Below are positions 1-64,000 of a stretch of 64,000 bases of DNA, piece by piece (positions within the stretch are counted from its first letter, which is position 1; each line of letters begins with the position of its first letter). The notes under the pieces are model-generated. The model was given only the letters and a program-made list of their open reading frames with translations. It did no database searches and was not told where the DNA came from. The stretch comes from Chloroflexota bacterium (lineage in GTDB: Bacteria; Chloroflexota; UBA11872; VXNJ01): positions 1,472,001-1,536,000 of the forward strand of contig OZ253449.1 in NCBI GenBank assembly GCA_965261345.1, written 5' to 3'. A program made the position numbers and the translations under genes.

Positions 1-1342
1 TTTTCAGTGAGACTGAAACTTCGGGATCAACCTGCCGGGCCTGCCAGAGGTTGGCGTCCGCGGTCAGGTCGCCAAGGTTGGTCTCCTCGGTGCGCACCGC
101 CGCGCGCCGGCCAGCAAGATACACGCCGGTCCTCCCCAGGACGTTGCCGCCACGATCGGCCAGCACCGCCTTGAGCGCGGAGGCGATCCGGCTAACTTCC
201 GGGTTCGGCAAAAATTGCAGCGATTGGCCGGTCGGCCGGTCGGTTGCGTAAGCTCCGCTTTCGTTGGGATCAACGCTGCCTAAGATCACCAGTCCGCGGT
301 GATCAAAGTCGACCACCAGTCGCCCCAGATAGCGGTAGTCGCCATCGGTATTAACTAGCAGCAACGGATCCCCCGAGGCGGATCGCAGCCGCAGCGGGTA
401 ATCGCCGTAGGCGCGGTCGCCAGGCCACAACCGGTCGCCCTCATCGGCCAGGACGGCGTTTGAACCACCGGCCACGATGATGTCGACGTCCTCCAGCCGG
501 GCGGCCAGATCCCGTTCGATTTCAATCTGCTGTAGGTGGGCGAGCAGGACGACCTTGTCAATGCCCGCGTCCACGAGCTGGTCAACCGACCGCTGCACGA
601 TTTCCGCCAGCGCGTCTACATCGGTGGCATTGGCCGGCGCAACTGCGATCCCGCCGCCGCTGGCGATGCTGTGAAGGTGCGGGGTGGTCGCCCCGACCAC
701 GCCGACCCGCTGGCCTCCAGTGGTGATAACTACGCTTCCGGCCAGGCTGCCGTTTGCCAGCGGAGCCACCAGGGCATCCGCTGCCACCAGGGGGGCGAGA
801 TTGTCATCGCCAGTAAATATCAGGTTGCTGGCAAGGTAGGGGAAGTCGGCTCCGGGATAGGTTGCATCGTCGCTTACAGCGGGGGCGATGATGGATGCAA
901 ACGTGCCGGTTCCAAGATCCAATTCGTTATTACCCAGCGCCGATGCCTGGAAGCCCATCGCGTTGAGCAGTGCGATGTCGCCGCGACCGATTCCGGCCAC
1001 TCCGAGTGCCTGGTCATTGGACGAGTCGGCGGCGGCATAGAACCTTGGTCCGGGGATGAAGTTGTCACCCGAACTTACGACCAGAGTGTTCTCGGGGTAC
1101 TGATCACGAAATCCTTCCAGCAGACCGGAAAAATCCTCCACGTTCTCTAGCGCCCCGCCCGAACCTTCCAGGTCGGAAGCGTGGAGCAATTGGAGTGTAA
1201 AAGTCGATTTGGCGGCCGGCCCAAAATCACCGAGCAGCGGTTCCCCGGCCGACCATCGGCCCAGCGCGACCAGCGTGACAACCGCAATAGCGAACGCAAG
1301 CGCCTGGTAGATTGCCGCCTTTCGGCGCCCATTTCGGACCAT
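1..1342 (-). CDS. Secreted bifunctional metallophosphatase / 5'-nucleotidase (atypical alkaline phosphatase type); 3' end runs off the window
   Basis: Not in the ORF track because there is no stop in the window. Translated by hand from ATG 1342 (RBS-like AGGGA upstream): MVRNGRRKAAIYQALAFAIAVV signal-like N-terminus, then FTLQLLHASDLEG, SSGDNFIPGP, GNNELD, LLAHLQQ, IIVAGGSN, DGDYRYLGRLVVDFD, EETNLGDLTADANL. Confidence 0.85.
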   Translation of the reverse strand, partial: MVRNGRRKAAIYQALAFAIAVVTLVALGRWSAGEPLLGDFGPAAKSTFTLQLLHASDLEGSGGALENVEDFSGLLEGFRDQYPENTLVVSSGDNFIPGPRFYAAADSSNDQALGVAGIGRGDIALLNAMGFQASALGNNELDLGTGTFASIIAPAVSDDATYPGADFPYLASNLIFTGDDNLAPLVAADALVAPLANGSLAGSVVITTGGQRVGVVGATTPHLHSIASGGGIAVAPANATDVDALAEIVQRSVDQLVDAGIDKVVLLAHLQQIEIERDLAARLEDVDIIVAGGSNAVLADEGDRLWPGDRAYGDYPLRLRSASGDPLLLVNTDGDYRYLGRLVVDFDHRGLVILGSVDPNESGAYATDRPTGQSLQFLPNPEVSRIASALKAVLADRGGNVLGRTGVYLAGRRAAVRTEETNLGDLTADANLWQARQVDPEVSVSLK

Positions 1343-1683
1343 GTTGGCTTCCCTATCTGGGCCCTCTGGCCGGCATCACCAGCAGCCCATGGATGCCCTC
1401 CTGCGGCTCCGCCGTTGAGAGCAGATCAGCGGCGGCAGGTCTGGGATCGATCGGAGCCATGCTGCCAGTTGGCCGGTGCCATGCGGTCACCTGCGCGCCG
1501 CCGGGGGAAGGCCTGGAGCGATCTGTGATGCGGCTTTTTGGTCGGGGGTCTGGATTTAGCAACGCCGGAGTCGGCTGGGCCATACTGACCAATCTCCGAT
1601 AGAGCCTACGAGTGATACCTCTGGCCCGTCCTCTATTTAAAGTACCCAATCCCGTCGTAATTTCCAGTATTTATACGAAGGCT

Positions 1684-1950
1684 GGGGCGGTTGACCGGCA
1701 CGGCAGCAACGGCGGGGCCACATCAACATGATCTACCCCGTCCGCCCCCGTAGCGTGAAAGTCCGCACCTGAGATGAAGGCCCCGGTTCTACGATGGACC
1801 GGAATCCACGTGGGGCTCCTGACCTTTGCCACCGTTGCAACAGCTTGTGGCGGAGTACTTTGCCCCCGAAGGTGTGGCAGATTCGGCCCCGACCCCGGAT
1901 GACTGTCCTATCCCGGGGTGCCGAGAGTGCAGATGTCGCTCTCAACCGGC
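1684..1950 (+). ncRNA. Candidate structured non-coding RNA of unknown family
   Basis: At least six consecutive hairpins plus a long-range helix (CGGTTGA 1688-1694 / TCAACCG 1942-1948). The imperfect pairs read as G-U only on the + strand. No convincing ORF. Confidence 0.35.
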
Positions 1951-1975
1951 GGGTTCGCAGTACCGTACGTTCGGG

Positions 1976-2059
1976 TGGGGAAGGAGGGACTCGAACCCTC
2001 ACGGGTATAAACCCACGTGATCCTAAGTCACGCTCGTCTGCCAATTCCGACACTTCCCC
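1976..2059 (-). tRNA. tRNA-Leu(TAG)
   Basis: Acceptor stem GGGGAAG/CTTCCCC plus discriminator A, D-loop GGAATTGGCAGAC, anticodon arm CGTGA-CTTAGGA-TCACG, long variable arm, T-arm GAGGG-TTCGAGT-CCCTC. CCA is not encoded. Confidence 0.97.
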
Positions 2060-2125
2060 CGCGGGGCGCTCACGCGTCGTAACGCCAACCGATGGGACTG
2101 GCGCGACGCGCGAGCGCGGAAATGG

Positions 2126-2740
<615 letters not shown>

Positions 2741-2893
2741 GCGTTTACCGCTTTCGGAAGGGTTGACCGGCAAAGCTTTCGATTGGCGCCGTCAATCGAC
2801 CGGGCGGTGGCGCGAAGGGCCGTTGGGCCTAACGCCAGCGCGCCGACGGGCGCTGGCAAGAAATGTCTAGCCAGGTTCATCAGTTACAAGCAA

Positions 2894-2907
2894 ATGATAA
2901 ATCTCAA
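2894..2907. promoter_or_regulatory. Possible FNR/CRP-family operator between divergent sodA and cupin genes
   Basis: ATGAT-AAAT-CTCAA matches 8 of 10 positions of TTGAT-N4-ATCAA, inside an AT-rich intergenic patch. Confidence 0.25.
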
Positions 2908-3000
2908 TTGCCTACCCAGCGCCCAAGATACTTCTAGTTGGACCGTTAGCACCGGGCGCCCGCCCGCGTGATTTTTTCGATTAATGAGAGATTTACGGCG

Positions 3001-3450
3001 ATGAGTGAAATTGACGATTGCATTTCGCATGTTGATGCGATTGCCCCGTTCCCCTACCAACAACCAACCGAATACGGCGGTCGTGGCAGCTATATCGGGA
3101 TTTCGCGGGCAACCGGGGGAAAGCTACTCGAGGTTGACATCGCAGTCATATCGCCGGGCGACCGCCTCAGCTTTTCGCACTGGCACACCGCTCGCGAAGA
3201 GACCTTCTACGTTCTCAAGGGCAGCCCCACCGTGGTAATCGACGGGGCGGCGCACCAGTTGCGGGTCGGCTCGGTGGTCACCCGGCCAGCCGGGTCCGGC
3301 GTGAGCCATCATTTCGTCAACTGTGGCAGCGAGGACATGTGGATCCTGGGAGTAAATAACGTTCCGGGCAAAGACGTCCTCGACGAGGTGTACCGAACGG
3401 AAGCGGGCTTGGCCTACAACATGAAGACCCAGTCCGAACGTCCGATATAA
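3001..3450 (+). CDS. Cupin domain protein
   Basis: HWHTAREETFYVLKG and SHHFVN cupin metal-binding motifs. Confidence 0.85.
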   Translation: MSEIDDCISHVDAIAPFPYQQPTEYGGRGSYIGISRATGGKLLEVDIAVISPGDRLSFSHWHTAREETFYVLKGSPTVVIDGAAHQLRVGSVVTRPAGSGVSHHFVNCGSEDMWILGVNNVPGKDVLDEVYRTEAGLAYNMKTQSERPI

Positions 3451-3588
3451 ATTTGGCGGCCGGATGATCGAAAATTTCCCATTCGTGAGCGGAAGCAGCC
3501 GGCCGCCAGACCTTGAAATTGCACCATACGAACGACTGGGTCCGGTGGGTCCGCGCGGCCAAATGAAATTACAGCAGAAAGTGCCCAG

Positions 3589-4386
3589 ATGGGAAAAATA
3601 AACGTGCCGGCCTTACTTCGAGTGGCAATCGCCATGGTGGCGATCATGGTGGTGGCGGTATTGATCTTCGTTTTCGTCCAGCAGCGGACGACCGAACCGA
3701 CCGTCGATCCGGTCGAAATCGGGGCCACCCCGACCGACCTGGCCCAGCTCGACCGTTTCGGGATAACCGTTCAGGGCGACGCCGAGCGTTCGGTCGAACC
3801 CGATCACGCGGTAGTTAGCCTGGGCGTGGAAGCGGTCGGCGATTCCTCCAATGAGGCCACAACCCAGCTGGGCATCATCTCCAACCAGATCGTCGACGCG
3901 GTCAGCGCCGCCGGGGTCGCCGATGCCGACATCCAGACCAGCGGGCTCTCACTGTGGCCGGTCTACGGCGATACCAGCCAGGTCCAGCAGGCCACGATTC
4001 TGGGATATCGAGCCAGTGCCAACTACAAGATCACGGTTCGCGAAATCGACAATGTGGCCGCGGTGGTTGACGCTGGGCTGGAGGCCGGCGCCAACTCGAT
4101 TGAGGGAATTGCCTTCGATTCGACCGAGATCGAGTCGGTGCGCGAGGAACTCCTCGGTGAGGCCTCCCGCGAATCGGCGCGCAAGGCCGAATCGATCGCC
4201 CTGGCCCTGGGCGGCGACCTGGGCGGATTGATCTGGCTGGAGGAGCAGTACTACTCCCAGCCGATTGCGGCCCGCGGCGGCCAGTTCGAAATTGCCGCCG
4301 CTTCCGCGGCCGGCCCGGCGGTGGCCGCCGGAACCCTAACCGTTACGGTCCAGGTGCGGGCAAACTTCTCCTTCGAGCGGGGCTGA
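3589..4386 (+). CDS. SIMPL (DUF541/YggE-like) domain protein
   Basis: N-terminal TM helix; ITVQGDAERSVEPD, DIQTSGLSLWP, GYRAS and GANSI segments. Confidence 0.9.
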   Translation: MGKINVPALLRVAIAMVAIMVVAVLIFVFVQQRTTEPTVDPVEIGATPTDLAQLDRFGITVQGDAERSVEPDHAVVSLGVEAVGDSSNEATTQLGIISNQIVDAVSAAGVADADIQTSGLSLWPVYGDTSQVQQATILGYRASANYKITVREIDNVAAVVDAGLEAGANSIEGIAFDSTEIESVREELLGEASRESARKAESIALALGGDLGGLIWLEEQYYSQPIAARGGQFEIAAASAAGPAVAAGTLTVTVQVRANFSFERG

Positions 4387-4415
4387 CCGGGCGAATCAAT
4401 GCGGGCGGCTAAGCG

Positions 4416-5072
4416 ATGAACGGTGGCGATAATTTCGCGGTTCTGGGACTGGGCCGCTTCGGCTCTAACCTGGCGCTAGACCTGGCCCGGATGGGGCATG
4501 AGGTGCTGGCGGTCGACAACGACGAGGCCAAGCTGCACGCGGTGGTCGATTTGGTCGACCACGCCGCCCAAGCCGACATCACCGACGAGGCGTCGCTGCG
4601 CGAGCTCGGGGTCGCCGATTACTCCTGTGCCTGCGTGGCGGTCACCGACCTGCAGACCTCGATCCTCTGCGTGATGCAGCTCAAGCGGCTCGGGGTGCGC
4701 CGGATCCACTGCAAGGTCCGCAACGACCTGCACCGCGAGATCCTCGAGCACCTTGGAGCTGACCAGGTGGTCTTCCCCGAGCAACAGATGGCCTCGCAGG
4801 TGGCCCGCGATCTGGGCACTCCGTCGGTCTCGGAATACCTAGAGGTGATCGGCCCGTTCGGGATCGGCCAGATCCAGGCGCCGTCCGGGTATATCGGCCG
4901 CAGCCTGGCCGAGATCGACCTGCGTACCAAGCTGGACCTGGTGGTCCTGCTCATCCGGCGCGGTTCGCGGGTGATCTTACAACCCGAGATGGACGAGGTA
5001 ATCCACGAGGACGATGTCCTGGTGGTGGCCGGGCGCCAGGTCCAGATGGGAAGCATCGGGCGCGACCTCTAG
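4416..5072 (+). CDS. ktrA: TrkA/KtrA-family potassium uptake RCK subunit
   Basis: FAVLGLGRFG Rossmann motif, LGADQVVFPE, C-terminal TrkA_C domain. Confidence 0.88.
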   Translation: MNGGDNFAVLGLGRFGSNLALDLARMGHEVLAVDNDEAKLHAVVDLVDHAAQADITDEASLRELGVADYSCACVAVTDLQTSILCVMQLKRLGVRRIHCKVRNDLHREILEHLGADQVVFPEQQMASQVARDLGTPSVSEYLEVIGPFGIGQIQAPSGYIGRSLAEIDLRTKLDLVVLLIRRGSRVILQPEMDEVIHEDDVLVVAGRQVQMGSIGRDL

Positions 5073-5212
5073 CCGACCGGCAGCCCCGGTTCGACCCGCC
5101 GCCGGGGTGATCGGTTCGAATCGACCGCTTTTGATTGGTGGCCGATCCGACCCGCCACCGGAAACTGGACTTGCGCAATTTGCAAGCTGTGGCATCTGAG
5201 AGGAAATCAGCG

Positions 5213-6097
5213 ATGAACATTGGATTCGTGGGACTGGGGCTGATGGGCCTGGCAATGGCCCGCAACGTAATTAAGGGTGGGCACCGGGTGACCGGTTACG
5301 ACCCGCTGGACGCGGCCCTGACCCGACTTGCGGAAGCCGGCGGGCGGGCCGCCGCCAGTCCGGCCGCGGTCGGAGCGGAATCAGAAATCGTGGTGGTGAT
5401 GGTCCCCAACGACAATGATGTCCGCGGATCGGTGCTCGGTCCCAACGGAATCGCCGCCGGTCTACCCGCCGGCGGGCAGGTCCTGGTGATGAGCACCATA
5501 TCGCCGACGTGTACCCAGGAAGTCGGCGCGGCGGTGATCGAGCGCGGCCTCGCCTATCTGGAGGCCCCGGTAACTCGTTCCTCGCAGCACGCGATCGACG
5601 GTGAGCTGGGACTACTGGCGGGCGGCAGCGCCGACGACCTCAAGCGCGCCCGCCCGATCCTGGACCTGATGGGCTCAGACATTACCCACTGCGGGCCAAT
5701 CGGGACCGGGGCGGCGATGAAGCTCGTCAACAACATGCTCGCCGGCACGATCGGGGCGGCGGTGGCCGAGTCCTTCGTGCTGGGCGCCAAGGCCGGGCTC
5801 ACCATGGATACGATGCTCTCGGTTCTAACCGGTACCGCCGCCAACTGCGCCGCGCTGGCTGGGATCAAGCGGACCATCGATCTGGGGCGCACCTTCAAGC
5901 CCGGATTCAAGGTAGCCCTACAGCACAAGGACCTGCGCCTGGCCACGACCTGGGCATCGGAAATCGGCGCCATCACTCCGCTGGGTTCGGGCTGCCACCA
6001 CGTGCTTTCGCTCTCGATGGCCAGCGGCAACCGCGACCTGGATTCGAGTGCCAACCTAAAGGTGTTTGAGAACGCCGCCGGAGTCCAGGTGGGCTAA
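5213..6097 (+). CDS. NAD(P)-dependent beta-hydroxyacid dehydrogenase (3-hydroxyisobutyrate/tartronate semialdehyde reductase family)
   Basis: IGFVGLGLMG, EAPV, MKLVNN catalytic Lys and KDLRLA motifs; RBS GAGG before ATG 5213. Confidence 0.9.
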   Translation: MNIGFVGLGLMGLAMARNVIKGGHRVTGYDPLDAALTRLAEAGGRAAASPAAVGAESEIVVVMVPNDNDVRGSVLGPNGIAAGLPAGGQVLVMSTISPTCTQEVGAAVIERGLAYLEAPVTRSSQHAIDGELGLLAGGSADDLKRARPILDLMGSDITHCGPIGTGAAMKLVNNMLAGTIGAAVAESFVLGAKAGLTMDTMLSVLTGTAANCAALAGIKRTIDLGRTFKPGFKVALQHKDLRLATTWASEIGAITPLGSGCHHVLSLSMASGNRDLDSSANLKVFENAAGVQVG

Positions 6098-6237
6098 CCT
6101 CCGGCCCGGCCGCACCGGGTTTGGATTCCAACACCATCGGTTGTAACTGTCACGCTTACAATCGGGGCGCAACCACAACATATTGCGGGCGGATCTACGT
6201 AACCTGCCCGTGACGCCAGTTGTAAGCGGGCAGGGCC

Positions 6238-6579
6238 TTGATCGGCGAATCGGTACGGCTGCTGGGAATTACCCACCAAACCTTGGACCATCGGCAGTTC
6301 GAGATCGAATCGTGCGCAATGCACGATTCGGGCGGCAACTACGATCTGATGGTTTTCGAGATCTCTCGCATGCTGCCGGCCGAACAGCGCCGCTTCTTTC
6401 TGGGGGTCGGATTTCCCAAGACCTATCTGCCGGTTAACGACCAGCTGATCGAGGTGCTGGTCCAGTCCGGGCTCAACCAGATCCGCCGCCAGCTCGACCG
6501 CGGCTGTGAGGAGTCCGATCACGTTTTCGAGCCGTTCAATTACGGAATGGCCCTGCCGCGCGCCCACCGCGGGTCTTAA
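6238..6579 (+). CDS. Hypothetical protein
   Basis: 113-aa ORF with gene-like codon usage filling an intergenic gap; no recognised motif. Confidence 0.65.
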   Translation: MIGESVRLLGITHQTLDHRQFEIESCAMHDSGGNYDLMVFEISRMLPAEQRRFFLGVGFPKTYLPVNDQLIEVLVQSGLNQIRRQLDRGCEESDHVFEPFNYGMALPRAHRGS

Positions 6580-6708
6580 ATAAGCGGACCGCAACCGGCC
6601 GATCGCGCGGCCGCATTGCCGCTCGGCGCTTAAGTTGGCTAATTGCCACGCGCGGCGCGATTATCTTGGCAGAGGGTTGGCGATGCTAGCCGGCTGGAGG
6701 ATTAGCAG

Positions 6709-6996
6709 ATGGTAAGCAAGCAATTCCAGTTTTTCTGGGAGTTGGTCGGCGCCAAGCGCGCCGAAGTATCCGATTTGGAGGCGGCGCTTAGCGTCTGCCA
6801 GAAGGATCAGCTGGAGGCGTGGTTCGAATTTATGGCGATGGGTCATCCGGAGGCGACCGACCAGGATCGGCAGCGGGCGGAAGAGCTCCTGCAAGCGGCC
6901 GAAGACCGGCTCGCCCGGGCCGGCGACGATCTAGGCGAGGCGGGCCGCCGCCTGGTGATATTTGAGGACTACCTGCGGCAGTGCTCGCCGGCGTGA
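6709..6996 (+). CDS. Hypothetical helical (coiled-coil-like) protein
   Basis: Strong GGAGG RBS before ATG 6709; 95 aa, rich in E/A/L/R. Confidence 0.75.
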   Translation: MVSKQFQFFWELVGAKRAEVSDLEAALSVCQKDQLEAWFEFMAMGHPEATDQDRQRAEELLQAAEDRLARAGDDLGEAGRRLVIFEDYLRQCSPA

Positions 6997-7018
6997 TTCG
7001 CCCAGCTTAAATTGTTAA

Positions 7019-7036
7019 AACAGGTGTAAACCTGTT
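7019..7036. promoter_or_regulatory. Palindromic operator candidate upstream of the Fe(III) ABC operon
   Basis: Perfect inverted repeat AACAGGT-gtaa-ACCTGTT in an AT-rich promoter region. Confidence 0.45.
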
Positions 7037-7141
7037 AAATTATCTCGGCAGCGGTTTTGCGGGCAGATGTTGCTCGCCCGCCGCGGTAGGCAGGAAAGCC
7101 AACTGAGAGCGGACAAAATGCCGGGACGCGTCACTGGGATC

Positions 7142-8221
7142 ATGAGCCGCCGCCGGGCGTTGCGAGCCGGACTGGCCGGGGCGGTCGGAATCCTGCTCTC
7201 AGCTTGCGGTGACGACGGCAAGGCGCCGCCGGCACCCGCCGCCGAGGCGACGGTAGCAGCCGGCGCAACCACCCCGCTGCTGGCCAGCGAACCGCCGCCA
7301 CGCCTGCTTCTCTACGCCGGGCGTTCCGAGGAGCTGGTTGGCCCCTTGCTGGAACGGGCCGAAGCGGCCATCGGGGTCGGTATCGATGTCCGCTACGGAT
7401 CATCGGCGGGCCAGGCCGCGGCCATCCTGGAAGAAGGCGAGGCATCGCCGGCCGACCTGTTTATTTCCCAGGACGCCGGATCAATCGGCGCGCTGCAGAA
7501 GGCCGGGCGGCTCGCCGACCTTGATCCGTCCATCCTCGAGCAGGTCGAGTCGCGCTTTAGATCACCGGCCGGCCAGTGGGTGGGGCTCGCGGGGCGCGCC
7601 CGGGTATTTGTCTACAACAATGAAGCAATCGACGCCGCTGATCTGCCGCGCTCGGTCTTTGACCTGTCCGATCCGATCTGGCGGGGGCGCGTCGGCTGGG
7701 CGCCGGGCAACGGCTCGTTCCAGGCGTTTGTCTCGGCGATGCGGCATGTCGCCGGGGAAACGGCGACGGTCGACTGGCTCTCTGCCATGGATGCCAACGA
7801 CGCGCGCGTCTTTCCCAAAAACTCATCGATAGTGGAGGCCATCTGCCTGGGTGAAATCGACGGCGGACTGGTAAATCACTACTATCTGTTGCGCCGCCTG
7901 GCAACCGAACCGGACCTGCCCTGCGCCAACCACTTCTTTGAGCCCGGTGACCTTGGCAACCTGATCAACGTAGCCTGCGCCGCGGTGGTCGGTGGGTCAG
8001 CGAACGCCGCCAATGCGCAAAAATTAATCGAGTTTCTGCTCTCTACCGATGCGCAAACCTATTTCCGCAACGAGACTTTCGAGTACCCGCTCGCTGCCGG
8101 GGTGCAACCGTTCCCCGGTCTGCCGCCGCTGGCCGAAGTCGAGGGCCCGACCCTCGATCTGGGCCAGATGGATGACCTGGAGGGGACCTTAACCCTGCTC
8201 GAATCGGCCGGGGTGTTGTAA
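7142..8221 (+). CDS. Fe(III) ABC transporter substrate-binding lipoprotein (FbpA/FutA family)
   Basis: SRRR Tat motif with LSAC lipobox; YAGR, SPADLF, WVGLAGRARV and VNHYY (tandem Tyr iron ligands). Start is uncertain. Confidence 0.9.
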   Translation: MSRRRALRAGLAGAVGILLSACGDDGKAPPAPAAEATVAAGATTPLLASEPPPRLLLYAGRSEELVGPLLERAEAAIGVGIDVRYGSSAGQAAAILEEGEASPADLFISQDAGSIGALQKAGRLADLDPSILEQVESRFRSPAGQWVGLAGRARVFVYNNEAIDAADLPRSVFDLSDPIWRGRVGWAPGNGSFQAFVSAMRHVAGETATVDWLSAMDANDARVFPKNSSIVEAICLGEIDGGLVNHYYLLRRLATEPDLPCANHFFEPGDLGNLINVACAAVVGGSANAANAQKLIEFLLSTDAQTYFRNETFEYPLAAGVQPFPGLPPLAEVEGPTLDLGQMDDLEGTLTLLESAGVL

Positions 8222-8256
8222 CTGGCCGGCCGCTCCGCCCCGGTTAGCCCGGGTAA

Positions 8257-9822
8257 TTGCTGAGCGTGACGCGCCGCTTTCGACTGGCGCGACTGCCGCT
8301 GCTGGCGGTAATCGCGGTCCTGTTAACGCCCCTCGGCTACCTCCTCCTTAGGGCCTTGGCTTCTGGCGCCGGTGGAGCGGCTCTGCTCCGCCCGCGCACT
8401 CTGGATCTACTAGTCGACACCGCCCTGCTGACCCTGCTGGTTGCCGCCCTCTCCGGGGCGATAGGCCTCCTGCTGGCCTGGCTGATCGGCCGCGCCGACC
8501 TGCGCTGGCGGCAGCTGTGGTTGGTATTGCTCACCGTCCCGGTGGTAATCCCGAGCTACGTGAGCGCGTTCTCGCTGATCGCGCTCACCTCACCACGCGG
8601 GGTGGCCCAGACCCTGCTCGGGCCGCTGTTTTCAGTCGACCAGCTACCGTCGATCTACGGACTGCCGGGCGCGGTGATCGCGCTCACCTCGATCTGCTAT
8701 CCGTTCGTGCTGCTCCCGGCGCTGGCCGCCTTTCATCGCTGCGACGTTCAGCTCGAGGACGCCGCCCGGGTCCTTGGCAGCGGGCCGGTCAACATCTTTC
8801 GACGGGTGGTCTTTCCGGCGGTGGTTCCCAGCGCCGCGGCCGGCGCGTTGATCGTGGCGCTGTATGCGATCGGAGATTTTGGGGCGGTCTCGCTGCTGGA
8901 CTACGATTCGATCGCCTCGGCCATCTACGCCCGCTACGAATATTCACTGGATCGGTCGGCGGCGGCCTGGTATTCGCTGCTGCTGGTCCTGGGGGCACTG
9001 GCGCTGGTCCTGCTGGAACGCGCCCGCCGCCCGCCGCCCGCCGGTTGGGACGCCCGCGCCGACCTGGCGCCGCCGCGCTACGTCGATCTTGGGCGCTGGC
9101 AGGCTCCGGCCTATGGATTTATGGGGGCGACCGTGCTGGTGGCCTTCGGGCTGCCGCTGAGCATGCTGGTCTACTGGGCAATTTCGGGAGCCAGCGCCGG
9201 GGTCGACATCCTGGCCCTGGCCCGCCTGGCGGCGGGTTCGCTGGCGGTCGCCCTGGCCGCCGCGGTCGCCTGCGCGATATTTGCCGGTCCGCTGGCCTGG
9301 CTCTGCCAGCGCCGGCCCGGTCCCTTGACCAGGGCGATCGAAACCGCCGCCGCGATCAACTACGCGATTCCGGGAATCGCCCTGGGGCTCGCCCTGGTGC
9401 TGCTGGCCAGCCGCGCCCTGCCCTTGGTCTACCAGTCTTTCTACCTGCTTGTATTCGCCTACGTGCTGCACAGCCTGCCGCTGGCGCTGGGTTCGCTGCG
9501 CACCAGCCTAAACCAGGTCGGCGAACAGCTCGAAGACGCCGCCCGGGTCCTGGGGCGCTCGCTGCCCATGGCGATCTGGCGGGTCACCCTGCCGCTGGTG
9601 CGACCGGGGCTGTTCGCCGGAGCGGGGCTGGTTTTTTTAGCCACCAGCAAGGAGCTGCCGATCACCCTGCTGCTGCGCCCGACCGGCTTTAAGACCCTGG
9701 CGATCGAGGTCTGGTCGGCCGCCGACGCCGGGGTCCTGGGTGCAGCCGGGTTGGCCGGACTACTACTACTACTACTTGCCCTCCCGCAGGTCGCGCTGCT
9801 GCTGTCGGGACTTCGGCGATGA
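8257..9822 (+). CDS. Fe(III) ABC transporter permease (FbpB-like)
   Basis: Two [12 protein letters not shown] loops, DFGAV, KELP; about 12 TM helices. Confidence 0.9.
9760..9774 (+). repeat. (CTA)5 trinucleotide repeat inside a poly-Leu run
   Basis: gga-cta-cta-cta-cta-cta-ctt, in frame in the permease. Confidence 0.8.
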
Positions 9823-10841
9823 TGGATGCGGCGGTGCTGTCGGCCCGTGGACTGTTCAAGTCCTTCGGTCGCGAACCGGTCATCCGGGGGATCGACCTGA
9901 CCCTGGCCCCGGGCGACTCGGTCTCGGTGATGGGCCCATCGGGTTGCGGTAAGACCACCCTGCTGCGTATCCTGGCCGGGCTGCTGCGCCCGGATGCGGG
10001 CACCGTCGCGGTGGGCGGACGCCCGGTCGAAGGCCCTTCGCTGCACGTTCCGCCGGAACGCCGCCGGGTGGTGTTGGTGTTTCAGGACCTGGCCCTTTTT
10101 CCGCACTTGACCGTCGCCCAGAATGCGGCCTTCGGGGTGCGCAAGGGTTCCAAGGTCTCGGTCCCCGACCTGCTCGAGCGGGTCTATCTGACCGGCCTTC
10201 AGGACCGCTTTCCGCACGAGCTCTCGGGCGGGCAGCGACAGCGCGCGGCCATCGTTCGAGCCCTGGCCTGCGAACCCGAACTGGTGCTGCTCGATGAACC
10301 GTTCGCAAATCTCGACGTGGCCCTGCGCCCGCGGGTTCGCTCCGAGGTAAGTCGGCTGCTCGCCGACGCCGGGGTGCCCAGCCTGCTTATGACCCACGAC
10401 CTGGCCGACGCCTTAGATTTTTCGCGCAAGCTGGCGGTCATCGTGCGCGGCCGGCTGGTCCAGTCGGGCACCCCCAGCGAGCTCTACCACAACCCGGTGA
10501 CCCCGGAGGTGGCCGGCTTGCTCGGGTCCATAAACCTGGTTCCGGCCGAGGCCCGCGGACCCGTCGCCGATTGCGAGTTCGGCCAGGTCTTTCTGGTGTC
10601 CGACCAGCGCGGCAAGGTCCTTTTGGCGCTGCGGCCGGAGTCGCTTACGGTGCAGCGCGCGCCGCTGGCCCGGGCCCGGGCCAGCGAAGTCGCGTTCGCC
10701 GGTGATCACACCGAGGTGCGGGTGCAGCTGCCCTCGGGTCGCACGATCGCAGCCTGGGCGGCTCCGGATTCAGGGATCGAGCCGGGCAACGGGGTCAAGA
10801 TCGCCTGCCCCCGCAAGGTGCCGGCGTTCCGGCTGGTGTAG
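9819..10841 (+). CDS. Fe(III) ABC transporter ATP-binding protein (FbpC-like, TOBE domain)
   Basis: [22 protein letters not shown]. Confidence 0.92.
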
Positions 10842-10852
10842 ACCGCCGGCCG

Positions 10853-12292
10853 CTAGGCGCCGGTCACCTGCCGGCCGCGGCGCAGGATTTCGGTAAGTTC
10901 ACCCTCCGACGGGCATTCTCCGTAGATCCGCAGCAGCGGTTCGGTGCCCGAGAACCGGATCAGCAGCCAGGATCCGTCGGCGAGGACATATTTGTAACCG
11001 TCGAAACTGAGCCGCTCAACGACATCCTGCCCGATCAGGCTGGCCGGTTCCCAGGAGTCGACCGAGCGCAGTATCTCGGCCCGGCGGCGCGAGTCGAATT
11101 CGATGTCGATCCGGGAGTAGTGGTAGCGGCGACCGAGTAAGTCAAAGAGCTGTTCCACCAGCTCGGTGGGTTTGGCGTTAAGCCGTTGCATCAGTTGTAG
11201 GAAAGCCAACCCGGAATAGATCCCGTCGCGCTCGGGCATGTGGCGAGCGATCACGTAACCGCCGCTCTCCTCGCCACCCAACGCCGCACCGACCTCAACC
11301 ATCTTGGGCGCCACGAATTTCATCCCCACCCCGGTTTCGTATACCGCCTGGGAGTGGATCTGGCCCAGCCGGTCAAGCATCGCCGAGGTGGTCACGGTTT
11401 TTACCAGCGGTCCGGCGGTGGCCGGATCCCGCAGGATCCCCCAGGCCAGCAGCGACATCACCCGCAGCTGGTCGACGAACCGACCCTGTTCGTCAACGAT
11501 TCCCAAGCGGTCGGCGTCGCCGTCGTTGAGGATCCCCACCGCCGCCGCGCAGTCTCGCACCGCATCCTGGCCGGCCTGGCAGTGGGGCGGAATTGGCTCG
11601 GGGCGGGCAAGCCCGGGAAAATTCGGATTGTGTTCACTGCGGACCTCGATCAAGTCCGGTTTGACGCCGGCTTGGGCGAAGGCGCGGGCGAGGTATCCGG
11701 CCCCGGACCCGAACATCGAATCGACCACAATCTTGCCGGTACCAGCCAGCGCTGCGAGGTCGAAATGCTCAGTTAGCTGGGCCAGGTAACCCGGAGCCGC
11801 GTCGAAGTAGGTCAGTCGGCCCGAAGACTGGGCCTCAGATAGGGAGGTGAGCTGAAAATCGCCGGCCCGCCGGGCAATATTCTGCTCGATCGCCGAAGTC
11901 TGTTCGGGCCCCAGCGCCGCCCCGGTGCCGTCACGCAGCTTGATTCCGTTGTCGGCCGGCGGGTTGTGCGAGGCGGTGACAATGACCGCCCCGGCGGCCG
12001 GCAAGCGGCCGGCGGCAAAGGCGATCGCCGGAGTGGGGCTGGGATCCGAGGTGATGGCGCAATCGATCCCGTTGGCGGAGAGCACCTGGCCGAACCGCTC
12101 GGCGAACTGGGCCGAACCGAAGCGCCGATCGTAGCCAATTACGATCGGATGCGCCAGATTCCAGGCGTCCTTGGCGTAATCGGCCAATCCCTGGGCCACG
12201 CGAGCCACGTTGTAGAACGTGTAATCTCCCGCTATCTGGGCCCGCCACCCGTCGGTGCCAAATGAAATCGGGTCGATTGCCGGTGCGCTCAA
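10853..12292 (-). CDS. Phosphoglucomutase/phosphomannomutase family protein
   Basis: FGTDGWR, TASHNP, DGDADR, GEESGG, RFSGTEP. Confidence 0.95.
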   Translation of the reverse strand: MSAPAIDPISFGTDGWRAQIAGDYTFYNVARVAQGLADYAKDAWNLAHPIVIGYDRRFGSAQFAERFGQVLSANGIDCAITSDPSPTPAIAFAAGRLPAAGAVIVTASHNPPADNGIKLRDGTGAALGPEQTSAIEQNIARRAGDFQLTSLSEAQSSGRLTYFDAAPGYLAQLTEHFDLAALAGTGKIVVDSMFGSGAGYLARAFAQAGVKPDLIEVRSEHNPNFPGLARPEPIPPHCQAGQDAVRDCAAAVGILNDGDADRLGIVDEQGRFVDQLRVMSLLAWGILRDPATAGPLVKTVTTSAMLDRLGQIHSQAVYETGVGMKFVAPKMVEVGAALGGEESGGYVIARHMPERDGIYSGLAFLQLMQRLNAKPTELVEQLFDLLGRRYHYSRIDIEFDSRRRAEILRSVDSWEPASLIGQDVVERLSFDGYKYVLADGSWLLIRFSGTEPLLRIYGECPSEGELTEILRRGRQVTGA

Positions 12293-12305
12293 AGTTTGTA
12301 GTCCT

Positions 12306-13265
12306 TTACTGCTGCGATTGGGCCTCCGCCGGCCCGGGCAGGTTGTTTAGTTCATAGTCGATTGAATCGGCAATGCTCTGCTCGAGTTCGATTACGGGCG
12401 CCCAGCCGCATTCGGTGGCAATCTTGGCGTTGCTGCCCTCCAGGTAGGGGAGCGAGCCGCCGCCGGCGCGGGAGGTAATTTCCAACCGGCAGCCGGCATG
12501 GGCGGCAAAGCGGTCGACTAAGTCGGTAATGGCGATCGCCCGGCCCGAGCAGACGTTGTAGGCCTGCCCCGGGCGCCCGCGGGAAACGATCGCTCGGTAA
12601 GCTCCCACCACGTCCCTAACGTCGCAGTAGTCGCGCCAGTCCGACAGGTCGCCCAGGGAAAGCGCAGGCCGCTCCCGGCCGGTGGCGATTCGGGCAATCT
12701 GGCGGGCCAGCTTGCCGGGCAGGAAATCAGGGCTTTGGCCCGGACCGAGATGGTTGAAGGGCCGCGCCACAAGCACCTCCAGGCCTGATCCGGGCCGACC
12801 CCTAACGGCCAGTTCGCCGGCCAACTTGGTAGCCGCGTAGCAGTCGCGCGGGGCCGGCGGAAAGCATTCGTCAAGCGGGCAGGCCGAGCGCTCGACCTGG
12901 CCATAGACGGCGGCGCTCGAGACGAACAGCAGCCGCGATCCGGCCGCGTGGGTCGAGAGCGAATCGAGCAGGTTGAGGGTCCCGATCAGGTTTACCTCCC
13001 AGGCCAGCCGCTGGTCCTGCGCCGCCCGCTGCGGGGCCGCGACGGCGGCCAGATGGTAGGTCACCGTCGGGCGCACCCGCCGGATCGCCGCCTCCAGGGC
13101 CGGGCGATCGGTAATGTCGCAGGGCAGATTACCGCTAGCGCCGCGGTCGGCGGGGGCCAGGCCAAGCCCGACCACGCTCTGGCCAGCGCGGCGCAGATCG
13201 GCCACCAAGCATCGCCCGGCAAAACCGCTGGCGCCGGTTACCAGTACCGGCCCGGCCAAGGGCAC
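12306..13265 (-). CDS. Extended SDR, GDP-6-deoxy-D-mannose reductase (Rmd) / GDP-mannose dehydratase family
   Basis: TGASGFAG, YAATK, RPFNHLGPGQ, RDYCDVRDVV. Confidence 0.85.
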   Translation of the reverse strand: MPLAGPVLVTGASGFAGRCLVADLRRAGQSVVGLGLAPADRGASGNLPCDITDRPALEAAIRRVRPTVTYHLAAVAAPQRAAQDQRLAWEVNLIGTLNLLDSLSTHAAGSRLLFVSSAAVYGQVERSACPLDECFPPAPRDCYAATKLAGELAVRGRPGSGLEVLVARPFNHLGPGQSPDFLPGKLARQIARIATGRERPALSLGDLSDWRDYCDVRDVVGAYRAIVSRGRPGQAYNVCSGRAIAITDLVDRFAAHAGCRLEITSRAGGGSLPYLEGSNAKIATECGWAPVIELEQSIADSIDYELNNLPGPAEAQSQQ

Positions 13266-13283
13266 CGGCCCCGCCTTAGGAAG

Positions 13284-13790
13284 CTATTCCAGAGTTATGA
13301 ATTCGCTAGCTACCCAGCCGCCATTGGTCAGTTCGAGCCAGGTGAAGGTCGCGCCCACGGTTTCGTTACCGGTAAGTGAGACGGTCGAACCGTCGGTGAG
13401 GGTTTCTAGGATCTCACTGTCGAGCGAGGCTTCGGTGCGCACGTTGAGGGTGCCGCCATCGGTCGCCACCGTCCCGGACTGCAGCGGGCCGGGGACGCCG
13501 CTATCCGGCGATGCTCGCGGGGTCGGGGTCGGTATGACGATGGTCTGGGTCGGCAGCGGAGTGGGTTCGGGAGTTACCGTAACGATCACCGGCGGCGCGG
13601 TGGCCGGCAGGTCATCGATCTGCGACTGCAGGTCCATGACCGTCAGTTCGATGGCCGCCACCCGCTCATCGAGCAAGGAATCGGTCGCCGGCGCCTCGAC
13701 CTCCTGGTCGCAGGCTGCCAGCAGCCCGACCGCGAGCGCGCAGCCGAGTAGGACCGCAACCATCCGGCCGCGGGTTGAGTTGAAATTCAT
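13284..13790 (-). CDS. SH3-domain lipoprotein
   Basis: LAAC lipobox, PT-rich linker, LNVR...W...GWV bacterial SH3 pattern. Confidence 0.8.
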   Translation of the reverse strand: MNFNSTRGRMVAVLLGCALAVGLLAACDQEVEAPATDSLLDERVAAIELTVMDLQSQIDDLPATAPPVIVTVTPEPTPLPTQTIVIPTPTPRASPDSGVPGPLQSGTVATDGGTLNVRTEASLDSEILETLTDGSTVSLTGNETVGATFTWLELTNGGWVASEFITLE

Positions 13791-14452
13791 CGCGTGGCTC
13801 CTTCGAGCAGAGATTTGAGGCGCAGAACGCCTTGATGCGGGCTCGAAAGCACGCGGTTGGAAACGTCATCGGAAAGATTGGCGATCGCCCCAGTCATTGA
13901 ATACTGGGCCAGCATTACCACGTCGCAATCCCGGGCCAGTTCGCTTGCCGCCTCCGCCACCAGCCGATCGGCGCGGTCCTTGTCGCCGGCCTTGAGCGCG
14001 GCAAAGGCCGGCTCACAGAGCCTGCCTTGGACGGTGATCGCCCGGCCGTGGGCGGCATTCTGCAGCGCCTGCTCGGCGGTGACCAATGCCGAGGGCACGG
14101 TGGCCACGACCCCGATCCGACGGCCGCGGGCCAAGGCCTCGTCGACCAGCGCATCGTCAGCGCGCAGGAAGGGAACCTCCACCAGGTCCTGGAACCCGGC
14201 CGCGGCCGGACCAAAACTCGAACAGGTCAATAGCACCGCGTCGGCTCCGGCGCTCTGCCCATAGCGGACCAGGTTGGCCAGGCGCGCCAGCAGCGGCTCG
14301 GTCACCTCGCCGTTGGCGGCGGCCAGATCACCAAGTAGCGAATCGTCCAAAATGTTGGACAGTTCAGCTTCCGGATAAATCTCGGCAAAGGCGCTATTGA
14401 TGGGTTCGACGGCCAGGTCGGTGGCATGAACCAGGGCTACTCGGGCGGCCAA
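13787..14452 (-). CDS. Asp/Glu/hydantoin racemase family protein
   Basis: NILDDSLL, LTCSSF, LAQYSM, VLSSP; TTG start after a GAAGGA RBS. Confidence 0.8.
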   Translation of the reverse strand: MAARVALVHATDLAVEPINSAFAEIYPEAELSNILDDSLLGDLAAANGEVTEPLLARLANLVRYGQSAGADAVLLTCSSFGPAAAGFQDLVEVPFLRADDALVDEALARGRRIGVVATVPSALVTAEQALQNAAHGRAITVQGRLCEPAFAALKAGDKDRADRLVAEAASELARDCDVVMLAQYSMTGAIANLSDDVSNRVLSSPHQGVLRLKSLLEGATR

Positions 14453-14549
14453 GGCAATCCTTCGGTTTGGGCGGCCCACCACGAGGGCGGGTCAAAGGGT
14501 CCTGCAAATTCTATTTGCCGGCCCAACCGGGCCGGTTGGAGGGCGTCCG

Positions 14550-15461
14550 ATCGCCGGTCCTAGACCGCTCGGCGCACACGTCTCGGCCACCATCCGGAAC
14601 AATTTCGGGCTGGACCGGATGGCCGAGCTCGATATTGGCTGCGCCCAGATTTTCGGCTCCAACAAGATGCAGTGGCGGCCGCGCAAATTTAACCCCCAGC
14701 AGGTGGCCGACTATCGTCGGGTGGCGGCCGCGGCCGGCCGCGGGCCGGTCTTTTCACACGGAATCTACCTGGCCAATTTCGGTGCCCGCGACGCCAACCC
14801 TCCGGTCTGGCAGAAATCGATTGCGGCCACGATCGCCGGGCTGGAGATCTGCGACCGGCTGGGATTGGCCGGGCTTATCGTCCATCTGGGCAGCAACTAC
14901 GGTCGGGGACTTGCCGGCGTATTCGACTCGGTTGTATGTGCCCTCGACCAGGTCCTGGCGGCCCACCGCGGAACGGCCAAATTGATCCTGGAAAACTCGG
15001 CCGGATCGGAACGGATCATCGGCGGCCGGCTGGCCGAGCTGGGCCAGATAATGGCCGGACTCAAGTCGTCGTCCAAGGTCGCGATCTGCATCGATACCGC
15101 CCATGCGTTCGCCTTCGGCTACGACCTGCGGAAGGATGCCGGGGTCGCCTCCCTGGCCAACGACTTAGAGCAGCACATCGGCGCTGAAAACCTTGCGGTA
15201 ATGCACGTTAACGACTCCAAGGCCGAGTGCCTCTCGCTGCGCGATCGCCACGCCAACCTGGGCGAGGGCCACATCGGCTTGGAGGGAATATCCAAGACGG
15301 TCCGGCACCCACTCTTTGCCAATGCCCCGCTGGTCCTGGAAACGCCCGGGTTTGCCGACGAGGGCCCGGATGCGGCCAATCTGGCCCTTTTGGCGATAGC
15401 TGCCGGGCAGGGCGACGGCGATCCCGCGGAGATCATCGCCCAGGCTCGGGCCGCCGATTAG
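14550..15461 (+). CDS. nfo: Endonuclease IV
   Basis: LGAHVS, HGIYLAN, LENSAG, CIDTAH, HVNDSK, DRHANLG, LETP. The conserved N-terminus lies upstream of the first ATG (14619); probable ATC start at 14550 after GGAGGG. Confidence 0.92.
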   Translation: MAGPRPLGAHVSATIRNNFGLDRMAELDIGCAQIFGSNKMQWRPRKFNPQQVADYRRVAAAAGRGPVFSHGIYLANFGARDANPPVWQKSIAATIAGLEICDRLGLAGLIVHLGSNYGRGLAGVFDSVVCALDQVLAAHRGTAKLILENSAGSERIIGGRLAELGQIMAGLKSSSKVAICIDTAHAFAFGYDLRKDAGVASLANDLEQHIGAENLAVMHVNDSKAECLSLRDRHANLGEGHIGLEGISKTVRHPLFANAPLVLETPGFADEGPDAANLALLAIAAGQGDGDPAEIIAQARAAD

Positions 15462-15553
15462 GCCCCCCGCCAGTCCGGGCCAATCTCGGGATAATGCTAA
15501 AATCGCCTCTGTTTTGCCCCCCTTGGCCAAGCTGTAGTCACTGGTATTTATAG

Positions 15554-15757
15554 ATGCCGAAAATGAAGACTCGCAAAGCTGCCGCCAAGCGCATCCGGGT
15601 CACCCGCAACGGCAAGATGCTCCACGCCAAAGGCACTGCCGGGCACCTGCGCGGCAAGAAGAGTTATCGCGCCCGCAAGGCCAAACACGTCCCGCGCCAT
15701 CTCTCGCCGGCCTTTGTCAAGCGCGTGCGGGCAATGCTCAACCCAAAATCCCTCTAG
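15554..15757 (+). CDS. rpmI: 50S ribosomal protein L35
   Basis: MPKMKTRKAAAKR...HLRGKK. Confidence 0.97.
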   Translation: MPKMKTRKAAAKRIRVTRNGKMLHAKGTAGHLRGKKSYRARKAKHVPRHLSPAFVKRVRAMLNPKSL

Positions 15758-15777
15758 TTAACTAGCGCCCTCCCCCA

Positions 15778-16137
15778 ATGGCCAGAGCCACCAACGCGGT
15801 CGCCCGCCACCGCCGTCACCGCAAATTAATAAAGCTCGGCAAGGGTCGCTACGGCGCCCGCCACCGCCTTTTCCGGGTTGCCAAGGAAGCCGAGCGCCAC
15901 GCCCAGGATTACGCCTACATCGGGCGGCGGCTGCGCAAGCGCGACATGCGCCGTCTCTGGATCATGCGCATCAACGCCGCCGCACGCGCCAACGGCCTCC
16001 CCTACGGGCGCTTTATCGCCGGTCTGCGCAAGGCCGAAATCGTAGTTGACCGAAAGGTCTTAGCCGAGTTGGCGGTCTCCCACCCGGAGGTGTTTGCGGT
16101 ACTTTGCAGTTCGGCGGCCAAGGCGCTAGCGGCCTAA
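15778..16137 (+). CDS. rplT: 50S ribosomal protein L20
   Basis: RKRDMRRLWIMRINAAAR, DRKVLAELAV. Confidence 0.97.
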   Translation: MARATNAVARHRRHRKLIKLGKGRYGARHRLFRVAKEAERHAQDYAYIGRRLRKRDMRRLWIMRINAAARANGLPYGRFIAGLRKAEIVVDRKVLAELAVSHPEVFAVLCSSAAKALAA

Positions 16138-16174
16138 TCGGCCGCGGCCGAACCTGGCCACCCGCCGACCCGCA

Positions 16175-17191
16175 ATGCAAGCCCAGATCCAGGAGCTGGT
16201 GGAACGCGCCAACGCCGAACTGGCCGCCGCCGGGCTCGACCAGCTTGAGGAGTGGCGCCAGCAGTTCTTGGGGCGCTCGGGCGAACTGACCCTGGCGCTG
16301 CGCCAGATCGGCCGGTTGCCGCCCGACCAGCGTCCGGCCGCCGGGGCGGCCGGCAACGCCGCCCGGGCCAGGCTCACGACCCTGCTCGAAGACCGCCGCG
16401 GCGAGCTCGCCAGCGCTGATCTGGGGCCGCTCGACGTGACCATGCCCGGGATCTCACCGAGGACCGGCGCCCTGCACCCGATCACCGCCACGATCAATGA
16501 AATCTGCCAGGTACTGGCGCGGATCGGATTCCGCCGGGTTTCCAGTCGCGAGGTCGAATCGGAGAGTTACAACTTCTCCAAGCTCAACATCCCGGCCGAT
16601 CACCCCGCCCGCGACATGTGGGACACGTTTTTTATCGACGCTCCCGCCTTCGCCGACGGGATGCTGCTGCGAACCCACACCTCGCCGGCGCAAGCGCGGG
16701 TCATGGAGCAGGTCGATCCCCCGGTGCGGATCATCGTCCCCGGCAAGGCCTTTCGCTACGAGGACGTCGACGCTAGCCACGAGGCGATGTTTCACCAGAT
16801 CGAGGGCCTGGCGATCGATTCGGCGATCACCATGGCGGATCTGCGCGGGACGCTGGAGTTTCTGGTGCGCTCGCTCTTTGGCCAACAACGGAAGCTGCGA
16901 ATCCGCGGGAGCTACTTTCCCTTCACCGAGCCCTCCTGCGAGGCCGACATGTCCTGCCCCTTCTGCCGCCAAAAGGGCTGCCGGGTGTGCGGACGGACTG
17001 GTTGGGTGGAACTGCTCGGCGCCGGCATGGTTCACCCCGACGTGTTGGCCAACGTTGGTTACGATCCCGAGCGCTACTGCGGTTTCGCCTTCGGAATGGG
17101 GGTCGAACGGATCGCCATGATCCGCCATGGGATCGACGATATCCGCAATTTCTATCGCAACGATCTGCGCTTCCTGGGCCAGTTCGTGTGA
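16175..17191 (+). CDS. pheS: Phenylalanine-tRNA ligase alpha subunit
   Basis: HPARDMWDTF, LRTHTS, YFPFTEP, GFAFGMGVER. Confidence 0.98.
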   Translation: MQAQIQELVERANAELAAAGLDQLEEWRQQFLGRSGELTLALRQIGRLPPDQRPAAGAAGNAARARLTTLLEDRRGELASADLGPLDVTMPGISPRTGALHPITATINEICQVLARIGFRRVSSREVESESYNFSKLNIPADHPARDMWDTFFIDAPAFADGMLLRTHTSPAQARVMEQVDPPVRIIVPGKAFRYEDVDASHEAMFHQIEGLAIDSAITMADLRGTLEFLVRSLFGQQRKLRIRGSYFPFTEPSCEADMSCPFCRQKGCRVCGRTGWVELLGAGMVHPDVLANVGYDPERYCGFAFGMGVERIAMIRHGIDDIRNFYRNDLRFLGQFV

Positions 17192-17219
17192 AGTCGTTGG
17201 GCACTTTAAGGAACCCCTG

Positions 17220-19682
17220 ATGCGGGTGCCGCTGCTCTGGCTAGCCGACTATCTCGACCTGACCGCCGACGCCGGCGCGATCGCCGAGAAGCTGACCATG
17301 GCCGGGATCGAGGTGGCCGCGGTCGAGACCCGCGGGGCCCATTGGGGCGAGCAGATCTTCATCGGTCGGGTGGTGGCGATTGCGCCGCATCCCAATGCCG
17401 ACCGCCTGGTCCTGGCCACCGTCGACTACGGCGCCGGCGAAATCCGGGTCGTAACCGGGGCGAGCAATTTCGCGGTGGGCGATCGGGTTCCGATCGCGCT
17501 CGCCGGGGCCCAGCTCTACAACGCCTACAAACCGGATCGTCCGCTCGAGGAGTTAAAACCGACCAAATTGCGCGGGGTCGAGAGCTCCGGAATGATCTGC
17601 TCAGAAGCCGAACTCGGGCTTTCGGACGAGCATTCCGGGATCATGCTGCTGCCCGCCGATGCCCCGGTCGGCGATCGATTGGTCAACTACCTGGGCGGGC
17701 AGGCAATCGAGCTCGACCTAAAGCCCGACCGGGCCGATTGCCTGGCGATGCTCGGGGTTGCCCGCTATGTGGCCGGCCTGCTAGACCAACCCTTCAAACC
17801 GCCCGCGGTCCCCACCACCGATTCGCAGCTGGCGCCACCGCCGCTGGAGGTAGTCATCCAGGATCCGGCCGACTGCCCGCGCTACTCGGTCGGCTACCTA
17901 CAGGACGTGGTGATCGGTCCCTCGCCGGCCTGGTTGGCCCAGCGCCTGGAGGCCGCCGGCCAACGCCCGATCAACAACATCGTTGACATAACCAACTTCG
18001 TAATGCTCGAGTATGGCCAGCCGCTGCACGCTTTTGATAACGATCGCCTGCGCGGCCATCAAATCATGGTGCGCCGCGCCGCGCCGGGTGAAAAACTACT
18101 CACCCTCGATCGGGTCGAACGGGAGCTCGCGCCCACCGACCTGGTGATCGCCGATTCGCAGGGGCCGGTCGGCCTGGCCGGGGTCATGGGCGGTCTAAAT
18201 TCGGAAATTACTGGAGAAACCCGGACCATCCTGCTCGAATCGGCCAATTTCGCCGCGCCCCGGATCCGCGCCACCGCCCGCCGCCTGGGGCTGCCCAGCG
18301 AGGCCGCCAAGCGCTTTGAGAATCGGATATCGCCCGAGACCACCGTACCGGCGCTGCAGCGGGCGATCGCCCTGGCCGAGGCGATCGGTGCCGGTCGCGG
18401 GCTTTTCCTGTGGACCGATTCCTACCCGATACCCCAGCAACGCCGCACGATCGATTTTGATCTGGACCAGATCCGGCGTCTGCTGGGGGTCAACTACCCG
18501 CGTGCCCAGGTGGCTTCGGCATTGACCCGGGCGGGTTTTGCGGTTACCGACAATGGCGCCGATCTGGCCGTGACGGTGCCCCACTTTCGCGGAGACGTTA
18601 TGGGCTCGGCCGACCTGGTGGAGGAGGTCGCCGCGATGATTGGGTTCGATACGATCCCGGCGACCCTGCCGGACGGCGGGATGGCCGACCAGGTCCCGCT
18701 CGAGTACGATTCCCGCCGCGAACTGGCCCGGGCGGCGATGGTCAGTGCCGGCTACCGGGAGGCGATCACCTACGTGCTCACCAGTCCCGCTGAGCTGGCC
18801 AAGCTCAACCCGGAGTCGGGCGGGCCCGCCTGCGAGCTGGGATCGCGGCTGGCGGACCTGCTCATGCCCTGGCCGATGGAGCCGCTGGCCGTCCACAATC
18901 CGCTGCGCTCGGCTGAAAGCGTGCTAAAGACCGCCACCCTGCCGCACCTGCTGCAGGCGCTTGCCGCCAACCTGCGCTACGCCGCCGCCGATGTGGCCCT
19001 CTTCGAATTGGGCACGATCTACGTGCCGCGGGCGGGGCAGTTGCCCGACGAGCGCTCGCTGGTCTCGGCGGTGCTTTCCGGTTCGGCGGCGATTCCGGCT
19101 TGGCAGGGGAACCGCCCCAACAGCTTTTTCGACATCAAGGGAACGGCCGAGGTTCTGCTCTCGCGGATGGGGGTTAAGGCCGGTTTTGAGGCCGCCGCCC
19201 ATCCGGCCTTCGCCCCCGGTCGACTGGCGGTGATCTCGGCCGGCGACGAGGTTATTGGCGCGGTCGGCCAGCTCGATCCCGGGGTCCTAGACGGCTTTGA
19301 CATCGCCGAACCGGCCTTTGCCCTGTTAGCGAGCCTGGACAAACTGCTCCAGCACTCCGACGGGCCGGCCCAGTACGTGAACCTACCGCGTTATCCGGCG
19401 GTCCTGCGCGACATCTCGATCGTGATCGATCCGATCCACCCTTCGGCCGCGGTCGAGGCCTTAATCCGCTCTGCCGCCGGCCCGCTGATGGACGGCGTGC
19501 GACTGGTTGACGAATACAGCGGTGAGCAGGTCCCCGCGGGAATGCGCGGCCTGACCTATGCGATCTCCTACCGCGACGACTCGCGCACCTTAACTGAGAA
19601 AGCGATCGAACGGCCGCACCGCGGGGTGGTCAAGGCGCTGCGCGGAAAGTTCGGCGCGCGGTTGCGCTCGGACACCGGCTAG
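17220..19682 (+). CDS. pheT: Phenylalanine-tRNA ligase beta subunit
   Basis: MRVPLLWL, HPNADRL, GVESSGMICS, NNIVDITN, GQPLHAFD, FDX-ACB C-terminus; start trimmed to ATG 17220. Confidence 0.97.
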   Translation: MRVPLLWLADYLDLTADAGAIAEKLTMAGIEVAAVETRGAHWGEQIFIGRVVAIAPHPNADRLVLATVDYGAGEIRVVTGASNFAVGDRVPIALAGAQLYNAYKPDRPLEELKPTKLRGVESSGMICSEAELGLSDEHSGIMLLPADAPVGDRLVNYLGGQAIELDLKPDRADCLAMLGVARYVAGLLDQPFKPPAVPTTDSQLAPPPLEVVIQDPADCPRYSVGYLQDVVIGPSPAWLAQRLEAAGQRPINNIVDITNFVMLEYGQPLHAFDNDRLRGHQIMVRRAAPGEKLLTLDRVERELAPTDLVIADSQGPVGLAGVMGGLNSEITGETRTILLESANFAAPRIRATARRLGLPSEAAKRFENRISPETTVPALQRAIALAEAIGAGRGLFLWTDSYPIPQQRRTIDFDLDQIRRLLGVNYPRAQVASALTRAGFAVTDNGADLAVTVPHFRGDVMGSADLVEEVAAMIGFDTIPATLPDGGMADQVPLEYDSRRELARAAMVSAGYREAITYVLTSPAELAKLNPESGGPACELGSRLADLLMPWPMEPLAVHNPLRSAESVLKTATLPHLLQALAANLRYAAADVALFELGTIYVPRAGQLPDERSLVSAVLSGSAAIPAWQGNRPNSFFDIKGTAEVLLSRMGVKAGFEAAAHPAFAPGRLAVISAGDEVIGAVGQLDPGVLDGFDIAEPAFALLASLDKLLQHSDGPAQYVNLPRYPAVLRDISIVIDPIHPSAAVEALIRSAAGPLMDGVRLVDEYSGEQVPAGMRGLTYAISYRDDSRTLTEKAIERPHRGVVKALRGKFGARLRSDTG

Positions 19683-19691
19683 GCCCCGGGC

Positions 19692-20009
19692 GTGCCCTGG
19701 GAGATCCTGATTTTGCTGCTGCTGGCCGGATCGGGGGCGGCGCTGACCTATGGAATGGTGCGACGCTCCTGGGGGTGGCTGCTGCTGGCCGGTTTTCTGG
19801 CGGTGGGCAGTGCGATGCTGCTGCCGCTGGAATCGCTGGCGGCGCTGGTCGCCCTGCTGGGACTGTTTGTCTGGACGGGAGCGGTAATTTTGCGCTATCG
19901 CCGTGGCACCGGCCAGCTGTTTGATTCAGCCCTGCTTGCCATGCCCGCCCTGTTTGCCTATTTCTATTTCGCCCAGATCTATGCCGGCTGGATCCGCGGA
20001 CAGTTCTAG
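19692..20009 (+). CDS. Hypothetical small membrane protein
   Basis: 105 aa, about 4 hydrophobic segments, directly after pheT. Confidence 0.7.
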   Translation: MPWEILILLLLAGSGAALTYGMVRRSWGWLLLAGFLAVGSAMLLPLESLAALVALLGLFVWTGAVILRYRRGTGQLFDSALLAMPALFAYFYFAQIYAGWIRGQF

Positions 20010-20427
20010 TCCCCCGCCGAGCGGCGCGCTGCGGCCGGTCCACTGCGAACTGATCCGGGCGCGCTTTACCGATGCCGACCCCCAGGGGGCCAATCACCAT
20101 TCCGCCTACGTGAAGTGGCTGGAAGAAGCACGCCTGGGATGGCTGCGCCGCTGTGGCGTCCCTTACCGGCGCAATTTCGCCGATCGCGGCTTGGCCATAG
20201 TCGTGGCGGAGCTTTCGATCAAATACCTTCGGCCTACCACGTTCGAGGACCAGGTCTTGGTAACGATCCTGCTCCAGCGAGCAAGCCGCGCGCGGCTCGA
20301 TCTTGCCTACGAATTGCATCGGTCCGCGGGCGAACTGGTGGCCACGGCGCAGACCAAGCTCGCGTTCGTGAACCTGCAGGGACAGCCGGTTCGGTTGCCG
20401 CGCGAGCACCCGCTGCTCAAGGTTTAA
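19981..20427 (+). CDS. Acyl-CoA thioesterase (YbgC/4HBT hotdog family)
   Basis: RFTDADPQGANHHSAYVKWLEEAR, IKYLRP. Start is uncertain. Confidence 0.85.
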   Translation: MPAGSADSSSPPPSGALRPVHCELIRARFTDADPQGANHHSAYVKWLEEARLGWLRRCGVPYRRNFADRGLAIVVAELSIKYLRPTTFEDQVLVTILLQRASRARLDLAYELHRSAGELVATAQTKLAFVNLQGQPVRLPREHPLLKV

Positions 20428-20518
20428 ATTGCCGCGCGATATGGGCGTCGGCTGGGTATTGAAAATAGTACGGAGACGCCATTTGCAACTGCGCTCGGGA
20501 CGACGGGGGACTGCCCAC

Positions 20519-21253
20519 ATGTCGGAGAAGAAGACCGCGTTGGTCATCAGTGCCCATGCAGCCGATTTCGTGTGGCGCTGCGGCGGCGCCATCGCCCTGC
20601 ACCAGAAGCGGGGTTACGACGTGACCGTCGCCTGCCTGAGCTACGGCGAGCGCGGTGAGAGCGCCAACCTGTGGAAAAGCGGGCCCATGAGCCTTTCGCA
20701 GGTCAAGGCGGCGCGCCGCTTGGAGGCCGAGAACGCGGCCCGGGTACTGGATGTGCACGAGATCAAGTTTTTAGATCTTGGCGACTATCCGCTCACGCTC
20801 GACCGTAAGGCCAAGTTCCAGCTGGTTGACATAGTCCGGTCGGTGCAGCCGAAATTCATGCTCTCGCATTCGCGCTATGACCCCTACAACACCGACCACA
20901 TGCATGCCACTGAAGTTGCCATCGAGGTGCGGATGATCGCTCAGGCCTGGGGTCACAACCCGGGTGAGAAGGTGCTGGGGGCACCGCAGCTGTACCTGTT
21001 CGAGCCCCACCAGACCGAACAGATGGGATGGGTGCCGAACGTGCTGCTGGACATCTCCGAGGTCTGGGACCAAAAGCGCGCCGCCATCGAATGCATGGAG
21101 GGCCAGCACCATCTCTGGGACTATTACCAAAACGTGGCCGTAAACCGCGCCAACCACTTTCGCCGCAACTCCGGCGGACCGGCCGACGGGCGTCCGGCCC
21201 GCTATGCAGAGGCCTTCGAGGCGGTCTTCCCGCGCTGCGTTGACGAGCTTTGA
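20519..21253 (+). CDS. galB: 4-oxalomesaconate hydratase (PIG-L family)
   Basis: SAHAADFVWR, GERGESA, DPYNTDH, FEPHQTE, MEGQHHLW; adjacent to a galD-like gene. Confidence 0.85.
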   Translation: MSEKKTALVISAHAADFVWRCGGAIALHQKRGYDVTVACLSYGERGESANLWKSGPMSLSQVKAARRLEAENAARVLDVHEIKFLDLGDYPLTLDRKAKFQLVDIVRSVQPKFMLSHSRYDPYNTDHMHATEVAIEVRMIAQAWGHNPGEKVLGAPQLYLFEPHQTEQMGWVPNVLLDISEVWDQKRAAIECMEGQHHLWDYYQNVAVNRANHFRRNSGGPADGRPARYAEAFEAVFPRCVDEL

Positions 21254-21381
21254 CCGATACGGTTGTGGGTTGCGACACCGCCCGGGCGGGGCGGTCGGCC
21301 ATCGAAGGACTCGGGCAACTTGGATTGGGCAGATTTGGCCGGCGTGAACCGCCGGCCCCACCCGGTTTCAGATATGCCTGA
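21250..21381 (+). pseudogene. Internally deleted remnant of 4-carboxy-4-hydroxy-2-oxoadipate aldolase (galC/ligK-like), 43 aa
   Basis: MTDTVVGCDTARAGRSAIEGLGQLG...GFRYA*. The TTG overlaps the galB stop and the end overlaps the galD ATG. Both termini resemble LigK/GalC termini as I recall them. Confidence 0.6.
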
Positions 21382-22471
21382 TTGGGCCAACTGCATGTGG
21401 ATGCGCGGCGGCACCTCCAAGGGTGCGTTTTTTCTGGCGCGGGACCTCCCGCAGCAGCCGGAGGCGAGGGACCGCTTTCTGCTATCGATCATGGGATCGC
21501 CGGATGACCGTCAAATCGATGGGATGGGCGGCGCCGATCCACTTACGTCTAAGGTCGCGGTGGTGCGGCCTTCACAGCGTTCCGGAGTGGATGTGGACTA
21601 CCTTTTTCTGCAGGTCGCGGTCGATGAACCGCTCGTTTCCGATTCGCAGAACTGCGGCAACATGCTAGCTGGGGTCGGGCCGTTTGCAATCGAGCGTGGC
21701 CTGGTGGCGGCCGGTGAAGGGAAAACGCGCGTGGCCATCTACATGGAAAACACCGGGCAAGTGGCGGTGGCCACGGTGGCGACTCCTGCGGGCCGGGTCA
21801 ACTACGCCGGCGCGGCCTGCCTCGACGGCGTCCCCGGCGCGGCGGCCCCGGTGCCATTGGAATTTAAGGACATAGCTGGATCGAGCTGCGGCCGCCTGCT
21901 GCCCACCGGCAATGCGCGTGACTGGGTCGAGGGCATCGCGCTGACCATGATCGACAACGGGATGCCCTGCGTGATCCTTTCGGCCGCCGACCTGGGCGTG
22001 CGCGGCAGCGAGGCCCGCACCGAACTGGAGGGCAACCAGGCCCTAAAGACCCAGCTTGAGCGCGTTCGACTCAAATGCGGGCCGCTGATGAACCTGGGTG
22101 ATGTGCGCGCCAAGACAGTGCCTAAGATGACGCTGGTGAGCCCGCCGCGATCGGGCGGGGCGATTTCGACCCGGACATTTATCCCGCACCGTTGCCATGC
22201 CAGCATCGGCGTCTTCGGCGCGGTCAGTGTTGCCACCGCCTGCCTGCTTGAGGGTTCGCTCGCCGCCGCCGCCGCGGTCGTGCCCGCCGGGGCGGTCAAA
22301 GATCTCCAGATCGAGCACCCGAGCGGTCGCCTGGCGATCCGCCTGCAGCTTGACCGCGCCGGCGCGGTCGAGAGCGCCGCGATCCTGCGGACCGCGCGCA
22401 AACTCTTTGACGGAGTCGTCTTTAGCGCCCTTGAGCCCAAACCATTGAATCGAATCCAAAAGCACGAGTGA
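21374..22471 (+). CDS. galD: 4-oxalomesaconate tautomerase (PrpF family)
   Basis: MRGGTSKG, RQIDGMGGADPLTSK, NCGN, FIPHRCHASIG, EHPSG, RTARKLFDG. Confidence 0.9.
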   Translation: MPDWANCMWMRGGTSKGAFFLARDLPQQPEARDRFLLSIMGSPDDRQIDGMGGADPLTSKVAVVRPSQRSGVDVDYLFLQVAVDEPLVSDSQNCGNMLAGVGPFAIERGLVAAGEGKTRVAIYMENTGQVAVATVATPAGRVNYAGAACLDGVPGAAAPVPLEFKDIAGSSCGRLLPTGNARDWVEGIALTMIDNGMPCVILSAADLGVRGSEARTELEGNQALKTQLERVRLKCGPLMNLGDVRAKTVPKMTLVSPPRSGGAISTRTFIPHRCHASIGVFGAVSVATACLLEGSLAAAAAVVPAGAVKDLQIEHPSGRLAIRLQLDRAGAVESAAILRTARKLFDGVVFSALEPKPLNRIQKHE

Positions 22472-23436
22472 GCACGATGCCCGAACCCTGTTTTGACGTT
22501 GCCCACCTCGGGCACGTGGAGCTCTACAGCGACAGGTTCGAACAGAGCCTGGATTTTTTTACCCGCGTCTACGGCTTAACCGAGACCGCACGCTGGGGCG
22601 AGAGTTCCTACCTGCGCGCGTTCGACGACTATGAGCATCACACCCTCAAACTGACCCGGTACGAAACCACCGGGGTGGGCCACATCGCCTACCGTTGTTC
22701 CTCGGCGCCGGCGCTGGCGCGCCGGGTGGCGGCGATTGAGGCCGCCGGCTACCCGGGGCATTGGACCGATGGGGACTTGGGTCACGGACCGGCCTTCCGG
22801 TTCGAGGATCCCTTTGGGCACGCGTTTGAACTGTACTGGGAGACTGAATGCTACGTGCCGGCCCCGGACCAGCGACCGGCGCTGAAAAACCTGGCGCAGA
22901 AATATCACGGGCGGGGCTGCTGCCCGCGGCGCCTAGACCACGTAAACCTCTTGGCCGAAGACGTAACCGTGTTCTGCGACTTTATGGTGACCTGCTTGGG
23001 TTCGCGCGTTACCGAACAGATCCAGCTCGACAATGGCCGACTGGCCGGCTGCTGGTTCACGATCAACAACAAGACCTACGATCTGGCCTGCACCGAGGAG
23101 CACGGCGGAGGGAGTGGGCGGTTTCACCACCTAACGTACGCGATCGACCAACGCGAGGACATCCTCAGGGCGGCCGACATCTTCCTCGAAAACGGCGTCC
23201 ATATCGAGACCGGACCCCACAAGCACGCCATCCAGGGTACTTTTTTCCTCTACGTTTGGGAACCGGCCGGCAACCGCCTGGAATTGGCAAATTCGGGCGC
23301 GCGGCTGATTCTGCGGCCGGACTGGGAAACGGTTACCTGGACCGAATCCGAGCGCAGCAAGGGTCAGGCCTGGGGCCTTAAAACCATCGAGACCTTCCAT
23401 ACCCACGGAACGCCGCCGTTCAAAGCGCCAAATTAA
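22468..23436 (+). CDS. Catechol 2,3-dioxygenase (type I VOC extradiol dioxygenase)
   Basis: HLGHVEL, RLDHVN, FHHL, GPHKH, YVWEPAGNRLE; His/His/Glu metal triad present. Confidence 0.92.
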   Translation: MSTMPEPCFDVAHLGHVELYSDRFEQSLDFFTRVYGLTETARWGESSYLRAFDDYEHHTLKLTRYETTGVGHIAYRCSSAPALARRVAAIEAAGYPGHWTDGDLGHGPAFRFEDPFGHAFELYWETECYVPAPDQRPALKNLAQKYHGRGCCPRRLDHVNLLAEDVTVFCDFMVTCLGSRVTEQIQLDNGRLAGCWFTINNKTYDLACTEEHGGGSGRFHHLTYAIDQREDILRAADIFLENGVHIETGPHKHAIQGTFFLYVWEPAGNRLELANSGARLILRPDWETVTWTESERSKGQAWGLKTIETFHTHGTPPFKAPN

Positions 23437-23542
23437 AAAAATTGGCCGGTTCGCTCTGGCGCGGCTTCTCAGTTGCCGGTAGCTGGCAAAGGACTGGGGT
23501 TTTGGGCGCGGGCCCGAGTCTGGGCCGCTTACCGGATCGGAT

Positions 23543-24250
23543 TTAGCGCTTGAGCAGGGATTCGAGCAGGTTGGCGGCTTGGGCGACGCTGGCCACTTCC
23601 CAGGTTGGAACGGGACCGTCCCGGTCCAATTTGAGCTGGCTGTGATTTATCCAGAGCGAGCACAGGCCGGCCGCGTTGGCGCCGGCGATGTCGGTGTAAG
23701 GGTTGTCGCCGATCATTACCGTCTGGGCCGGGGCGGTCCGGCTGGCCGCCAGTGCCAATTTGAAGATCTTCGGGTCGGGCTTCCAGATCCCGTGTTCTTC
23801 GCTGATGAATATCTCGTTAAAGACCCCGGTGGCGTAGCCCAACTGTTCCAGTTTGGGGCGCTGGATGCGCCCAAAGCCGTTGGTGATCAGGCAGCGCGGC
23901 AACCCCCGGCAAGCCGCCAGCAGGCGCGCGGCGGCCGGGTGCTCCCGATTGGACTGGTCGTAGCGCGAATTTAGCTCGTCACAGAGCAACCCAGGCAGGT
24001 CGGGATCGTGCACTCCAAGTGCGGCCAGCGGCCGGGCGAACCAGTCGATCTGTTGGGCTTCCGCCCAAGCGTGGCGGCCCATAAGGTCACCTACCAGGGC
24101 GATGCTGGCATCGATCGCCCGCGAGCGCAGGTCCCCGGGCAGCTGTCCGGCGGCCGCCTCATAGGTGGCCCGCAGGCGGGTGCGCATCCGGTAGCCATAG
24201 TCGAGCAGGACGTCGTCAAGGTCGAAGAAGACCGCGCCCAGCGGTCCCAC
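23543..24250 (-). CDS. HAD-family hydrolase (YjjG-like)
   Basis: FDLDDVL, ITNG, KPDPKIF, IGDNPYTDIAGA. Confidence 0.9.
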   Translation of the reverse strand: MGPLGAVFFDLDDVLLDYGYRMRTRLRATYEAAAGQLPGDLRSRAIDASIALVGDLMGRHAWAEAQQIDWFARPLAALGVHDPDLPGLLCDELNSRYDQSNREHPAAARLLAACRGLPRCLITNGFGRIQRPKLEQLGYATGVFNEIFISEEHGIWKPDPKIFKLALAASRTAPAQTVMIGDNPYTDIAGANAAGLCSLWINHSQLKLDRDGPVPTWEVASVAQAANLLESLLKR

Positions 24251-24264
24251 GTCAGCGGCCTGAT

Positions 24265-24714
24265 TCAGGAAGCTGACTCGTCTGAGTAAGTTGAGCCGGG
24301 GCTGGCCTCGGCGCTAACTTGAAGGGCGTTCCAGGCAAGGGTTGCGCACTTGATGCGAATTGGATAGCGGGTCACCCCCTGGAGCGCCTCGAGATCGCCG
24401 AGCTGCTCGGGATCGACCTGCCCGCCGGTGAACAATGCCCGCACGTCGCCGGCCAGGGCGAGCGCGTAGTCGAGGCGGCGTCCGGTGATTGCCTCGGTGA
24501 GCATCGAGGCCGAGGCCTGCGAGATCGAGCAGCCGTGGCCGTCAAAGGCGACCTGTTCGATGACCCCGTCGGAAACCTTAAGGGTCAGTTCAATGTCGTC
24601 GCCGCAGAGCGGGTTGTAACCGCGGGCGGTCAGGTCAGGGTTTTCTACCCGACCCTTGTGTCGCGGGCTGCGGTAGTGATCGAGGATGATCTCGCGATAG
24701 AGGTCGTCGAGCAT
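24265..24714 (-). CDS. sufU: SUF system NifU-family protein SufU
   Basis: LYREIILDHY, NPLCGD, GCSISQAS, RIKCATL. Confidence 0.95.
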   Translation of the reverse strand: MLDDLYREIILDHYRSPRHKGRVENPDLTARGYNPLCGDDIELTLKVSDGVIEQVAFDGHGCSISQASASMLTEAITGRRLDYALALAGDVRALFTGGQVDPEQLGDLEALQGVTRYPIRIKCATLAWNALQVSAEASPGSTYSDESAS

Positions 24715-25974
24715 TTAGCCGAAGAACTCCCGCGCCCGATGGATCGCGCGCACCAGCGCATCGACCTCCTGGTGGGTGTTGTAGAGGTAGAAACTGGCCC
24801 GGGCGGTCGATCCCACCCCCAGGGCGGCCATCAGCGGCTGGGCGCAGTGGTGCCCGGCGCGGACCGCGATCCCCTCACTGTCGAGGACCTGGCCCAGATC
24901 GTGCGGATGCAGCTCGTCCAGGTTGAAAGCGATCACCGCCCCGCGCGAACCCGGATCCTTCGGCCCGTAGATGGTGAGTCCGTCGATCTCGCCCAGTGCC
25001 GCCAGGGCGTGCTTGGTCAGGGCGCGCTCATGGGCGTTTATCGCCGTCAGCGAGACCGCCTGTAGGTATTCGACCGCCGCCCCCAGGCCGATCGCCCCGG
25101 CGATGTTGGGGGTTCCGGCCTCGAATTTGTAGGGGAGCTGGTTCCAGGTTGACTTCTTAAGGGTTACGGTGGCGATCATGTCGCCGCCGCCCTGATAGGG
25201 GTTGGCGCGCTCGAGCAGTTCGCGCTTGCCGTAGAGGGCGCCAATGCCGGTCGGGCCCAGCATCTTGTGACCCGAAAAGGTCAAAAAATCAAGGTCTAGG
25301 GCCTGGACATCGACTTTCTGGTTGGGGACCATTTGGGCGCCGTCGACCACGATGACCGCGCCGACTGAGTGCGCCAGCCGGGCGACCGCGGCAACGTCCA
25401 CGGTTACCCCCAGCACGTTGGACATGCCGGTGACCGCCACCACCTTGGTGCGTTCATTAATGACCTTAGCGAACCGCTCCGGTGCCGGCGGGATACGGTG
25501 ATCACCGAGCCGCAGGGCGACCAGCTCGGCCCCGCTGGCCTCACATACCATTTGCCAGGGCACGATGTTGGAGTGATGCTCGAACTCGGTAATTAGTACC
25601 TGGTCGCCGGGCCCCAGGCGCGGTCGGGCCCAGGACCAGGCCACCAGGTTTAGGCCCTCGGTGGCCCCGCGGGTCCAGATCAGCTCTTCCGGTTCGGCGG
25701 CATTGATCAGCGAGGCGACGGTGGCCCGGGCGCGCTCGTATTGATCGGTGGCGACCTGGCTCAGGTAATGGATGCCGCGATGGACATTGGAATGGGTTTG
25801 GCGATAGTAATCAGACAGCGCGCCAATAACCTGCTCGGGCTTTTGCGATGAGGCGGCGTTGTCCAGGTAGACCAGCGGCTTGCCGCCGATCTTGCGCCCC
25901 AGGATCGGAAAGTCGGCCCGCAGGGCGAGCGGGTCCAGGGCGGGAGCGGGAGTTTTGGGAGTCGAGATGGCCAT
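24715..25974 (-). CDS. sufS: Cysteine desulfurase SufS
   Basis: YLDNAASSQKP, EHHSN, SGHKM, RAGHHCA. Confidence 0.96.
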   Translation of the reverse strand: MAISTPKTPAPALDPLALRADFPILGRKIGGKPLVYLDNAASSQKPEQVIGALSDYYRQTHSNVHRGIHYLSQVATDQYERARATVASLINAAEPEELIWTRGATEGLNLVAWSWARPRLGPGDQVLITEFEHHSNIVPWQMVCEASGAELVALRLGDHRIPPAPERFAKVINERTKVVAVTGMSNVLGVTVDVAAVARLAHSVGAVIVVDGAQMVPNQKVDVQALDLDFLTFSGHKMLGPTGIGALYGKRELLERANPYQGGGDMIATVTLKKSTWNQLPYKFEAGTPNIAGAIGLGAAVEYLQAVSLTAINAHERALTKHALAALGEIDGLTIYGPKDPGSRGAVIAFNLDELHPHDLGQVLDSEGIAVRAGHHCAQPLMAALGVGSTARASFYLYNTHQEVDALVRAIHRAREFFG

Positions 25975-25995
25975 TGCTTAGATTTTGCGCCGCTG

Positions 25996-26319
25996 CTAGG
26001 TGATCGTTACCACGATCTGACCGTCCTCAATATCGGTCACAAACGTCTCCACCGCGGTGGTGGCCGGCGCCGATAGCGGCTCGCCCGTATCTAGGTCGAA
26101 CATGGCCCCGTGCAGGGGACACATCACCGTGCAAAAGTCCGGATTCACCTCGCCTTCCGACAGCGAGGCCTGGGCGTGCGAACAGGTGTCGGAGAGCGCG
26201 CGCACCTCGCCCCGGGCCTTAAAGATCGCCACCAACACCCCGCCGGCGCGGAACTTGCGGGCGCCGCCTTCCTCGAGTTCGGAGTAGGCGCAGACCGCGT
26301 AGCGACCGGCCCGAATCAT
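25996..26319 (-). CDS. Rieske [2Fe-2S] ferredoxin
   Basis: CSH...CPLHG Rieske motif inside the suf operon. Confidence 0.92.
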   Translation of the reverse strand: MIRAGRYAVCAYSELEEGGARKFRAGGVLVAIFKARGEVRALSDTCSHAQASLSEGEVNPDFCTVMCPLHGAMFDLDTGEPLSAPATTAVETFVTDIEDGQIVVTIT

Positions 26320-27644
26320 GCCTTCTCGCTGATCCCGGCGCGGCGCAGAACTTCCTGCTCCAAAGCACCGCGTACGTTGGCGTCTTTGACCCGGGCTAAG
26401 ACCGGCTCGACGTAGCCGCGGATCGCCAGACCCTCGGCGGCGGCCTTGGTGAACCCGCGGCTCATCAGGTAGAACAGCTCTTCCTCATCGACCCGGCCGA
26501 TCGTGGCCCCGTGGGTGCAGCGCACGTCGTAGGTGCGGATTTCCATCCCCGGTATCGAGTCGGCGCGAGCCTGCTTGGAGAGCAGCAGGTTGTCGTTTTG
26601 CTGATAGGTATTGCTCTGACCGGCGCTCTCGGAGATGGCGATCGTGCCATAGAAGACCGAGCGCGAGCGCTCGCGCAGGACGCCCTTGTAGATCAGGTTG
26701 GAGAAGGTGTGGTCGCCGTCGTGGATCTGGCGGGTTTCATGGTCGATGTGACGGCGCCCGTCCATCAGCGAGAGCCCCCAGATCTGGCCCTGGGCGCCGG
26801 TGGCCGGAAAGGAGGCCTCGGTGTAGGTTTTGGCCAGGGCCGCTCCCAGCGAGAACTGGATCAGGTTGACGCTGGCATTGCGCCCGGCCACCGAGCGGAT
26901 GTGCGCAAAGGCGGCCGTATGCATGCCCCAGTTTTGGATCTGGGCGTAATTTAGGCAGGCCTCGTCGCCCACGTAGGCATGGACCAGCGGACAGGCCAGG
27001 GTCTCGCGATCCAGGGTGGCCGAGCAGTGCTCCTCGACTAAGTCGACGCTGGCTCCGTCGTCGACCCAGATTAGGACCCGCGGGAACACCGCGATGCCCG
27101 CGCGGGTGGTTCCCAGCAGGCTGTGCAGGGGGCCCTTGATCGAAACGCCCTTGGGAACGTAGACGAACAGGCCGCCGTTCCAGAAGGCTGCATTCAGGCT
27201 GGCAAATTTGTCAACCGAACTGGCCGGCCGATCGGCCAGGAAGGGGAGCTTGGCCAGCAACTCGCGGTGCTTTTCGGCGGCCTCGGCGAGCGAGCAGAAG
27301 ATCAGTCCGGACGCCGCCGCTTCACTGTCAAGGAAGATCTCGGGCGCCTGCCAGTTGACCTGGGTGCTGCGGCCGACAAACCAGGCCGGGTCCAGCAATC
27401 CGGCCGGCGCGAGATCCTGCGGTCGGGATTGGCTTCCCCAGGCGGCAAAATCGTCGGGATCAATGCCCCGAAGGTCGGTTCGCCGCCAGGTCTCGTCGGT
27501 TAGGGTCGGCAGCGCGGTGGCCTGGTATTGCCGCCAGGCCAAGCGGCGCTGCTTGGCCAGCCAGTCGGGCTCGCCCAACTGGGCCGAGCGTTGTTCTAGC
27601 AACTCCCGGCTGGGGCGGGCGGTAAGTTCCGGGGCGAGGGCCAT
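26316..27644 (-). CDS. sufD: Fe-S cluster assembly protein SufD
   Basis: ETWRRTD, DVRCTHGAT, FYLMSRG. Confidence 0.93.
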   Translation of the reverse strand: MALAPELTARPSRELLEQRSAQLGEPDWLAKQRRLAWRQYQATALPTLTDETWRRTDLRGIDPDDFAAWGSQSRPQDLAPAGLLDPAWFVGRSTQVNWQAPEIFLDSEAAASGLIFCSLAEAAEKHRELLAKLPFLADRPASSVDKFASLNAAFWNGGLFVYVPKGVSIKGPLHSLLGTTRAGIAVFPRVLIWVDDGASVDLVEEHCSATLDRETLACPLVHAYVGDEACLNYAQIQNWGMHTAAFAHIRSVAGRNASVNLIQFSLGAALAKTYTEASFPATGAQGQIWGLSLMDGRRHIDHETRQIHDGDHTFSNLIYKGVLRERSRSVFYGTIAISESAGQSNTYQQNDNLLLSKQARADSIPGMEIRTYDVRCTHGATIGRVDEEELFYLMSRGFTKAAAEGLAIRGYVEPVLARVKDANVRGALEQEVLRRAGISEKA

Positions 27645-27762
27645 TAGCGGGGGACCTAAATTTGTGTCGTTAAAAGCGGTTTGAGGTGCGTGAGCCTACG
27701 CCGCCGGACGGGTGTGCCCGGGTCGCGGCGGGCTGGCTTTAAGAGAAGGGCAGGATCGCGGT

Positions 27763-29184
27763 TTAGCCGACCGATCCCTCCATCTCCAGCTCGATTAGGC
27801 GGTTCATTTCGACCGCGTATTCCATCGGCAGTCCCTTGATGAACTCCTCAAAGAACCCGGTCACTATCACCGAAGTGGCCTTTTCCTCCGACAGTCCGCG
27901 GCTCATCAGGTAGAAGATCTCGGCGTCGCCGATCTTGGAGACGGTGGCCTCGTGACCGATCTGCGATTCCTCTTCCGAGATCTCGATGTAGGGATAGGTA
28001 TCGGTCTTAGATTCCGGGGTCAGCAGCATGGCGTCGCAGCGCACGAAAGACTTGGACCCGACCGCGCCGGGTTCGACCTTTAGCAGTCCGCGGTAGCTGG
28101 CCCGACCGGTGCCGTTGGAGATCGACTTGGAGCTGATCGTAGATGAGGTGTTGGGGGCGGCGTGAACGATCTTGGCGCCGGCGTCCTGGTGCTGGCCGCT
28201 ATTGGCATAGGCCACCGAGAGCACTTCGCCGCGGGCGTGTTCGCCGAGCAGGTGAATGGCCGGGTATTTCATCGTGACTTTGGAGCCGATGTTGCCATCG
28301 ATCCACTCGACCGCTGCCCCGGCGGCGGCGGTGGCCCGCTTTGTGACCAGGTTGTAGACGTTGTTGGACCAGTTCTGGATCGTCGTGTAACGGACGTGCG
28401 AGTTCTCCAGGGCGATGATTTCGACCACCGCCGAATGGAGCGAGTTGCGGGCATAAACCGGCGCCGTGCAGCCCTCGATGTAGTGGACCGAGCCGCCGGG
28501 CTCACAGATGATCAGGGTGCGTTCGAACTGGCCGGCCGATTCGGCATTGATCCGAAAGTAAGCCTGCAGTGGGAGTTCGACGTGGACGCCCTCGGGCACG
28601 TAGACGAAGCTTCCGCCGCTCCAGACCGCGGTGTTTAGCGCCGCGAATTTGTTGTCGTTGTAGGGAATGATGGTCGCAAAGTAGCGTTTCACCAGGTCGG
28701 GATACTCGCGCAGGCCGCCATCCATGTCCAGGAAGATTACGCCCTGTTCTTCGAGCTGGCCCTGGAGGTTGTGGTAGACGACCTCGGAGTCGTACTGGGC
28801 CCCCACCCCGGCCAGGAACTTCTTCTCGGCGTCGGGGATCCCGAGCCGATCGAAGGTGTTCTTGATGTAGTCGGGGACGTCGTCCCAGTTGTCGTCGGCG
28901 CCCTTGTCGGTGGCCCGCACGTAATAGCGGATCTTGTCAAAGTCGATCTCGGAGAGATCGGCGCCCCAGCCCGGCATCGGCCGGGCGATGAAGTCGGCGT
29001 AGGCCTTCAGCCGCAGCTCAAGCATCCACTCCGGTTCGTTCTTGAGCGCCGAAATCTGGCGGACTACGTTTTCGTCGATCCCCGGTTCGGTGGCAAAGTC
29101 GGCCGCCTCCGAATCGTGAAAACCGTATTTGTAGTCAAAATCAATATCGGCGTCGGCCGGCTTGATGATGTTTTCAGTGGCCAC
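27763..29184 (-). CDS. sufB: Fe-S cluster assembly protein SufB
   Basis: [30 protein letters not shown]. Confidence 0.97.
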
Positions 29185-29186
29185 GC

Positions 29187-29948
29187 TTATACCGCCTCTT
29201 GGGCAAATTGTTTATAGCCGTCGCGTTCGAGGGCGGTAGCCAGTTCGGGCCCGCCTTCGGCAACGATCCGGCCGTCGATGAGGACATGCACGAAATCGGG
29301 TTGGATGTAGTGCAGGATTCGTTGATAGTGAGTGATCAGCAGTACCCCGATGCCGGTTGGGCGCAGTGAATTTACGCCTTCCGCCACGATCTGCAGGGCA
29401 TCGATGTCAAGCCCTGAATCGGTTTCGTCGAGAATTCCCAGCATTGGTTCGAGCATTGCCATCTGCAGGATCTCGCAACGCTTCTTCTCGCCGCCCGAAA
29501 ACCCCTCGTTGAGGTAGCGCGAGGCAAAGCTGGGATCCATTTTGAGCAGCTCCATTTTTTCCAGCATCAGCAGCCGAAACTGCCGCACCCCGATTGGATT
29601 ATCGGAGCCACGGATCGCGTTTAGGGCCTCGCGCAGGAAGGCCACCATGGGCACTCCGGGGACCTCGACCGGGTACTGGAAGGCGAGGAAAATTCCGGCC
29701 CGAGCCCGCTCGTCGACTGCCCAATCGGTAATGTCCTGGCCCTTGTAGAGGACCTGCCCGCCGCTGATCGCGCAGCTGGGATTGCCCATCAGGGTGTTGG
29801 CCAGGGTGCTCTTGCCCGATCCGTTGGGGCCCATTACCGCGTGAACCTGACCGGCCCCGACCTCAAGATCGAGTCCGTGCAGGATTTCCTGGTCGTCGCG
29901 GGACACCCGCAAATCTTTTATTTGCAGCAGCGCTGGGTTGGTCATCAA
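29187..29948 (-). CDS. sufC: Fe-S cluster assembly ATPase SufC
   Basis: [27 protein letters not shown]. Confidence 0.97.
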
Positions 29949-30062
29949 ATGTCGTTTATCACAGATTTAGGCGTGTTAGGTAAGCGTGGGCCTCCAGATT
30001 GCCAGGCCCACCCGGCTCGCACAAGTCTATTTCGGTCGGGTGGTAGGGTCGCTTAGGCGGTA

Positions 30063-30959
30063 CTAACCGGGTCCAGCCGGGTGGTTGGTCCAGTCCCAGC
30101 CCGGTTCGGGATCGGGCGCTTTGGCCACCGCGATCAGCTCGCTGGCGTTGGCGGCGGCCAGCTCGGGATCGGTGCGCACGATCAGATCGAGGCCGTCGGC
30201 GTCGCTCGCCAGCTCGCCAAGGTCTTGCCAGAGCTGTCCCAGCTCGGCCTCCGAGTACCGGTGGTGGGGCCTAAAGAGTGGGTCCTGGGCCTGGCGCCGC
30301 CAGCTCCCGCGGCTGCGCCCGTGGAGGCGGGCGACCGCCAGATCCGGTCCGGTGGTGGTGGCGACCAGGTCCGGGGCCGACTTGACCGGCTCGAAATCGG
30401 CGGCCGCCAGTGCGATTTCGGCATCGATGAGCAGCTCGAGCGTCGACTCGGTGCGCTCGGGGCGGGCGAACCAGCTGGGGTTGCGCAGCTCGACCGCCAG
30501 CGGCAGTCCGGGCAGGTTTTTTCGGCAGCTGGCCAGATAGGCTTCCGAATCCTCCCCGGCGCCAAACCAGGCCGGGAACTGCAGGTTGACGCTGGCCAGC
30601 TTGGTCCCCAGCGGGGCCAGCGCGGCGGCGAAGTCGGCAAAGAGGAAATCCGGCGGGGCAACCGCAAAGTGACGCCAGGCGACCCCGGGATCGGGGGTGG
30701 TGCCGGGCCGCAGTTGATGCAGGGTGAGCCCGCCGAAGCCGAGCACGTGGAACCGGAAAGCTTCGGGAACCGCCGCCGCCCAGGCGGCGAACCGTTCCGG
30801 TCCGGGGATCCCCTGGAAGGTCGAATCGATCTCGACCAGGGAGAAATGCTCGGCGTAGATGGCCAGCGTATCGGCTTCGCGGGTGCGCGGCGGATAAAAG
30901 TGGGCCAGGTGGCGCCAGCCGGAGGTGCCCACCGCCCAGGTTGCCGCTCGCTCGGTCAT
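30063..30959 (-). CDS. DUF72 (YecE-like) protein
   Basis: VGTSGW, VEIDSTF, LQFP, VELRNPSW, RLHGR, RYSEAEL. Confidence 0.85.
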   Translation of the reverse strand: MTERAATWAVGTSGWRHLAHFYPPRTREADTLAIYAEHFSLVEIDSTFQGIPGPERFAAWAAAVPEAFRFHVLGFGGLTLHQLRPGTTPDPGVAWRHFAVAPPDFLFADFAAALAPLGTKLASVNLQFPAWFGAGEDSEAYLASCRKNLPGLPLAVELRNPSWFARPERTESTLELLIDAEIALAAADFEPVKSAPDLVATTTGPDLAVARLHGRSRGSWRRQAQDPLFRPHHRYSEAELGQLWQDLGELASDADGLDLIVRTDPELAAANASELIAVAKAPDPEPGWDWTNHPAGPG

Positions 30960-32158
30960 GCGCCGAATTTAACCAGTCGACCGGCGGTGGCCAGCAGGGT
31001 CGGCAGGACGGCGCGCGCCGGCAGGAAGCCCAGCCCGCCGCCGATGCAGGCGCGTTCCCCGAAACTGGCGACCCGGTCGGGCAGGGCCTGGCGGCCGGCA
31101 ATTAGCAGCGGGACCGGATGGTGGGAGTGGGCGCGCAGGGCCGCCGGAGTGGAGTGGTCGCCGGTGACCGCGATAGCGCCCGGCGACAGCGCGAGCAGGC
31201 GCGGGATGGCCGCGTCGGCCTCCCCGATCGCCCGCGCCTTGGCGTCCCAATCGCCGTCCTCGCCGGCCGCGTCGGAGGGTTTGTAGTGGAGGAAGAAGAA
31301 ATCAAAGTCGTTCCATGCCCGCTCGATCGCCTGCAGTTGACCGGGGAAGCTGTCGCCGGTATCGAGGATTTCCATCCCGGCGATCCGGGCCAGGCCCTTG
31401 TACATCGGGTAGGAGGCCGAACAGGCCGGACTTAGCTGCCAGCGGTCAGAGAGCGGTTCGAGCCGCGGACGGGTCGCGTAGCCGCGCATCAATACGGAAT
31501 TTGCGGGGGCGAGCGATCCGATCCTCTTAGCGACCAGATCCAGGAATTTCTGCAGGATCTTGGCGGTCGGCCGGGCTGCCGGGCTCAGCGGGCTGGGCGG
31601 GTTGGGCGGCACCCCGGTTGCCTGAGGATCGGTCTCGCGCACCCGGGCGCAGTGGTCCTGCCCGCGCAGCACCAGGACCGCGCGATGGCCGCTCTCGCTG
31701 GCCAATTCGTAGGGGCAGCCGATGTCGCCGCCGGAGAGTATCTTGACCAGCTCGGCATTGAGGGCGGTGTCAATCCGTCCGGCGCGGCGGTCGGCGACGT
31801 TGCCGTGGGAATTGAGGGTGCAGAAATTGAGACGGACCCCCAGATCACCCTCACCCAGGCCCATCCCGATTCCAATCGCCGAGAGCGCCCCGCGGCCAAT
31901 ATTGGAGGCGATCGGGTCGTAGCCAAACAGCGCCAGGTGGCCTGGCCCGCTGCCCGGGGTAATTCCCGGCGCGATCGGGACCGACAGGCCGGTGGTGCCG
32001 CTGGCCGCCAGCCGATCAAGATTCGGGGTACTGGCGGCTTCGAGCTCGGTTAGGCCGGTCTGCGGATGGGCCAGGCCGCCCAGCCCGTCGATTACGAAGA
32101 GGATCACCCGCTCGCTGCCGGGGCGGGCGAGAGAGCGGTAGACGTCGGGATGAATCAT
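30956..32158 (-). CDS. apgM: 2,3-bisphosphoglycerate-independent phosphoglycerate mutase (ApgM type)
   Basis: IDGLGG, TPNLD, PGSGPGHLALFGYDP, DRRAGRI, GDHSTP; start trimmed to ATG 32158. Confidence 0.88.
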   Translation of the reverse strand: MIHPDVYRSLARPGSERVILFVIDGLGGLAHPQTGLTELEAASTPNLDRLAASGTTGLSVPIAPGITPGSGPGHLALFGYDPIASNIGRGALSAIGIGMGLGEGDLGVRLNFCTLNSHGNVADRRAGRIDTALNAELVKILSGGDIGCPYELASESGHRAVLVLRGQDHCARVRETDPQATGVPPNPPSPLSPAARPTAKILQKFLDLVAKRIGSLAPANSVLMRGYATRPRLEPLSDRWQLSPACSASYPMYKGLARIAGMEILDTGDSFPGQLQAIERAWNDFDFFFLHYKPSDAAGEDGDWDAKARAIGEADAAIPRLLALSPGAIAVTGDHSTPAALRAHSHHPVPLLIAGRQALPDRVASFGERACIGGGLGFLPARAVLPTLLATAGRLVKFGA

Positions 32159-32297
32159 CGCCGACCGTCGCCCGGGTTGGGGGGGGCTCAGATTGAGCGC
32201 AAATTGCATCGGCATGGGCCAAATGATGGAGTCGGCGGCGGAACCCTTATAAGGTAACCGGATCGGCCGGCGGCCGGGGTTGCGGGCGGCGCTTTTA

Positions 32298-32332
32298 CTT
32301 TCCATACTATTGTGGTGGGAATAGTTGATAAT
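32298..32332 (+). promoter_or_regulatory. AT-rich promoter/operator of the DUF4242 operon (Rrf2-like palindrome)
   Basis: ACTATT-N8-AATAGT inverted repeat (32306-32325) directly before GATAAT, a -10-like hexamer. Confidence 0.4.
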
Positions 32333-32406
32333 TCCTGCGATAGTTGCCCGAGCCGACGTGACGGCGTCGAGGCCCGGCACCCCCCCTCCCCTTGGCGATG
32401 GTGGCA

Positions 32407-32928
32407 ATGGCAAATTTATTTTTGGTTGAGGTACCCGCTCCCGAGGCTGCCGAGGCGGCCGAGGTTCAGGCGACGTTCGATAAGATTGCCGCTGCCGCCG
32501 AAGCCGCCGCCGGTCAGCTCATCGAGGTCCAGTACGGACGCGATTCGGGGGTGGTCTACGGCATCATCGAACACCGCAGCCAGATTGCCCTGGAGGCCCT
32601 TTTGCGCCAGGGCGGACTCGAATTTGCCGAGCTGGTGCCGGTACGGCTGGTTGGCCCGACCTTAGATGAGGTCAAGGCCCATGCCGGTTCGGCCAACTAC
32701 CTGGTGGAATGGGACATCCCCGAAGCGATAACGATGGACATGTACTTGGCGGCCAAGCAGAAGAAATCGCCGCTCTACGCCAAGGTGCCCGAGACCACAT
32801 TCCTGCGAACCTACGTGCGTGAAGACACCATCAAGTGCCTCTGCTTCTACGAGGCTCCCGATGAGGCCGCCGTCCGCCGGGCGCGCGCGGCGGTAAATAC
32901 GCCGATCGACCGTCTGACCCGTATCTGA
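32407..32928 (+). CDS. Tandem DUF4242 (SCO4226-like) domain protein
   Basis: Two similar halves (NLFLVE... / NYLVEW...); FLRTYV...KCLCFYEAPDEAAVRRA...PIDR. Confidence 0.82.
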   Translation: MANLFLVEVPAPEAAEAAEVQATFDKIAAAAEAAAGQLIEVQYGRDSGVVYGIIEHRSQIALEALLRQGGLEFAELVPVRLVGPTLDEVKAHAGSANYLVEWDIPEAITMDMYLAAKQKKSPLYAKVPETTFLRTYVREDTIKCLCFYEAPDEAAVRRARAAVNTPIDRLTRI

Positions 32929-32945
32929 TCCGTTAAGCACCCAAC

Positions 32946-34040
32946 GTGTCTGATCCGCTAAGGTGCGGAGCGCCGCTGGCCAACGAGCCGGAACTGCTAG
33001 CCGCGCTCGAGGCCTACTTTGGCAGCCGCGCCAGCGCGGTTGACGCCGACGCGGCCTCGCTTCGGCCGGGACTGGCCCGGCTGGGCCGGCTCGGACTGGT
33101 GGAAATTGGGGTTTACGGCGACCCGGCGGGCGGTTCGCTGCTACGGATGTGCGCCATCAACGCCGCCATCGCAAGCTTCGACATGAGCTCGGCTTTTTCG
33201 CTGTGGTGTCACCGGATGGGGATTGAGTATCTCCATCAGGCCGATCCGGGCTGCGGCCTGCCGCAGGAGCTGCTGCCCCGGTTGCGCTCGGCCGAGGTGC
33301 TCGGTTCGACCGCGTTCGCCTCGGCCACCGCCAACTACTTAGCCGATGCCCCGCTGCCGGTCACGTTTGAGCGCCGGGGCGAACGGTTGCTGGCCAATGG
33401 ACGCATTCCCTGGGCCTCCAACATCGAGGAGCCGTTCATTTCGGTGGCCGCCGCGGTCAATTCGCAGGACCCCTCCGACCGGGTGGTGTTTGCCTTCGAT
33501 GCCCGGACTCCGGGGTTTGGCACCGGTCCCTACCCCCAGTTGCTGGCCCTACAGGCCACCAACAGCACCTCACCGCACTTTGCCGACGCCGAGATTTCCC
33601 CGGAGGCGATCCTGACCGAGCGTTTTGCCGATTTCTTCGAGCGGGTTTTTCCCACCTTCATCCTGATCCAATGCGCGTTTTGCTGGGGTCTGGCATATCG
33701 CTCGCTGGCGGCCGCCAAGCCGCTGCTGGCGGGCCCGCGGGCGGTACTTAGCGGTGAATTTGGCGCGCTTGCCGACAGATTCGGCAATGCCTTGGAACTC
33801 CTGCGGAAATTTGCCACGGTGGCCGATCGCCGCTGTCTGGACCACCACCAGCTGCTCAAGCTGCGCCTTGCCTGGGGCCAACTGGCCCCCCAGGCGGTGG
33901 CGCTGGAGGCCAAGCTGATCGGCGGTCGCGGCTACACCCGCGCCAGCGCCACCGCCCGGCGGCTGCGCGAGGCCGCCTTCCTGCCGGTCCAGGCGCCAAC
34001 TGAGATTCAGCTCCGATGGCTCTTGACGCGCTCGCGATAA
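32946..34040 (+). CDS. Acyl-CoA dehydrogenase-like flavoprotein (divergent)
   Basis: DMSSAFSLWCH, NGRIPWASN, LALQATNST, GGRGY...RRLREAAF; ACAD-fold landmarks. Confidence 0.8.
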   Translation: MSDPLRCGAPLANEPELLAALEAYFGSRASAVDADAASLRPGLARLGRLGLVEIGVYGDPAGGSLLRMCAINAAIASFDMSSAFSLWCHRMGIEYLHQADPGCGLPQELLPRLRSAEVLGSTAFASATANYLADAPLPVTFERRGERLLANGRIPWASNIEEPFISVAAAVNSQDPSDRVVFAFDARTPGFGTGPYPQLLALQATNSTSPHFADAEISPEAILTERFADFFERVFPTFILIQCAFCWGLAYRSLAAAKPLLAGPRAVLSGEFGALADRFGNALELLRKFATVADRRCLDHHQLLKLRLAWGQLAPQAVALEAKLIGGRGYTRASATARRLREAAFLPVQAPTEIQLRWLLTRSR

Positions 34041-34891
34041 CCGGCGCGGCCAAGTCATTCGCCGCCGCCGGATTTACAACCCCGGTCTTTTCCGGGGTCG
34101 ACCTGCGGGTGCGACCCGGCCAGATCGCCGCGCTGCTGGGGCCGAGCGGCTGCGGCAAGAGCACCCTGCTGCGAATCCTGGCCGGATTGGACGAGCTCTC
34201 AGCCGGGTCGGTTGAATGGCCGCAGTCGGCCGGGCGCGCCCACCGGGTGGGGATGGTCTTCCAGGAACCGCTTCTACTGCCCTGGCTAAGTGTTGTCGAA
34301 AACGTGACGTTGGGGCTTTCCTATTCGGCCAATAAAGGTGTCGCCGATGAGGCGGCGATCCATAGCCTGATCGCCAGGTTCGGTCTGGACGGCTTAGTTG
34401 ACGCCTATCCCGACGAACTCTCCGGCGGGCAGGCCCAGCGGGTGGCGCTGGCGCGCACGGTGATCACCAACCCCGACCTGGTCCTGCTGGATGAACCGTT
34501 TTCGGCGCTCGATCCGATCACCCGGCAGGCGCTGCAACGGTGGCTGGTTTCGATCCAGCAGAGCCTGGGCCTTACCGCGGTGATCGTTACCCACGACGTG
34601 GACGAGGCCATATTCCTGGGCGATCAGATCGCAATGATGTCGCCGGCGCCGGGCACGATCGTCAAACGCTGGACCCTTGACCAGGCCGCCCGTCACCACC
34701 CCGATGCGGAAGCCGCGGTGGCGATCAAGCGCGAGATCCTGGCCAACTATCAATCGACCCAGCACGATCTGGACGCCCGCCTGGCGGCCCGACCGTTGCC
34801 GATGCCGCCGGCCGCCTACCGCGGACCGGCCGAAGCCGTCCCGCCAGGACGCCAACTACCCGAATCTTCCAACCCCGCTGGCGCTGGCTAG
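34016..34891 (+). CDS. NitT/TauT-family ABC transporter ATP-binding protein
   Basis: GPSGCGKST, FQEPLLLPW, LSGGQAQR, DEPFSALD. Confidence 0.92.
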   Translation: MALDALAITGAAKSFAAAGFTTPVFSGVDLRVRPGQIAALLGPSGCGKSTLLRILAGLDELSAGSVEWPQSAGRAHRVGMVFQEPLLLPWLSVVENVTLGLSYSANKGVADEAAIHSLIARFGLDGLVDAYPDELSGGQAQRVALARTVITNPDLVLLDEPFSALDPITRQALQRWLVSIQQSLGLTAVIVTHDVDEAIFLGDQIAMMSPAPGTIVKRWTLDQAARHHPDAEAAVAIKREILANYQSTQHDLDARLAARPLPMPPAAYRGPAEAVPPGRQLPESSNPAGAG

Positions 34892-34920
34892 GCGGTCGCA
34901 ACCAATTTAGGAAAAGCACA

Positions 34921-36198
34921 ATGCGAACCAATTTCTCCAACCGCCCGGCGATCACCCGCCGGCGCCTGCTGGGTCTGTCCGGACTGGGCGCTGCCGCCCT
35001 GTTTGCCGGCGCCCTGGCCGGATGCGGGGAGGAGGATGCCGCGGCGGCTCCCGATCCCGCTCCGGTAGCAGGAGCTGCCTCCTCGATCGCCGGCGCCTTG
35101 GCGTCGCAATCGCCGTCCGCGCCGGCCGCGATCGGGCGGCTGCGCGTGGGCTATCTACCGATTACCGACGCCTCGCCGCTGCTGGTGGCCCACGGCCGCG
35201 GGATCTACGCCCGGCATGGCCTGGAGGCTGAGCGACCGACTCTCTTCCGCGGCTGGTCACCGCTGGCCGAGGCCTTCCAGGCACGCCAGGTCGACGCCGT
35301 CCACATCCTGATGCCGATGGCCATCTGGTTGCGTTTCGGCCAGGGGTTTCCGTTGAAGTTGGTGGCCTGGAATCACAATGGCGGCTCGGCTTTGACGACC
35401 CGCTTTGAGATCAATGCGGTCGAGGATCTATCGGGCCGCATCGTGGCGGTCCCATTCTGGTATTCGATCCACAACACCGTCCTGCAGATGATCCTGCGTG
35501 ACGCCGGCCTGCAGGCGATCACCGAGGGCGATCCCGACCCGGCCGCCGGGGAGGTGAAGCTGATCGTGATGGCCCCGCCCGACATGCCGCCGGCCCTGGC
35601 CAACGATTCGATCCAGGGATACATCGTGGCCGACCCCTTCAACGCGGTGGCCGAGGTCAACAACGTCGGCAAGGTGCTCCGGTTCGTTCCCGACGTATGG
35701 CTGGACCACGCCTGCTGCGTGGTCATCCTGCACGAGGACGATACCCGTGATCGTCCCGAATGGTCGCAGGCGGTGGTCGATTCGGTCGCCGATGCCCAGG
35801 ACTACATCCGCAACAACCGGTCAGAAGCGGCCCAGCTGCTCTCGGCCGACGGTGAGGGTTACCTGCCACAGCCGCTGCCGGCGATCGCGCGCGCGCTCAC
35901 CCACTACGACCTGGACGAGTACGGGCCCAGCGGGGCGATCCAGCATCCCGACTGGGACACCGACCGGATCGACTTCCAGCCGTTTCCGTTCCAGTCCTAC
36001 ACCGAGGAGTTGGTGCGGCAGATGAAGCTGACGGTAGTGGAGGGCGACACCACCTTCCTCCAGGCGCTGGACCCGGCGACGGTGCACCGCGAGCTGATTG
36101 CCGATCGCTTCGCCCGCGACGCCATCGAACGCCTCGGCGGGCCGGCCCGGTTTGACCTGCCCGAATCACTCACCCGCAGCGAGCGGATCGAAATCTGA
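34921..36198 (+). CDS. NitT/TauT-family (NrtA/CmpA-like) ABC substrate-binding Tat lipoprotein
   Basis: TRRRLL with LAGC lipobox; VGYLPITDA, DHACC, RIDFQPFP. Confidence 0.88.
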   Translation: MRTNFSNRPAITRRRLLGLSGLGAAALFAGALAGCGEEDAAAAPDPAPVAGAASSIAGALASQSPSAPAAIGRLRVGYLPITDASPLLVAHGRGIYARHGLEAERPTLFRGWSPLAEAFQARQVDAVHILMPMAIWLRFGQGFPLKLVAWNHNGGSALTTRFEINAVEDLSGRIVAVPFWYSIHNTVLQMILRDAGLQAITEGDPDPAAGEVKLIVMAPPDMPPALANDSIQGYIVADPFNAVAEVNNVGKVLRFVPDVWLDHACCVVILHEDDTRDRPEWSQAVVDSVADAQDYIRNNRSEAAQLLSADGEGYLPQPLPAIARALTHYDLDEYGPSGAIQHPDWDTDRIDFQPFPFQSYTEELVRQMKLTVVEGDTTFLQALDPATVHRELIADRFARDAIERLGGPARFDLPESLTRSERIEI

Positions 36199-36224
36199 CA
36201 AGCCCGGGGCGCCTGCGTAGGCGA

Positions 36225-37055
36225 TTGACCGCCTTGGCCTTCGGCCTGGGCGTGCCGCTACTGGGGATGATCGCCTTCATCCTCATCTGGCTGGGCTGGG
36301 TCGAGTTGCTAGTTGACCCCGAGAGCTTCCTTGCCGACTGGTCGCCGCGGCTGGCGGTTCCCGAGGTTTATTCGCTGCTTTTTGGCGGTGAGCTGCCGCG
36401 TCACATCTGGGCATCGGTCCTGCGGATCGCGGTTGGTCTGCTGATCGCCACCGCGATCGGGATCCCGCTGGGGATGGCGCTGGGGGCCTCGCGCTGGTTC
36501 TCGGCCGCGGTCTCGCCGGTGGCCGCGTTCCTGCGGATGGTTTCCCCGCTGTCCTGGACCCCGCTGGCGATCATCCTGTTCGGGGTCGGCGATTCGCCCG
36601 TGTTTTTCCTCACCGCGGTCGGAGCGGTCTGGCCGATCACCCTTTCCACCGCCCAGGGGGTGGCCTCGCTGGAACGCAACTGGCTGATGCTGGCGCGCTC
36701 GCTGGGAGCCTCGCGCATCGAGACCCTGCGGACGGTGGTCTGGCCGGGGATCCACGCCCAGGTGCTAACCGGGCTGCGGCTGGGGATGACGACCGCCTGG
36801 ATCATCCTGGTGCCGGCCGAAATGCTGGGGGTCGATTCGGGGCTGGGGTTCTTCATCCTCGATGCCCGCGATCGCTTCAACTACCCTGAGGTGGTGGCCG
36901 CCATCATCGTGATCGGGGCAATCGGGATCGTCCTCGACCGGTTCGCCCACAACCTGCTCACGCCGCGCCGAAGGGCCCGCCGGCGGGCCCGGCTGGGATC
37001 GACCGGCGCGGCGCCCGCCCAACCGGAGCGACCGGTGGGCCAGTACCGGATCTGA
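36225..37055 (+). CDS. NitT/TauT-family ABC transporter permease
   Basis: LRMVSPLSWTP, ARSLGAS, VPAEMLG...GLG. Confidence 0.92.
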   Translation: MTALAFGLGVPLLGMIAFILIWLGWVELLVDPESFLADWSPRLAVPEVYSLLFGGELPRHIWASVLRIAVGLLIATAIGIPLGMALGASRWFSAAVSPVAAFLRMVSPLSWTPLAIILFGVGDSPVFFLTAVGAVWPITLSTAQGVASLERNWLMLARSLGASRIETLRTVVWPGIHAQVLTGLRLGMTTAWIILVPAEMLGVDSGLGFFILDARDRFNYPEVVAAIIVIGAIGIVLDRFAHNLLTPRRRARRRARLGSTGAAPAQPERPVGQYRI

Positions 37056-37132
37056 CCGCCGCCGGACAAATTGCCGGACGGTTCGGCCGGCAATTTGCAA
37101 AATGAGTACCGTTGGCAGTTGCGCCCTAAGGC

Positions 37133-38524
37133 TTGCCCATCAGAACCACCCCACCCAAGGCCGCAGCGGCCGGTTCGCCCGCTGGCCCGTCGGTCCGGCG
37201 GCTCTACGACAAGGGCGCGATGCTGGCCTTTTTTCTGCCGGTGGCGCTCTCCTCGCTGGTTACCGGCCTGCGCGGTCCGGTCCTCGACGCCGGCCTGGCG
37301 CGAACCGAGGAGCCGCTGCTGGCGCTCGCCGGGTTCGCCGCGGTCTCGTCGCTGGTTTTTGTCCTAACGACTGCCAGCCAGGTGCAGCAGAGCGTATTCC
37401 TGGTCTATGCCAATGGCCGCGAATCGCTGCGCCGGGTGTTCCGTTTCACCGCCTACGGGGCGTTGGCGGCATTTCTAATCGCCCTGCTGGCGGCGATTCC
37501 GGCATTTTCCGATTTCCTGCTCGGGGGGTTGATGGGTGCCTCCGACGAGGTCACCGATTACGCCCGCCCGGCGTTCCTGCTGCTGGCCCTGATCCCGCCG
37601 CTGGTGGTGGCCCGGGCGCTTTTCCAAAGCGTGCTGATGCAGCGCCGCCAGACCCGGCGGATTACGTTTGCCACCTTCGGCGGGCTGGCGGTGCTGGTTC
37701 CCGGAGGGCTGCTTTTCGTACCGTCAACGCCCCTCAACGGGGCCCTGGCGGCCGCCCTGGCGCTGATTGCAGTGACCATCGTCGAGGGCGGAATCCTGGC
37801 GTTTTTCGCCATCTCCGAGCTGCGCGCCCGCCCCTATCCAAAGACCGAGACCGCCCCGCTGCCGACGATGGGCGACTTGTTGCGCTTCGGTTGGCCGCTG
37901 CTGCTGTCAATGCTGGCCATGTCCGGATCGACCCCGCTGATTACCGCCGGAATCTTCCGCTTAGAAGACGGGGTGATCGCGGTCGCCGGATTCCGGATCG
38001 CCTGGAGCATCGCCATCCTGGGCCTGAGCCTGACCCTGGCGGTCCGCCAGACCGCGTTGGTCATGTCCAAGTACCCAGAGAGCCATCGCCACGGGCGAAA
38101 GTTTTCGGCCCTGGTCGGGCTGGCGGTTTCGGCCGGGTTGTTGGTGCTAACTACCGGTCCGATCGGTGACTTCGTCATGCTCACCGTCATCGGCGTTCCC
38201 GAGTCGGTCGCGGCCCAGGCCTTTCCGGCGGTCTGGGCGCTGGCGGCGGTACCGTTCCTGCTGGGATTTAGGCAATTCTTCATCGCCCTGCTAATGCACC
38301 AGGGCCTTTCCAAGCGGGTGGGAATCGGGACCCTTTCGCGAGTCGCGGTAATGCTCGTGGTGGTGTTTGTGATTGCCCCGTTCGTACCCATGGCCGGGGC
38401 CTTGATGGGTGGACTGGCCCGGCTGAGCGGGCAATTGAGCGAGACCTTGGTGGCCTGGCGGCTGGGACGCGTCTGGTTCGACCAGGACCCGCAGTCGGCC
38501 GGCCAGAAAACCGGGACCCGCTGA
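37133..38524 (+). CDS. MATE/MOP-superfamily membrane transporter
   Basis: About 12 TM helices in two repeated halves (FFLPVALS...ALAGF / FGWPLL...AVAGF). Confidence 0.7.
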   Translation: MPIRTTPPKAAAAGSPAGPSVRRLYDKGAMLAFFLPVALSSLVTGLRGPVLDAGLARTEEPLLALAGFAAVSSLVFVLTTASQVQQSVFLVYANGRESLRRVFRFTAYGALAAFLIALLAAIPAFSDFLLGGLMGASDEVTDYARPAFLLLALIPPLVVARALFQSVLMQRRQTRRITFATFGGLAVLVPGGLLFVPSTPLNGALAAALALIAVTIVEGGILAFFAISELRARPYPKTETAPLPTMGDLLRFGWPLLLSMLAMSGSTPLITAGIFRLEDGVIAVAGFRIAWSIAILGLSLTLAVRQTALVMSKYPESHRHGRKFSALVGLAVSAGLLVLTTGPIGDFVMLTVIGVPESVAAQAFPAVWALAAVPFLLGFRQFFIALLMHQGLSKRVGIGTLSRVAVMLVVVFVIAPFVPMAGALMGGLARLSGQLSETLVAWRLGRVWFDQDPQSAGQKTGTR

Positions 38525-39219
38525 TGCCGCGGCGGGCGGGGAAACCGCGACGCGCGGTCGTGGTCCTTAACGGGCCGCTGGCCGCTGAGCCCCAGGTTTT
38601 AGCCGCGATCGCTAACGCCGATCTGGTGGTGGCCGCCGATGGTGGCGCCGGCCGGTTGGCGGGGCTTGGCCGGCAGCCCGACCTGGTAGTTGGCGATCTG
38701 GACTCGTTGGACTCCTTAACCGCCGAGCGGCTGCGGGCCGGCGGGGTCAGATTCGAGCAGCACCCGCGCGCCAAGGATCTAACCGATGGCGAACTGGCGC
38801 TGCTGGCGGCGATCGAGCGCGGAGCTGAATCGGTAACCGTGCTCGGGGCCCTGGGGGGCGAGCGACCGGACATGGTGTTTGCCAACCTCATGCTGCTCTG
38901 CCATCGGCGGGCCGATGGCCTCTTAATCCACGCCTTAGCCGACGGTTGGGCGATCTGGCCGGTCGGTCCGGCCGAGCTGGTCGTTGATTGCCGGCCCGGG
39001 CAGACCATTTCACTGGTACCGCTCGATGCCATTGTTACGGGAATAGATCTTGGCGGAACCCGCTGGGAGCTGGCCGGGGCGCAATTGGCCGGTAGGGAGG
39101 GCCGCGGCCTCTCCAATGTCTGCCTTAGCTTCCGGGTGAGGGCCCGCGCCAGCAGCGGTCGGCTGCTGCTGTTTCACCAGTACGGTTCCGGCCCACGCGA
39201 CGGCCGGCCGGGCCAATAG
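38524..39219 (+). CDS. thiN: Thiamine diphosphokinase
   Basis: AADGGA, VGDLDS, KDLTDGELAL, GALGG, GLSN. Confidence 0.92.
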   Translation: MPRRAGKPRRAVVVLNGPLAAEPQVLAAIANADLVVAADGGAGRLAGLGRQPDLVVGDLDSLDSLTAERLRAGGVRFEQHPRAKDLTDGELALLAAIERGAESVTVLGALGGERPDMVFANLMLLCHRRADGLLIHALADGWAIWPVGPAELVVDCRPGQTISLVPLDAIVTGIDLGGTRWELAGAQLAGREGRGLSNVCLSFRVRARASSGRLLLFHQYGSGPRDGRPGQ

Positions 39220-39248
39220 AATCGACTTGAACCCAGTTACAACTAAAT

Positions 39249-39348
39249 ATCCGCAGGGGTGCTGAAAGCATCGGCTGAGAAGGAAGGCCCACCGGCCTTT
39301 CCTCCCCTAATGACCTGATCCGGGTAATACCGGCGTAGGCAGACGGAA
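39249..39348 (+). ncRNA. TPP riboswitch
   Basis: AGGGGTGC...GCTGAGA...CCCT...GACCTGATCCGGGTAATACCGGCGTAGG, upstream of thiamine-related genes. Confidence 0.95.
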
Positions 39349-39365
39349 TCTCCCGAGAACTTTCA

Positions 39366-39408
39366 CACCGCATCCATCTTTGATGAAGGGTGCGGTGTTG
39401 GCCGTTTT
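39366..39408 (+). terminator. Putative terminator hairpin of the TPP expression platform
   Basis: CACCGCATCC/GGGTGCGGTG stem followed by an interrupted T tract (TTGGCCGTTTT). Confidence 0.4.
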
Positions 39409-39466
39409 AACAGGCCCCGGCGGGCCTGTCCCGAGTACCTTTCGGGGCAGATTCAAGGGAGCAACC

Positions 39467-39754
39467 ATGGCAACAATCATCGCGGCGTTTCAGGTCTTGC
39501 CAAGCGGGGTCGAGGACACCTATGGGTGCGTTGAAGCGGCCATCGCGGTGGTCGCCGAATCGGGTCTGCCCTATGACGTCTCATCGTTCGAGACCACCCT
39601 CGAGGGCGAATACGACCAGCTGATGGACCTGATCAAGCGGGCCCAGACCGCCTGCCTGGACTTTGGCGCCAGCTCGGTGCTCTGCTACATCAAGATCGCC
39701 AACACCCCGGCCGGGACCACGATCGCCGATCACATCGCAAAATTCCGCGATTGA
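39467..39754 (+). CDS. Thiamine-binding protein (MTH1187/DUF77/YkoF-like)
   Basis: FQVLP, AIAVVAESGL, FETTLEGEYD; AAGGGAG RBS. Confidence 0.87.
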   Translation: MATIIAAFQVLPSGVEDTYGCVEAAIAVVAESGLPYDVSSFETTLEGEYDQLMDLIKRAQTACLDFGASSVLCYIKIANTPAGTTIADHIAKFRD

Positions 39755-40521
39755 GCCGACAACGCGTAGGCGCGCGCCTGGCCGCCGCCGCCCCGGCGAC
39801 GCTGCTGCTGCTGGCAATCCTTGCCTTCTGGCAGTTCTTCGTAACCTGGCGCCAGGTCCCGCGCTGGCTGCTGCCGTCGCCGTCCGACATTGCGATCGCC
39901 TTGGTCGATTCGGCCGAATTGATCGCCTACCACATCCCGCTCACCCTGCTGGTTATGGCGGTTGGGTTTTTCTGCTCGCTGCTAATTGGCACCACCGTGG
40001 CGACCGCCTGCCACCTGTTTGCGCCGGTCCGCCGGGCGATCTATCCGCTGCTGGTTACCTCGCAATCGGTTCCGTTCATCATCGTCGCTCCGCTGCTGGT
40101 GATCTGGTTCGGTTTCGGCCTGCTGCCCAAGCTGGTGCTGGTCACCCTGGTCTGTGCATTTCCAATCACCGTTACCTTCCTCGGCGGACTGCGTTCGGCC
40201 GACCACGAGGCCGGCGACCTGCTGCGGGCGATGGGGGCGTCGACCTGGGATCAATTCCGGCTGGTGCAGCTCCCGCCGGCCCTGGCGGCACTGGCCGCCG
40301 GCGCCAAGATCGCCGCCACCTACGCGGTCATTGGAGCCCTGATCGCCGAATGGCTGGGGGCCAGCCGCGGACTCGGGGTATTCCTGATCCGTTCGATGAA
40401 CTCGTTTCGTGCCGATCGGGCCCTGGCGGCCATCGTGATCGTGGTCGTGATCGCCCTGTTGGCCTGGGCGGCAATCGAACTTCTAACCCGCCGGGCCATG
40501 CCCTGGCGCAACCATGTCTAA
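39751..40521 (+). CDS. thiX: Hydroxymethylpyrimidine/thiamine-precursor ABC permease (ThiX-like)
   Basis: LLPSPS, YPLLVTSQ, IAEWLG...GLG; TPP-regulated. Confidence 0.8.
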   Translation: MSRQRVGARLAAAAPATLLLLAILAFWQFFVTWRQVPRWLLPSPSDIAIALVDSAELIAYHIPLTLLVMAVGFFCSLLIGTTVATACHLFAPVRRAIYPLLVTSQSVPFIIVAPLLVIWFGFGLLPKLVLVTLVCAFPITVTFLGGLRSADHEAGDLLRAMGASTWDQFRLVQLPPALAALAAGAKIAATYAVIGALIAEWLGASRGLGVFLIRSMNSFRADRALAAIVIVVVIALLAWAAIELLTRRAMPWRNHV

Positions 40522-40576
40522 TTCTTCCGGCCGGCAACTTCTGGCCGGTCAACATCGCCCAACCTGGAGGCAAACG

Positions 40577-41623
40577 ATGAACCGACGAAAGTTCCTGGGT
40601 TTCGGCCTGGGTGCGGCGGCCACGCTGGCGCTGGCCGCCTGCGAGGGTTCGGGCCGCGAGACCGCAGCCGCCGAGAACGTCGCCGACCTCCAGTCAACGA
40701 TTGCCCCGGCCGCCCCCCAGCGCGCCGATCGGGCCGAGGCGACCATGGTACTTGATTGGGTACCCAACACCAACCACACCGGACTCTACGTGGCCCGGGC
40801 ACTGGGATTCTTCGAGGAGGAGAACCTCGATTTCAAGATCGAGGAACCAGTCGAGGTTGACGCGACCGCGGTGGTGGCGGCCGGCAATGCCGAATTTGGG
40901 ATCGGCTTCCAGGAATTTTTGACCCCCGCCTTAGTCGAGGGCGCCCCGGTGGTGTCGGTGGCGGCGATCCTTGCCCAGAACACATCCGGATTCGCCTCGC
41001 TGGCCAGTCGCGGAATCGCCCGCCCGCGCGATTTTGAAGGGGCCGTCTATGGCGGGTTCGGCTCGCCGCTGGAACTGGCGATCCTGAGGGTGATGATGGA
41101 ATCAGACGGTGGCGACTTCGACACGCTGGAATCGGTCGGCGCCGGGGCGGCCGATTTCCTAACGATCATCCAGCGCGATGTCGACCTCTACTGGATCTTC
41201 TACGGGTGGCAGGGAATTAAGGCCGAACTGGAGGGAATTGATCTGAACGTCCAGTTCCTCTCCGACTGGGGAGTGCCCAACTACTACACCCCGCTGATCA
41301 TGGCCAATGCCTCACTGCTGGATGCCCGCCGCGACATCGGCGAGCGGGCGATGCGGGCGATCTCGCGCGGCTATGAATTCACCATCGCCGATCCGGGCGC
41401 GGCTGCCGATCTGTTAATTGCCGCATCCCCGGAAATTGACGCTCCGTTGGCGCAGGCCTCGCAGGCCTGGCTTTCGCCACGCTACCGCGGCGATGAGGAC
41501 CGCTGGGGCCAACAGCGCGGATCGGTCTGGGGTGGCATGACCGAATGGATGCTCGCCCAGGAGCTGATCGAGGAAACCTTCGACTGGGAGAACGCCTTCT
41601 CCAACGACCTGCTGCCGACTTAA
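40577..41623 (+). CDS. thiY: NMT1/THI5-family ABC substrate-binding Tat lipoprotein (ThiY-like)
   Basis: NRRKFL with LAAC lipobox; LDWVPNTNHTGLYVA, WIFYGW, YYTP; GGAGG RBS before ATG 40577. Confidence 0.85.
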   Translation: MNRRKFLGFGLGAAATLALAACEGSGRETAAAENVADLQSTIAPAAPQRADRAEATMVLDWVPNTNHTGLYVARALGFFEEENLDFKIEEPVEVDATAVVAAGNAEFGIGFQEFLTPALVEGAPVVSVAAILAQNTSGFASLASRGIARPRDFEGAVYGGFGSPLELAILRVMMESDGGDFDTLESVGAGAADFLTIIQRDVDLYWIFYGWQGIKAELEGIDLNVQFLSDWGVPNYYTPLIMANASLLDARRDIGERAMRAISRGYEFTIADPGAAADLLIAASPEIDAPLAQASQAWLSPRYRGDEDRWGQQRGSVWGGMTEWMLAQELIEETFDWENAFSNDLLPT

Positions 41624-41637
41624 AGCGCGGATAGGCG

Positions 41638-42390
41638 ATGGCCGACCGTCTGACCCTTGCCGGCATCTCCAAGAGCTTTGGCCAGGGCGGCGCCCGCCTG
41701 AGCGTGCTCGACCGGGTTAGCCTGGGAGTGGGCGAGGGTGAATTCGTCTGCCTGGTTGGCCCCAGCGGCTGCGGCAAGAGCACCCTTTTTAACGTCGCCG
41801 TTGGGCTGGCCGAGCCCGATGCGGGCCGGGTGCGGCTGGACGGACAGGACATCACCGGGCGCCGCGGGCAGCTGGGGTTTATGCCCCAGCGCGACCTGCT
41901 ATTGCCCTGGCGTCGGGTCATTGACAACCTGACCATCGGGGTGCAGGTAAAGCGCGGCGACCTGGCCGCGGCGCGCCGGCGGGCCCGCCGGTTGGCGCCG
42001 CGGTTCGGCCTTGAAGGATTCCTTAACCACCATCCCTACCAACTCTCGGGCGGGATGCGCCAGCGGGCAGCGCTGCTGCGGACCATTGTGTCGGGTAATT
42101 CGATCCTTTTGCTGGACGAACCGTTCGGCGCACTGGATGCCTTGACCCGGCTGGAAATGCACCGGTTCCTGCTCGGTTTGCGGGGCGAGCTGGACCTGAC
42201 CGTCCTGTTCGTTACGCATGATCCCGATGAGGCGGTGGCGCTGGCCGACCGAATCCTGGTCATGTCGGCCCGGCCGGGACAAATATTGGATGAATTCGGC
42301 GTCGATCTGCCCCATCCGCGCACCGAACTGGCGCGCGGCGCCAACACCTATCGCCAACGCCTGCTGGGCGGGCTGGGCGCGCTCTCTTAA
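41638..42390 (+). CDS. thiZ: ABC ATP-binding protein (ThiZ-like)
   Basis: GPSGCGKST, MPQRDLLLPW, LSGGMRQR. Confidence 0.82.
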   Translation: MADRLTLAGISKSFGQGGARLSVLDRVSLGVGEGEFVCLVGPSGCGKSTLFNVAVGLAEPDAGRVRLDGQDITGRRGQLGFMPQRDLLLPWRRVIDNLTIGVQVKRGDLAAARRRARRLAPRFGLEGFLNHHPYQLSGGMRQRAALLRTIVSGNSILLLDEPFGALDALTRLEMHRFLLGLRGELDLTVLFVTHDPDEAVALADRILVMSARPGQILDEFGVDLPHPRTELARGANTYRQRLLGGLGALS

Positions 42391-42449
42391 AAACAGGATC
42401 GGATCGGCGACGTCCTCGATCTTGCGGCCGATCTGTTGTCAAAATTAAC

Positions 42450-43724
42450 TTGCGGCTGGTTGAATTGAAAGGCTTGGGCGCGGCGATCTCGAGTGTGGAT
42501 GGTCAGGCGACGACGGCCCCAAAGACCAAGTCGCCCTGGCTGTTTGTCATCGTCGGCACGGCGATGGCGTTCGTTATGGTCGGATCGACCCAATCCTTCG
42601 GGATCTACTTGCGGTCGATGACCGAGGAACTCGAAATCGGCCGCGCGACATTTGCCCTGGCGATCGCGATCCTGCAGCTGGCCACCGGTCTGCCGGTGGC
42701 CGCCTACCTGGCCGACCGCTACGGTCACTGGAAGGTGATGCTGCCGTCCGGAGTCGTCTATTCCCTGGTGCTGCTGGCGGTCTCGCAGATCTCGAGCGGG
42801 ATCGAACTGGTTATCTACTTGGGCATCATCGGCGGCCTGGCGGTGAGCGGGGCGTCGATGACGGTGGTGGTGGGGGCGATCGGCCAGATGGTCCCGGTCG
42901 AGCGTCGCAGCACCATGCTGGGGATAGTGATCGCCGGGGCCTCGGCCGGAATATTCGTCCTGGTACCGCTCTGGCAGCAGATGTTGACTCTGTTTGGCTG
43001 GCGGATAAATTTCATGATCTTTGCCGCGGTGCCGCTGCTGGTTGGCGTGATGGCGTTCCTGTTCCTGCGGGCGGGGGCGGGCGAGCTACCGCGGAGCCGC
43101 GACGTGGTCGATGAGCCGTTCGCGAAGATGCTCGCCCGCGCCCGCCGCAACCGCGGCTATCTGCTGCTGACCGCCGGATTCTTCGTCTGCGGCTTCCATG
43201 TGGGATTCATCTCCACCCATCTGCCGGCCTACCTGGCCGACGGCGGGGTCGGGGTCGGGGCGGCGTCACTCTCGCTGGCGATGATCGGTCTGTTCAACAT
43301 CTTTGGATCGACCCTCTTTGGCCGCCTCGGCGACCGCTTCCGCCGCAGCAAGCTGTTGTCCCTGGTCTACTCGATCCGCGGGGTGGTCCTGATCGGCCTG
43401 CTTGTGCTCCCCTTAAATTCGGTAACCGCGATCGCGTTTGGGGCGTCGATGGGGTTCGTCTGGCTGGCCACCGTCCCGCTCACCTCTTCGACGGTTGCCC
43501 AGCTGCTTGGGGCCCGCTACCTGGCGGTCATGTTCGGCACCACCTTTTTCTCCCATCAGATCGGATCGTTCATCGGAATCTGGATGGGCGGCCGGGTGTA
43601 CGATTCCACCAGTTCGTACGATCCGATTTGGTTGGCGGCCATCTTCCTGGCGTTTGCCGCCGCGGCGCTGCACTACCCGATCAAGGACGCATTGCCCCGG
43701 GTCGCGGCCGCCGCCACCGCCTAA
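42450..43724 (+). CDS. MFS transporter (OFA/YhjX-like)
   Basis: LADRYG, GFFVCGFH, LATVPLT, FFSHQIG; 12 TM. Confidence 0.9.
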   Translation: MRLVELKGLGAAISSVDGQATTAPKTKSPWLFVIVGTAMAFVMVGSTQSFGIYLRSMTEELEIGRATFALAIAILQLATGLPVAAYLADRYGHWKVMLPSGVVYSLVLLAVSQISSGIELVIYLGIIGGLAVSGASMTVVVGAIGQMVPVERRSTMLGIVIAGASAGIFVLVPLWQQMLTLFGWRINFMIFAAVPLLVGVMAFLFLRAGAGELPRSRDVVDEPFAKMLARARRNRGYLLLTAGFFVCGFHVGFISTHLPAYLADGGVGVGAASLSLAMIGLFNIFGSTLFGRLGDRFRRSKLLSLVYSIRGVVLIGLLVLPLNSVTAIAFGASMGFVWLATVPLTSSTVAQLLGARYLAVMFGTTFFSHQIGSFIGIWMGGRVYDSTSSYDPIWLAAIFLAFAAAALHYPIKDALPRVAAAATA

Positions 43725-43779
43725 GACTCCGGCAGCCGGCGGCCCTGCGCTCGCTCGCCCAACCAGAACGCCGCCCGCC

Positions 43780-44427
43780 CTAGTTTTTGATTTCCAGGCT
43801 TCCGAGCAGGACCGATCCAGAAACAATCAGTTGGGGTAGCGCCCCGGCCACCGAATTGCCGCCCGAGATTCCTCCGAAGACTGCGCTCACCTGTTGTTCG
43901 GTCGCCCAACCTTCGGGGATCTTGAGCTCGACTGAGCCGAACATGACCAAAACCTCGACTGCCGCCGGACCGTCGGCGTCGGCCTTGGAAAGGTCGATCT
44001 GGCAGCTGCCGAACAGGGCGGTCGCCGACAGCTGTCCGGGGAGCGGTCCGGCAAACGCCCGTTCACTGGACCCAAAGACGGCGGTTAACGAATTGGCCCC
44101 TCCGGCGCTGCGGGCCGAGAGTGAACGCACCACCAGGTAGGCCCCCACCGCAACGATCGCCAGCGGCCAAAAAAACCGGCCCAGATTGATATCTAGCGAT
44201 AGGCCGGTAAGGATTGCCAGTTGCCAGATTGCCAATAGCGCCAGCGCCAGCCAGGTTTTCCATGAAAATCGCCAGCCGCCGCTGCCGATTTTGCTTACCG
44301 CCAGGAAAACTATCACGTAAAGCGGGAACAGCTGCCAGAAGTGGGGAAACCCGTCTATTGCCCCGTCAAATAGGGCGGCGAGCCCGAATACGATCAGCAC
44401 CGACCCGAAGGCCGCCCGCCGCCCCAA
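43780..44427 (-). CDS. LiaF-like cell-envelope stress membrane protein
   Basis: Four TM helices with WQLFP/FWP, plus a C-terminal FGS-repeat beta-solenoid (AVFGS, ALFGS, VMFGS, AVFGG). Confidence 0.75.
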   Translation of the reverse strand: MGRRAAFGSVLIVFGLAALFDGAIDGFPHFWQLFPLYVIVFLAVSKIGSGGWRFSWKTWLALALLAIWQLAILTGLSLDINLGRFFWPLAIVAVGAYLVVRSLSARSAGGANSLTAVFGSSERAFAGPLPGQLSATALFGSCQIDLSKADADGPAAVEVLVMFGSVELKIPEGWATEQQVSAVFGGISGGNSVAGALPQLIVSGSVLLGSLEIKN

Positions 44428-44455
44428 TGCTTTTGACCCGCTAATCGCCCGTCGC

Positions 44456-45028
44456 CTAAGCCTCGACCCGGCAGTCGCTTATCGCCACGTCGTAAACCAG
44501 GTCGAAGATCAGTCCGACCACGGTGATCGATTCGCCCGGCTGACGGTCTTTCTGGGACTCGTAGTCTTCCTGGCCGAGGGTGCAGATCACCCCGTTGGCG
44601 TCGCCCTCACCGACGATCATGAGGAATCCGCCGCGGCCGATCGAGAAGTTCTCGCGGATCACTCCACTTATGCGGGCGACCTTGCCAAAGTACTTGGCCT
44701 CGGAGGCCTCCTCATCGGCGATAAATTCGCCAAACAGGTCACCGGCGGCAATTTCCAGGTCGACCTCTGGTTCAGCGACCGGCTCCGGCGTCGGCTCGGG
44801 AGTTGGTTCAGCGGTCGGCTCCGGCGTTGGTTCAGCGACCGGCGCGGGCGTCGGTTCGGGCGTCGGCTGGCTGGTCGGGGCCGGGGTTGCGACCGGCGCC
44901 GGGTTTGCGGCTGGCGACGCTTCGGCCGACCCACAGGCAGCCAGAACCAGGGTCAGGCCGCAGGCTACGACCAGCATAAAGGCCGCGGCCAACCGCGACT
45001 GATCTTTCGGGTACACGTGCTCTCCCAT
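44456..45028 (-). CDS. OB-fold (tRNA_anti-like) lipoprotein with Pro/Thr/Glu linker
   Basis: LAAC lipobox; DLFGEFIADEEASEAKYFGKVARISG...GESITVVG. Confidence 0.72.
   Translation of the reverse strand: MGEHVYPKDQSRLAAAFMLVVACGLTLVLAACGSAEASPAANPAPVATPAPTSQPTPEPTPAPVAEPTPEPTAEPTPEPTPEPVAEPEVDLEIAAGDLFGEFIADEEASEAKYFGKVARISGVIRENFSIGRGGFLMIVGEGDANGVICTLGQEDYESQKDRQPGESITVVGLIFDLVYDVAISDCRVEA
44768..44868 (-). repeat. Degenerate 12-bp tandem repeat encoding PTPE/PVAE linker units
   Basis: GGTTCAGCGACCGGC occurs twice and GGCTCCGGCG twice; protein reads PTPEPTPAPVAEPTPEPTAEPTPEPTPEPVAEP. Confidence 0.75.
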
Positions 45029-45031
45029 CGT

Positions 45032-46003
45032 TTAGCGCTCGCGCTCGGCCAGCCGGTCGATTAGCTGCTGCAGCATCGACCTGTAACTAGTTTGAACTGG
45101 CAGCAGTCCGGTCAGGCGCCGGCAATTGGCAATCTTCTGTGCCAGCGCCGCTTGGACCTGGCCGCGGATACCGGCCGATTCAAGCTGGCCCAGGATGTGG
45201 AGCACCTGGGCGTTCGAATCGGCCGGGCCGGGGAGTTGACCGCCCGAGGTTTGGAACATGACCATCGGCAGACTCTTCTTGCCGCGGCGCAGGTCGCCCC
45301 CCACCGGTTTTCCGGTCACCGCTGGATCGCCCCAGATCCCCAACTCGTCGTCACGGATCTGGAAGGCCATGCCCAGTTCGTTGCCCAGGCGGCGCCAGGG
45401 CCCGCGCTCGGCCCCGGCGGCCAGCGCCCCCAGCTCCAGCGCGAGGCCAAAAAGCGCCGCCGTCTTGGCGCCAATCATCTGCTCGTACTCGGCCAGCCCG
45501 ACTCGCGCGCGCGCCTCGAACTGCAGGTCCAACTGTTGGCCGAATACCACCGTTGCGGCTCCGGCCGCCAGCAACCGGGTGCCCTCGGCGGCACGCTCTG
45601 AACCGGCGATGGCGGTAAAGGCGCGTGCGAAGAGCAGGTCGCCGGCGTTGATCGCGGTTGCGTCGCCCCAGATCGTCCAGGCCGCCGGTTGACCGCGCCG
45701 CCGCCGGTCGCGGTCCATTACATCGTCATGGAGCAGCGTCATGGCGTGGAATAGCTCGACGCTGGCCGCCGCCGGCAGCGCGGCATCTCCCCCGCCCAGG
45801 CTTTCGCCGACGAGATGGGCAAGCCCGCCGCGCAGCCCCTTGCCGCCGCCGGCTTGCGACCGCGGCGATCCGTCGCGCTCGGTCCAGCCCAGATGGTAGC
45901 TGGCCACCTGCGTGGCCAGCGAAGGATCCAGACCCATGGTATCGCGCATCGCCTGCAAAATGAGCGGCCGGCAGGCGGCAAGATAATCTGAAATGCTTAG
46001 CAC
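45032..46003 (-). CDS. Polyprenyl diphosphate synthase (IdsA/GGPPS-like)
   Basis: GGKGLR, HDDVMDRDRRRRG, KTAALF, FQIRDD, GKPVGGDL...GKK. Confidence 0.9.
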   Translation of the reverse strand: MLSISDYLAACRPLILQAMRDTMGLDPSLATQVASYHLGWTERDGSPRSQAGGGKGLRGGLAHLVGESLGGGDAALPAAASVELFHAMTLLHDDVMDRDRRRRGQPAAWTIWGDATAINAGDLLFARAFTAIAGSERAAEGTRLLAAGAATVVFGQQLDLQFEARARVGLAEYEQMIGAKTAALFGLALELGALAAGAERGPWRRLGNELGMAFQIRDDELGIWGDPAVTGKPVGGDLRRGKKSLPMVMFQTSGGQLPGPADSNAQVLHILGQLESAGIRGQVQAALAQKIANCRRLTGLLPVQTSYRSMLQQLIDRLAERER

Positions 46004-46150
46004 TGGGCGCTCGATTCAATTAATGACAAGCGGTTTCAAAACCCATCAACGCCGATCACTTAGGGGCCCCGGTCACCCGCCCCGATCGGGCAAAGCTTGA
46101 GTCCATTGCGGCAATACTTGCCAGTCTCCAATTGTTAGATAGAGGCTAAA

Positions 46151-47629
46151 TTGCAAAGTTCGGCTCTGGCCAGGATGAGTCTGCGGACCGGGTTTGCGCC
46201 GCAGGTGATCGGGTTCATCTGCGTATACCTGGGGACCTACGACGGCACCGCCTGGGCGGTGGTCCTGCCCGAGATCGCAGGGGAGCTCGAACTCGACCTG
46301 ATCGTTGCCCAGTGGGTCGTACTGGCGCCGATCATAATGACCGCGGCGCTGCTCCTGGTGATGGGCAATCTGGCCGACAAGATCGGTCACCGCCAGGTCC
46401 TCTACTACGGATTGGCGGCCTATGTTGCCGGGGCATTGCTGGTAATCCTCTCTAGCGGGTTCGCGTTGCTTATCGTCGCGCGCTTTCTAATGGGGGCCTC
46501 GATGGCGGTGCTCTTTACCGTGGGGCCGGCCTTTACGGTTCGGGCGTTTGTCCCATCGCAGCGCGCGCGCGCGCTGGCGCTCGTTGGCGTTACCACCTCG
46601 ATCGGCCTGGTTTCGGGTCCCCTGCTGGGTGGCCTAATGACCACCGTTTTCGGTTGGCGCAACCTGCTGTGGCCCACGCTGGTGATCCTGGCGGTATGTT
46701 TGCTGGTCATCTTCATTGCCAGCCGCATCGGTTTGTGCGAGCGGCTTTGGGAGACCCCGCGGCGCCCGGAGCGGCGATTCGACCTGCGCGGGGCGGTGCT
46801 TATGGTGCTCTGGCAGGGACCGCTGCTTTTTGCCATCACCCTGGGCAACGAGCGTGGCTGGCTCAGCCCCGAGATTCTGGGTGCCGGGGCGATCGCCCTT
46901 ATGATGCTTGCACTTTTTGTCTACCTGCAATTGAACACCGCCAATCCGACGGTGGAATTTAGGCTGTTTAAGCTGCGCGACTTCCGCCTGCCGGTGTTGG
47001 CCGCCTTTCTGGGTTTTATGGCGGTAACCGTCGGATTCCTGCTGCTGCCGATCTACATGGCCCGAGTGCTGGGACTCTCACCATTCATCATCGGCCTGGT
47101 GTACGCGTCGAGCCCGGCGATGATGTTCTTTGCGGCCCCGCTGGCCGGAATCTGGGCCGAACGCTCCGCGCCGCGCCGCCCGGCGACCCTCGGACTGGCG
47201 CTGATAGGGTTGGGCTCGCTGCTCCTGCTCCTGCTGCAGACTGATTCACCGGCCTGGCTGCTGCTGCTGCTGGTTCCGGTTGTCGGATTGGGGCTGGGAA
47301 CGTTCGAGTGGACGATAAACACCTCAATCGTTGGTTCGCTGCCGCGCTCGATGCTGGGGGTTTCGGCCGGATTCCTGGCCACCGCCCGGACGTTCGGGTT
47401 CACCGCCGGCCAGGCGGTCTGGGGGCTAACGTTCACCCTGGTGGTCACCTTGCAGGCCGGTACCGCCGAGGCGCTCGACGCCGGTCCCGAAGACCTGCTT
47501 TTGGGCTACCGGGTGTGCCTGGCCGGCGCCGCGCTGGTTGCCCTGCTGGGCGCGTATCTTGCCTTTAGGCAGCGCGACAACCCGGCGCCGGCCAGCGAGG
47601 CCGAGATCGCCGCGTTGCGGCCAAGTTAG
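46151..47629 (+). CDS. MFS transporter, DHA2 (14-TM) family
   Basis: GNLADKIGHR, GPLLGG, FDLRGA. Confidence 0.88.
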   Translation: MQSSALARMSLRTGFAPQVIGFICVYLGTYDGTAWAVVLPEIAGELELDLIVAQWVVLAPIIMTAALLLVMGNLADKIGHRQVLYYGLAAYVAGALLVILSSGFALLIVARFLMGASMAVLFTVGPAFTVRAFVPSQRARALALVGVTTSIGLVSGPLLGGLMTTVFGWRNLLWPTLVILAVCLLVIFIASRIGLCERLWETPRRPERRFDLRGAVLMVLWQGPLLFAITLGNERGWLSPEILGAGAIALMMLALFVYLQLNTANPTVEFRLFKLRDFRLPVLAAFLGFMAVTVGFLLLPIYMARVLGLSPFIIGLVYASSPAMMFFAAPLAGIWAERSAPRRPATLGLALIGLGSLLLLLLQTDSPAWLLLLLVPVVGLGLGTFEWTINTSIVGSLPRSMLGVSAGFLATARTFGFTAGQAVWGLTFTLVVTLQAGTAEALDAGPEDLLLGYRVCLAGAALVALLGAYLAFRQRDNPAPASEAEIAALRPS

Positions 47630-47687
47630 GCGCCGATGCGGTTTTTAAGCCGGCACCGGATCCCGGCCTACCTGGCCGGCACCGGTC

Positions 47688-49640
47688 CTAGGCCGAGGAG
47701 GGGTCGCGCTTTAGACGCGGTGCCGGATTAAGGCCGACCGACGGTTTTTGGGCGGCGCCGTCCTCGGTTGCCGGCGGCTCCTCGGGAGCGGGATTGACTA
47801 GAACCGGAAGCGGTACGTCCTCGCCGGCCAGCAACGCCTCGAACGTGGACAGCTCGATGCTCTCGGCAGTCAATAGGAAACGCGAGATTTTCTCCAACTG
47901 GCCCATGTGGACCTTGATCACCGCGGTGGCCCGGTCGTGCGCCTGGGTAACGATCTGAGTCACCTCGTCGTCGATCTGCTGGGCGACCGCTTCGGAATAG
48001 TTGCGTGTTTCCTGGATGTCGCGGCCCAGGAAAATCAGCTCATCCTTGCGCCCAAAGGTGCGCGGTCCGAGCTGGCGGCTCATCCCGTAGCGGGTGACCA
48101 TCTGGCGGGCAACGTCGGTGGCCCGTTCCAGGTCGTTGGACGCGCCGGTGGTAAATTCCTGGTAGATCGCCAGTTCGGCGGCGCGGCCGCCCATCATGGT
48201 GGCGATCTGGTCGTCGAATTGGCTCTTGGACATCATCGAGCGATCGGTGGGGGGCAGGAAGCGGGTGTAGCCGCCCATCCGTCCGCGGGCGATGATCGAA
48301 ATCTTGTGGACCGGGTCCATCTCCCCCATGTAGTGGCCGACGATGGCATGGCCGACCTCGTGGTAGGCGGTAATTTCCTTCTCGCGTTGGGTAATTACCC
48401 GGCTCTTGCGTTCGGGGCCGGCCACCACCCGGTCGATGGCTTCTTCCATTTCGACCATCGAGATTTCGGTCTTGTTCTCGCGGGCGGCCAGGATCGCCGC
48501 CTCGTTGAGCAGGTTCGCCAGGTCGGCCCCGGTAAAGCCCGAGGTCTCCTTGGCCACGACCAGCAGGTCGACCCCGGCGGCGATCGGCTTGCCCTTGGAA
48601 TGCACCCGCAAAATCGCCTCGCGGCCGCGGATGTCGGGCCGGTCGAGGATCACCTGGCGGTCAAAGCGCCCCGGGCGAAGCAGTGCCGGATCGAGGATGT
48701 CGGGGCGGTTGGTGGCGGCGACCACGATCACCTTGGTGTCGGATTCGAAGCCGTCCATCTCCACCAGGATCTGGTTGAGGGTCTGCTCGCGTTCGTCGTG
48801 GGAGCCGCCCAGTCCGGCGCCGCGCTGGCGCCCGACCGCGTCAATCTCGTCGACGAAGATCATGCAGGGTGCGCTCTGGCGGGCCTTCGCAAACAGGTCG
48901 CGCACTCGCGAGGCGCCGACCCCGACGAACATCTCGACGAATTCGGATCCCGAGAGCGAGAAGAACGGCACCCCGGCTTCGCCGGCGACCGCCTTGGCCA
49001 GGTAGGTCTTGCCGGTTCCGGGCGGACCCACCAAGAGGATGCCGGCCGGAATGCGGGCACCGATCTTGGTGAATTTTTCCGGATATTTGAGAAATTCAAC
49101 AACTTCGGTCAGTTCCTGCTTGGCCTCGTCGACCCCCTGAACATCCTTGAAAGTGACGGTTGGCCGCTGCCCGGAAATGACCCGCGCCTTGGTGCGGCCG
49201 AACGATAGTGCCTGGTTGTTTGATCCCTGCGCCTGGCGCATCATGAAGAACAGCAGGCCGACGATGAAGATGATCGGCAGGAACGAGAGCAATCCACCCA
49301 GGATTCCGCCCAGGCGCGAGGGTTCGGCGTATTCGACCTCGACCTGGGAGAAACCGATGTTGGCCGCCCGCAGATCAGCGATGATGTCGGTCTCTGCACC
49401 AATGGCCGCCGAACGGGTGACGTTGCCCGAATTGGTGTACTGCAGGGTGTTGTCGCCGGACACGTAGAGCTTGGGCCGGGCGCCGGCTAGGACATCGCCC
49501 TGGACGTCGGAGAGCAGCTGCGAATAGGAATACTGGGGCGAGCTGCTGGGGGCCGAGAAGACGATGAACAGCACCGCCAACACCGCGACCGCGATGACCA
49601 GGTAAACGAACCCGTTGCGGGTCCAGCGGTTGTTTAGCAT
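47688..49640 (-). CDS. ftsH: ATP-dependent zinc metalloprotease FtsH
   Basis: [27 protein letters not shown]. Confidence 0.98.
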
Positions 49641-49781
49641 GCCGAGATCGGCCTAACCCGTGCGACTGTGGCCATCCCCGCTGCGGCGGGTCCTGGGCCC
49701 AGAACCGATTGCATATAAATCTGCCAGTTTCTAAGGGTTTGCGAGTCTAGCACCCAAGCTTGGCGCCGACCGTTTGTACCC

Positions 49782-51167
49782 CTATATACGAACCCCTGGC
49801 CCGGGCGGATTGTCGACCGGCCGAGCGTCGCCAAATTGCCAGCTGATTGCCACCGCCCGGCCGCCCGGCCCGTCACCTGGCGGCGGGCGCGGCAGCCGGA
49901 GCCCGCTCACGTAGACCGGCCGCCCCTTAAAGCGAAGGCCGAACGCGCCCGCCCGCCGCCAGGTGGGCAGGCCGGCCAGCGAAACTCCCATCGCCGCCGC
50001 CGGCTCAAGCGTGAGCGCCTCGAGTGGTGGTTCCAGTAGCAGAACGGCCCGGTTGTCGGCGCCGGACTGCGGGCCCTCCGCCGCCGCCGTGGCGGTCAGG
50101 GTCAGGCCAGGATCGGGCAGGTAAAGCGAACCGGGTACCGCCAGGCTTCCGCCGGCCAGTAGCCGGGGCGGCCGCCAATTGCTAGCGCAAACCAGCAGCT
50201 GCCCGCGCGATCGCTCGATCCGGGTGAGCGGGGTGAGCGGGAAACTGGCCGGAGCGCGGTCCGATTCGAGTGCAAAGCGCAGCCCCGCCCCCAGTGGATC
50301 GCGGCGCGGGTACTGGCCCGCGACCCGTCCGGCCAGATCGCGCAGCAGCAATCGGCCCAGGCCGGGCTCGATCCCGGCCAGGCCCTCGCGGCTGATTTCG
50401 TAGGCGCCAAAGTAGGGCGCGGCGCCGGCCTGGGCAAAAGCCAGTCGAGCGCAGATATCGATCGCTTCGGCCTCCTCGCGCAGATTCTGGGCGGCCCGCG
50501 CGATGGTCCGCTCAACCCCCGGGCGGATCGCCCGCAATGTCGGCATCACCGCCTTGCGGATGCGATTGCGATCGCCAATTGACTCATCGTTGCTGGGGTC
50601 GAGCCGGTAGGGGAGGTCGAATTCAGCCAGGTACGAAAGGATCTGGCGGCGCTCGATTGCCAGCAGCGGCCGCAACCGTGGCGGGCTGGCCGCGCCATTG
50701 ATCTCCGCCATCGCTGCCAGACCACGGGCTCCGGCCCCGCGCAGCAACCGCAGCAGCAGGGTCTCGGCCTGGTCGCCCAGGTGGTGCCCGGATAGGATCG
50801 CCTCGGCCCCGCAGCTGCGGGCGGCTTCTTCCAGGAATTCCCAGCGCTGGTTGCGGGCCCGCAGCTCGGCCGACTGGCCCGAGGCCGGGGCGACCAAATC
50901 ATCGGCCGCCGCGCTGGCGAATCCGCACTCCCAGCGCCTTGCCAGGTCGGCCACCAGCTGCCGGTCAAGGCCCGAATCGGGGCGCCAGCGGTGGTCGTAG
51001 TGGGCCAGTACCACGCCGACCCGCCTTTGCCGGGCCCAGGTCGTGGTCGCGTGACCTAGGCACACCGAATCGGGGCCACCCGAGACGGCCACCAGCAGAT
51101 TGGTCGGGGCGGTGATGCCGGCGCGCTGGAGCACGCCGGCCAGGGCGCCGGCAATCGGGGACCGCAA
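49782..51167 (-). CDS. tilS: tRNA(Ile)-lysidine synthetase
   Basis: AVSGGPDS, HHLGDQAET, RPLL, DPSN, RNRIR. Start is uncertain (TTG 51167 or 51188). Confidence 0.92.
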   Translation of the reverse strand: MRSPIAGALAGVLQRAGITAPTNLLVAVSGGPDSVCLGHATTTWARQRRVGVVLAHYDHRWRPDSGLDRQLVADLARRWECGFASAAADDLVAPASGQSAELRARNQRWEFLEEAARSCGAEAILSGHHLGDQAETLLLRLLRGAGARGLAAMAEINGAASPPRLRPLLAIERRQILSYLAEFDLPYRLDPSNDESIGDRNRIRKAVMPTLRAIRPGVERTIARAAQNLREEAEAIDICARLAFAQAGAAPYFGAYEISREGLAGIEPGLGRLLLRDLAGRVAGQYPRRDPLGAGLRFALESDRAPASFPLTPLTRIERSRGQLLVCASNWRPPRLLAGGSLAVPGSLYLPDPGLTLTATAAAEGPQSGADNRAVLLLEPPLEALTLEPAAAMGVSLAGLPTWRRAGAFGLRFKGRPVYVSGLRLPRPPPGDGPGGRAVAISWQFGDARPVDNPPGPGVRI

Positions 51168-51168
51168 G

Positions 51169-51600
51169 CTAGCTGCCGGTGGAACCAAATCCCCCGCGGC
51201 TGGGCGCGGTGACCCGATCCTGCTCGACCAATTCGCAGACCGGGGTGGCCACCACGAACGCCTGCGCGATGCGTTCGCCGCGGGCGATCGGCACCGGATT
51301 GGGGGTGGGGTTGTAGACGAGGACTTTGAGTTCGTCTTCGGGTCCGCGGTAGTCCGAATCGACCACCCCCACCCCGTGCGGAGCGATCAGGCCCTTGCGC
51401 AGCGGGGTGGAGGAGCGCAGCGCGACCAGCAGCGCATGCCCCTTTGGAACTGCAACGATCAGGTTGGCCGGAATCAGACCGGTCCGGCCGGGCGGGATAA
51501 GGGCTGCGGTGCGCGCATAGAGATCGAAACCGGCCGCGCCGCCGGTCTGGTAGGCCGGCGCCGGCAGGGAATCGTCGAGCCGCTTATAACTCAAACGCAA
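51169..51600 (-). CDS. dut: dUTP diphosphatase
   Basis: AGFDL, RSS, GVVDSDYRG, ERIAQ, RGGFGSTG. Confidence 0.95.
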   Translation of the reverse strand: MRLSYKRLDDSLPAPAYQTGGAAGFDLYARTAALIPPGRTGLIPANLIVAVPKGHALLVALRSSTPLRKGLIAPHGVGVVDSDYRGPEDELKVLVYNPTPNPVPIARGERIAQAFVVATPVCELVEQDRVTAPSRGGFGSTGS

Positions 51601-51617
51601 TCTGCCACCGCCCGGAG

Positions 51618-52019
51618 CTAGCTCCCGCTGAGGATCTTCCACCACCCTCGCAGATTCGACCCCGGCGACGGTTCGGGCGGCGATGGTTCGGATGGCAGAT
51701 CTCCAAGCGAGGCGGCCGCCGGGGCCGGCGGGAGCGGGAACCCGGTGAGGACGATCTGGATGTCGCCCGGTTCGACCAAGCCCAGTTCGCGCTTGGCCGC
51801 CGCCACAACGTAGTTGTCGGATTGGCGGTAGGCGATCAAATCGCGCAGCGACTGGCTCTCGCGTTCCACCGCGGCGATCTCGGCGCGCAACTGTCCGATC
51901 CGCAGTTCGGTCCCGACGATTACCGGCGAGCTAACGATTTGATTGGAAATAAGCCAGATTGCCGTCGCGAACATGACGACGGCCAGCACGCGCACGCTGA
52001 TGTGGGCCAGATGGGTCAT
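51618..52019 (-). CDS. Septum formation initiator (FtsB/DivIC family)
   Basis: TM helix, coiled coil, then AKRELGLVEPGD. Confidence 0.82.
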   Translation of the reverse strand: MTHLAHISVRVLAVVMFATAIWLISNQIVSSPVIVGTELRIGQLRAEIAAVERESQSLRDLIAYRQSDNYVVAAAKRELGLVEPGDIQIVLTGFPLPPAPAAASLGDLPSEPSPPEPSPGSNLRGWWKILSGS

Positions 52020-52172
52020 TGCGAATGGACGGGGGTTTGCTCGGGGTCCGCGGGTAATTTAAATTATGCTCGGGGCCTTCAAGGCCAGCTAGCTGGAAAA
52101 TATCATTGCAGGTTTAAAAAAATTCGGGACCGCCCGCCCTAAACCCTTCGAAAGCTTTAAGAACCCAGCGCG

Positions 52173-53324
52173 ATGCTCTCCGGCGATCCATTCCTCCCCC
52201 CGCCCGATCTTGACGGCGGCAAGATCGCCGTGGCGATGAGCGGCGGGGTCGACAGTTCGGTAGCGGCCGCCCTGCTCGCCCGCGCCGGGTACCAGGTGAT
52301 TGGTTACACGGTCGACATATGGCCCGAGCAGGGCCTGGACCCGACCGAACGCAACTGCTGCTCGCCCGAGGCGGCCGCCACCGCCAAGGAGGTTTGCGAC
52401 CTGATCGGGGCCGAACACGTGGGCGTCGACCAACGCGCGCTGTTTGCGGAGCAGGTGGTTGAAAAGTTTGCCGACAGCTATTGGCAGGGCCTAACCCCAA
52501 ACCCGTGCATCGACTGCAACCAGCACATCAAGTTCTCAACCGCATTCGAGCAGCTGCAAGCTCTGGGGGCGACCCGCCTGGCCACCGGCCACTATGCTCG
52601 AATCGCCCAGGACCGAAACACCCGACGCTTCCAGCTGCTTGAAGCCGCCGACCCGGCCAAGGACCAGTCTTACGTTCTCTACGTCCTCGACCAGGTAAAG
52701 CTGGGCCGCCTGCTGTTCCCGCTGGGGTCGATGGCCAAGGGCCAGACGCGGGCCTTAGCGCACCAGTTGGGCCTACCCAATGCCGACCGCCGCGACAGCG
52801 TCGACATCTGTTTTGTGGCCGGCAATTACCGTGATTTCATCAACGAGCAGCACGGCGGGCTGGGGTCGCCGGGACCGATATTGCTCGCGGACGGGTCGCG
52901 TATCGGAGAGCACCGGGGCCTTGCCGGTTACACCATCGGCCAGCGCCGCGGACTGGGCGTTTCGCACCGCGATCCGCTATTTGTGGCCCAGATCCTGCCG
53001 GACCAAAACGCGATCGTCCTGGGGCGGCGCGAGGACCTTTTCCGCCATTCCTTCCGGGTCGAACAGTTCAACCCGGTCTCGGTTGCCCGGCTGCGGGCCG
53101 CCCAACCGGCGACGGTGCGGGTGCGCTCTAGCGCCCGCCGGCTGCCGTGCCGGATTCAACCGGTCGGCGGATCGGCGGTCGAAGTCGCAATGGACGAGCC
53201 GGTCTGGGGGCTGGCGCCCGGCCAGGCGGCGGTGTTCTATGAAGGGGACCTGGTCCTGGGCGGCGGGCGGATCAGCGTCCGCACCGCCGCGCCGGTCGCA
53301 GGGGAGCTGGCCTGCGCGGTATAG
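52173..53324 (+). CDS. mnmA: tRNA 2-thiouridylase MnmA
   Basis: AMSGGVDS, PNPCIDCN, ATGHYA, KDQSY, YTIGQRRG, PGQAAVFY. Confidence 0.96.
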   Translation: MLSGDPFLPPPDLDGGKIAVAMSGGVDSSVAAALLARAGYQVIGYTVDIWPEQGLDPTERNCCSPEAAATAKEVCDLIGAEHVGVDQRALFAEQVVEKFADSYWQGLTPNPCIDCNQHIKFSTAFEQLQALGATRLATGHYARIAQDRNTRRFQLLEAADPAKDQSYVLYVLDQVKLGRLLFPLGSMAKGQTRALAHQLGLPNADRRDSVDICFVAGNYRDFINEQHGGLGSPGPILLADGSRIGEHRGLAGYTIGQRRGLGVSHRDPLFVAQILPDQNAIVLGRREDLFRHSFRVEQFNPVSVARLRAAQPATVRVRSSARRLPCRIQPVGGSAVEVAMDEPVWGLAPGQAAVFYEGDLVLGGGRISVRTAAPVAGELACAV

Positions 53325-53357
53325 CTGCTTGGCGCAGCGGCCGCGTCGGCGGCCCAG

Positions 53358-54299
53358 CTAGCGCTCGGGATCGACCGCTGGCGGGGATTGGCGGCCAATA
53401 CGGCGGGACCTAAGGTGCCGCAATAGCAGCGCCAGCAGAACCAGCAGCGGGATCAGCCACCAAGAGAAAGCAAGGGTTGCCAGGATCGCCTCAAGCAGGG
53501 TTTCGAGGAAGACCCAGGAGGCCTCCCAACCGGCCCGGGCGGCATCGGGTGGACCGAACAGTTCGGCCTCGCTGGGACCCGCCACGGCCTCCAATTCCAC
53601 CGAGAGGGTGGCCAGCGCCACCAGTTTGGAGAAGGTGGCCAGCTGGCTTTCGATCCGCTCGATCTCACGGCGGGTGTCGTTGAGGCGGTCGGTGACGGCG
53701 ACGATGTCGCTGATCGCCTCGCCCTTTTCCAATAGCGAGAGGTACTGGTTCTCGACCGCCCGGCGGTTGCGCAGGTCCGATTCGAAATCGGTGACCTGGG
53801 CGGTTACGTCTTCTGAATCGGTGCTAACTGAAAGAACTTCGACCGCCAGGGCCTGGATCCGTTCCTTGACCGGTTCGAATAGTTCGGCCGGAATCCGCAG
53901 GCTCATATAGGCCCCCTGCCAGGCCTTGGGCCCGTCCTCGGAGGAATCGGAATCGCCGTATAGATTGGAGTTCTCCACGTACCCGCCGGCGCTGCGGGTC
54001 ATGGCTGCGATCTGGTCGAAATCCTCCAGGACGTCATTTACCCGCAGCCGGATGTGGCCGTTAAGGATGATTTGCCGGCCCAGCAGCTCGGCCGACTGGT
54101 TGCCGGCCGAGTCGGCAACGACCTCCATGGCGGACTCGGTCTCCAGCTTGAATTCGACCCCTTCGCTGGCCGGAAACGGGGCAGATGAGACGGTCGATTC
54201 GTCGTCGCCGAACGGCGCGCCGATCTCAAAACAACCGGCGAGCAGTCCGCTAAGGGCGACTCCCAGCAGGACGATGGCGATTCGGGCGCGGATGCGCAT
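53358..54299 (-). CDS. DUF4349 domain lipoprotein
   Basis: LAGC lipobox; GGYVENS, LRIP, EDVT, coiled coil, C-terminal TM. Confidence 0.85.
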   Translation of the reverse strand: MRIRARIAIVLLGVALSGLLAGCFEIGAPFGDDESTVSSAPFPASEGVEFKLETESAMEVVADSAGNQSAELLGRQIILNGHIRLRVNDVLEDFDQIAAMTRSAGGYVENSNLYGDSDSSEDGPKAWQGAYMSLRIPAELFEPVKERIQALAVEVLSVSTDSEDVTAQVTDFESDLRNRRAVENQYLSLLEKGEAISDIVAVTDRLNDTRREIERIESQLATFSKLVALATLSVELEAVAGPSEAELFGPPDAARAGWEASWVFLETLLEAILATLAFSWWLIPLLVLLALLLRHLRSRRIGRQSPPAVDPER

Positions 54300-54372
54300 G
54301 CTAGTTACCGGGCCTTCCAGAATCTCGATCGCGGCTCGGCCGGTTTGGGCCGACCCGACCGGCAATGACCGC

Positions 54373-55092
54373 TCAATTCTCGCCCCCGTTTTTGCCGCGG
54401 GCGCCGGACCGGTTTTTTCCACTCTTCCAGCGCTGCGCGATCAGGGCGGCCAGCGCCGCCGGCCCGTCGCGCCAGAAGGCCAATTTTTTGCCCTCGTAAC
54501 GGGGCTCATAGGCGATCGGCAGCTGCAGGATCGCCTCGCCCGCCAAAAGCAGCTTGGCGGTTATTTCCGGTTCGATGTCAAAGCGCCGCGCGCTCAGGTT
54601 GAGTTCGAGCGCCAGCTGCCGATCGATCAGCTTGTAACAGGATTCCATATCGCGCAGGTTGGCCCGATAGATCAGGTTGGTGGCAAGGGTCACAAAGCGG
54701 TTGCCCAGCCGCAGCAGCGGGCGCTGCCGCGATAGGTCGCGGTAGCCGTAGGCGACCCGCGCCGAGGAGGCCTCGACCGCGGCCAGCAGGCGCATCAGGT
54801 CGCTGGGGTCGTACTCAAGATCGGCGTCCTGGATGGCCACGTAGCGGCCGACGGCCACCGCCAGGGCCCGGGTTACCGCTGCCCCCTTGCCTTGGTTTTG
54901 TCGGCTGGTGAGCAGCCGGATACGCGGATCGGAGAGCGAGTGCAGGAAATCGAGCGAGCCGTCGGTCGAGGCGTCGTCGGCAAAGACAAACTCGCAATCG
55001 TCGGGCAGCTTGAGCAGTCGCTCCACGACCCCGGGCAGACCGGCCCGCTCGTTGTAGACCGGGATCAGGATCGAGAGTTTTACGGAGTCCAT
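54373..55092 (-). CDS. Glycosyltransferase family 2 (DPM1-like)
   Basis: IPVYNE, DDASTDG, NQGKG, QDADLEYDP, DMESCYK. Confidence 0.92.
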   Translation of the reverse strand: MDSVKLSILIPVYNERAGLPGVVERLLKLPDDCEFVFADDASTDGSLDFLHSLSDPRIRLLTSRQNQGKGAAVTRALAVAVGRYVAIQDADLEYDPSDLMRLLAAVEASSARVAYGYRDLSRQRPLLRLGNRFVTLATNLIYRANLRDMESCYKLIDRQLALELNLSARRFDIEPEITAKLLLAGEAILQLPIAYEPRYEGKKLAFWRDGPAALAALIAQRWKSGKNRSGARGKNGGEN

Positions 55093-55787
55093 GTGCGCAA
55101 CCGCCAGTAAAACCGGGCCAGTTCGGCAAATGCCCTAATCACCACCAGCGGCCGCAGACCGGTCGATTTTCCGGCCCGGCGGCGATGGTGTTCGAGGCAG
55201 GCCTGTTCGACCCGGGCCCCCAGCTTGGCGGCCTTGGCCAGGATTTCGGCCGAGATGAATCCGCCTTCGCTCTCAAGCTTGAGCTTGCGCACGAACGCGG
55301 TCTCAAAGAGCTTGAAGCCGCAATCGAGGTCGCGGGTTGAAAACCCCAGTAACGCTCCGGCCAGGCTCGCCCAGGCGCGCGAGGGCAGGCCCCGCAGCGA
55401 TCCCTCGGCGCGCCGCCGGCGGTAGCCGAACACCGCCTGCCGTCCCTTGATCAGGCACAGCAGTTTGGGCAGGTCGGCCGGGTCGAATTGGCCGTCGCCG
55501 TCGCAGAATCCGACCAGCCGGCCGCGCGCGTTGGCAAACCCGGTCTTGAGCGCGCCGCCGTAGCCGCGATTGCGTTGATGGACGATCAATCTGACCCGGT
55601 CTCCCTGGCAGAGCGTTAGGCTCCGGTCGGCGGTCGCATCACGCGAGCCGTCGTCGACCAGGATCAGTTCCCAGCCGTAACCGCTCTCCTCAAGTGCCCG
55701 GATCGCCCGCCGGCCGATTGGCAGTACGTTGTCCTGCTCGTTGTAGAGCGGGAGAAAAAAACTCAACTCGACCGACGCCCCCGACAT
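55080..55787 (-). CDS. Glycosyltransferase family 2
   Basis: LPLYNE, DDGSRD, NRGYGGA, DGDGQFD, DLDCGFK. Confidence 0.92.
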   Translation of the reverse strand: MSGASVELSFFLPLYNEQDNVLPIGRRAIRALEESGYGWELILVDDGSRDATADRSLTLCQGDRVRLIVHQRNRGYGGALKTGFANARGRLVGFCDGDGQFDPADLPKLLCLIKGRQAVFGYRRRRAEGSLRGLPSRAWASLAGALLGFSTRDLDCGFKLFETAFVRKLKLESEGGFISAEILAKAAKLGARVEQACLEHHRRRAGKSTGLRPLVVIRAFAELARFYWRLRTWTP

Positions 55788-55925
55788 GGACCGGGCGGGC
55801 TGGTGCTGATGGTCAATCTGGCGCAGAAATAGCTTTCCCAGCGTCGAAGTTTGCAACGACATTGGCCGCTGTTACTGATAATGGCGGACTTATTGCATCC
55901 CGGCCAACTGCCATTTTTGCAAGCG

Positions 55926-57041
55926 ATGACCAATTTGCGGCTACTAATACCCGGACCGATCGATCTAGACCAGCGGGTGCTGGCGGCCCTGGCCGAACCG
56001 GTGTTTCCACACTACGGGCAACCCTGGCTTGATCTCTACCGCCGCCTCCAGCAGGGGGTTTTGCGCTACGCCCAGACCGAGGGCGATGCCTACATAATGG
56101 CGTCCTCGGGATCCGGTGCGATCGAAGCCGGAGTCCGGTCGCTGACCAGTCCCGGCGACCGCGTGTTGGTACCCGTCAACGGCTATTTTTCGCAACGCTT
56201 TTTCGATATCGCCCGGGCCAACGGGCTCGAAGCCCGGAAGATGGACATCGCCCCGGGATCGGCCCCGACGCCCGAGCAGATCGCCGCGCGGATTGAGGCC
56301 GATCATATAAAAACCCTGCTGCTCTGTCACAGTGAGACATCGTCCGGGGCGATCTGTCCGTTGGAGGAAATCGCCCGCGTCTGCCGCGACCGCGGGGTAA
56401 ACATCATCGTGGACGCGGTCTCGTCGTTTGCGGCGGTTGAAATCCGCACCGATGAATGGGGCCTCGATTACCTGGCGACCGCCTCCCAGAAGGCCCTCGA
56501 GGGCCCGCCCGGGTTGGCGCCGGTGATCGTCTCGCCGCAGGGCTGGGATACCCTAAACGCCCGCCGCCGCAGTGCCCCCGGCTGGTACTTTGACCTTGCC
56601 GTCTGGCGCCAGTTCGCGGAAACCCAGGCCGACTTCCACCCCCAGCCGTCGACCATGCCGGTCAACGTGTGCCGGGCGTTCGACCGCGCCCTTCAAATCC
56701 AGCAGTCCGAAACCCCCGAGCAGCGCTTTGCGCGGACGGCCAAGGGGGCTGCTCAATTCCGCCAGCACCTTAAGGACCTGGGTTTTTCGATGCTGGCCCG
56801 CGAGGCTGTCGCCTCCCCGACGGTCACCTGCGCCCTGCCGCCGGCGGACCTGCCCGGCGGGGTCGACCCCCTGCTCTCCTGGCTGCGCCGCGAATGCGGA
56901 TTCGTCCTGGCCGAGGGTTTTGGTCCGCTCAAGGGGCGGATAATCCGGATCGGCCACATGTCGCGCCTGGTGTTTGACCAATACCTGCCCGATCTGCTTA
57001 TCGAGCTGGAGCGCTACCTGCGGCAGGCCCGCGCCGCTTAA
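55926..57041 (+). CDS. Class V PLP aminotransferase (alanine-glyoxylate/serine-pyruvate family)
   Basis: IPGP, HSETSSG, DAVSS, SQKAL-PPGL, RIGHM. Confidence 0.9.
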   Translation: MTNLRLLIPGPIDLDQRVLAALAEPVFPHYGQPWLDLYRRLQQGVLRYAQTEGDAYIMASSGSGAIEAGVRSLTSPGDRVLVPVNGYFSQRFFDIARANGLEARKMDIAPGSAPTPEQIAARIEADHIKTLLLCHSETSSGAICPLEEIARVCRDRGVNIIVDAVSSFAAVEIRTDEWGLDYLATASQKALEGPPGLAPVIVSPQGWDTLNARRRSAPGWYFDLAVWRQFAETQADFHPQPSTMPVNVCRAFDRALQIQQSETPEQRFARTAKGAAQFRQHLKDLGFSMLAREAVASPTVTCALPPADLPGGVDPLLSWLRRECGFVLAEGFGPLKGRIIRIGHMSRLVFDQYLPDLLIELERYLRQARAA

Positions 57042-57055
57042 CGGCGCGGCGGCGG

Positions 57056-58093
57056 CTACAAGTCGTCGAGTGGGGTGTTGGACCGCGGTTGGAGATTTAG
57101 CCGCATGATGCGGGCGTCGATCGCCGCATCGGTTCCCGGGGCCAGCTCCTCGACCTTGCGCAGATCGGCGATCGCCTCCTGGGTCCGCCCGAGCTGCTGG
57201 AAGACGTTGGCCCGGGCCAGGTAGATCAGCGGAAGATCGTCGCGATGCTCGATCGCGGCGCTGTAGCTTGCCAGCGCCGAGACGTAATCCTGGCGATTTT
57301 CCTGGAGGAACCCGCGCACATAGTAGGCCTGGGGGTAGGTACTATCGTTGGAATATTCGACCGCCCGATCGGCCGCCAGCGAGGCCGCCGCGACATCGTT
57401 AATCTCGTCGGTTAAGTAGAAATTGACCGCCTGCATATGGACCATCGGGTTCTGGCCGTTCTCGTTGATGACCCGGCGGACCAGTTCCAGCGCGTCATCG
57501 CGGCGCCCGGCCGCGGCCAGGACGTAGGCTGATTCGAAGCGTGCGGCAATGTCCTGATCGCGGACCTGGATGAGCAGCAAGGAAACGGCCATGGCGAAAA
57601 CCACCCCGGCCAGCGCCAGGAACCCGCCCAGCAGATTCTTGCCCTCGCCACCGGCGCCAAAAGCCTGCAGCGCGGCGGCGGCCAGCAGCATCGCCTGACC
57701 CGCAATCAGCGGCCACGGCGCGCCGAAGAAGGCCGCCTCAAAGGTGAATAGGCCGACCCCCAACAGGCCGCGCGCGCCCAGCTCAAGTTGTCCCGGGAGC
57801 CGGTCCGGCCGGCGGTTGAAGGCGATCATCAGATCGATCGCGATCAGCGCGACGATTGACCAGCGGAAGTCCTCGACCAGGGCCAGCGAAAGCAGCATCC
57901 AGAGGAGGTCGGCCGCCAGCAGCATGAACTTGCCCAGGGCCAGCGAGATTCCGGCTTCGGTCTCCTCCTCCTCGATTCGCATCTGTTCGATCGAGGGCAG
58001 GCGCAGCGAATCCGTATTGGCGCCAACCAGGGCCGGCAGGTTGTCCCGGTGGGGCGTGGTCGATCCCTGGGAATCGGCAAAACGGGCTAGCAA
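57056..58093 (-). CDS. Membrane protein with C-terminal TPR repeats
   Basis: About 5 TM helices, then AYYVRG/IYLARA TPR patterns. The start may be ATG 57982. Confidence 0.75.
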   Translation of the reverse strand: MLARFADSQGSTTPHRDNLPALVGANTDSLRLPSIEQMRIEEEETEAGISLALGKFMLLAADLLWMLLSLALVEDFRWSIVALIAIDLMIAFNRRPDRLPGQLELGARGLLGVGLFTFEAAFFGAPWPLIAGQAMLLAAAALQAFGAGGEGKNLLGGFLALAGVVFAMAVSLLLIQVRDQDIAARFESAYVLAAAGRRDDALELVRRVINENGQNPMVHMQAVNFYLTDEINDVAAASLAADRAVEYSNDSTYPQAYYVRGFLQENRQDYVSALASYSAAIEHRDDLPLIYLARANVFQQLGRTQEAIADLRKVEELAPGTDAAIDARIMRLNLQPRSNTPLDDL

Positions 58094-58260
58094 TTGAATC
58101 GGTCCGGGCGAGATTGGGGGTCGGGCTTAGTCGGCATTACAAAGACTAGGGACTTTGGCGGTCGATTTTCGCGCCGATTGCCCGGGTTGGTGGACCGACC
58201 GGGTTCAACCAGCCGCCGTTGGTTTAGAAACCTGGAACTGCGGCCGGCCGGGTGCGCCTC

Positions 58261-58266
58261 TATAAT
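58261..58266 (+). promoter_or_regulatory. Putative -10 element of the SAM-I leader
   Basis: Perfect TATAAT about 30 nt upstream of the aptamer. Confidence 0.5.
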
Positions 58267-58294
58267 TTGCCTCAATTGAATACGGTGGTTCCGG

Positions 58295-58408
58295 CTCTTA
58301 TCCAGAGTGGTGGAGGGACACGGCCCTTTGAAGCCCGGCAACCGGTGCGGCAGTTTTTGCCGCGCGTTAGGTGCCAACTCCGGCGAGCCTGCAATCGCAA
58401 GATAAGAG
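58295..58408 (+). ncRNA. SAM-I (S-box) riboswitch
   Basis: P1 CTCTTATC/GATAAGAG, CAGAG, GGAGGGA..GGCCC..TGAAGCCCGGCAACC, GGTGCCAACTCC. Confidence 0.96.
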
Positions 58409-58422
58409 GACACCACACCCTG

Positions 58423-58524
58423 ATGCGTAGCACTCGCAGTCCCAGCCCGCCCGGCTGGGCCAATAAACCCGCGGCATTCTTCCGCCTCGATGGTCATTCC
58501 CACGGCGGACAGTCCTTCATGTAG
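58423..58524 (+). CDS. Putative 33-aa leader peptide (uORF) of the SAM-I leader
   Basis: MRSTRSPSPPGWANKPAAFFRLDGHSHGGQSFM*. Its SD-like AAGAGGA overlaps the P1 3' strand and its last codons are complementary to the downstream SD. Confidence 0.45.
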   Translation: MRSTRSPSPPGWANKPAAFFRLDGHSHGGQSFM

Positions 58525-58634
58525 AGCTACCCTTCCGGCCTTGGTCGGCGCCGCTCGCGGTGCCTGCCCGCAGGCCAGGCAATCTCTGCAACTCTGAATT
58601 TGATAAATATTCGTGAAGGACTATCAGTTACAAA

Positions 58635-59897
58635 ATGGCCGATAAGGTACTTGGCCTAAGGTGCAAAAACTGCGCCAACGTCTACTCGGCTGGCGCCCAG
58701 CATGTCTGCAATCTCTGTTTCGGCCCGCTTGAGGTCATCTACGACTACGAGCTGATCGCATCGCGGATTTCGCGCCGCAAGATCGCCGAGGGACCGCTCT
58801 CGCTCTGGCGCTATGCCGATCTGCTGCCGCTTGATTCTGGCTGGGATCGCAACGTCCGAGTGGGATTTACTCCGCTCCAGCGTGCCGGCAAACTGGCCGA
58901 CCGGCTGGGCCTCAAAGAGCTCTGGCTCAAGAACGACAGCGTAAACCCGACCTTCTCCTTCAAGGACCGGCCGGTGGCCGTGGCCCTGGCCAAGGCGCGC
59001 CAGCTCGGCTATGAGGTCTTTGCCTGCGCCTCGACTGGAAACCTGGCCTCGGCGGTGGCCGGCGCCGGCGCCCGCACCGCGCTGAAGATCTACGTCTTTA
59101 TGCCTTCGGACGTGGAGGCCGGCAAGGTCTTGAACGCGGCGGTCTATGGGGCCAATCTGGTCGCCGTAAACGGGACCTACGATCAGCTCAACCGGCTCTG
59201 TTCGGAGATCGCCGACGAAGAAGACTGGGCCTTCTGCAACATCAACATGCGCCCCTACTACGCCGAGGGATCAAAGACCCTGGCCTTTGAAGTCGTCGAA
59301 CAACTTGGCTGGCGGGCGCCCGATCACGTGGTGGCGCCGATCGCCTCCGGGGCGCTCTACACCGAGATCGCCAAGGGATTTGCCGAGCTGGTGGAGGTCG
59401 GCCTGATCTCCTCACAGAGCGTTGCCATCTCCGGTGCCCAGGCCGATGGTTGTTCACCGGTGGCCGATGCTTTTGCGGCCGGACTAGACGAGTTCGAACC
59501 GGTGCGCGACCCGCTAACAGTCGCCAAGAGCCTGGCGATCGGCAACCCGGCCGACGGAAATTATTCGCTGCAGGTCGCCCGCTCCAGCGGTGGCGTGATC
59601 ACCAAGGTCACCGATGAGGAGATCATCGCGGCGATTTCGATCCTGGCCGCCGACGAGGGGATATTTACCGAACCGGCCGGTGGGGTCACGATCGCCACCC
59701 TGATCAAGCTGGCCCAAAAGGGTCAGTTCGGCAGGAACGAATCGGTGGTCGCCTACGTTACCGGCAACGGCTTAAAGACCCAGGAAGCGCTCGCCGGGCG
59801 CGGGGTGGCGAACATGACGATCGCCCCGACCCTGGGGGCGTTTGAGGAAGCCATCGCGCGCGAAACCAGCAACGAACGGGCCCCGGTGCTCATATGA
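58635..59897 (+). CDS. thrC: Threonine synthase-like PLP enzyme (likely O-phosphohomoserine sulfhydrylase, MetM-like)
   Basis: N-terminal CxxC-CxxC, NPTFSFKDR, CASTGN, EGSKT, TGNGLKT; follows SAM-I and precedes a MoaD-family gene. Confidence 0.85.
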   Translation: MADKVLGLRCKNCANVYSAGAQHVCNLCFGPLEVIYDYELIASRISRRKIAEGPLSLWRYADLLPLDSGWDRNVRVGFTPLQRAGKLADRLGLKELWLKNDSVNPTFSFKDRPVAVALAKARQLGYEVFACASTGNLASAVAGAGARTALKIYVFMPSDVEAGKVLNAAVYGANLVAVNGTYDQLNRLCSEIADEEDWAFCNINMRPYYAEGSKTLAFEVVEQLGWRAPDHVVAPIASGALYTEIAKGFAELVEVGLISSQSVAISGAQADGCSPVADAFAAGLDEFEPVRDPLTVAKSLAIGNPADGNYSLQVARSSGGVITKVTDEEIIAAISILAADEGIFTEPAGGVTIATLIKLAQKGQFGRNESVVAYVTGNGLKTQEALAGRGVANMTIAPTLGAFEEAIARETSNERAPVLI

Positions 59898-59970
59898 GGG
59901 CAACTGCTGGGCCCAGCTCAAGCCAATCCGAACAAACACCTTAAAAAACGGAAAACGAAAGCGATCAACC

Positions 59971-60243
59971 ATGGCAACCGTACGAATACCGGCGCCGATG
60001 CGTGAATTGGTGGGAAACCAGAAGCGGATCGAATCCGATTGCCCCAGCGTGAGGGCGATGATCGAACAGATCGATGCCGATCACCCGGGCTTTAAGCGCC
60101 GCCTAATTGGCGATGATGACGAGCTTTCCAAGTTCGTACAGATCTACGTCGGGGATGAAGACATCCGCTTCTTGTCCGGACTTGAGACCGAGCTGGTCGA
60201 GGGAACCCGGGTCTCGATCGTTCCGGCCGCCGCCGGCGGCTAG
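59971..60243 (+). CDS. MoaD/ThiS/CysO-family sulfur carrier protein
   Basis: MATVRIP...YVGDEDIRFLSGLET...IVPAAAGG; C-terminal Gly-Gly. Confidence 0.92.
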   Translation: MATVRIPAPMRELVGNQKRIESDCPSVRAMIEQIDADHPGFKRRLIGDDDELSKFVQIYVGDEDIRFLSGLETELVEGTRVSIVPAAAGG

Positions 60244-60255
60244 GTCGTTGGCCGG

Positions 60256-61176
60256 CTAACTTTCCACCTGGCTGGGATCGGCGTAGATTCCGGCGCCGAT
60301 TATTACCTCGTCAACCCGGACCGCCCAAGTCTGCTTGGATTCGTCCTGGCCGGTTACTGGATTGGTGAAGACGTATTCGACCAATTCGCCGTCAGCGTCG
60401 GCCCGGGCGCGCAATAGCTGGGTTATCTTGACCCCGTTGCGGTCGGTCAGGTCGGACTGGTCCGAACCGACCAATTCGGGATTGGCCGGGTGGGCCAGGA
60501 CAACCAGGTCGCGGGCGCGCAGCACGAAAACGTAAGACTCGCCGCGATTGAAGCGCGGCTCGGTCTGAATGCTACCGACCGGATCGTCCGCTCGCTGCCA
60601 GACCTCGATCGCATCGGCGACGATGTGCTTGATGTACCGGACATCGTCCAAGTAGTAACCGACCCCGAAATTTAAGTCCCCGACCTGCCTGATGTAGGAC
60701 CGCTTGGGCTCGGAGAACCCGGTCGCCGGATTGATGTAACGGTAGAGCCACCAGCCCCCGGTTTCAAAAGACTGGCTTAGGCCGGCGCTCACGTAGGCGA
60801 ACCCGTCGGAGTCAACCTGATCGGAAAAATCGAGTCCGACCAGCGACGGGTTGGCCGCGTGGGCGACCATGACGCCGTCATCATCGATTACGTAGACGTA
60901 GAGCTCGTGGACGCGCCAGGGGCCGCCCGGCGTGTTGATCGCGGCGATGGCTCCCTCCGGGTCGGTTTCCCAGGCCGCCAGCGCCGATTCGACCAAGCTG
61001 GCAACCGCGTCGGCCTGGACCTGTTCGGCTGGATCGATCGCGGCGGCGGTCGGGGCTGCCACGGTCCCGCAGCCGCCCAACAGGTTGATGGAAAGCAGCA
61101 TCCCCAGGACCAGCAGGCAGGTCTGACGCAGACTCACCGTAGCCCGAGATGGGATGTGCTTACAAAAGCCCGTCAT
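60256..61176 (-). CDS. Lipoprotein with two Cache (sCache_2-like) domains
   Basis: LGGC lipobox; two repeats of Y(V)(Y/F)V...AH(A/P)ANP.LVG.D...D..G...Y...NP.TG..E.K. Start is uncertain. Confidence 0.82.
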   Translation of the reverse strand: MTGFCKHIPSRATVSLRQTCLLVLGMLLSINLLGGCGTVAAPTAAAIDPAEQVQADAVASLVESALAAWETDPEGAIAAINTPGGPWRVHELYVYVIDDDGVMVAHAANPSLVGLDFSDQVDSDGFAYVSAGLSQSFETGGWWLYRYINPATGFSEPKRSYIRQVGDLNFGVGYYLDDVRYIKHIVADAIEVWQRADDPVGSIQTEPRFNRGESYVFVLRARDLVVLAHPANPELVGSDQSDLTDRNGVKITQLLRARADADGELVEYVFTNPVTGQDESKQTWAVRVDEVIIGAGIYADPSQVES

Positions 61177-61436
61177 AATCGAATTCCGCCGTTTCACTTT
61201 GCCGCCGCCGCTGCGCTTACCGTACCGAAAAAAAGGATAGTCGAGCGGCCCGGCAACCGCCGCCAGGATCGGGGCGTTGGGAAGGCCAGCCGATAAAATA
61301 TTTTTCCGATCATTGCGGGTGGCGCCGCGGACCGTATTGTCGGATCCGCCGGGCCGTTGACGGGCCGGCATGGGGGACTTGCCCCATCCGAACCCTGCCG
61401 CCAATTGACAATAAATCCACCAACCGGGCATCCGAT

Positions 61437-62186
61437 CTGAATCAGAATCCTCGTTACGCGGTGTTTGGCGATGTGCATGCCAACGTTACAGCGCTGGAGG
61501 CCATCCTGGCCGACATCGATTCGAAGGGGCCGTTCGATGCGGTTATCTCCAACGGCGACCAGATCGTTGGCGGGCCGCGGCCGGTCGAGGTCTGGGAGCT
61601 GCTGCAGCAGCGCTCGGCGTTGATGTTGATCGGCAACACCGAGCGCGACCTGCTGCTCGGCGATGTTCCGCCCCCTCCATGGGGCCTGGCCAAGCGGGGC
61701 ATGCTCAAGGCGGTCTTTTTTTTCTGCCGCGATCGGCTCGCGCCCGAACTGATCGAATCGGCTGGACGGCTTCCGTTCGCCGTCCGTCTGCGCGCCTATC
61801 CCGGTTCGCCGGTGCTCATGATTTCACACGCCAACGCCAGCAACGTTGATGATTTCCTCACCCCCACCACTTCGCACCGCGTATACGACCGCCTGCTGGG
61901 TAAGAATTGCCGTCCGCAGATGCTAATAACCGGGCACATCCATTCGCCTCAGGATGCCTTGATCGGGGGCGTGCGGGTGGTCCGGCCGGGCAGCGTTGGG
62001 CTCAAATACGAACGCGAGGTCCAGCACCTAGCTAACTGGCTGGAGGTGGAATTCGACCGCACCGCCGACGCCTGGACCTACCGCCGGCACGAGGTCGAGT
62101 GGGACAATGAGCTGGAGATTGAAGCCGGCTCGCGACTCGACTATCCGGGGGTAACTATCCTGCCCGGATTCTGGCGATTGGAGTAG
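61437..62186 (+). CDS. Metallophosphoesterase (YfcE/calcineurin-like)
   Basis: RYAVFGDVHAN, NGD, GNTE, GHIH, PGSVG. The first beta-strand starts upstream of GTG 61461; probable CTG start at 61437. Confidence 0.88.
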   Translation: MNQNPRYAVFGDVHANVTALEAILADIDSKGPFDAVISNGDQIVGGPRPVEVWELLQQRSALMLIGNTERDLLLGDVPPPPWGLAKRGMLKAVFFFCRDRLAPELIESAGRLPFAVRLRAYPGSPVLMISHANASNVDDFLTPTTSHRVYDRLLGKNCRPQMLITGHIHSPQDALIGGVRVVRPGSVGLKYEREVQHLANWLEVEFDRTADAWTYRRHEVEWDNELEIEAGSRLDYPGVTILPGFWRLE

Positions 62187-62192
62187 GGTCAG

Positions 62193-62558
62193 TTGGAACC
62201 GATCCCGCCCCCCTCGCGGACCCCGCGAAATCTGCCACAGACCCTCTATGAGGTTGGCGGCGGTTTCCTGTTGGGGTTGGCGGTCCTGGGTGGAATCGGC
62301 GCCACGGGAACGCTGCTGCTGTCCAGTTTTTTTGTCGACACCTCCGATCCGGCGATCCGCTGGCCGCTGGTGCTGGGAGCGCTGGCCCTCGTTGGCGGGA
62401 TCATGGGCAACAGCTACGGGTTCGCGGTGCGGTTTTTTCTGGTGCGGCGCGGTTATAAAGTCAGACTCGGAGCCCCGCCACCGTCCCATCTGGTCAAGCA
62501 GATTCAGGCAATCGAAGCGGCGGGGTCAGACCGCAACGTTACCGACTGGGAAACCTAA
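62193..62558 (+). CDS. Hypothetical two-TM membrane protein
   Basis: 121 aa, two hydrophobic segments, operonic spacing. Confidence 0.7.
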   Translation: MEPIPPPSRTPRNLPQTLYEVGGGFLLGLAVLGGIGATGTLLLSSFFVDTSDPAIRWPLVLGALALVGGIMGNSYGFAVRFFLVRRGYKVRLGAPPPSHLVKQIQAIEAAGSDRNVTDWET

Positions 62559-62570
62559 AGGAATCCGCCA

Positions 62571-63002
62571 ATGCTCAAGGGCCTAGATCCGCTGCTCAAC
62601 GCCGACCTCCTGTACGTGCTCGCTGCGATGGGCCACGGCGACGAACTGATCATCGTTGATGCCAATTTCCCCGATACCGCCCACGCCGAACGGCTGGTCC
62701 GCCTCGATGGCAACAGCGCAACCGATGCGCTTTCTGTGATCCTCTCGGTCCTACCGCTGGATACGTTCATACCCGCCCCCTGCGCGACGATGGCACCAGT
62801 TGACGGCGGCCCCGAACCGGCGGTTGTTGCCCAGTTCAAGCGGATCGCCGCCGCCGCGGAGGGCCGCACGGTCGAATTTGAGGAGGTCGAACGCTTCGCC
62901 TTTTACGAGCGCGCGGCCGACAGTTTCGCGATCGTCTCCACCAGTGAACGACGCCTCTACGGAAATGTCATCGTGACCAAGGGCATCATCGCGCCCGACT
63001 GA
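62571..63002 (+). CDS. fucU: RbsD/FucU-family sugar mutarotase
   Basis: MLKG, MGHGDEL...DANFP, RFAFYERA, YGNVIVTKG. Confidence 0.88.
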   Translation: MLKGLDPLLNADLLYVLAAMGHGDELIIVDANFPDTAHAERLVRLDGNSATDALSVILSVLPLDTFIPAPCATMAPVDGGPEPAVVAQFKRIAAAAEGRTVEFEEVERFAFYERAADSFAIVSTSERRLYGNVIVTKGIIAPD

Positions 63003-63029
63003 ACCCCCTCCCCGCAGCGATTGAGAACA

Positions 63030-63974
63030 ATGCCGCTATATCTGAAAGAAGCCGACGTTGAGCAGGTGCTCGACATGGATCTGGCGCTGGCGCAGGTCGA
63101 AAAAGTCCAGCACTGCCTAAGCACCGGCGGGGCAAAAAACCTTCCGCGCCGCCGGATCATCCAGTCCGGGCGGACCCTCCACCTGATGGCTGCCAGCGAC
63201 GAGGATTGCGGTTACGCCGGGCATAAGTCCTACTTAGCCGCCCCGGGGGGCATCAACTTTACGGTCGTCCTCTACGAGATCGCCAGCGGCCGATTGGCCG
63301 CTGTCATCGAGGCCGGCCGGTTGGGTCAGATCCGCACCGGGGCGGCCAGCGGGGTGGCCAGCAAATACCTGGCCCGACCCGAATCTGCCCGGTTGGGAGT
63401 CATCGGCGGTGGCTACCAAGCCGAGACCCAGGTCGAGGCGATCTGCCGCGTCCTGCCGATTTCCCAGGTGCGTGCCTACCGGCGAACCCCCGACCGGCTG
63501 GCCAACTTCTGCCGCCGTGTCGGGGAAAAGCTGGGGATTGAGGTGGTGGCGGCCGAGTCGGCGGCGGAGGCGGTCGCCGAGGCCGACGTGATCATTACCG
63601 CCACCAACTCGCTCGAACCGGTAATTTCCGGACGATTGCCGGCCGGCGTTCACGTATGCGCGATGGGTTCCAATAGAGCCGCCGCGGCCGAGCTGGCGCC
63701 CGATACGGTGGGGCTGTTTGACCGGGTGGTCTGCGACGACATCGATCAGGCCCGGGTCGAGGCCGGCGATCTTATCCGAGCCAACCAGGCCGGGACCTTT
63801 GCCTGGGGAACCGCGATTGCCCTTGGCGACGTGATCGCCGGTAAAGCTTCCGGTCGCCGGTCGCCTAGCGATACGACTCTTTTCGAGTCGTTGGGGATCG
63901 CCGCCTGGGATGTGGCGGTGGCCGCCCGGGTTCTGGAACGGGCGCGCGCTGAGGGACTCGGCCGCCAGCTTTAA
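63030..63974 (+). CDS. Ornithine cyclodeaminase / mu-crystallin family protein
   Basis: RTGAASG, IGGGYQA, ITATNS, FESLGIAAWD. Confidence 0.9.
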   Translation: MPLYLKEADVEQVLDMDLALAQVEKVQHCLSTGGAKNLPRRRIIQSGRTLHLMAASDEDCGYAGHKSYLAAPGGINFTVVLYEIASGRLAAVIEAGRLGQIRTGAASGVASKYLARPESARLGVIGGGYQAETQVEAICRVLPISQVRAYRRTPDRLANFCRRVGEKLGIEVVAAESAAEAVAEADVIITATNSLEPVISGRLPAGVHVCAMGSNRAAAAELAPDTVGLFDRVVCDDIDQARVEAGDLIRANQAGTFAWGTAIALGDVIAGKASGRRSPSDTTLFESLGIAAWDVAVAARVLERARAEGLGRQL

Positions 63975-64000
63975 GGATTTCATCCGGCGGCGCCCGGCGG

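Follow-up and report, generated by a model that had tools for sequence, protein, structure and literature searches.

A SAM-I riboswitch whose P1 helix overlaps the ribosome-binding site of a putative Met-ended leader ORF upstream of a metM/metO-like operon in an uncultured Chloroflexota bacterium

Results

A SAM-I aptamer upstream of metM/metO-like genes

The analysis was computational throughout and concerned a 64,000-nt stretch of DNA (hereafter, the window) from an uncultured Chloroflexota bacterium. As listed in Table 1, a SAM-I (S-box) aptamer lies upstream of a gene for a ThrC-like PLP enzyme, which is followed by a gene for a sulfur carrier of the ThiS/MoaD family. The aptamer matched RF00162 at 71.4 bits (E 1.5e-15; gathering score 44.4) over model positions 1-108 of 108, and it was the sole SAM-I match when the 2.39-Mb genome was searched with Rfam. 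A SAM-I aptamer was also found by Rfam upstream of the orthologous gene in 27 of 29 loci from relatives, and our own model detected it in one of the two loci that Rfam missed. In a 21-sequence alignment, P1 covaried among relatives (CTCTTATC/GATAAGAG, CTCTCATC/GATGAGAG, CTCGTATC/GATGCGAG), with both strands matched in each case. By these comparisons the SAM-I aptamer is genuine; binding of SAM itself is predicted. Upstream of the aptamer, a -10-like TATAAT box and its surroundings are kept in the 7 leaders of the genus. A consensus scan did not find a full promoter, and the TATAAT box is taken as a lead only. The genus was sampled with 7 species; a metagenome scan yielded nothing closely related to the genus; its best match was 71% identical, and the others were 52-60% identical.

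The ThrC-like protein matched PF00291 (2.9e-70) and TIGR00260 (269.9 bits), and its match to NF006050 was below the cut-off. A second thrC paralogue, with 34% identity, is located elsewhere in the genome. The hallmarks of a MetM/MetO pair are thus found together at this locus: a ThrC-like PLP enzyme adjoins a carrier with a Gly-Gly end, a separate thrC paralogue is present, and a SAM-I aptamer lies upstream. The ThrC-like enzyme is probably a MetM-type homocysteine synthase, for which conversion of O-phosphohomoserine to homocysteine is predicted. MetM/MetO homocysteine synthesis is credited to Hasebe et al. 2024 as quoted in PMC13759103 and PMC12172450, and the metM of S. albulus is described with an upstream SAM riboswitch (PMC12172450).

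Table 1. Features of the leader and of the genes downstream of it, in window coordinates
Feature	Position	Strand	Basis
-10-like TATAAT box, probable leader promoter	58261..58266	+	Read in sequence
SAM-I (S-box) aptamer	58295..58408	+	Rfam RF00162
P1 3' strand GATAAGAG	58401..58408	+	Rfam alignment; covers first five bases of AAGAGGA
SD-like AAGAGGA of uORF, partly within P1	58404..58410	+	Read in sequence
Leader ORF (uORF), 33 codons + TAG	58423..58524	+	Sequence; conserved in genus
Conserved core Gly-Gly-x-x-x-Met (GGC GGA CAG TCC TTC ATG)	58504..58521	+	Motif in related leaders
Anti-SD strand AGTCCTTCATG, including terminal Met codon (58519-58521)	58511..58521	+	Sequence, folds, shuffles
TGTAGAG, 5' strand of second helix, covers stop codon	58520..58526	+	Sequence, MFE folds
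G+C-rich hairpin domain inside long-range helices	58531..58579	+	MFE folds
CTCTGCA, 3' strand of second helix	58585..58591	+	Sequence, MFE fold
Main-gene SD region CGTGAAGGACT, 3' strand of anti-SD helix	58612..58622	+	Sequence, MFE fold
ThrC-like PLP enzyme, N-terminal Cys-rich ribbon, probably MetM-type homocysteine synthase	58635..59897	+	PF00291, TIGR00260
ThiS/MoaD-family sulfur carrier (MetO-like), Gly-Gly end	59971..60243	+	PF02597 6.6e-13; ...AAAGG

The P1 helix overlaps the SD of a leader ORF, and the terminator is absent

The initial annotation of this DNA had described a leader without an intrinsic terminator 3' of the aptamer, with the next gene 226 nt downstream, an AAGAGGA ahead of a 33-codon frame with CTG and ATG starts and a Met-stop ending, and two long-range helices. 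All of these elements, with their coordinates, were borne out when the sequence was read and scanned. The ThrC-like gene starts 226 nt after the aptamer, and a terminator scan of the + strand between the two (58409-58634) found no site. A second scan, for a hairpin plus T-run, found a terminator after the aptamer in 0/7 leaders of the genus. When the same scan was applied to seven other groups, terminators were found in 5/5, 1/1, 2/2, 2/2, 6/6, 8/8, and 4/4 leaders, respectively; 2 of 4 leaders in group g5 and 1 of 14 in group f2 also had one. The arrangement in most other lineages is an intrinsic terminator after the aptamer together with a uORF that has its own SD. On this comparison of leader sequences, the genus has lost the terminator that is retained in most sampled relatives, and the uORF start is placed against P1. 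Classical S-box leaders with a terminator share the aptamer family and, in relatives, the gene context; unlike them, leaders of the window's genus lack the terminator (0/7) and have a ribosome-binding site (RBS) that overlaps P1 instead. A terminator 5' arm competing with the P1 3' strand, by which S-box termination leaders are recognized, was not found at the locus. In the absence of a terminator, nothing but the uORF RBS overlaps P1.

The SD-like AAGAGGA (58404-58410), which is identical in 7/7 species of the genus, overlaps the 3' strand of the ligand-stabilized P1 helix (58401-58408), and it serves the uORF start codon. Preceded by an in-frame CTG at 58420, the ATG at 58423 is the sole in-frame ATG, GTG, or TTG upstream of the conserved ending in the window's genome. 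The frame ends CAG TCC TTC ATG TAG (stop codon, 58522-58524), and the peptide contains no internal Met besides the terminal one. An open frame of 33 codons is unsurprising in DNA of 62% G+C, and the leader contains other long frames as well.

The initial annotation had cautioned that both SD-to-ATG spacings are long (12 and 14 nt), and the caution was warranted. In the window the AGGA of the uORF ends 12 nt before its ATG, a distance that is 10 nt in the other six species; the AGGA of the ThrC-like gene ends 14 nt before the ATG. When distances from SD 4-mers to start codons were counted across this genome, they peaked at 6-8 nt with about 80 counts over a background of about 20, and the tail extended to about 13 nt; distances of 12-14 nt, with 39, 32, and 26 counts, fell in this tail.

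The P1 3' strand also serves as an SD in three Actinomycetota-like loci (L159, L037, and L181). In these translational SAM-I leaders, as in the window, a GAT[A/G]AGAGG-type P1 3' strand doubles as an SD, with a start codon a few nt further on, but the start there is that of the same ThrC-like gene itself, whereas in the window it is that of the 33-codon uORF. A P0 pairing, in which the flanks of P1 would join and further hide the uORF RBS, was not supported in the genus (376/500 and 223/500 shuffles were as good) and had some support in groups g5, g2, and f4 (12-26/500).

The leader ORF and its Gly-Gly...Met core are conserved

A search of related leaders for a conserved uORF ending in ATG-stop, which the initial annotation had advised, was positive in every species of the genus: the uORF was present in 7/7 with the same length of 33 codons, started 12-14 nt after P1, and ended GG-x-x-x-Met-stop in all. 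The N-terminal two thirds of the uORF are barely alignable between the three sub-lineages of the genus, yet 33 codons are kept, and the ATG in the window lies 2 nt farther from P1 than in the congeners with the ORF length unchanged.

Outside the genus, the pattern GGN GGN N9 ATG (Gly-Gly-x-[S/A/T/P]-x-Met) was found in 28 of 73 related leaders from 6 lineages, where chance would give 0.015-0.02 per 200 nt. In 13 leaders the motif was followed by a stop codon (background in the window's genome, 0.0002 per 200 nt), and a stop directly after Met was seen in three lineages, the window's included. The Met codon, a single such codon, stands at a fixed place in 28/28 motif-bearing leaders, where it and the two GG columns are invariant by construction of the search pattern; the leaders are kin and not independent, and the evidence rests on about 6 lineages. 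The motif was absent in groups f5 (10 leaders) and f3 (1 leader), both of which have SAM-I plus a terminator, and in f4/X2 (6 leaders) and g2 (2 leaders). One regulatory codon is unusual for starvation-sensing leader peptides.

Variation within the motif was of the coding type. Among 26 distinct motif windows, the third base of the second Gly codon was A in 10, T in 5, C in 7, and G in 4, and the codon three before Met was NCN in 24. Group f6 spells Gly-Gly as GGT GGG, GGC GGA, GGG GGA, and others. Leaders L130 and L033 have a common 10-codon ORF behind a strong SD (AGGAGG, 5 nt, TTG); the two copies differ at 3 sites, each a synonymous third codon position, and their flanks cannot be aligned. 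In-frame starts with strong SDs were present in X1, g3, and g4. Strain variants, taken from DNA contigs, comprised three changes in uORF codons 4, 7, and 9 and two in predicted loops (58535 and 58565, unpaired positions of the MFE fold), with none in the last 24 codons of the uORF, in the anti-SD, or in the SD. Because the N-terminal part had no third-position bias in strain variants or close species, only the C-terminal core looks selected.

Conservation also runs past the stop codon (NGC in 25/26 windows; ATGTAGAGC), and in these comparisons it is RNA-level there. In group f2 the nucleotides TTCGGCGG are retained, but they stand in a different frame with respect to the ATG of that group. From the conservation of the core and its coding-type variation, it is very probable that the uORF is translated into a leader peptide and that its Met codon matters for function.

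The end of the leader ORF can pair with the SD region of the ThrC-like gene

The anti-SD strand AGTCCTTCATG pairs with CGTGAAGGACT over 11 bp, including one G-U. The unconstrained MFE fold of the leader holds this helix, with P(unpaired) of 0.00-0.24 across its 3' strand. When the leader was dinucleotide-shuffled (n=1000), an 11-bp helix with the RBS region arose in 1 shuffle, and 7/1000 reached the best duplex energy of -21.1 (mean, -13.8 kcal/mol). When the window of sequence at the uORF end was shuffled, 0/1000 reached the observed -22.2. The helix is thus both present, as had been proposed for this leader, and non-random (1/1000 and 0/1000 shuffles). The second helix, between TGTAGAG and 58585-58591, was predicted in all MFE folds of the window; across the genus ATGTAGAGC does not vary, and TCTGC(A/G)A is present in 5/7 of its species. 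A G+C-rich hairpin lies inside the uORF in every genus species. No Rfam match was obtained on 58400-58660 at E up to 10.

The same anti-SD:SD helix was obtained when the leader was folded with or without a free P1 3' strand (-96.3 versus -96.8 kcal/mol). A switch made of RNA only, with the P1 3' strand as an anti-anti-SD (GAGGAC/GTCCTT, 6 bp), was considered and rejected, as the 11-bp helix was not displaced in folding. When a ribosome-sized footprint was blocked at the uORF end in a constrained fold, the helix was lost.

The helix had been expected to be conserved and to covary in relatives, and this expectation failed. The uORF end was compared with the last 45 nt before the start in each congener. 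In five congeners its only pairing is a 7-bp match with a bulge to a box that lies 22 nt from the start, and 122-452/1000 shuffles were as good; in the seventh species (L006) the helix is absent (675/1000). In g5 and X1, 39-566/1000 shuffles of the uORF end against the pre-start region were as good. Covariation was limited to one compensatory change, C:G to G:C, in pairings that were read by eye and from single-sequence folds; MAFFT places the 3' boxes of the window and of the congeners in different columns. The helix is therefore exceptional only in the window's genome, and these sequences do not support an anti-SD helix as the general mechanism. The relay that the initial annotation had drawn from riboswitch to uORF to gene stands in part: the uORF frame is conserved and its Met-ended core recurs in 5 further lineages, but the helix is not general. 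Because the helix is exceptional only in this genome, uORF translation may reach the ThrC-like gene either by helix melting here or by Rho polarity.

Discussion

Riboswitches are usually described as self-contained, consisting of an aptamer and either a terminator or a mask over the SD. For the leader studied here we propose two stacked sensors, a P1-gated SAM-I riboswitch and a Met-ended leader ORF that would open an anti-SD helix in front of the metM/metO-like operon, a reading to which we give about an even chance. The P1 3' strand would hide the SD of the 33-codon uORF. When SAM is high, P1 would be closed and initiation at the uORF blocked; when SAM is low, the SD would be free, as the overlap of the two elements suggests. 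The leader ORF belongs to a conserved family of putative leader peptides encoded in metM leaders of Chloroflexota, and we infer its translation from the conservation of the core. In the window's genome, the last 11 nt of the ORF, which include the Met codon, would act as the anti-SD strand that sequesters the operon RBS. A ribosome at the Met or stop codon is predicted, by the constrained fold, to unwind the helix, and one waiting on scarce Met-tRNA may keep it open and in this way sense methionine. Expression of the operon would then require low SAM and would be strongest under an additional shortage of methionine.

Other explanations were weighed against this one. The uORF may be translated and gated by P1 while the relay works by Rho-dependent polarity, as in tnaC, and not by anti-SD melting, which we judge rather unlikely. 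Rho would then act on the C-rich RNA of a ribosome-free leader and stop transcription before or inside the gene, and a ribosome at the Met or stop codon would block Rho. Several features agree with such a scheme: Rho is encoded (TIGR00767, 534.7 bits, above the cut-off), the genus conserves the uORF and not the anti-SD helix, the post-stop spacer is C-rich and G-poor in five close congeners (C 0.43-0.45, G 0.20-0.26), the uORF region itself has C 0.39 and G 0.24 in the window, and a conserved C-terminal core, a stop, and a spacer of about 100 nt make a tnaC-like layout. Rho-linked control by riboswitch and uORF is also discussed for M. tuberculosis in PMC11260477. However, the post-stop spacer is predicted to be strongly structured, which disfavors Rho loading, neither a rut site nor a termination point is identifiable from sequence, and the 11-bp helix of the window is left unexplained. 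It is improbable, in our view, that the leader is not translated at all, with GGCGG, AUG, and the post-stop AGC forming RNA structure, SAM acting through alternative folding or an atypical terminator, and the open frame a by-product of G+C content. This would account for conservation beyond the stop codon, for the out-of-frame TTCGGCGG of f2, for the commonness of long open frames in this leader, for the G+C-rich hairpin in the uORF of every genus species as a possible remnant or atypical terminator, and for the 6-bp match of the P1 3' flank to the anti-SD. Against it, the third bases of the Gly codons take all four letters, and spellings such as GGT GGG and GGG GGA destroy GGCGG. Also counting against it are the NCN periodicity, the synonymous-only differences between L130 and L033, the in-frame starts with strong SDs in X1, g3, and g4, and the constancy of the ORF length when the start is shifted by 2 nt; moreover, the anti-SD:SD helix folds alike with or without the P1 3' strand, so that no RNA-only switch is predicted, and the spacer has no Rfam match at E up to 10.

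Two further readings are, in our estimation, highly improbable. One takes the conserved ATG as a start codon, with GGCGG as a weak SD 10 nt upstream and a minimal start-stop ORF (ATG-TAG or ATG-TGA) by which a ribosome would be held on the anti-SD. The GGCGG-N10-ATG spacing does resemble the long SD spacings of these leaders, and the conserved ATG of g3 and g4 also opens a frame that runs to the main start. Yet f6 keeps Gly-Gly without the GGCGG nucleotides and continues after the ATG with conserved sense codons (Pro-Arg/Gly-Cys/Arg-Gly) within a longer ORF, GGAGG occurs at the place of GGCGG in 0/26 windows, and X1, g3, and g4 have better SDs and an in-frame TTG upstream. The other, to which we give equally little credence, makes the P1 SD a distant standby or loading site for the main gene, as in the SAM-II metA leader of Sinorhizobium meliloti, and the uORF irrelevant. 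There, a riboswitch SD is reported to be needed for translation that starts 74 nt downstream (PMC9373788). Here, however, 226 nt with stable hairpins would have to be spanned, the SD is followed by a start codon at 10-12 nt in 7/7 species, and the conservation of the peptide core where the uORF has its own SD would go unexplained.

The proposed pairing of riboswitch and Met-ended leader ORF may be set beside known leaders. In trp and his leaders, and in ermC and cat leaders, a ribosome stalled on a short ORF remodels the downstream RNA, and in ermC and cat this frees a sequestered RBS. The stall-remodeling logic would be the same here, and the regulatory codon likewise matches the end product of the pathway; unlike those leaders, the window has one such codon, the last before the stop, no terminator 3' of the uORF, and an ORF gated by a riboswitch. 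The mgtA leader of Salmonella contains a Mg2+ riboswitch and a proline-codon uORF, mgtL. It, too, holds a sensing RNA and a codon-sensing uORF whose translation opens RBS structure, but the sensors and the phylum are different, and its riboswitch is not proposed to occlude the uORF SD. TnaC of E. coli senses free tryptophan and induces a catabolic operon. The leader described here resembles tnaC in its short ORF, the conserved C-terminal core before the stop, the long spacer, and the presence of Rho; whereas tnaC serves catabolic induction by tryptophan, the biosynthetic operon of the window would need induction on shortage. An intergenic uORF of mgtB is related to the mgtA case (PMC8092293).

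Reported cases in which a riboswitch gives its output through a translated uORF are few, one being the B12 riboswitch of M. tuberculosis (PMC11260477). In that system, B12 riboswitch to uPPE2 to ppe2, the uORF is described as an "indispensable relay" (Kipkorir et al. 2024, PMC11260477). As proposed for the window, the riboswitch there masks the RBS of a short uORF, and the downstream gene needs the uORF (PMC11260477). The ppe2 relay differs in using a B12 aptamer and termination-reinitiation at an AUGA overlap, as described in that report, whereas the window has a SAM-I aptamer, and a long-range helix or Rho is proposed as the link. Such a stop/start overlap is not present in the window, where the uORF stop lies 113 nt before the main ATG; an AUGA overlap is found in 4/5 leaders of the sister genus g3, with a terminator after the aptamer there. 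The ppe2 uORF is described as poorly conserved (PMC11260477), and that of the window has a conserved peptide core. Translation at a distance is reported for SAM-II (PMC9373788). Our literature search did not find a SAM-I riboswitch with output through a translated uORF.

More tentatively, and as a possibility to which we give somewhat less than even weight, Gly-Gly-x-[S/A/T/P]-x-Met could be the core of an undescribed family of leader peptides that sense Met or Met-tRNA behind the SAM-I aptamers of Chloroflexota metM leaders and provide two-input control. The window's genus would then have dropped the terminator and rewired P1 to gate the peptide, and this would be the first SAM-I riboswitch with uORF translation as its only direct output. 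A role for the Gly-Gly may be to adjust stalling or release at the Met or the stop codon.

If this is true, the terminator platform of a riboswitch has been naturally replaced by a uORF RBS within one bacterial family. A Met-ended leader peptide before a methionine-synthesis operon would be a ribosome-based methionine sensor, a role filled elsewhere by T-boxes or repressors, and the recently described MetM/MetO route would be under two-input logic, responding to both SAM and Met. For genome annotation, the leader carries a warning that small coding sensors may lie in the long "spacers" that follow riboswitches.

Aptamer and operon

A single SAM-I element was found in the 2.39-Mb genome. It precedes a gene for a ThrC-like enzyme, and all coordinates of the initial annotation proved correct when the region was inspected directly. 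A second thrC paralogue (34% identity) is present elsewhere. The MetM/MetO homocysteine route of Streptomyces was reportedly described by Hasebe et al. in 2024. It is covered in PMC13759103 and PMC12172450, the latter placing a SAM riboswitch upstream of S. albulus metM. With its ThrC-like enzyme, Gly-Gly carrier and SAM riboswitch, a combination that matches this route, the window operon appears to fit it. A TATAAT hexamer is kept with its surroundings in 7 of 7 species of the window's genus (g1), and TATACT-like boxes lie equally distant in other genera; it is probably the -10 box, which would put the leader 5′ end near 58273.

Features of the SAM-I leader and its operon (window coordinates)
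Feature	Position	Remarks
Putative -10 box	58261-58266	TATAAT
SAM (S-box) aptamer	58295-58408	Rfam match, 71.4 bits (gathering score 44.4)
P1 (aptamer closing helix), 3′ strand	58401-58408	
Leader ORF (uORF)	58423-58524	33 codons; stop TAG 58522-58524
Anti-SD helix	58511-58521/58612-58622	uORF end with SD region of ThrC-like gene
Additional predicted pairing	58520-58526/58585-58591	
ThrC-like PLP enzyme	58635-59897	Cys-rich ribbon at N-terminus; next gene after aptamer
ThiS/MoaD-family carrier	59971-60243 (probable frame)	C-terminal Gly-Gly; downstream of ThrC-like gene

Leaders of relatives and their terminators

Of 41 genomes sampled from the order, 40 carry the orthologous ThrC-like gene, as do 92 of 98 from the class. 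Rfam detected SAM-I ahead of it at 27 of 29 loci, and a model built from 21 aptamers revealed SAM-I at many additional ones. Because an aptamer-to-start spacer of ∼180-230 nt is the rule among relatives, the long leader itself is conserved. Terminator scans of the window leader found none on the + strand between the aptamer and the ThrC-like gene, upholding the initial annotation, and the whole genus lacks one immediately 3′ of the aptamer.

Terminators and GGN GGN N9 ATG motifs by group (g2-g5, other genera; f2-f6, families; X1-X3, further groups of related leaders). Terminator counts are from our own scan immediately 3′ of the aptamer; motif zeros are among 73 leaders
Group	Terminator	Motif
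g1 (window's genus)	0/7	7/7
g2	2/2	0
g3	5/5	5/5
g4	1/1	1/1
g5	2/4	4/4
X1 (L130, L033)	2/2	2/2
f6		9/9
f2	1/14	0
f3		0
f4/X2	6/6	0 (f4)
f5		0
X3	8/8	0
Four other loci	4/4	0

Three loci (L003, L005, L013) carry, ∼23-41 nt past the aptamer and inside the uORF, a weak hairpin of 4 bp (GGTA...TACC) with TTTTTT behind it. The T-run is read as Phe-Phe and sits roughly where relatives have that of their terminator; hairpin and T-run may be a decayed terminator. Many f2 genomes (loci L019-L030) have a divergent 16S rRNA gene within ∼400-800 nt of the riboswitch. In f5 (L196-L206), the ThrC-like gene encodes an extra ∼25-45 N-terminal residues before the Cys-rich ribbon and starts ∼110-150 nt past SAM-I and a terminator; a separate uORF is not evident there.

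Proposed SAM control of uORF initiation

The SD-like AAGAGGA of the uORF overlaps the P1 3′ strand. Since a terminator is absent and the main SD lies 200 nt off, the uORF ribosome-binding site is the sole candidate output touching P1, and we therefore accept, on these sequence features, the central idea of the initial annotation, namely that SAM would govern uORF initiation. Where leaders have a terminator, the uORF carries its own SD downstream of it, and SAM (through termination) and the uORF would act in series; in g1, the terminator is missing and the uORF start has shifted up against P1. At L159, L037 and L181 (Actinomycetota-like contigs) the switch takes a simple translational form: a TTG or GTG 6 nt past the aptamer opens the ThrC-like gene, for which the P1 3′ strand GATGAGGAGG itself serves as SD.

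An ATG 12-14 nt past the aptamer and a 33-codon frame ending in (H/Y/S)-G-G-(Q/P)-(S/G)-x-M-TAG are kept in all seven g1 species, as expected of a conserved uORF ending in ATG-stop. The N-terminal two thirds are barely alignable among the window, a five-species group and L006, yet the length does not vary; the window's ATG is 2 nt farther from P1, and its stop is displaced equally. In the window genome no other in-frame ATG, GTG or TTG precedes the conserved ending. The SD-to-start spacings of 12 nt (uORF) and 14 nt (ThrC-like gene), rightly flagged at the outset as long, fall in the tail of a genome distribution that peaks at 6-8 nt. Contigs of a close strain differ from the window at leader positions 58432, 58441, 58447, 58535 and 58565. 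The first three changes, in uORF codons 4, 7 and 9, all hit first positions and are non-synonymous (Thr→Ser, Pro→Ser and Pro→Ser); the other two fall at unpaired positions of the predicted hairpin domain; no change was found in these contigs in the last 24 uORF codons, the anti-SD or the SD.

A Gly-Gly...Met motif across lineages

The pattern GGN GGN N9 ATG, whose GG, GG and ATG columns the search itself imposes, was found in 28 of 73 leaders; as these are kin, they count as ∼6 lineages. The chance expectation is 0.015-0.02 per 200 nt. In 13 leaders (g1, g5, X1) a stop comes right after the ATG, for which chance in the window genome is 0.0002 per 200 nt. Among 26 distinct motif windows, the second Gly codon varies at its third base (A10/T5/C7/G4), and 24 have NCN (Ser, Ala, Thr or Pro) three codons before Met; Gly-Gly spellings in f6 include GGT GGG, GGC GGA and GGG GGA. 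L130 and L033 have in common a 10-codon ORF behind a strong SD, with all three differences at synonymous third positions and freely diverging flanks. By its pattern, such variation reads as that of coding sequence. Conservation also extends beyond the stop (NGC in 25/26 windows), and f2 retains TTCGGCGG in a frame other than that of its own conserved ATG GCG ATG.

In g3 and g4, an SD and an in-frame TTG lie six codons ahead of Gly-Gly. From the TTG behind its own SD, the g3 frame reaches an ATGA overlap with the main start in 4 of 5 leaders (L012, L015, L016, L017); in L014 it stops 15 nt before the main start, at a TGA inside the main SD, and the g4 frame stops 30 nt before. The f6 leaders (L119-L127, L153; 460-560 nt) are ordered SAM-I, terminator and a uORF of 41-65 codons, whose N-terminus varies and which keeps the module ...TD(V/A)GGLPxMP(R/G)(C/R)G.... 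These f6 uORFs are the longest form of the peptide.

Other elements were seen alongside. Both f2 (L018-L030, L128, L129) and X3 (L056-L096) have a conserved ATG GCG ATG ∼95-120 nt past the aptamer, heading a 19-35-codon frame (Met-Ala-Met-Pro/Ala; in X3 Met-Met-Ala-Met-Pro) and complementary to the stretch immediately before the main SD; it could represent another class of Met-codon leader ORF or, alternatively, an RNA helix. At L208 (f2, genome G042), the ATGGCGATGCCC element and its hairpin precede the ThrC-like gene, but searching the 450 nt upstream with our model gave no SAM-I aptamer; this element may be capable of acting alone. A long palindrome, CCCTCACCCC...CCCTCTCCC...GGGAGAGGG, recurs in the spacers of long leaders of unrelated lineages (L119, L122, L125, L153, L166) and may be a repeat element or structured insert.

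Possible relay from the uORF to the operon

How the uORF would act on the operon is the weak link of the explanation. The initial annotation proposed that a ribosome reaching the uORF end melts an 11-bp anti-SD helix. In the window this helix stands out: among 1000 dinucleotide-shuffled leaders 1 matched it, and among 1000 shuffled versions of the uORF-end window none did. It belongs to the MFE fold, along with a second pairing and a G+C-rich hairpin domain. Folding returned the helix regardless of P1 3′ strand availability (-96.3 versus -96.8 kcal/mol), but it was lost once a ribosome-sized stretch around the uORF stop was blocked. As a conserved feature, however, the helix did not hold. In five close congeners the uORF end pairs solely as GTCC(C)TGA with TCAGGAC, a box 22 nt from the start, no better than shuffles (122-452/1000) and with one compensatory change relative to the window; in L006 the pairing is absent (675/1000 shuffles as good). 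For g3 and g5, the predicted partner of the main SD is instead a stretch just past the terminator. Helix melting by a terminating or stalled ribosome is thus plausible in the window genome and is not a family rule. Because Rho is encoded in this genome and the leaders are C-rich and G-poor, tnaC-like Rho polarity is the main rival to melting as the relay.

Possible methionine input and implications

Translational attenuation is the mechanism of ermC. The window leader resembles this type in that Met is the last sense codon and lies on the anti-SD; unlike usual starvation-sensing leaders, it has a single regulatory codon, which is unusual. A conserved leader peptide that precedes a methionine-synthesis operon and keeps a Met codon in one position has the appearance expected of a starvation sensor.

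The initial observation is confirmed and its interpretation partly supported. A riboswitch-to-uORF-to-gene relay has been published for an M. tuberculosis B12 riboswitch (PMC11260477), and the SD of an S. meliloti SAM-II riboswitch drives translation 74 nt away (PMC9373788). Within a limited literature collection, searches for SAM riboswitches linked to a uORF or leader peptide turned up no SAM-I case and nothing for Chloroflexota. The locus combines already known kinds, a riboswitch and a regulatory uORF, in a new form. The wider result, as sequence comparison indicates, is a conserved Gly-Gly...Met family of putative leader peptides, which is worth experimental testing.
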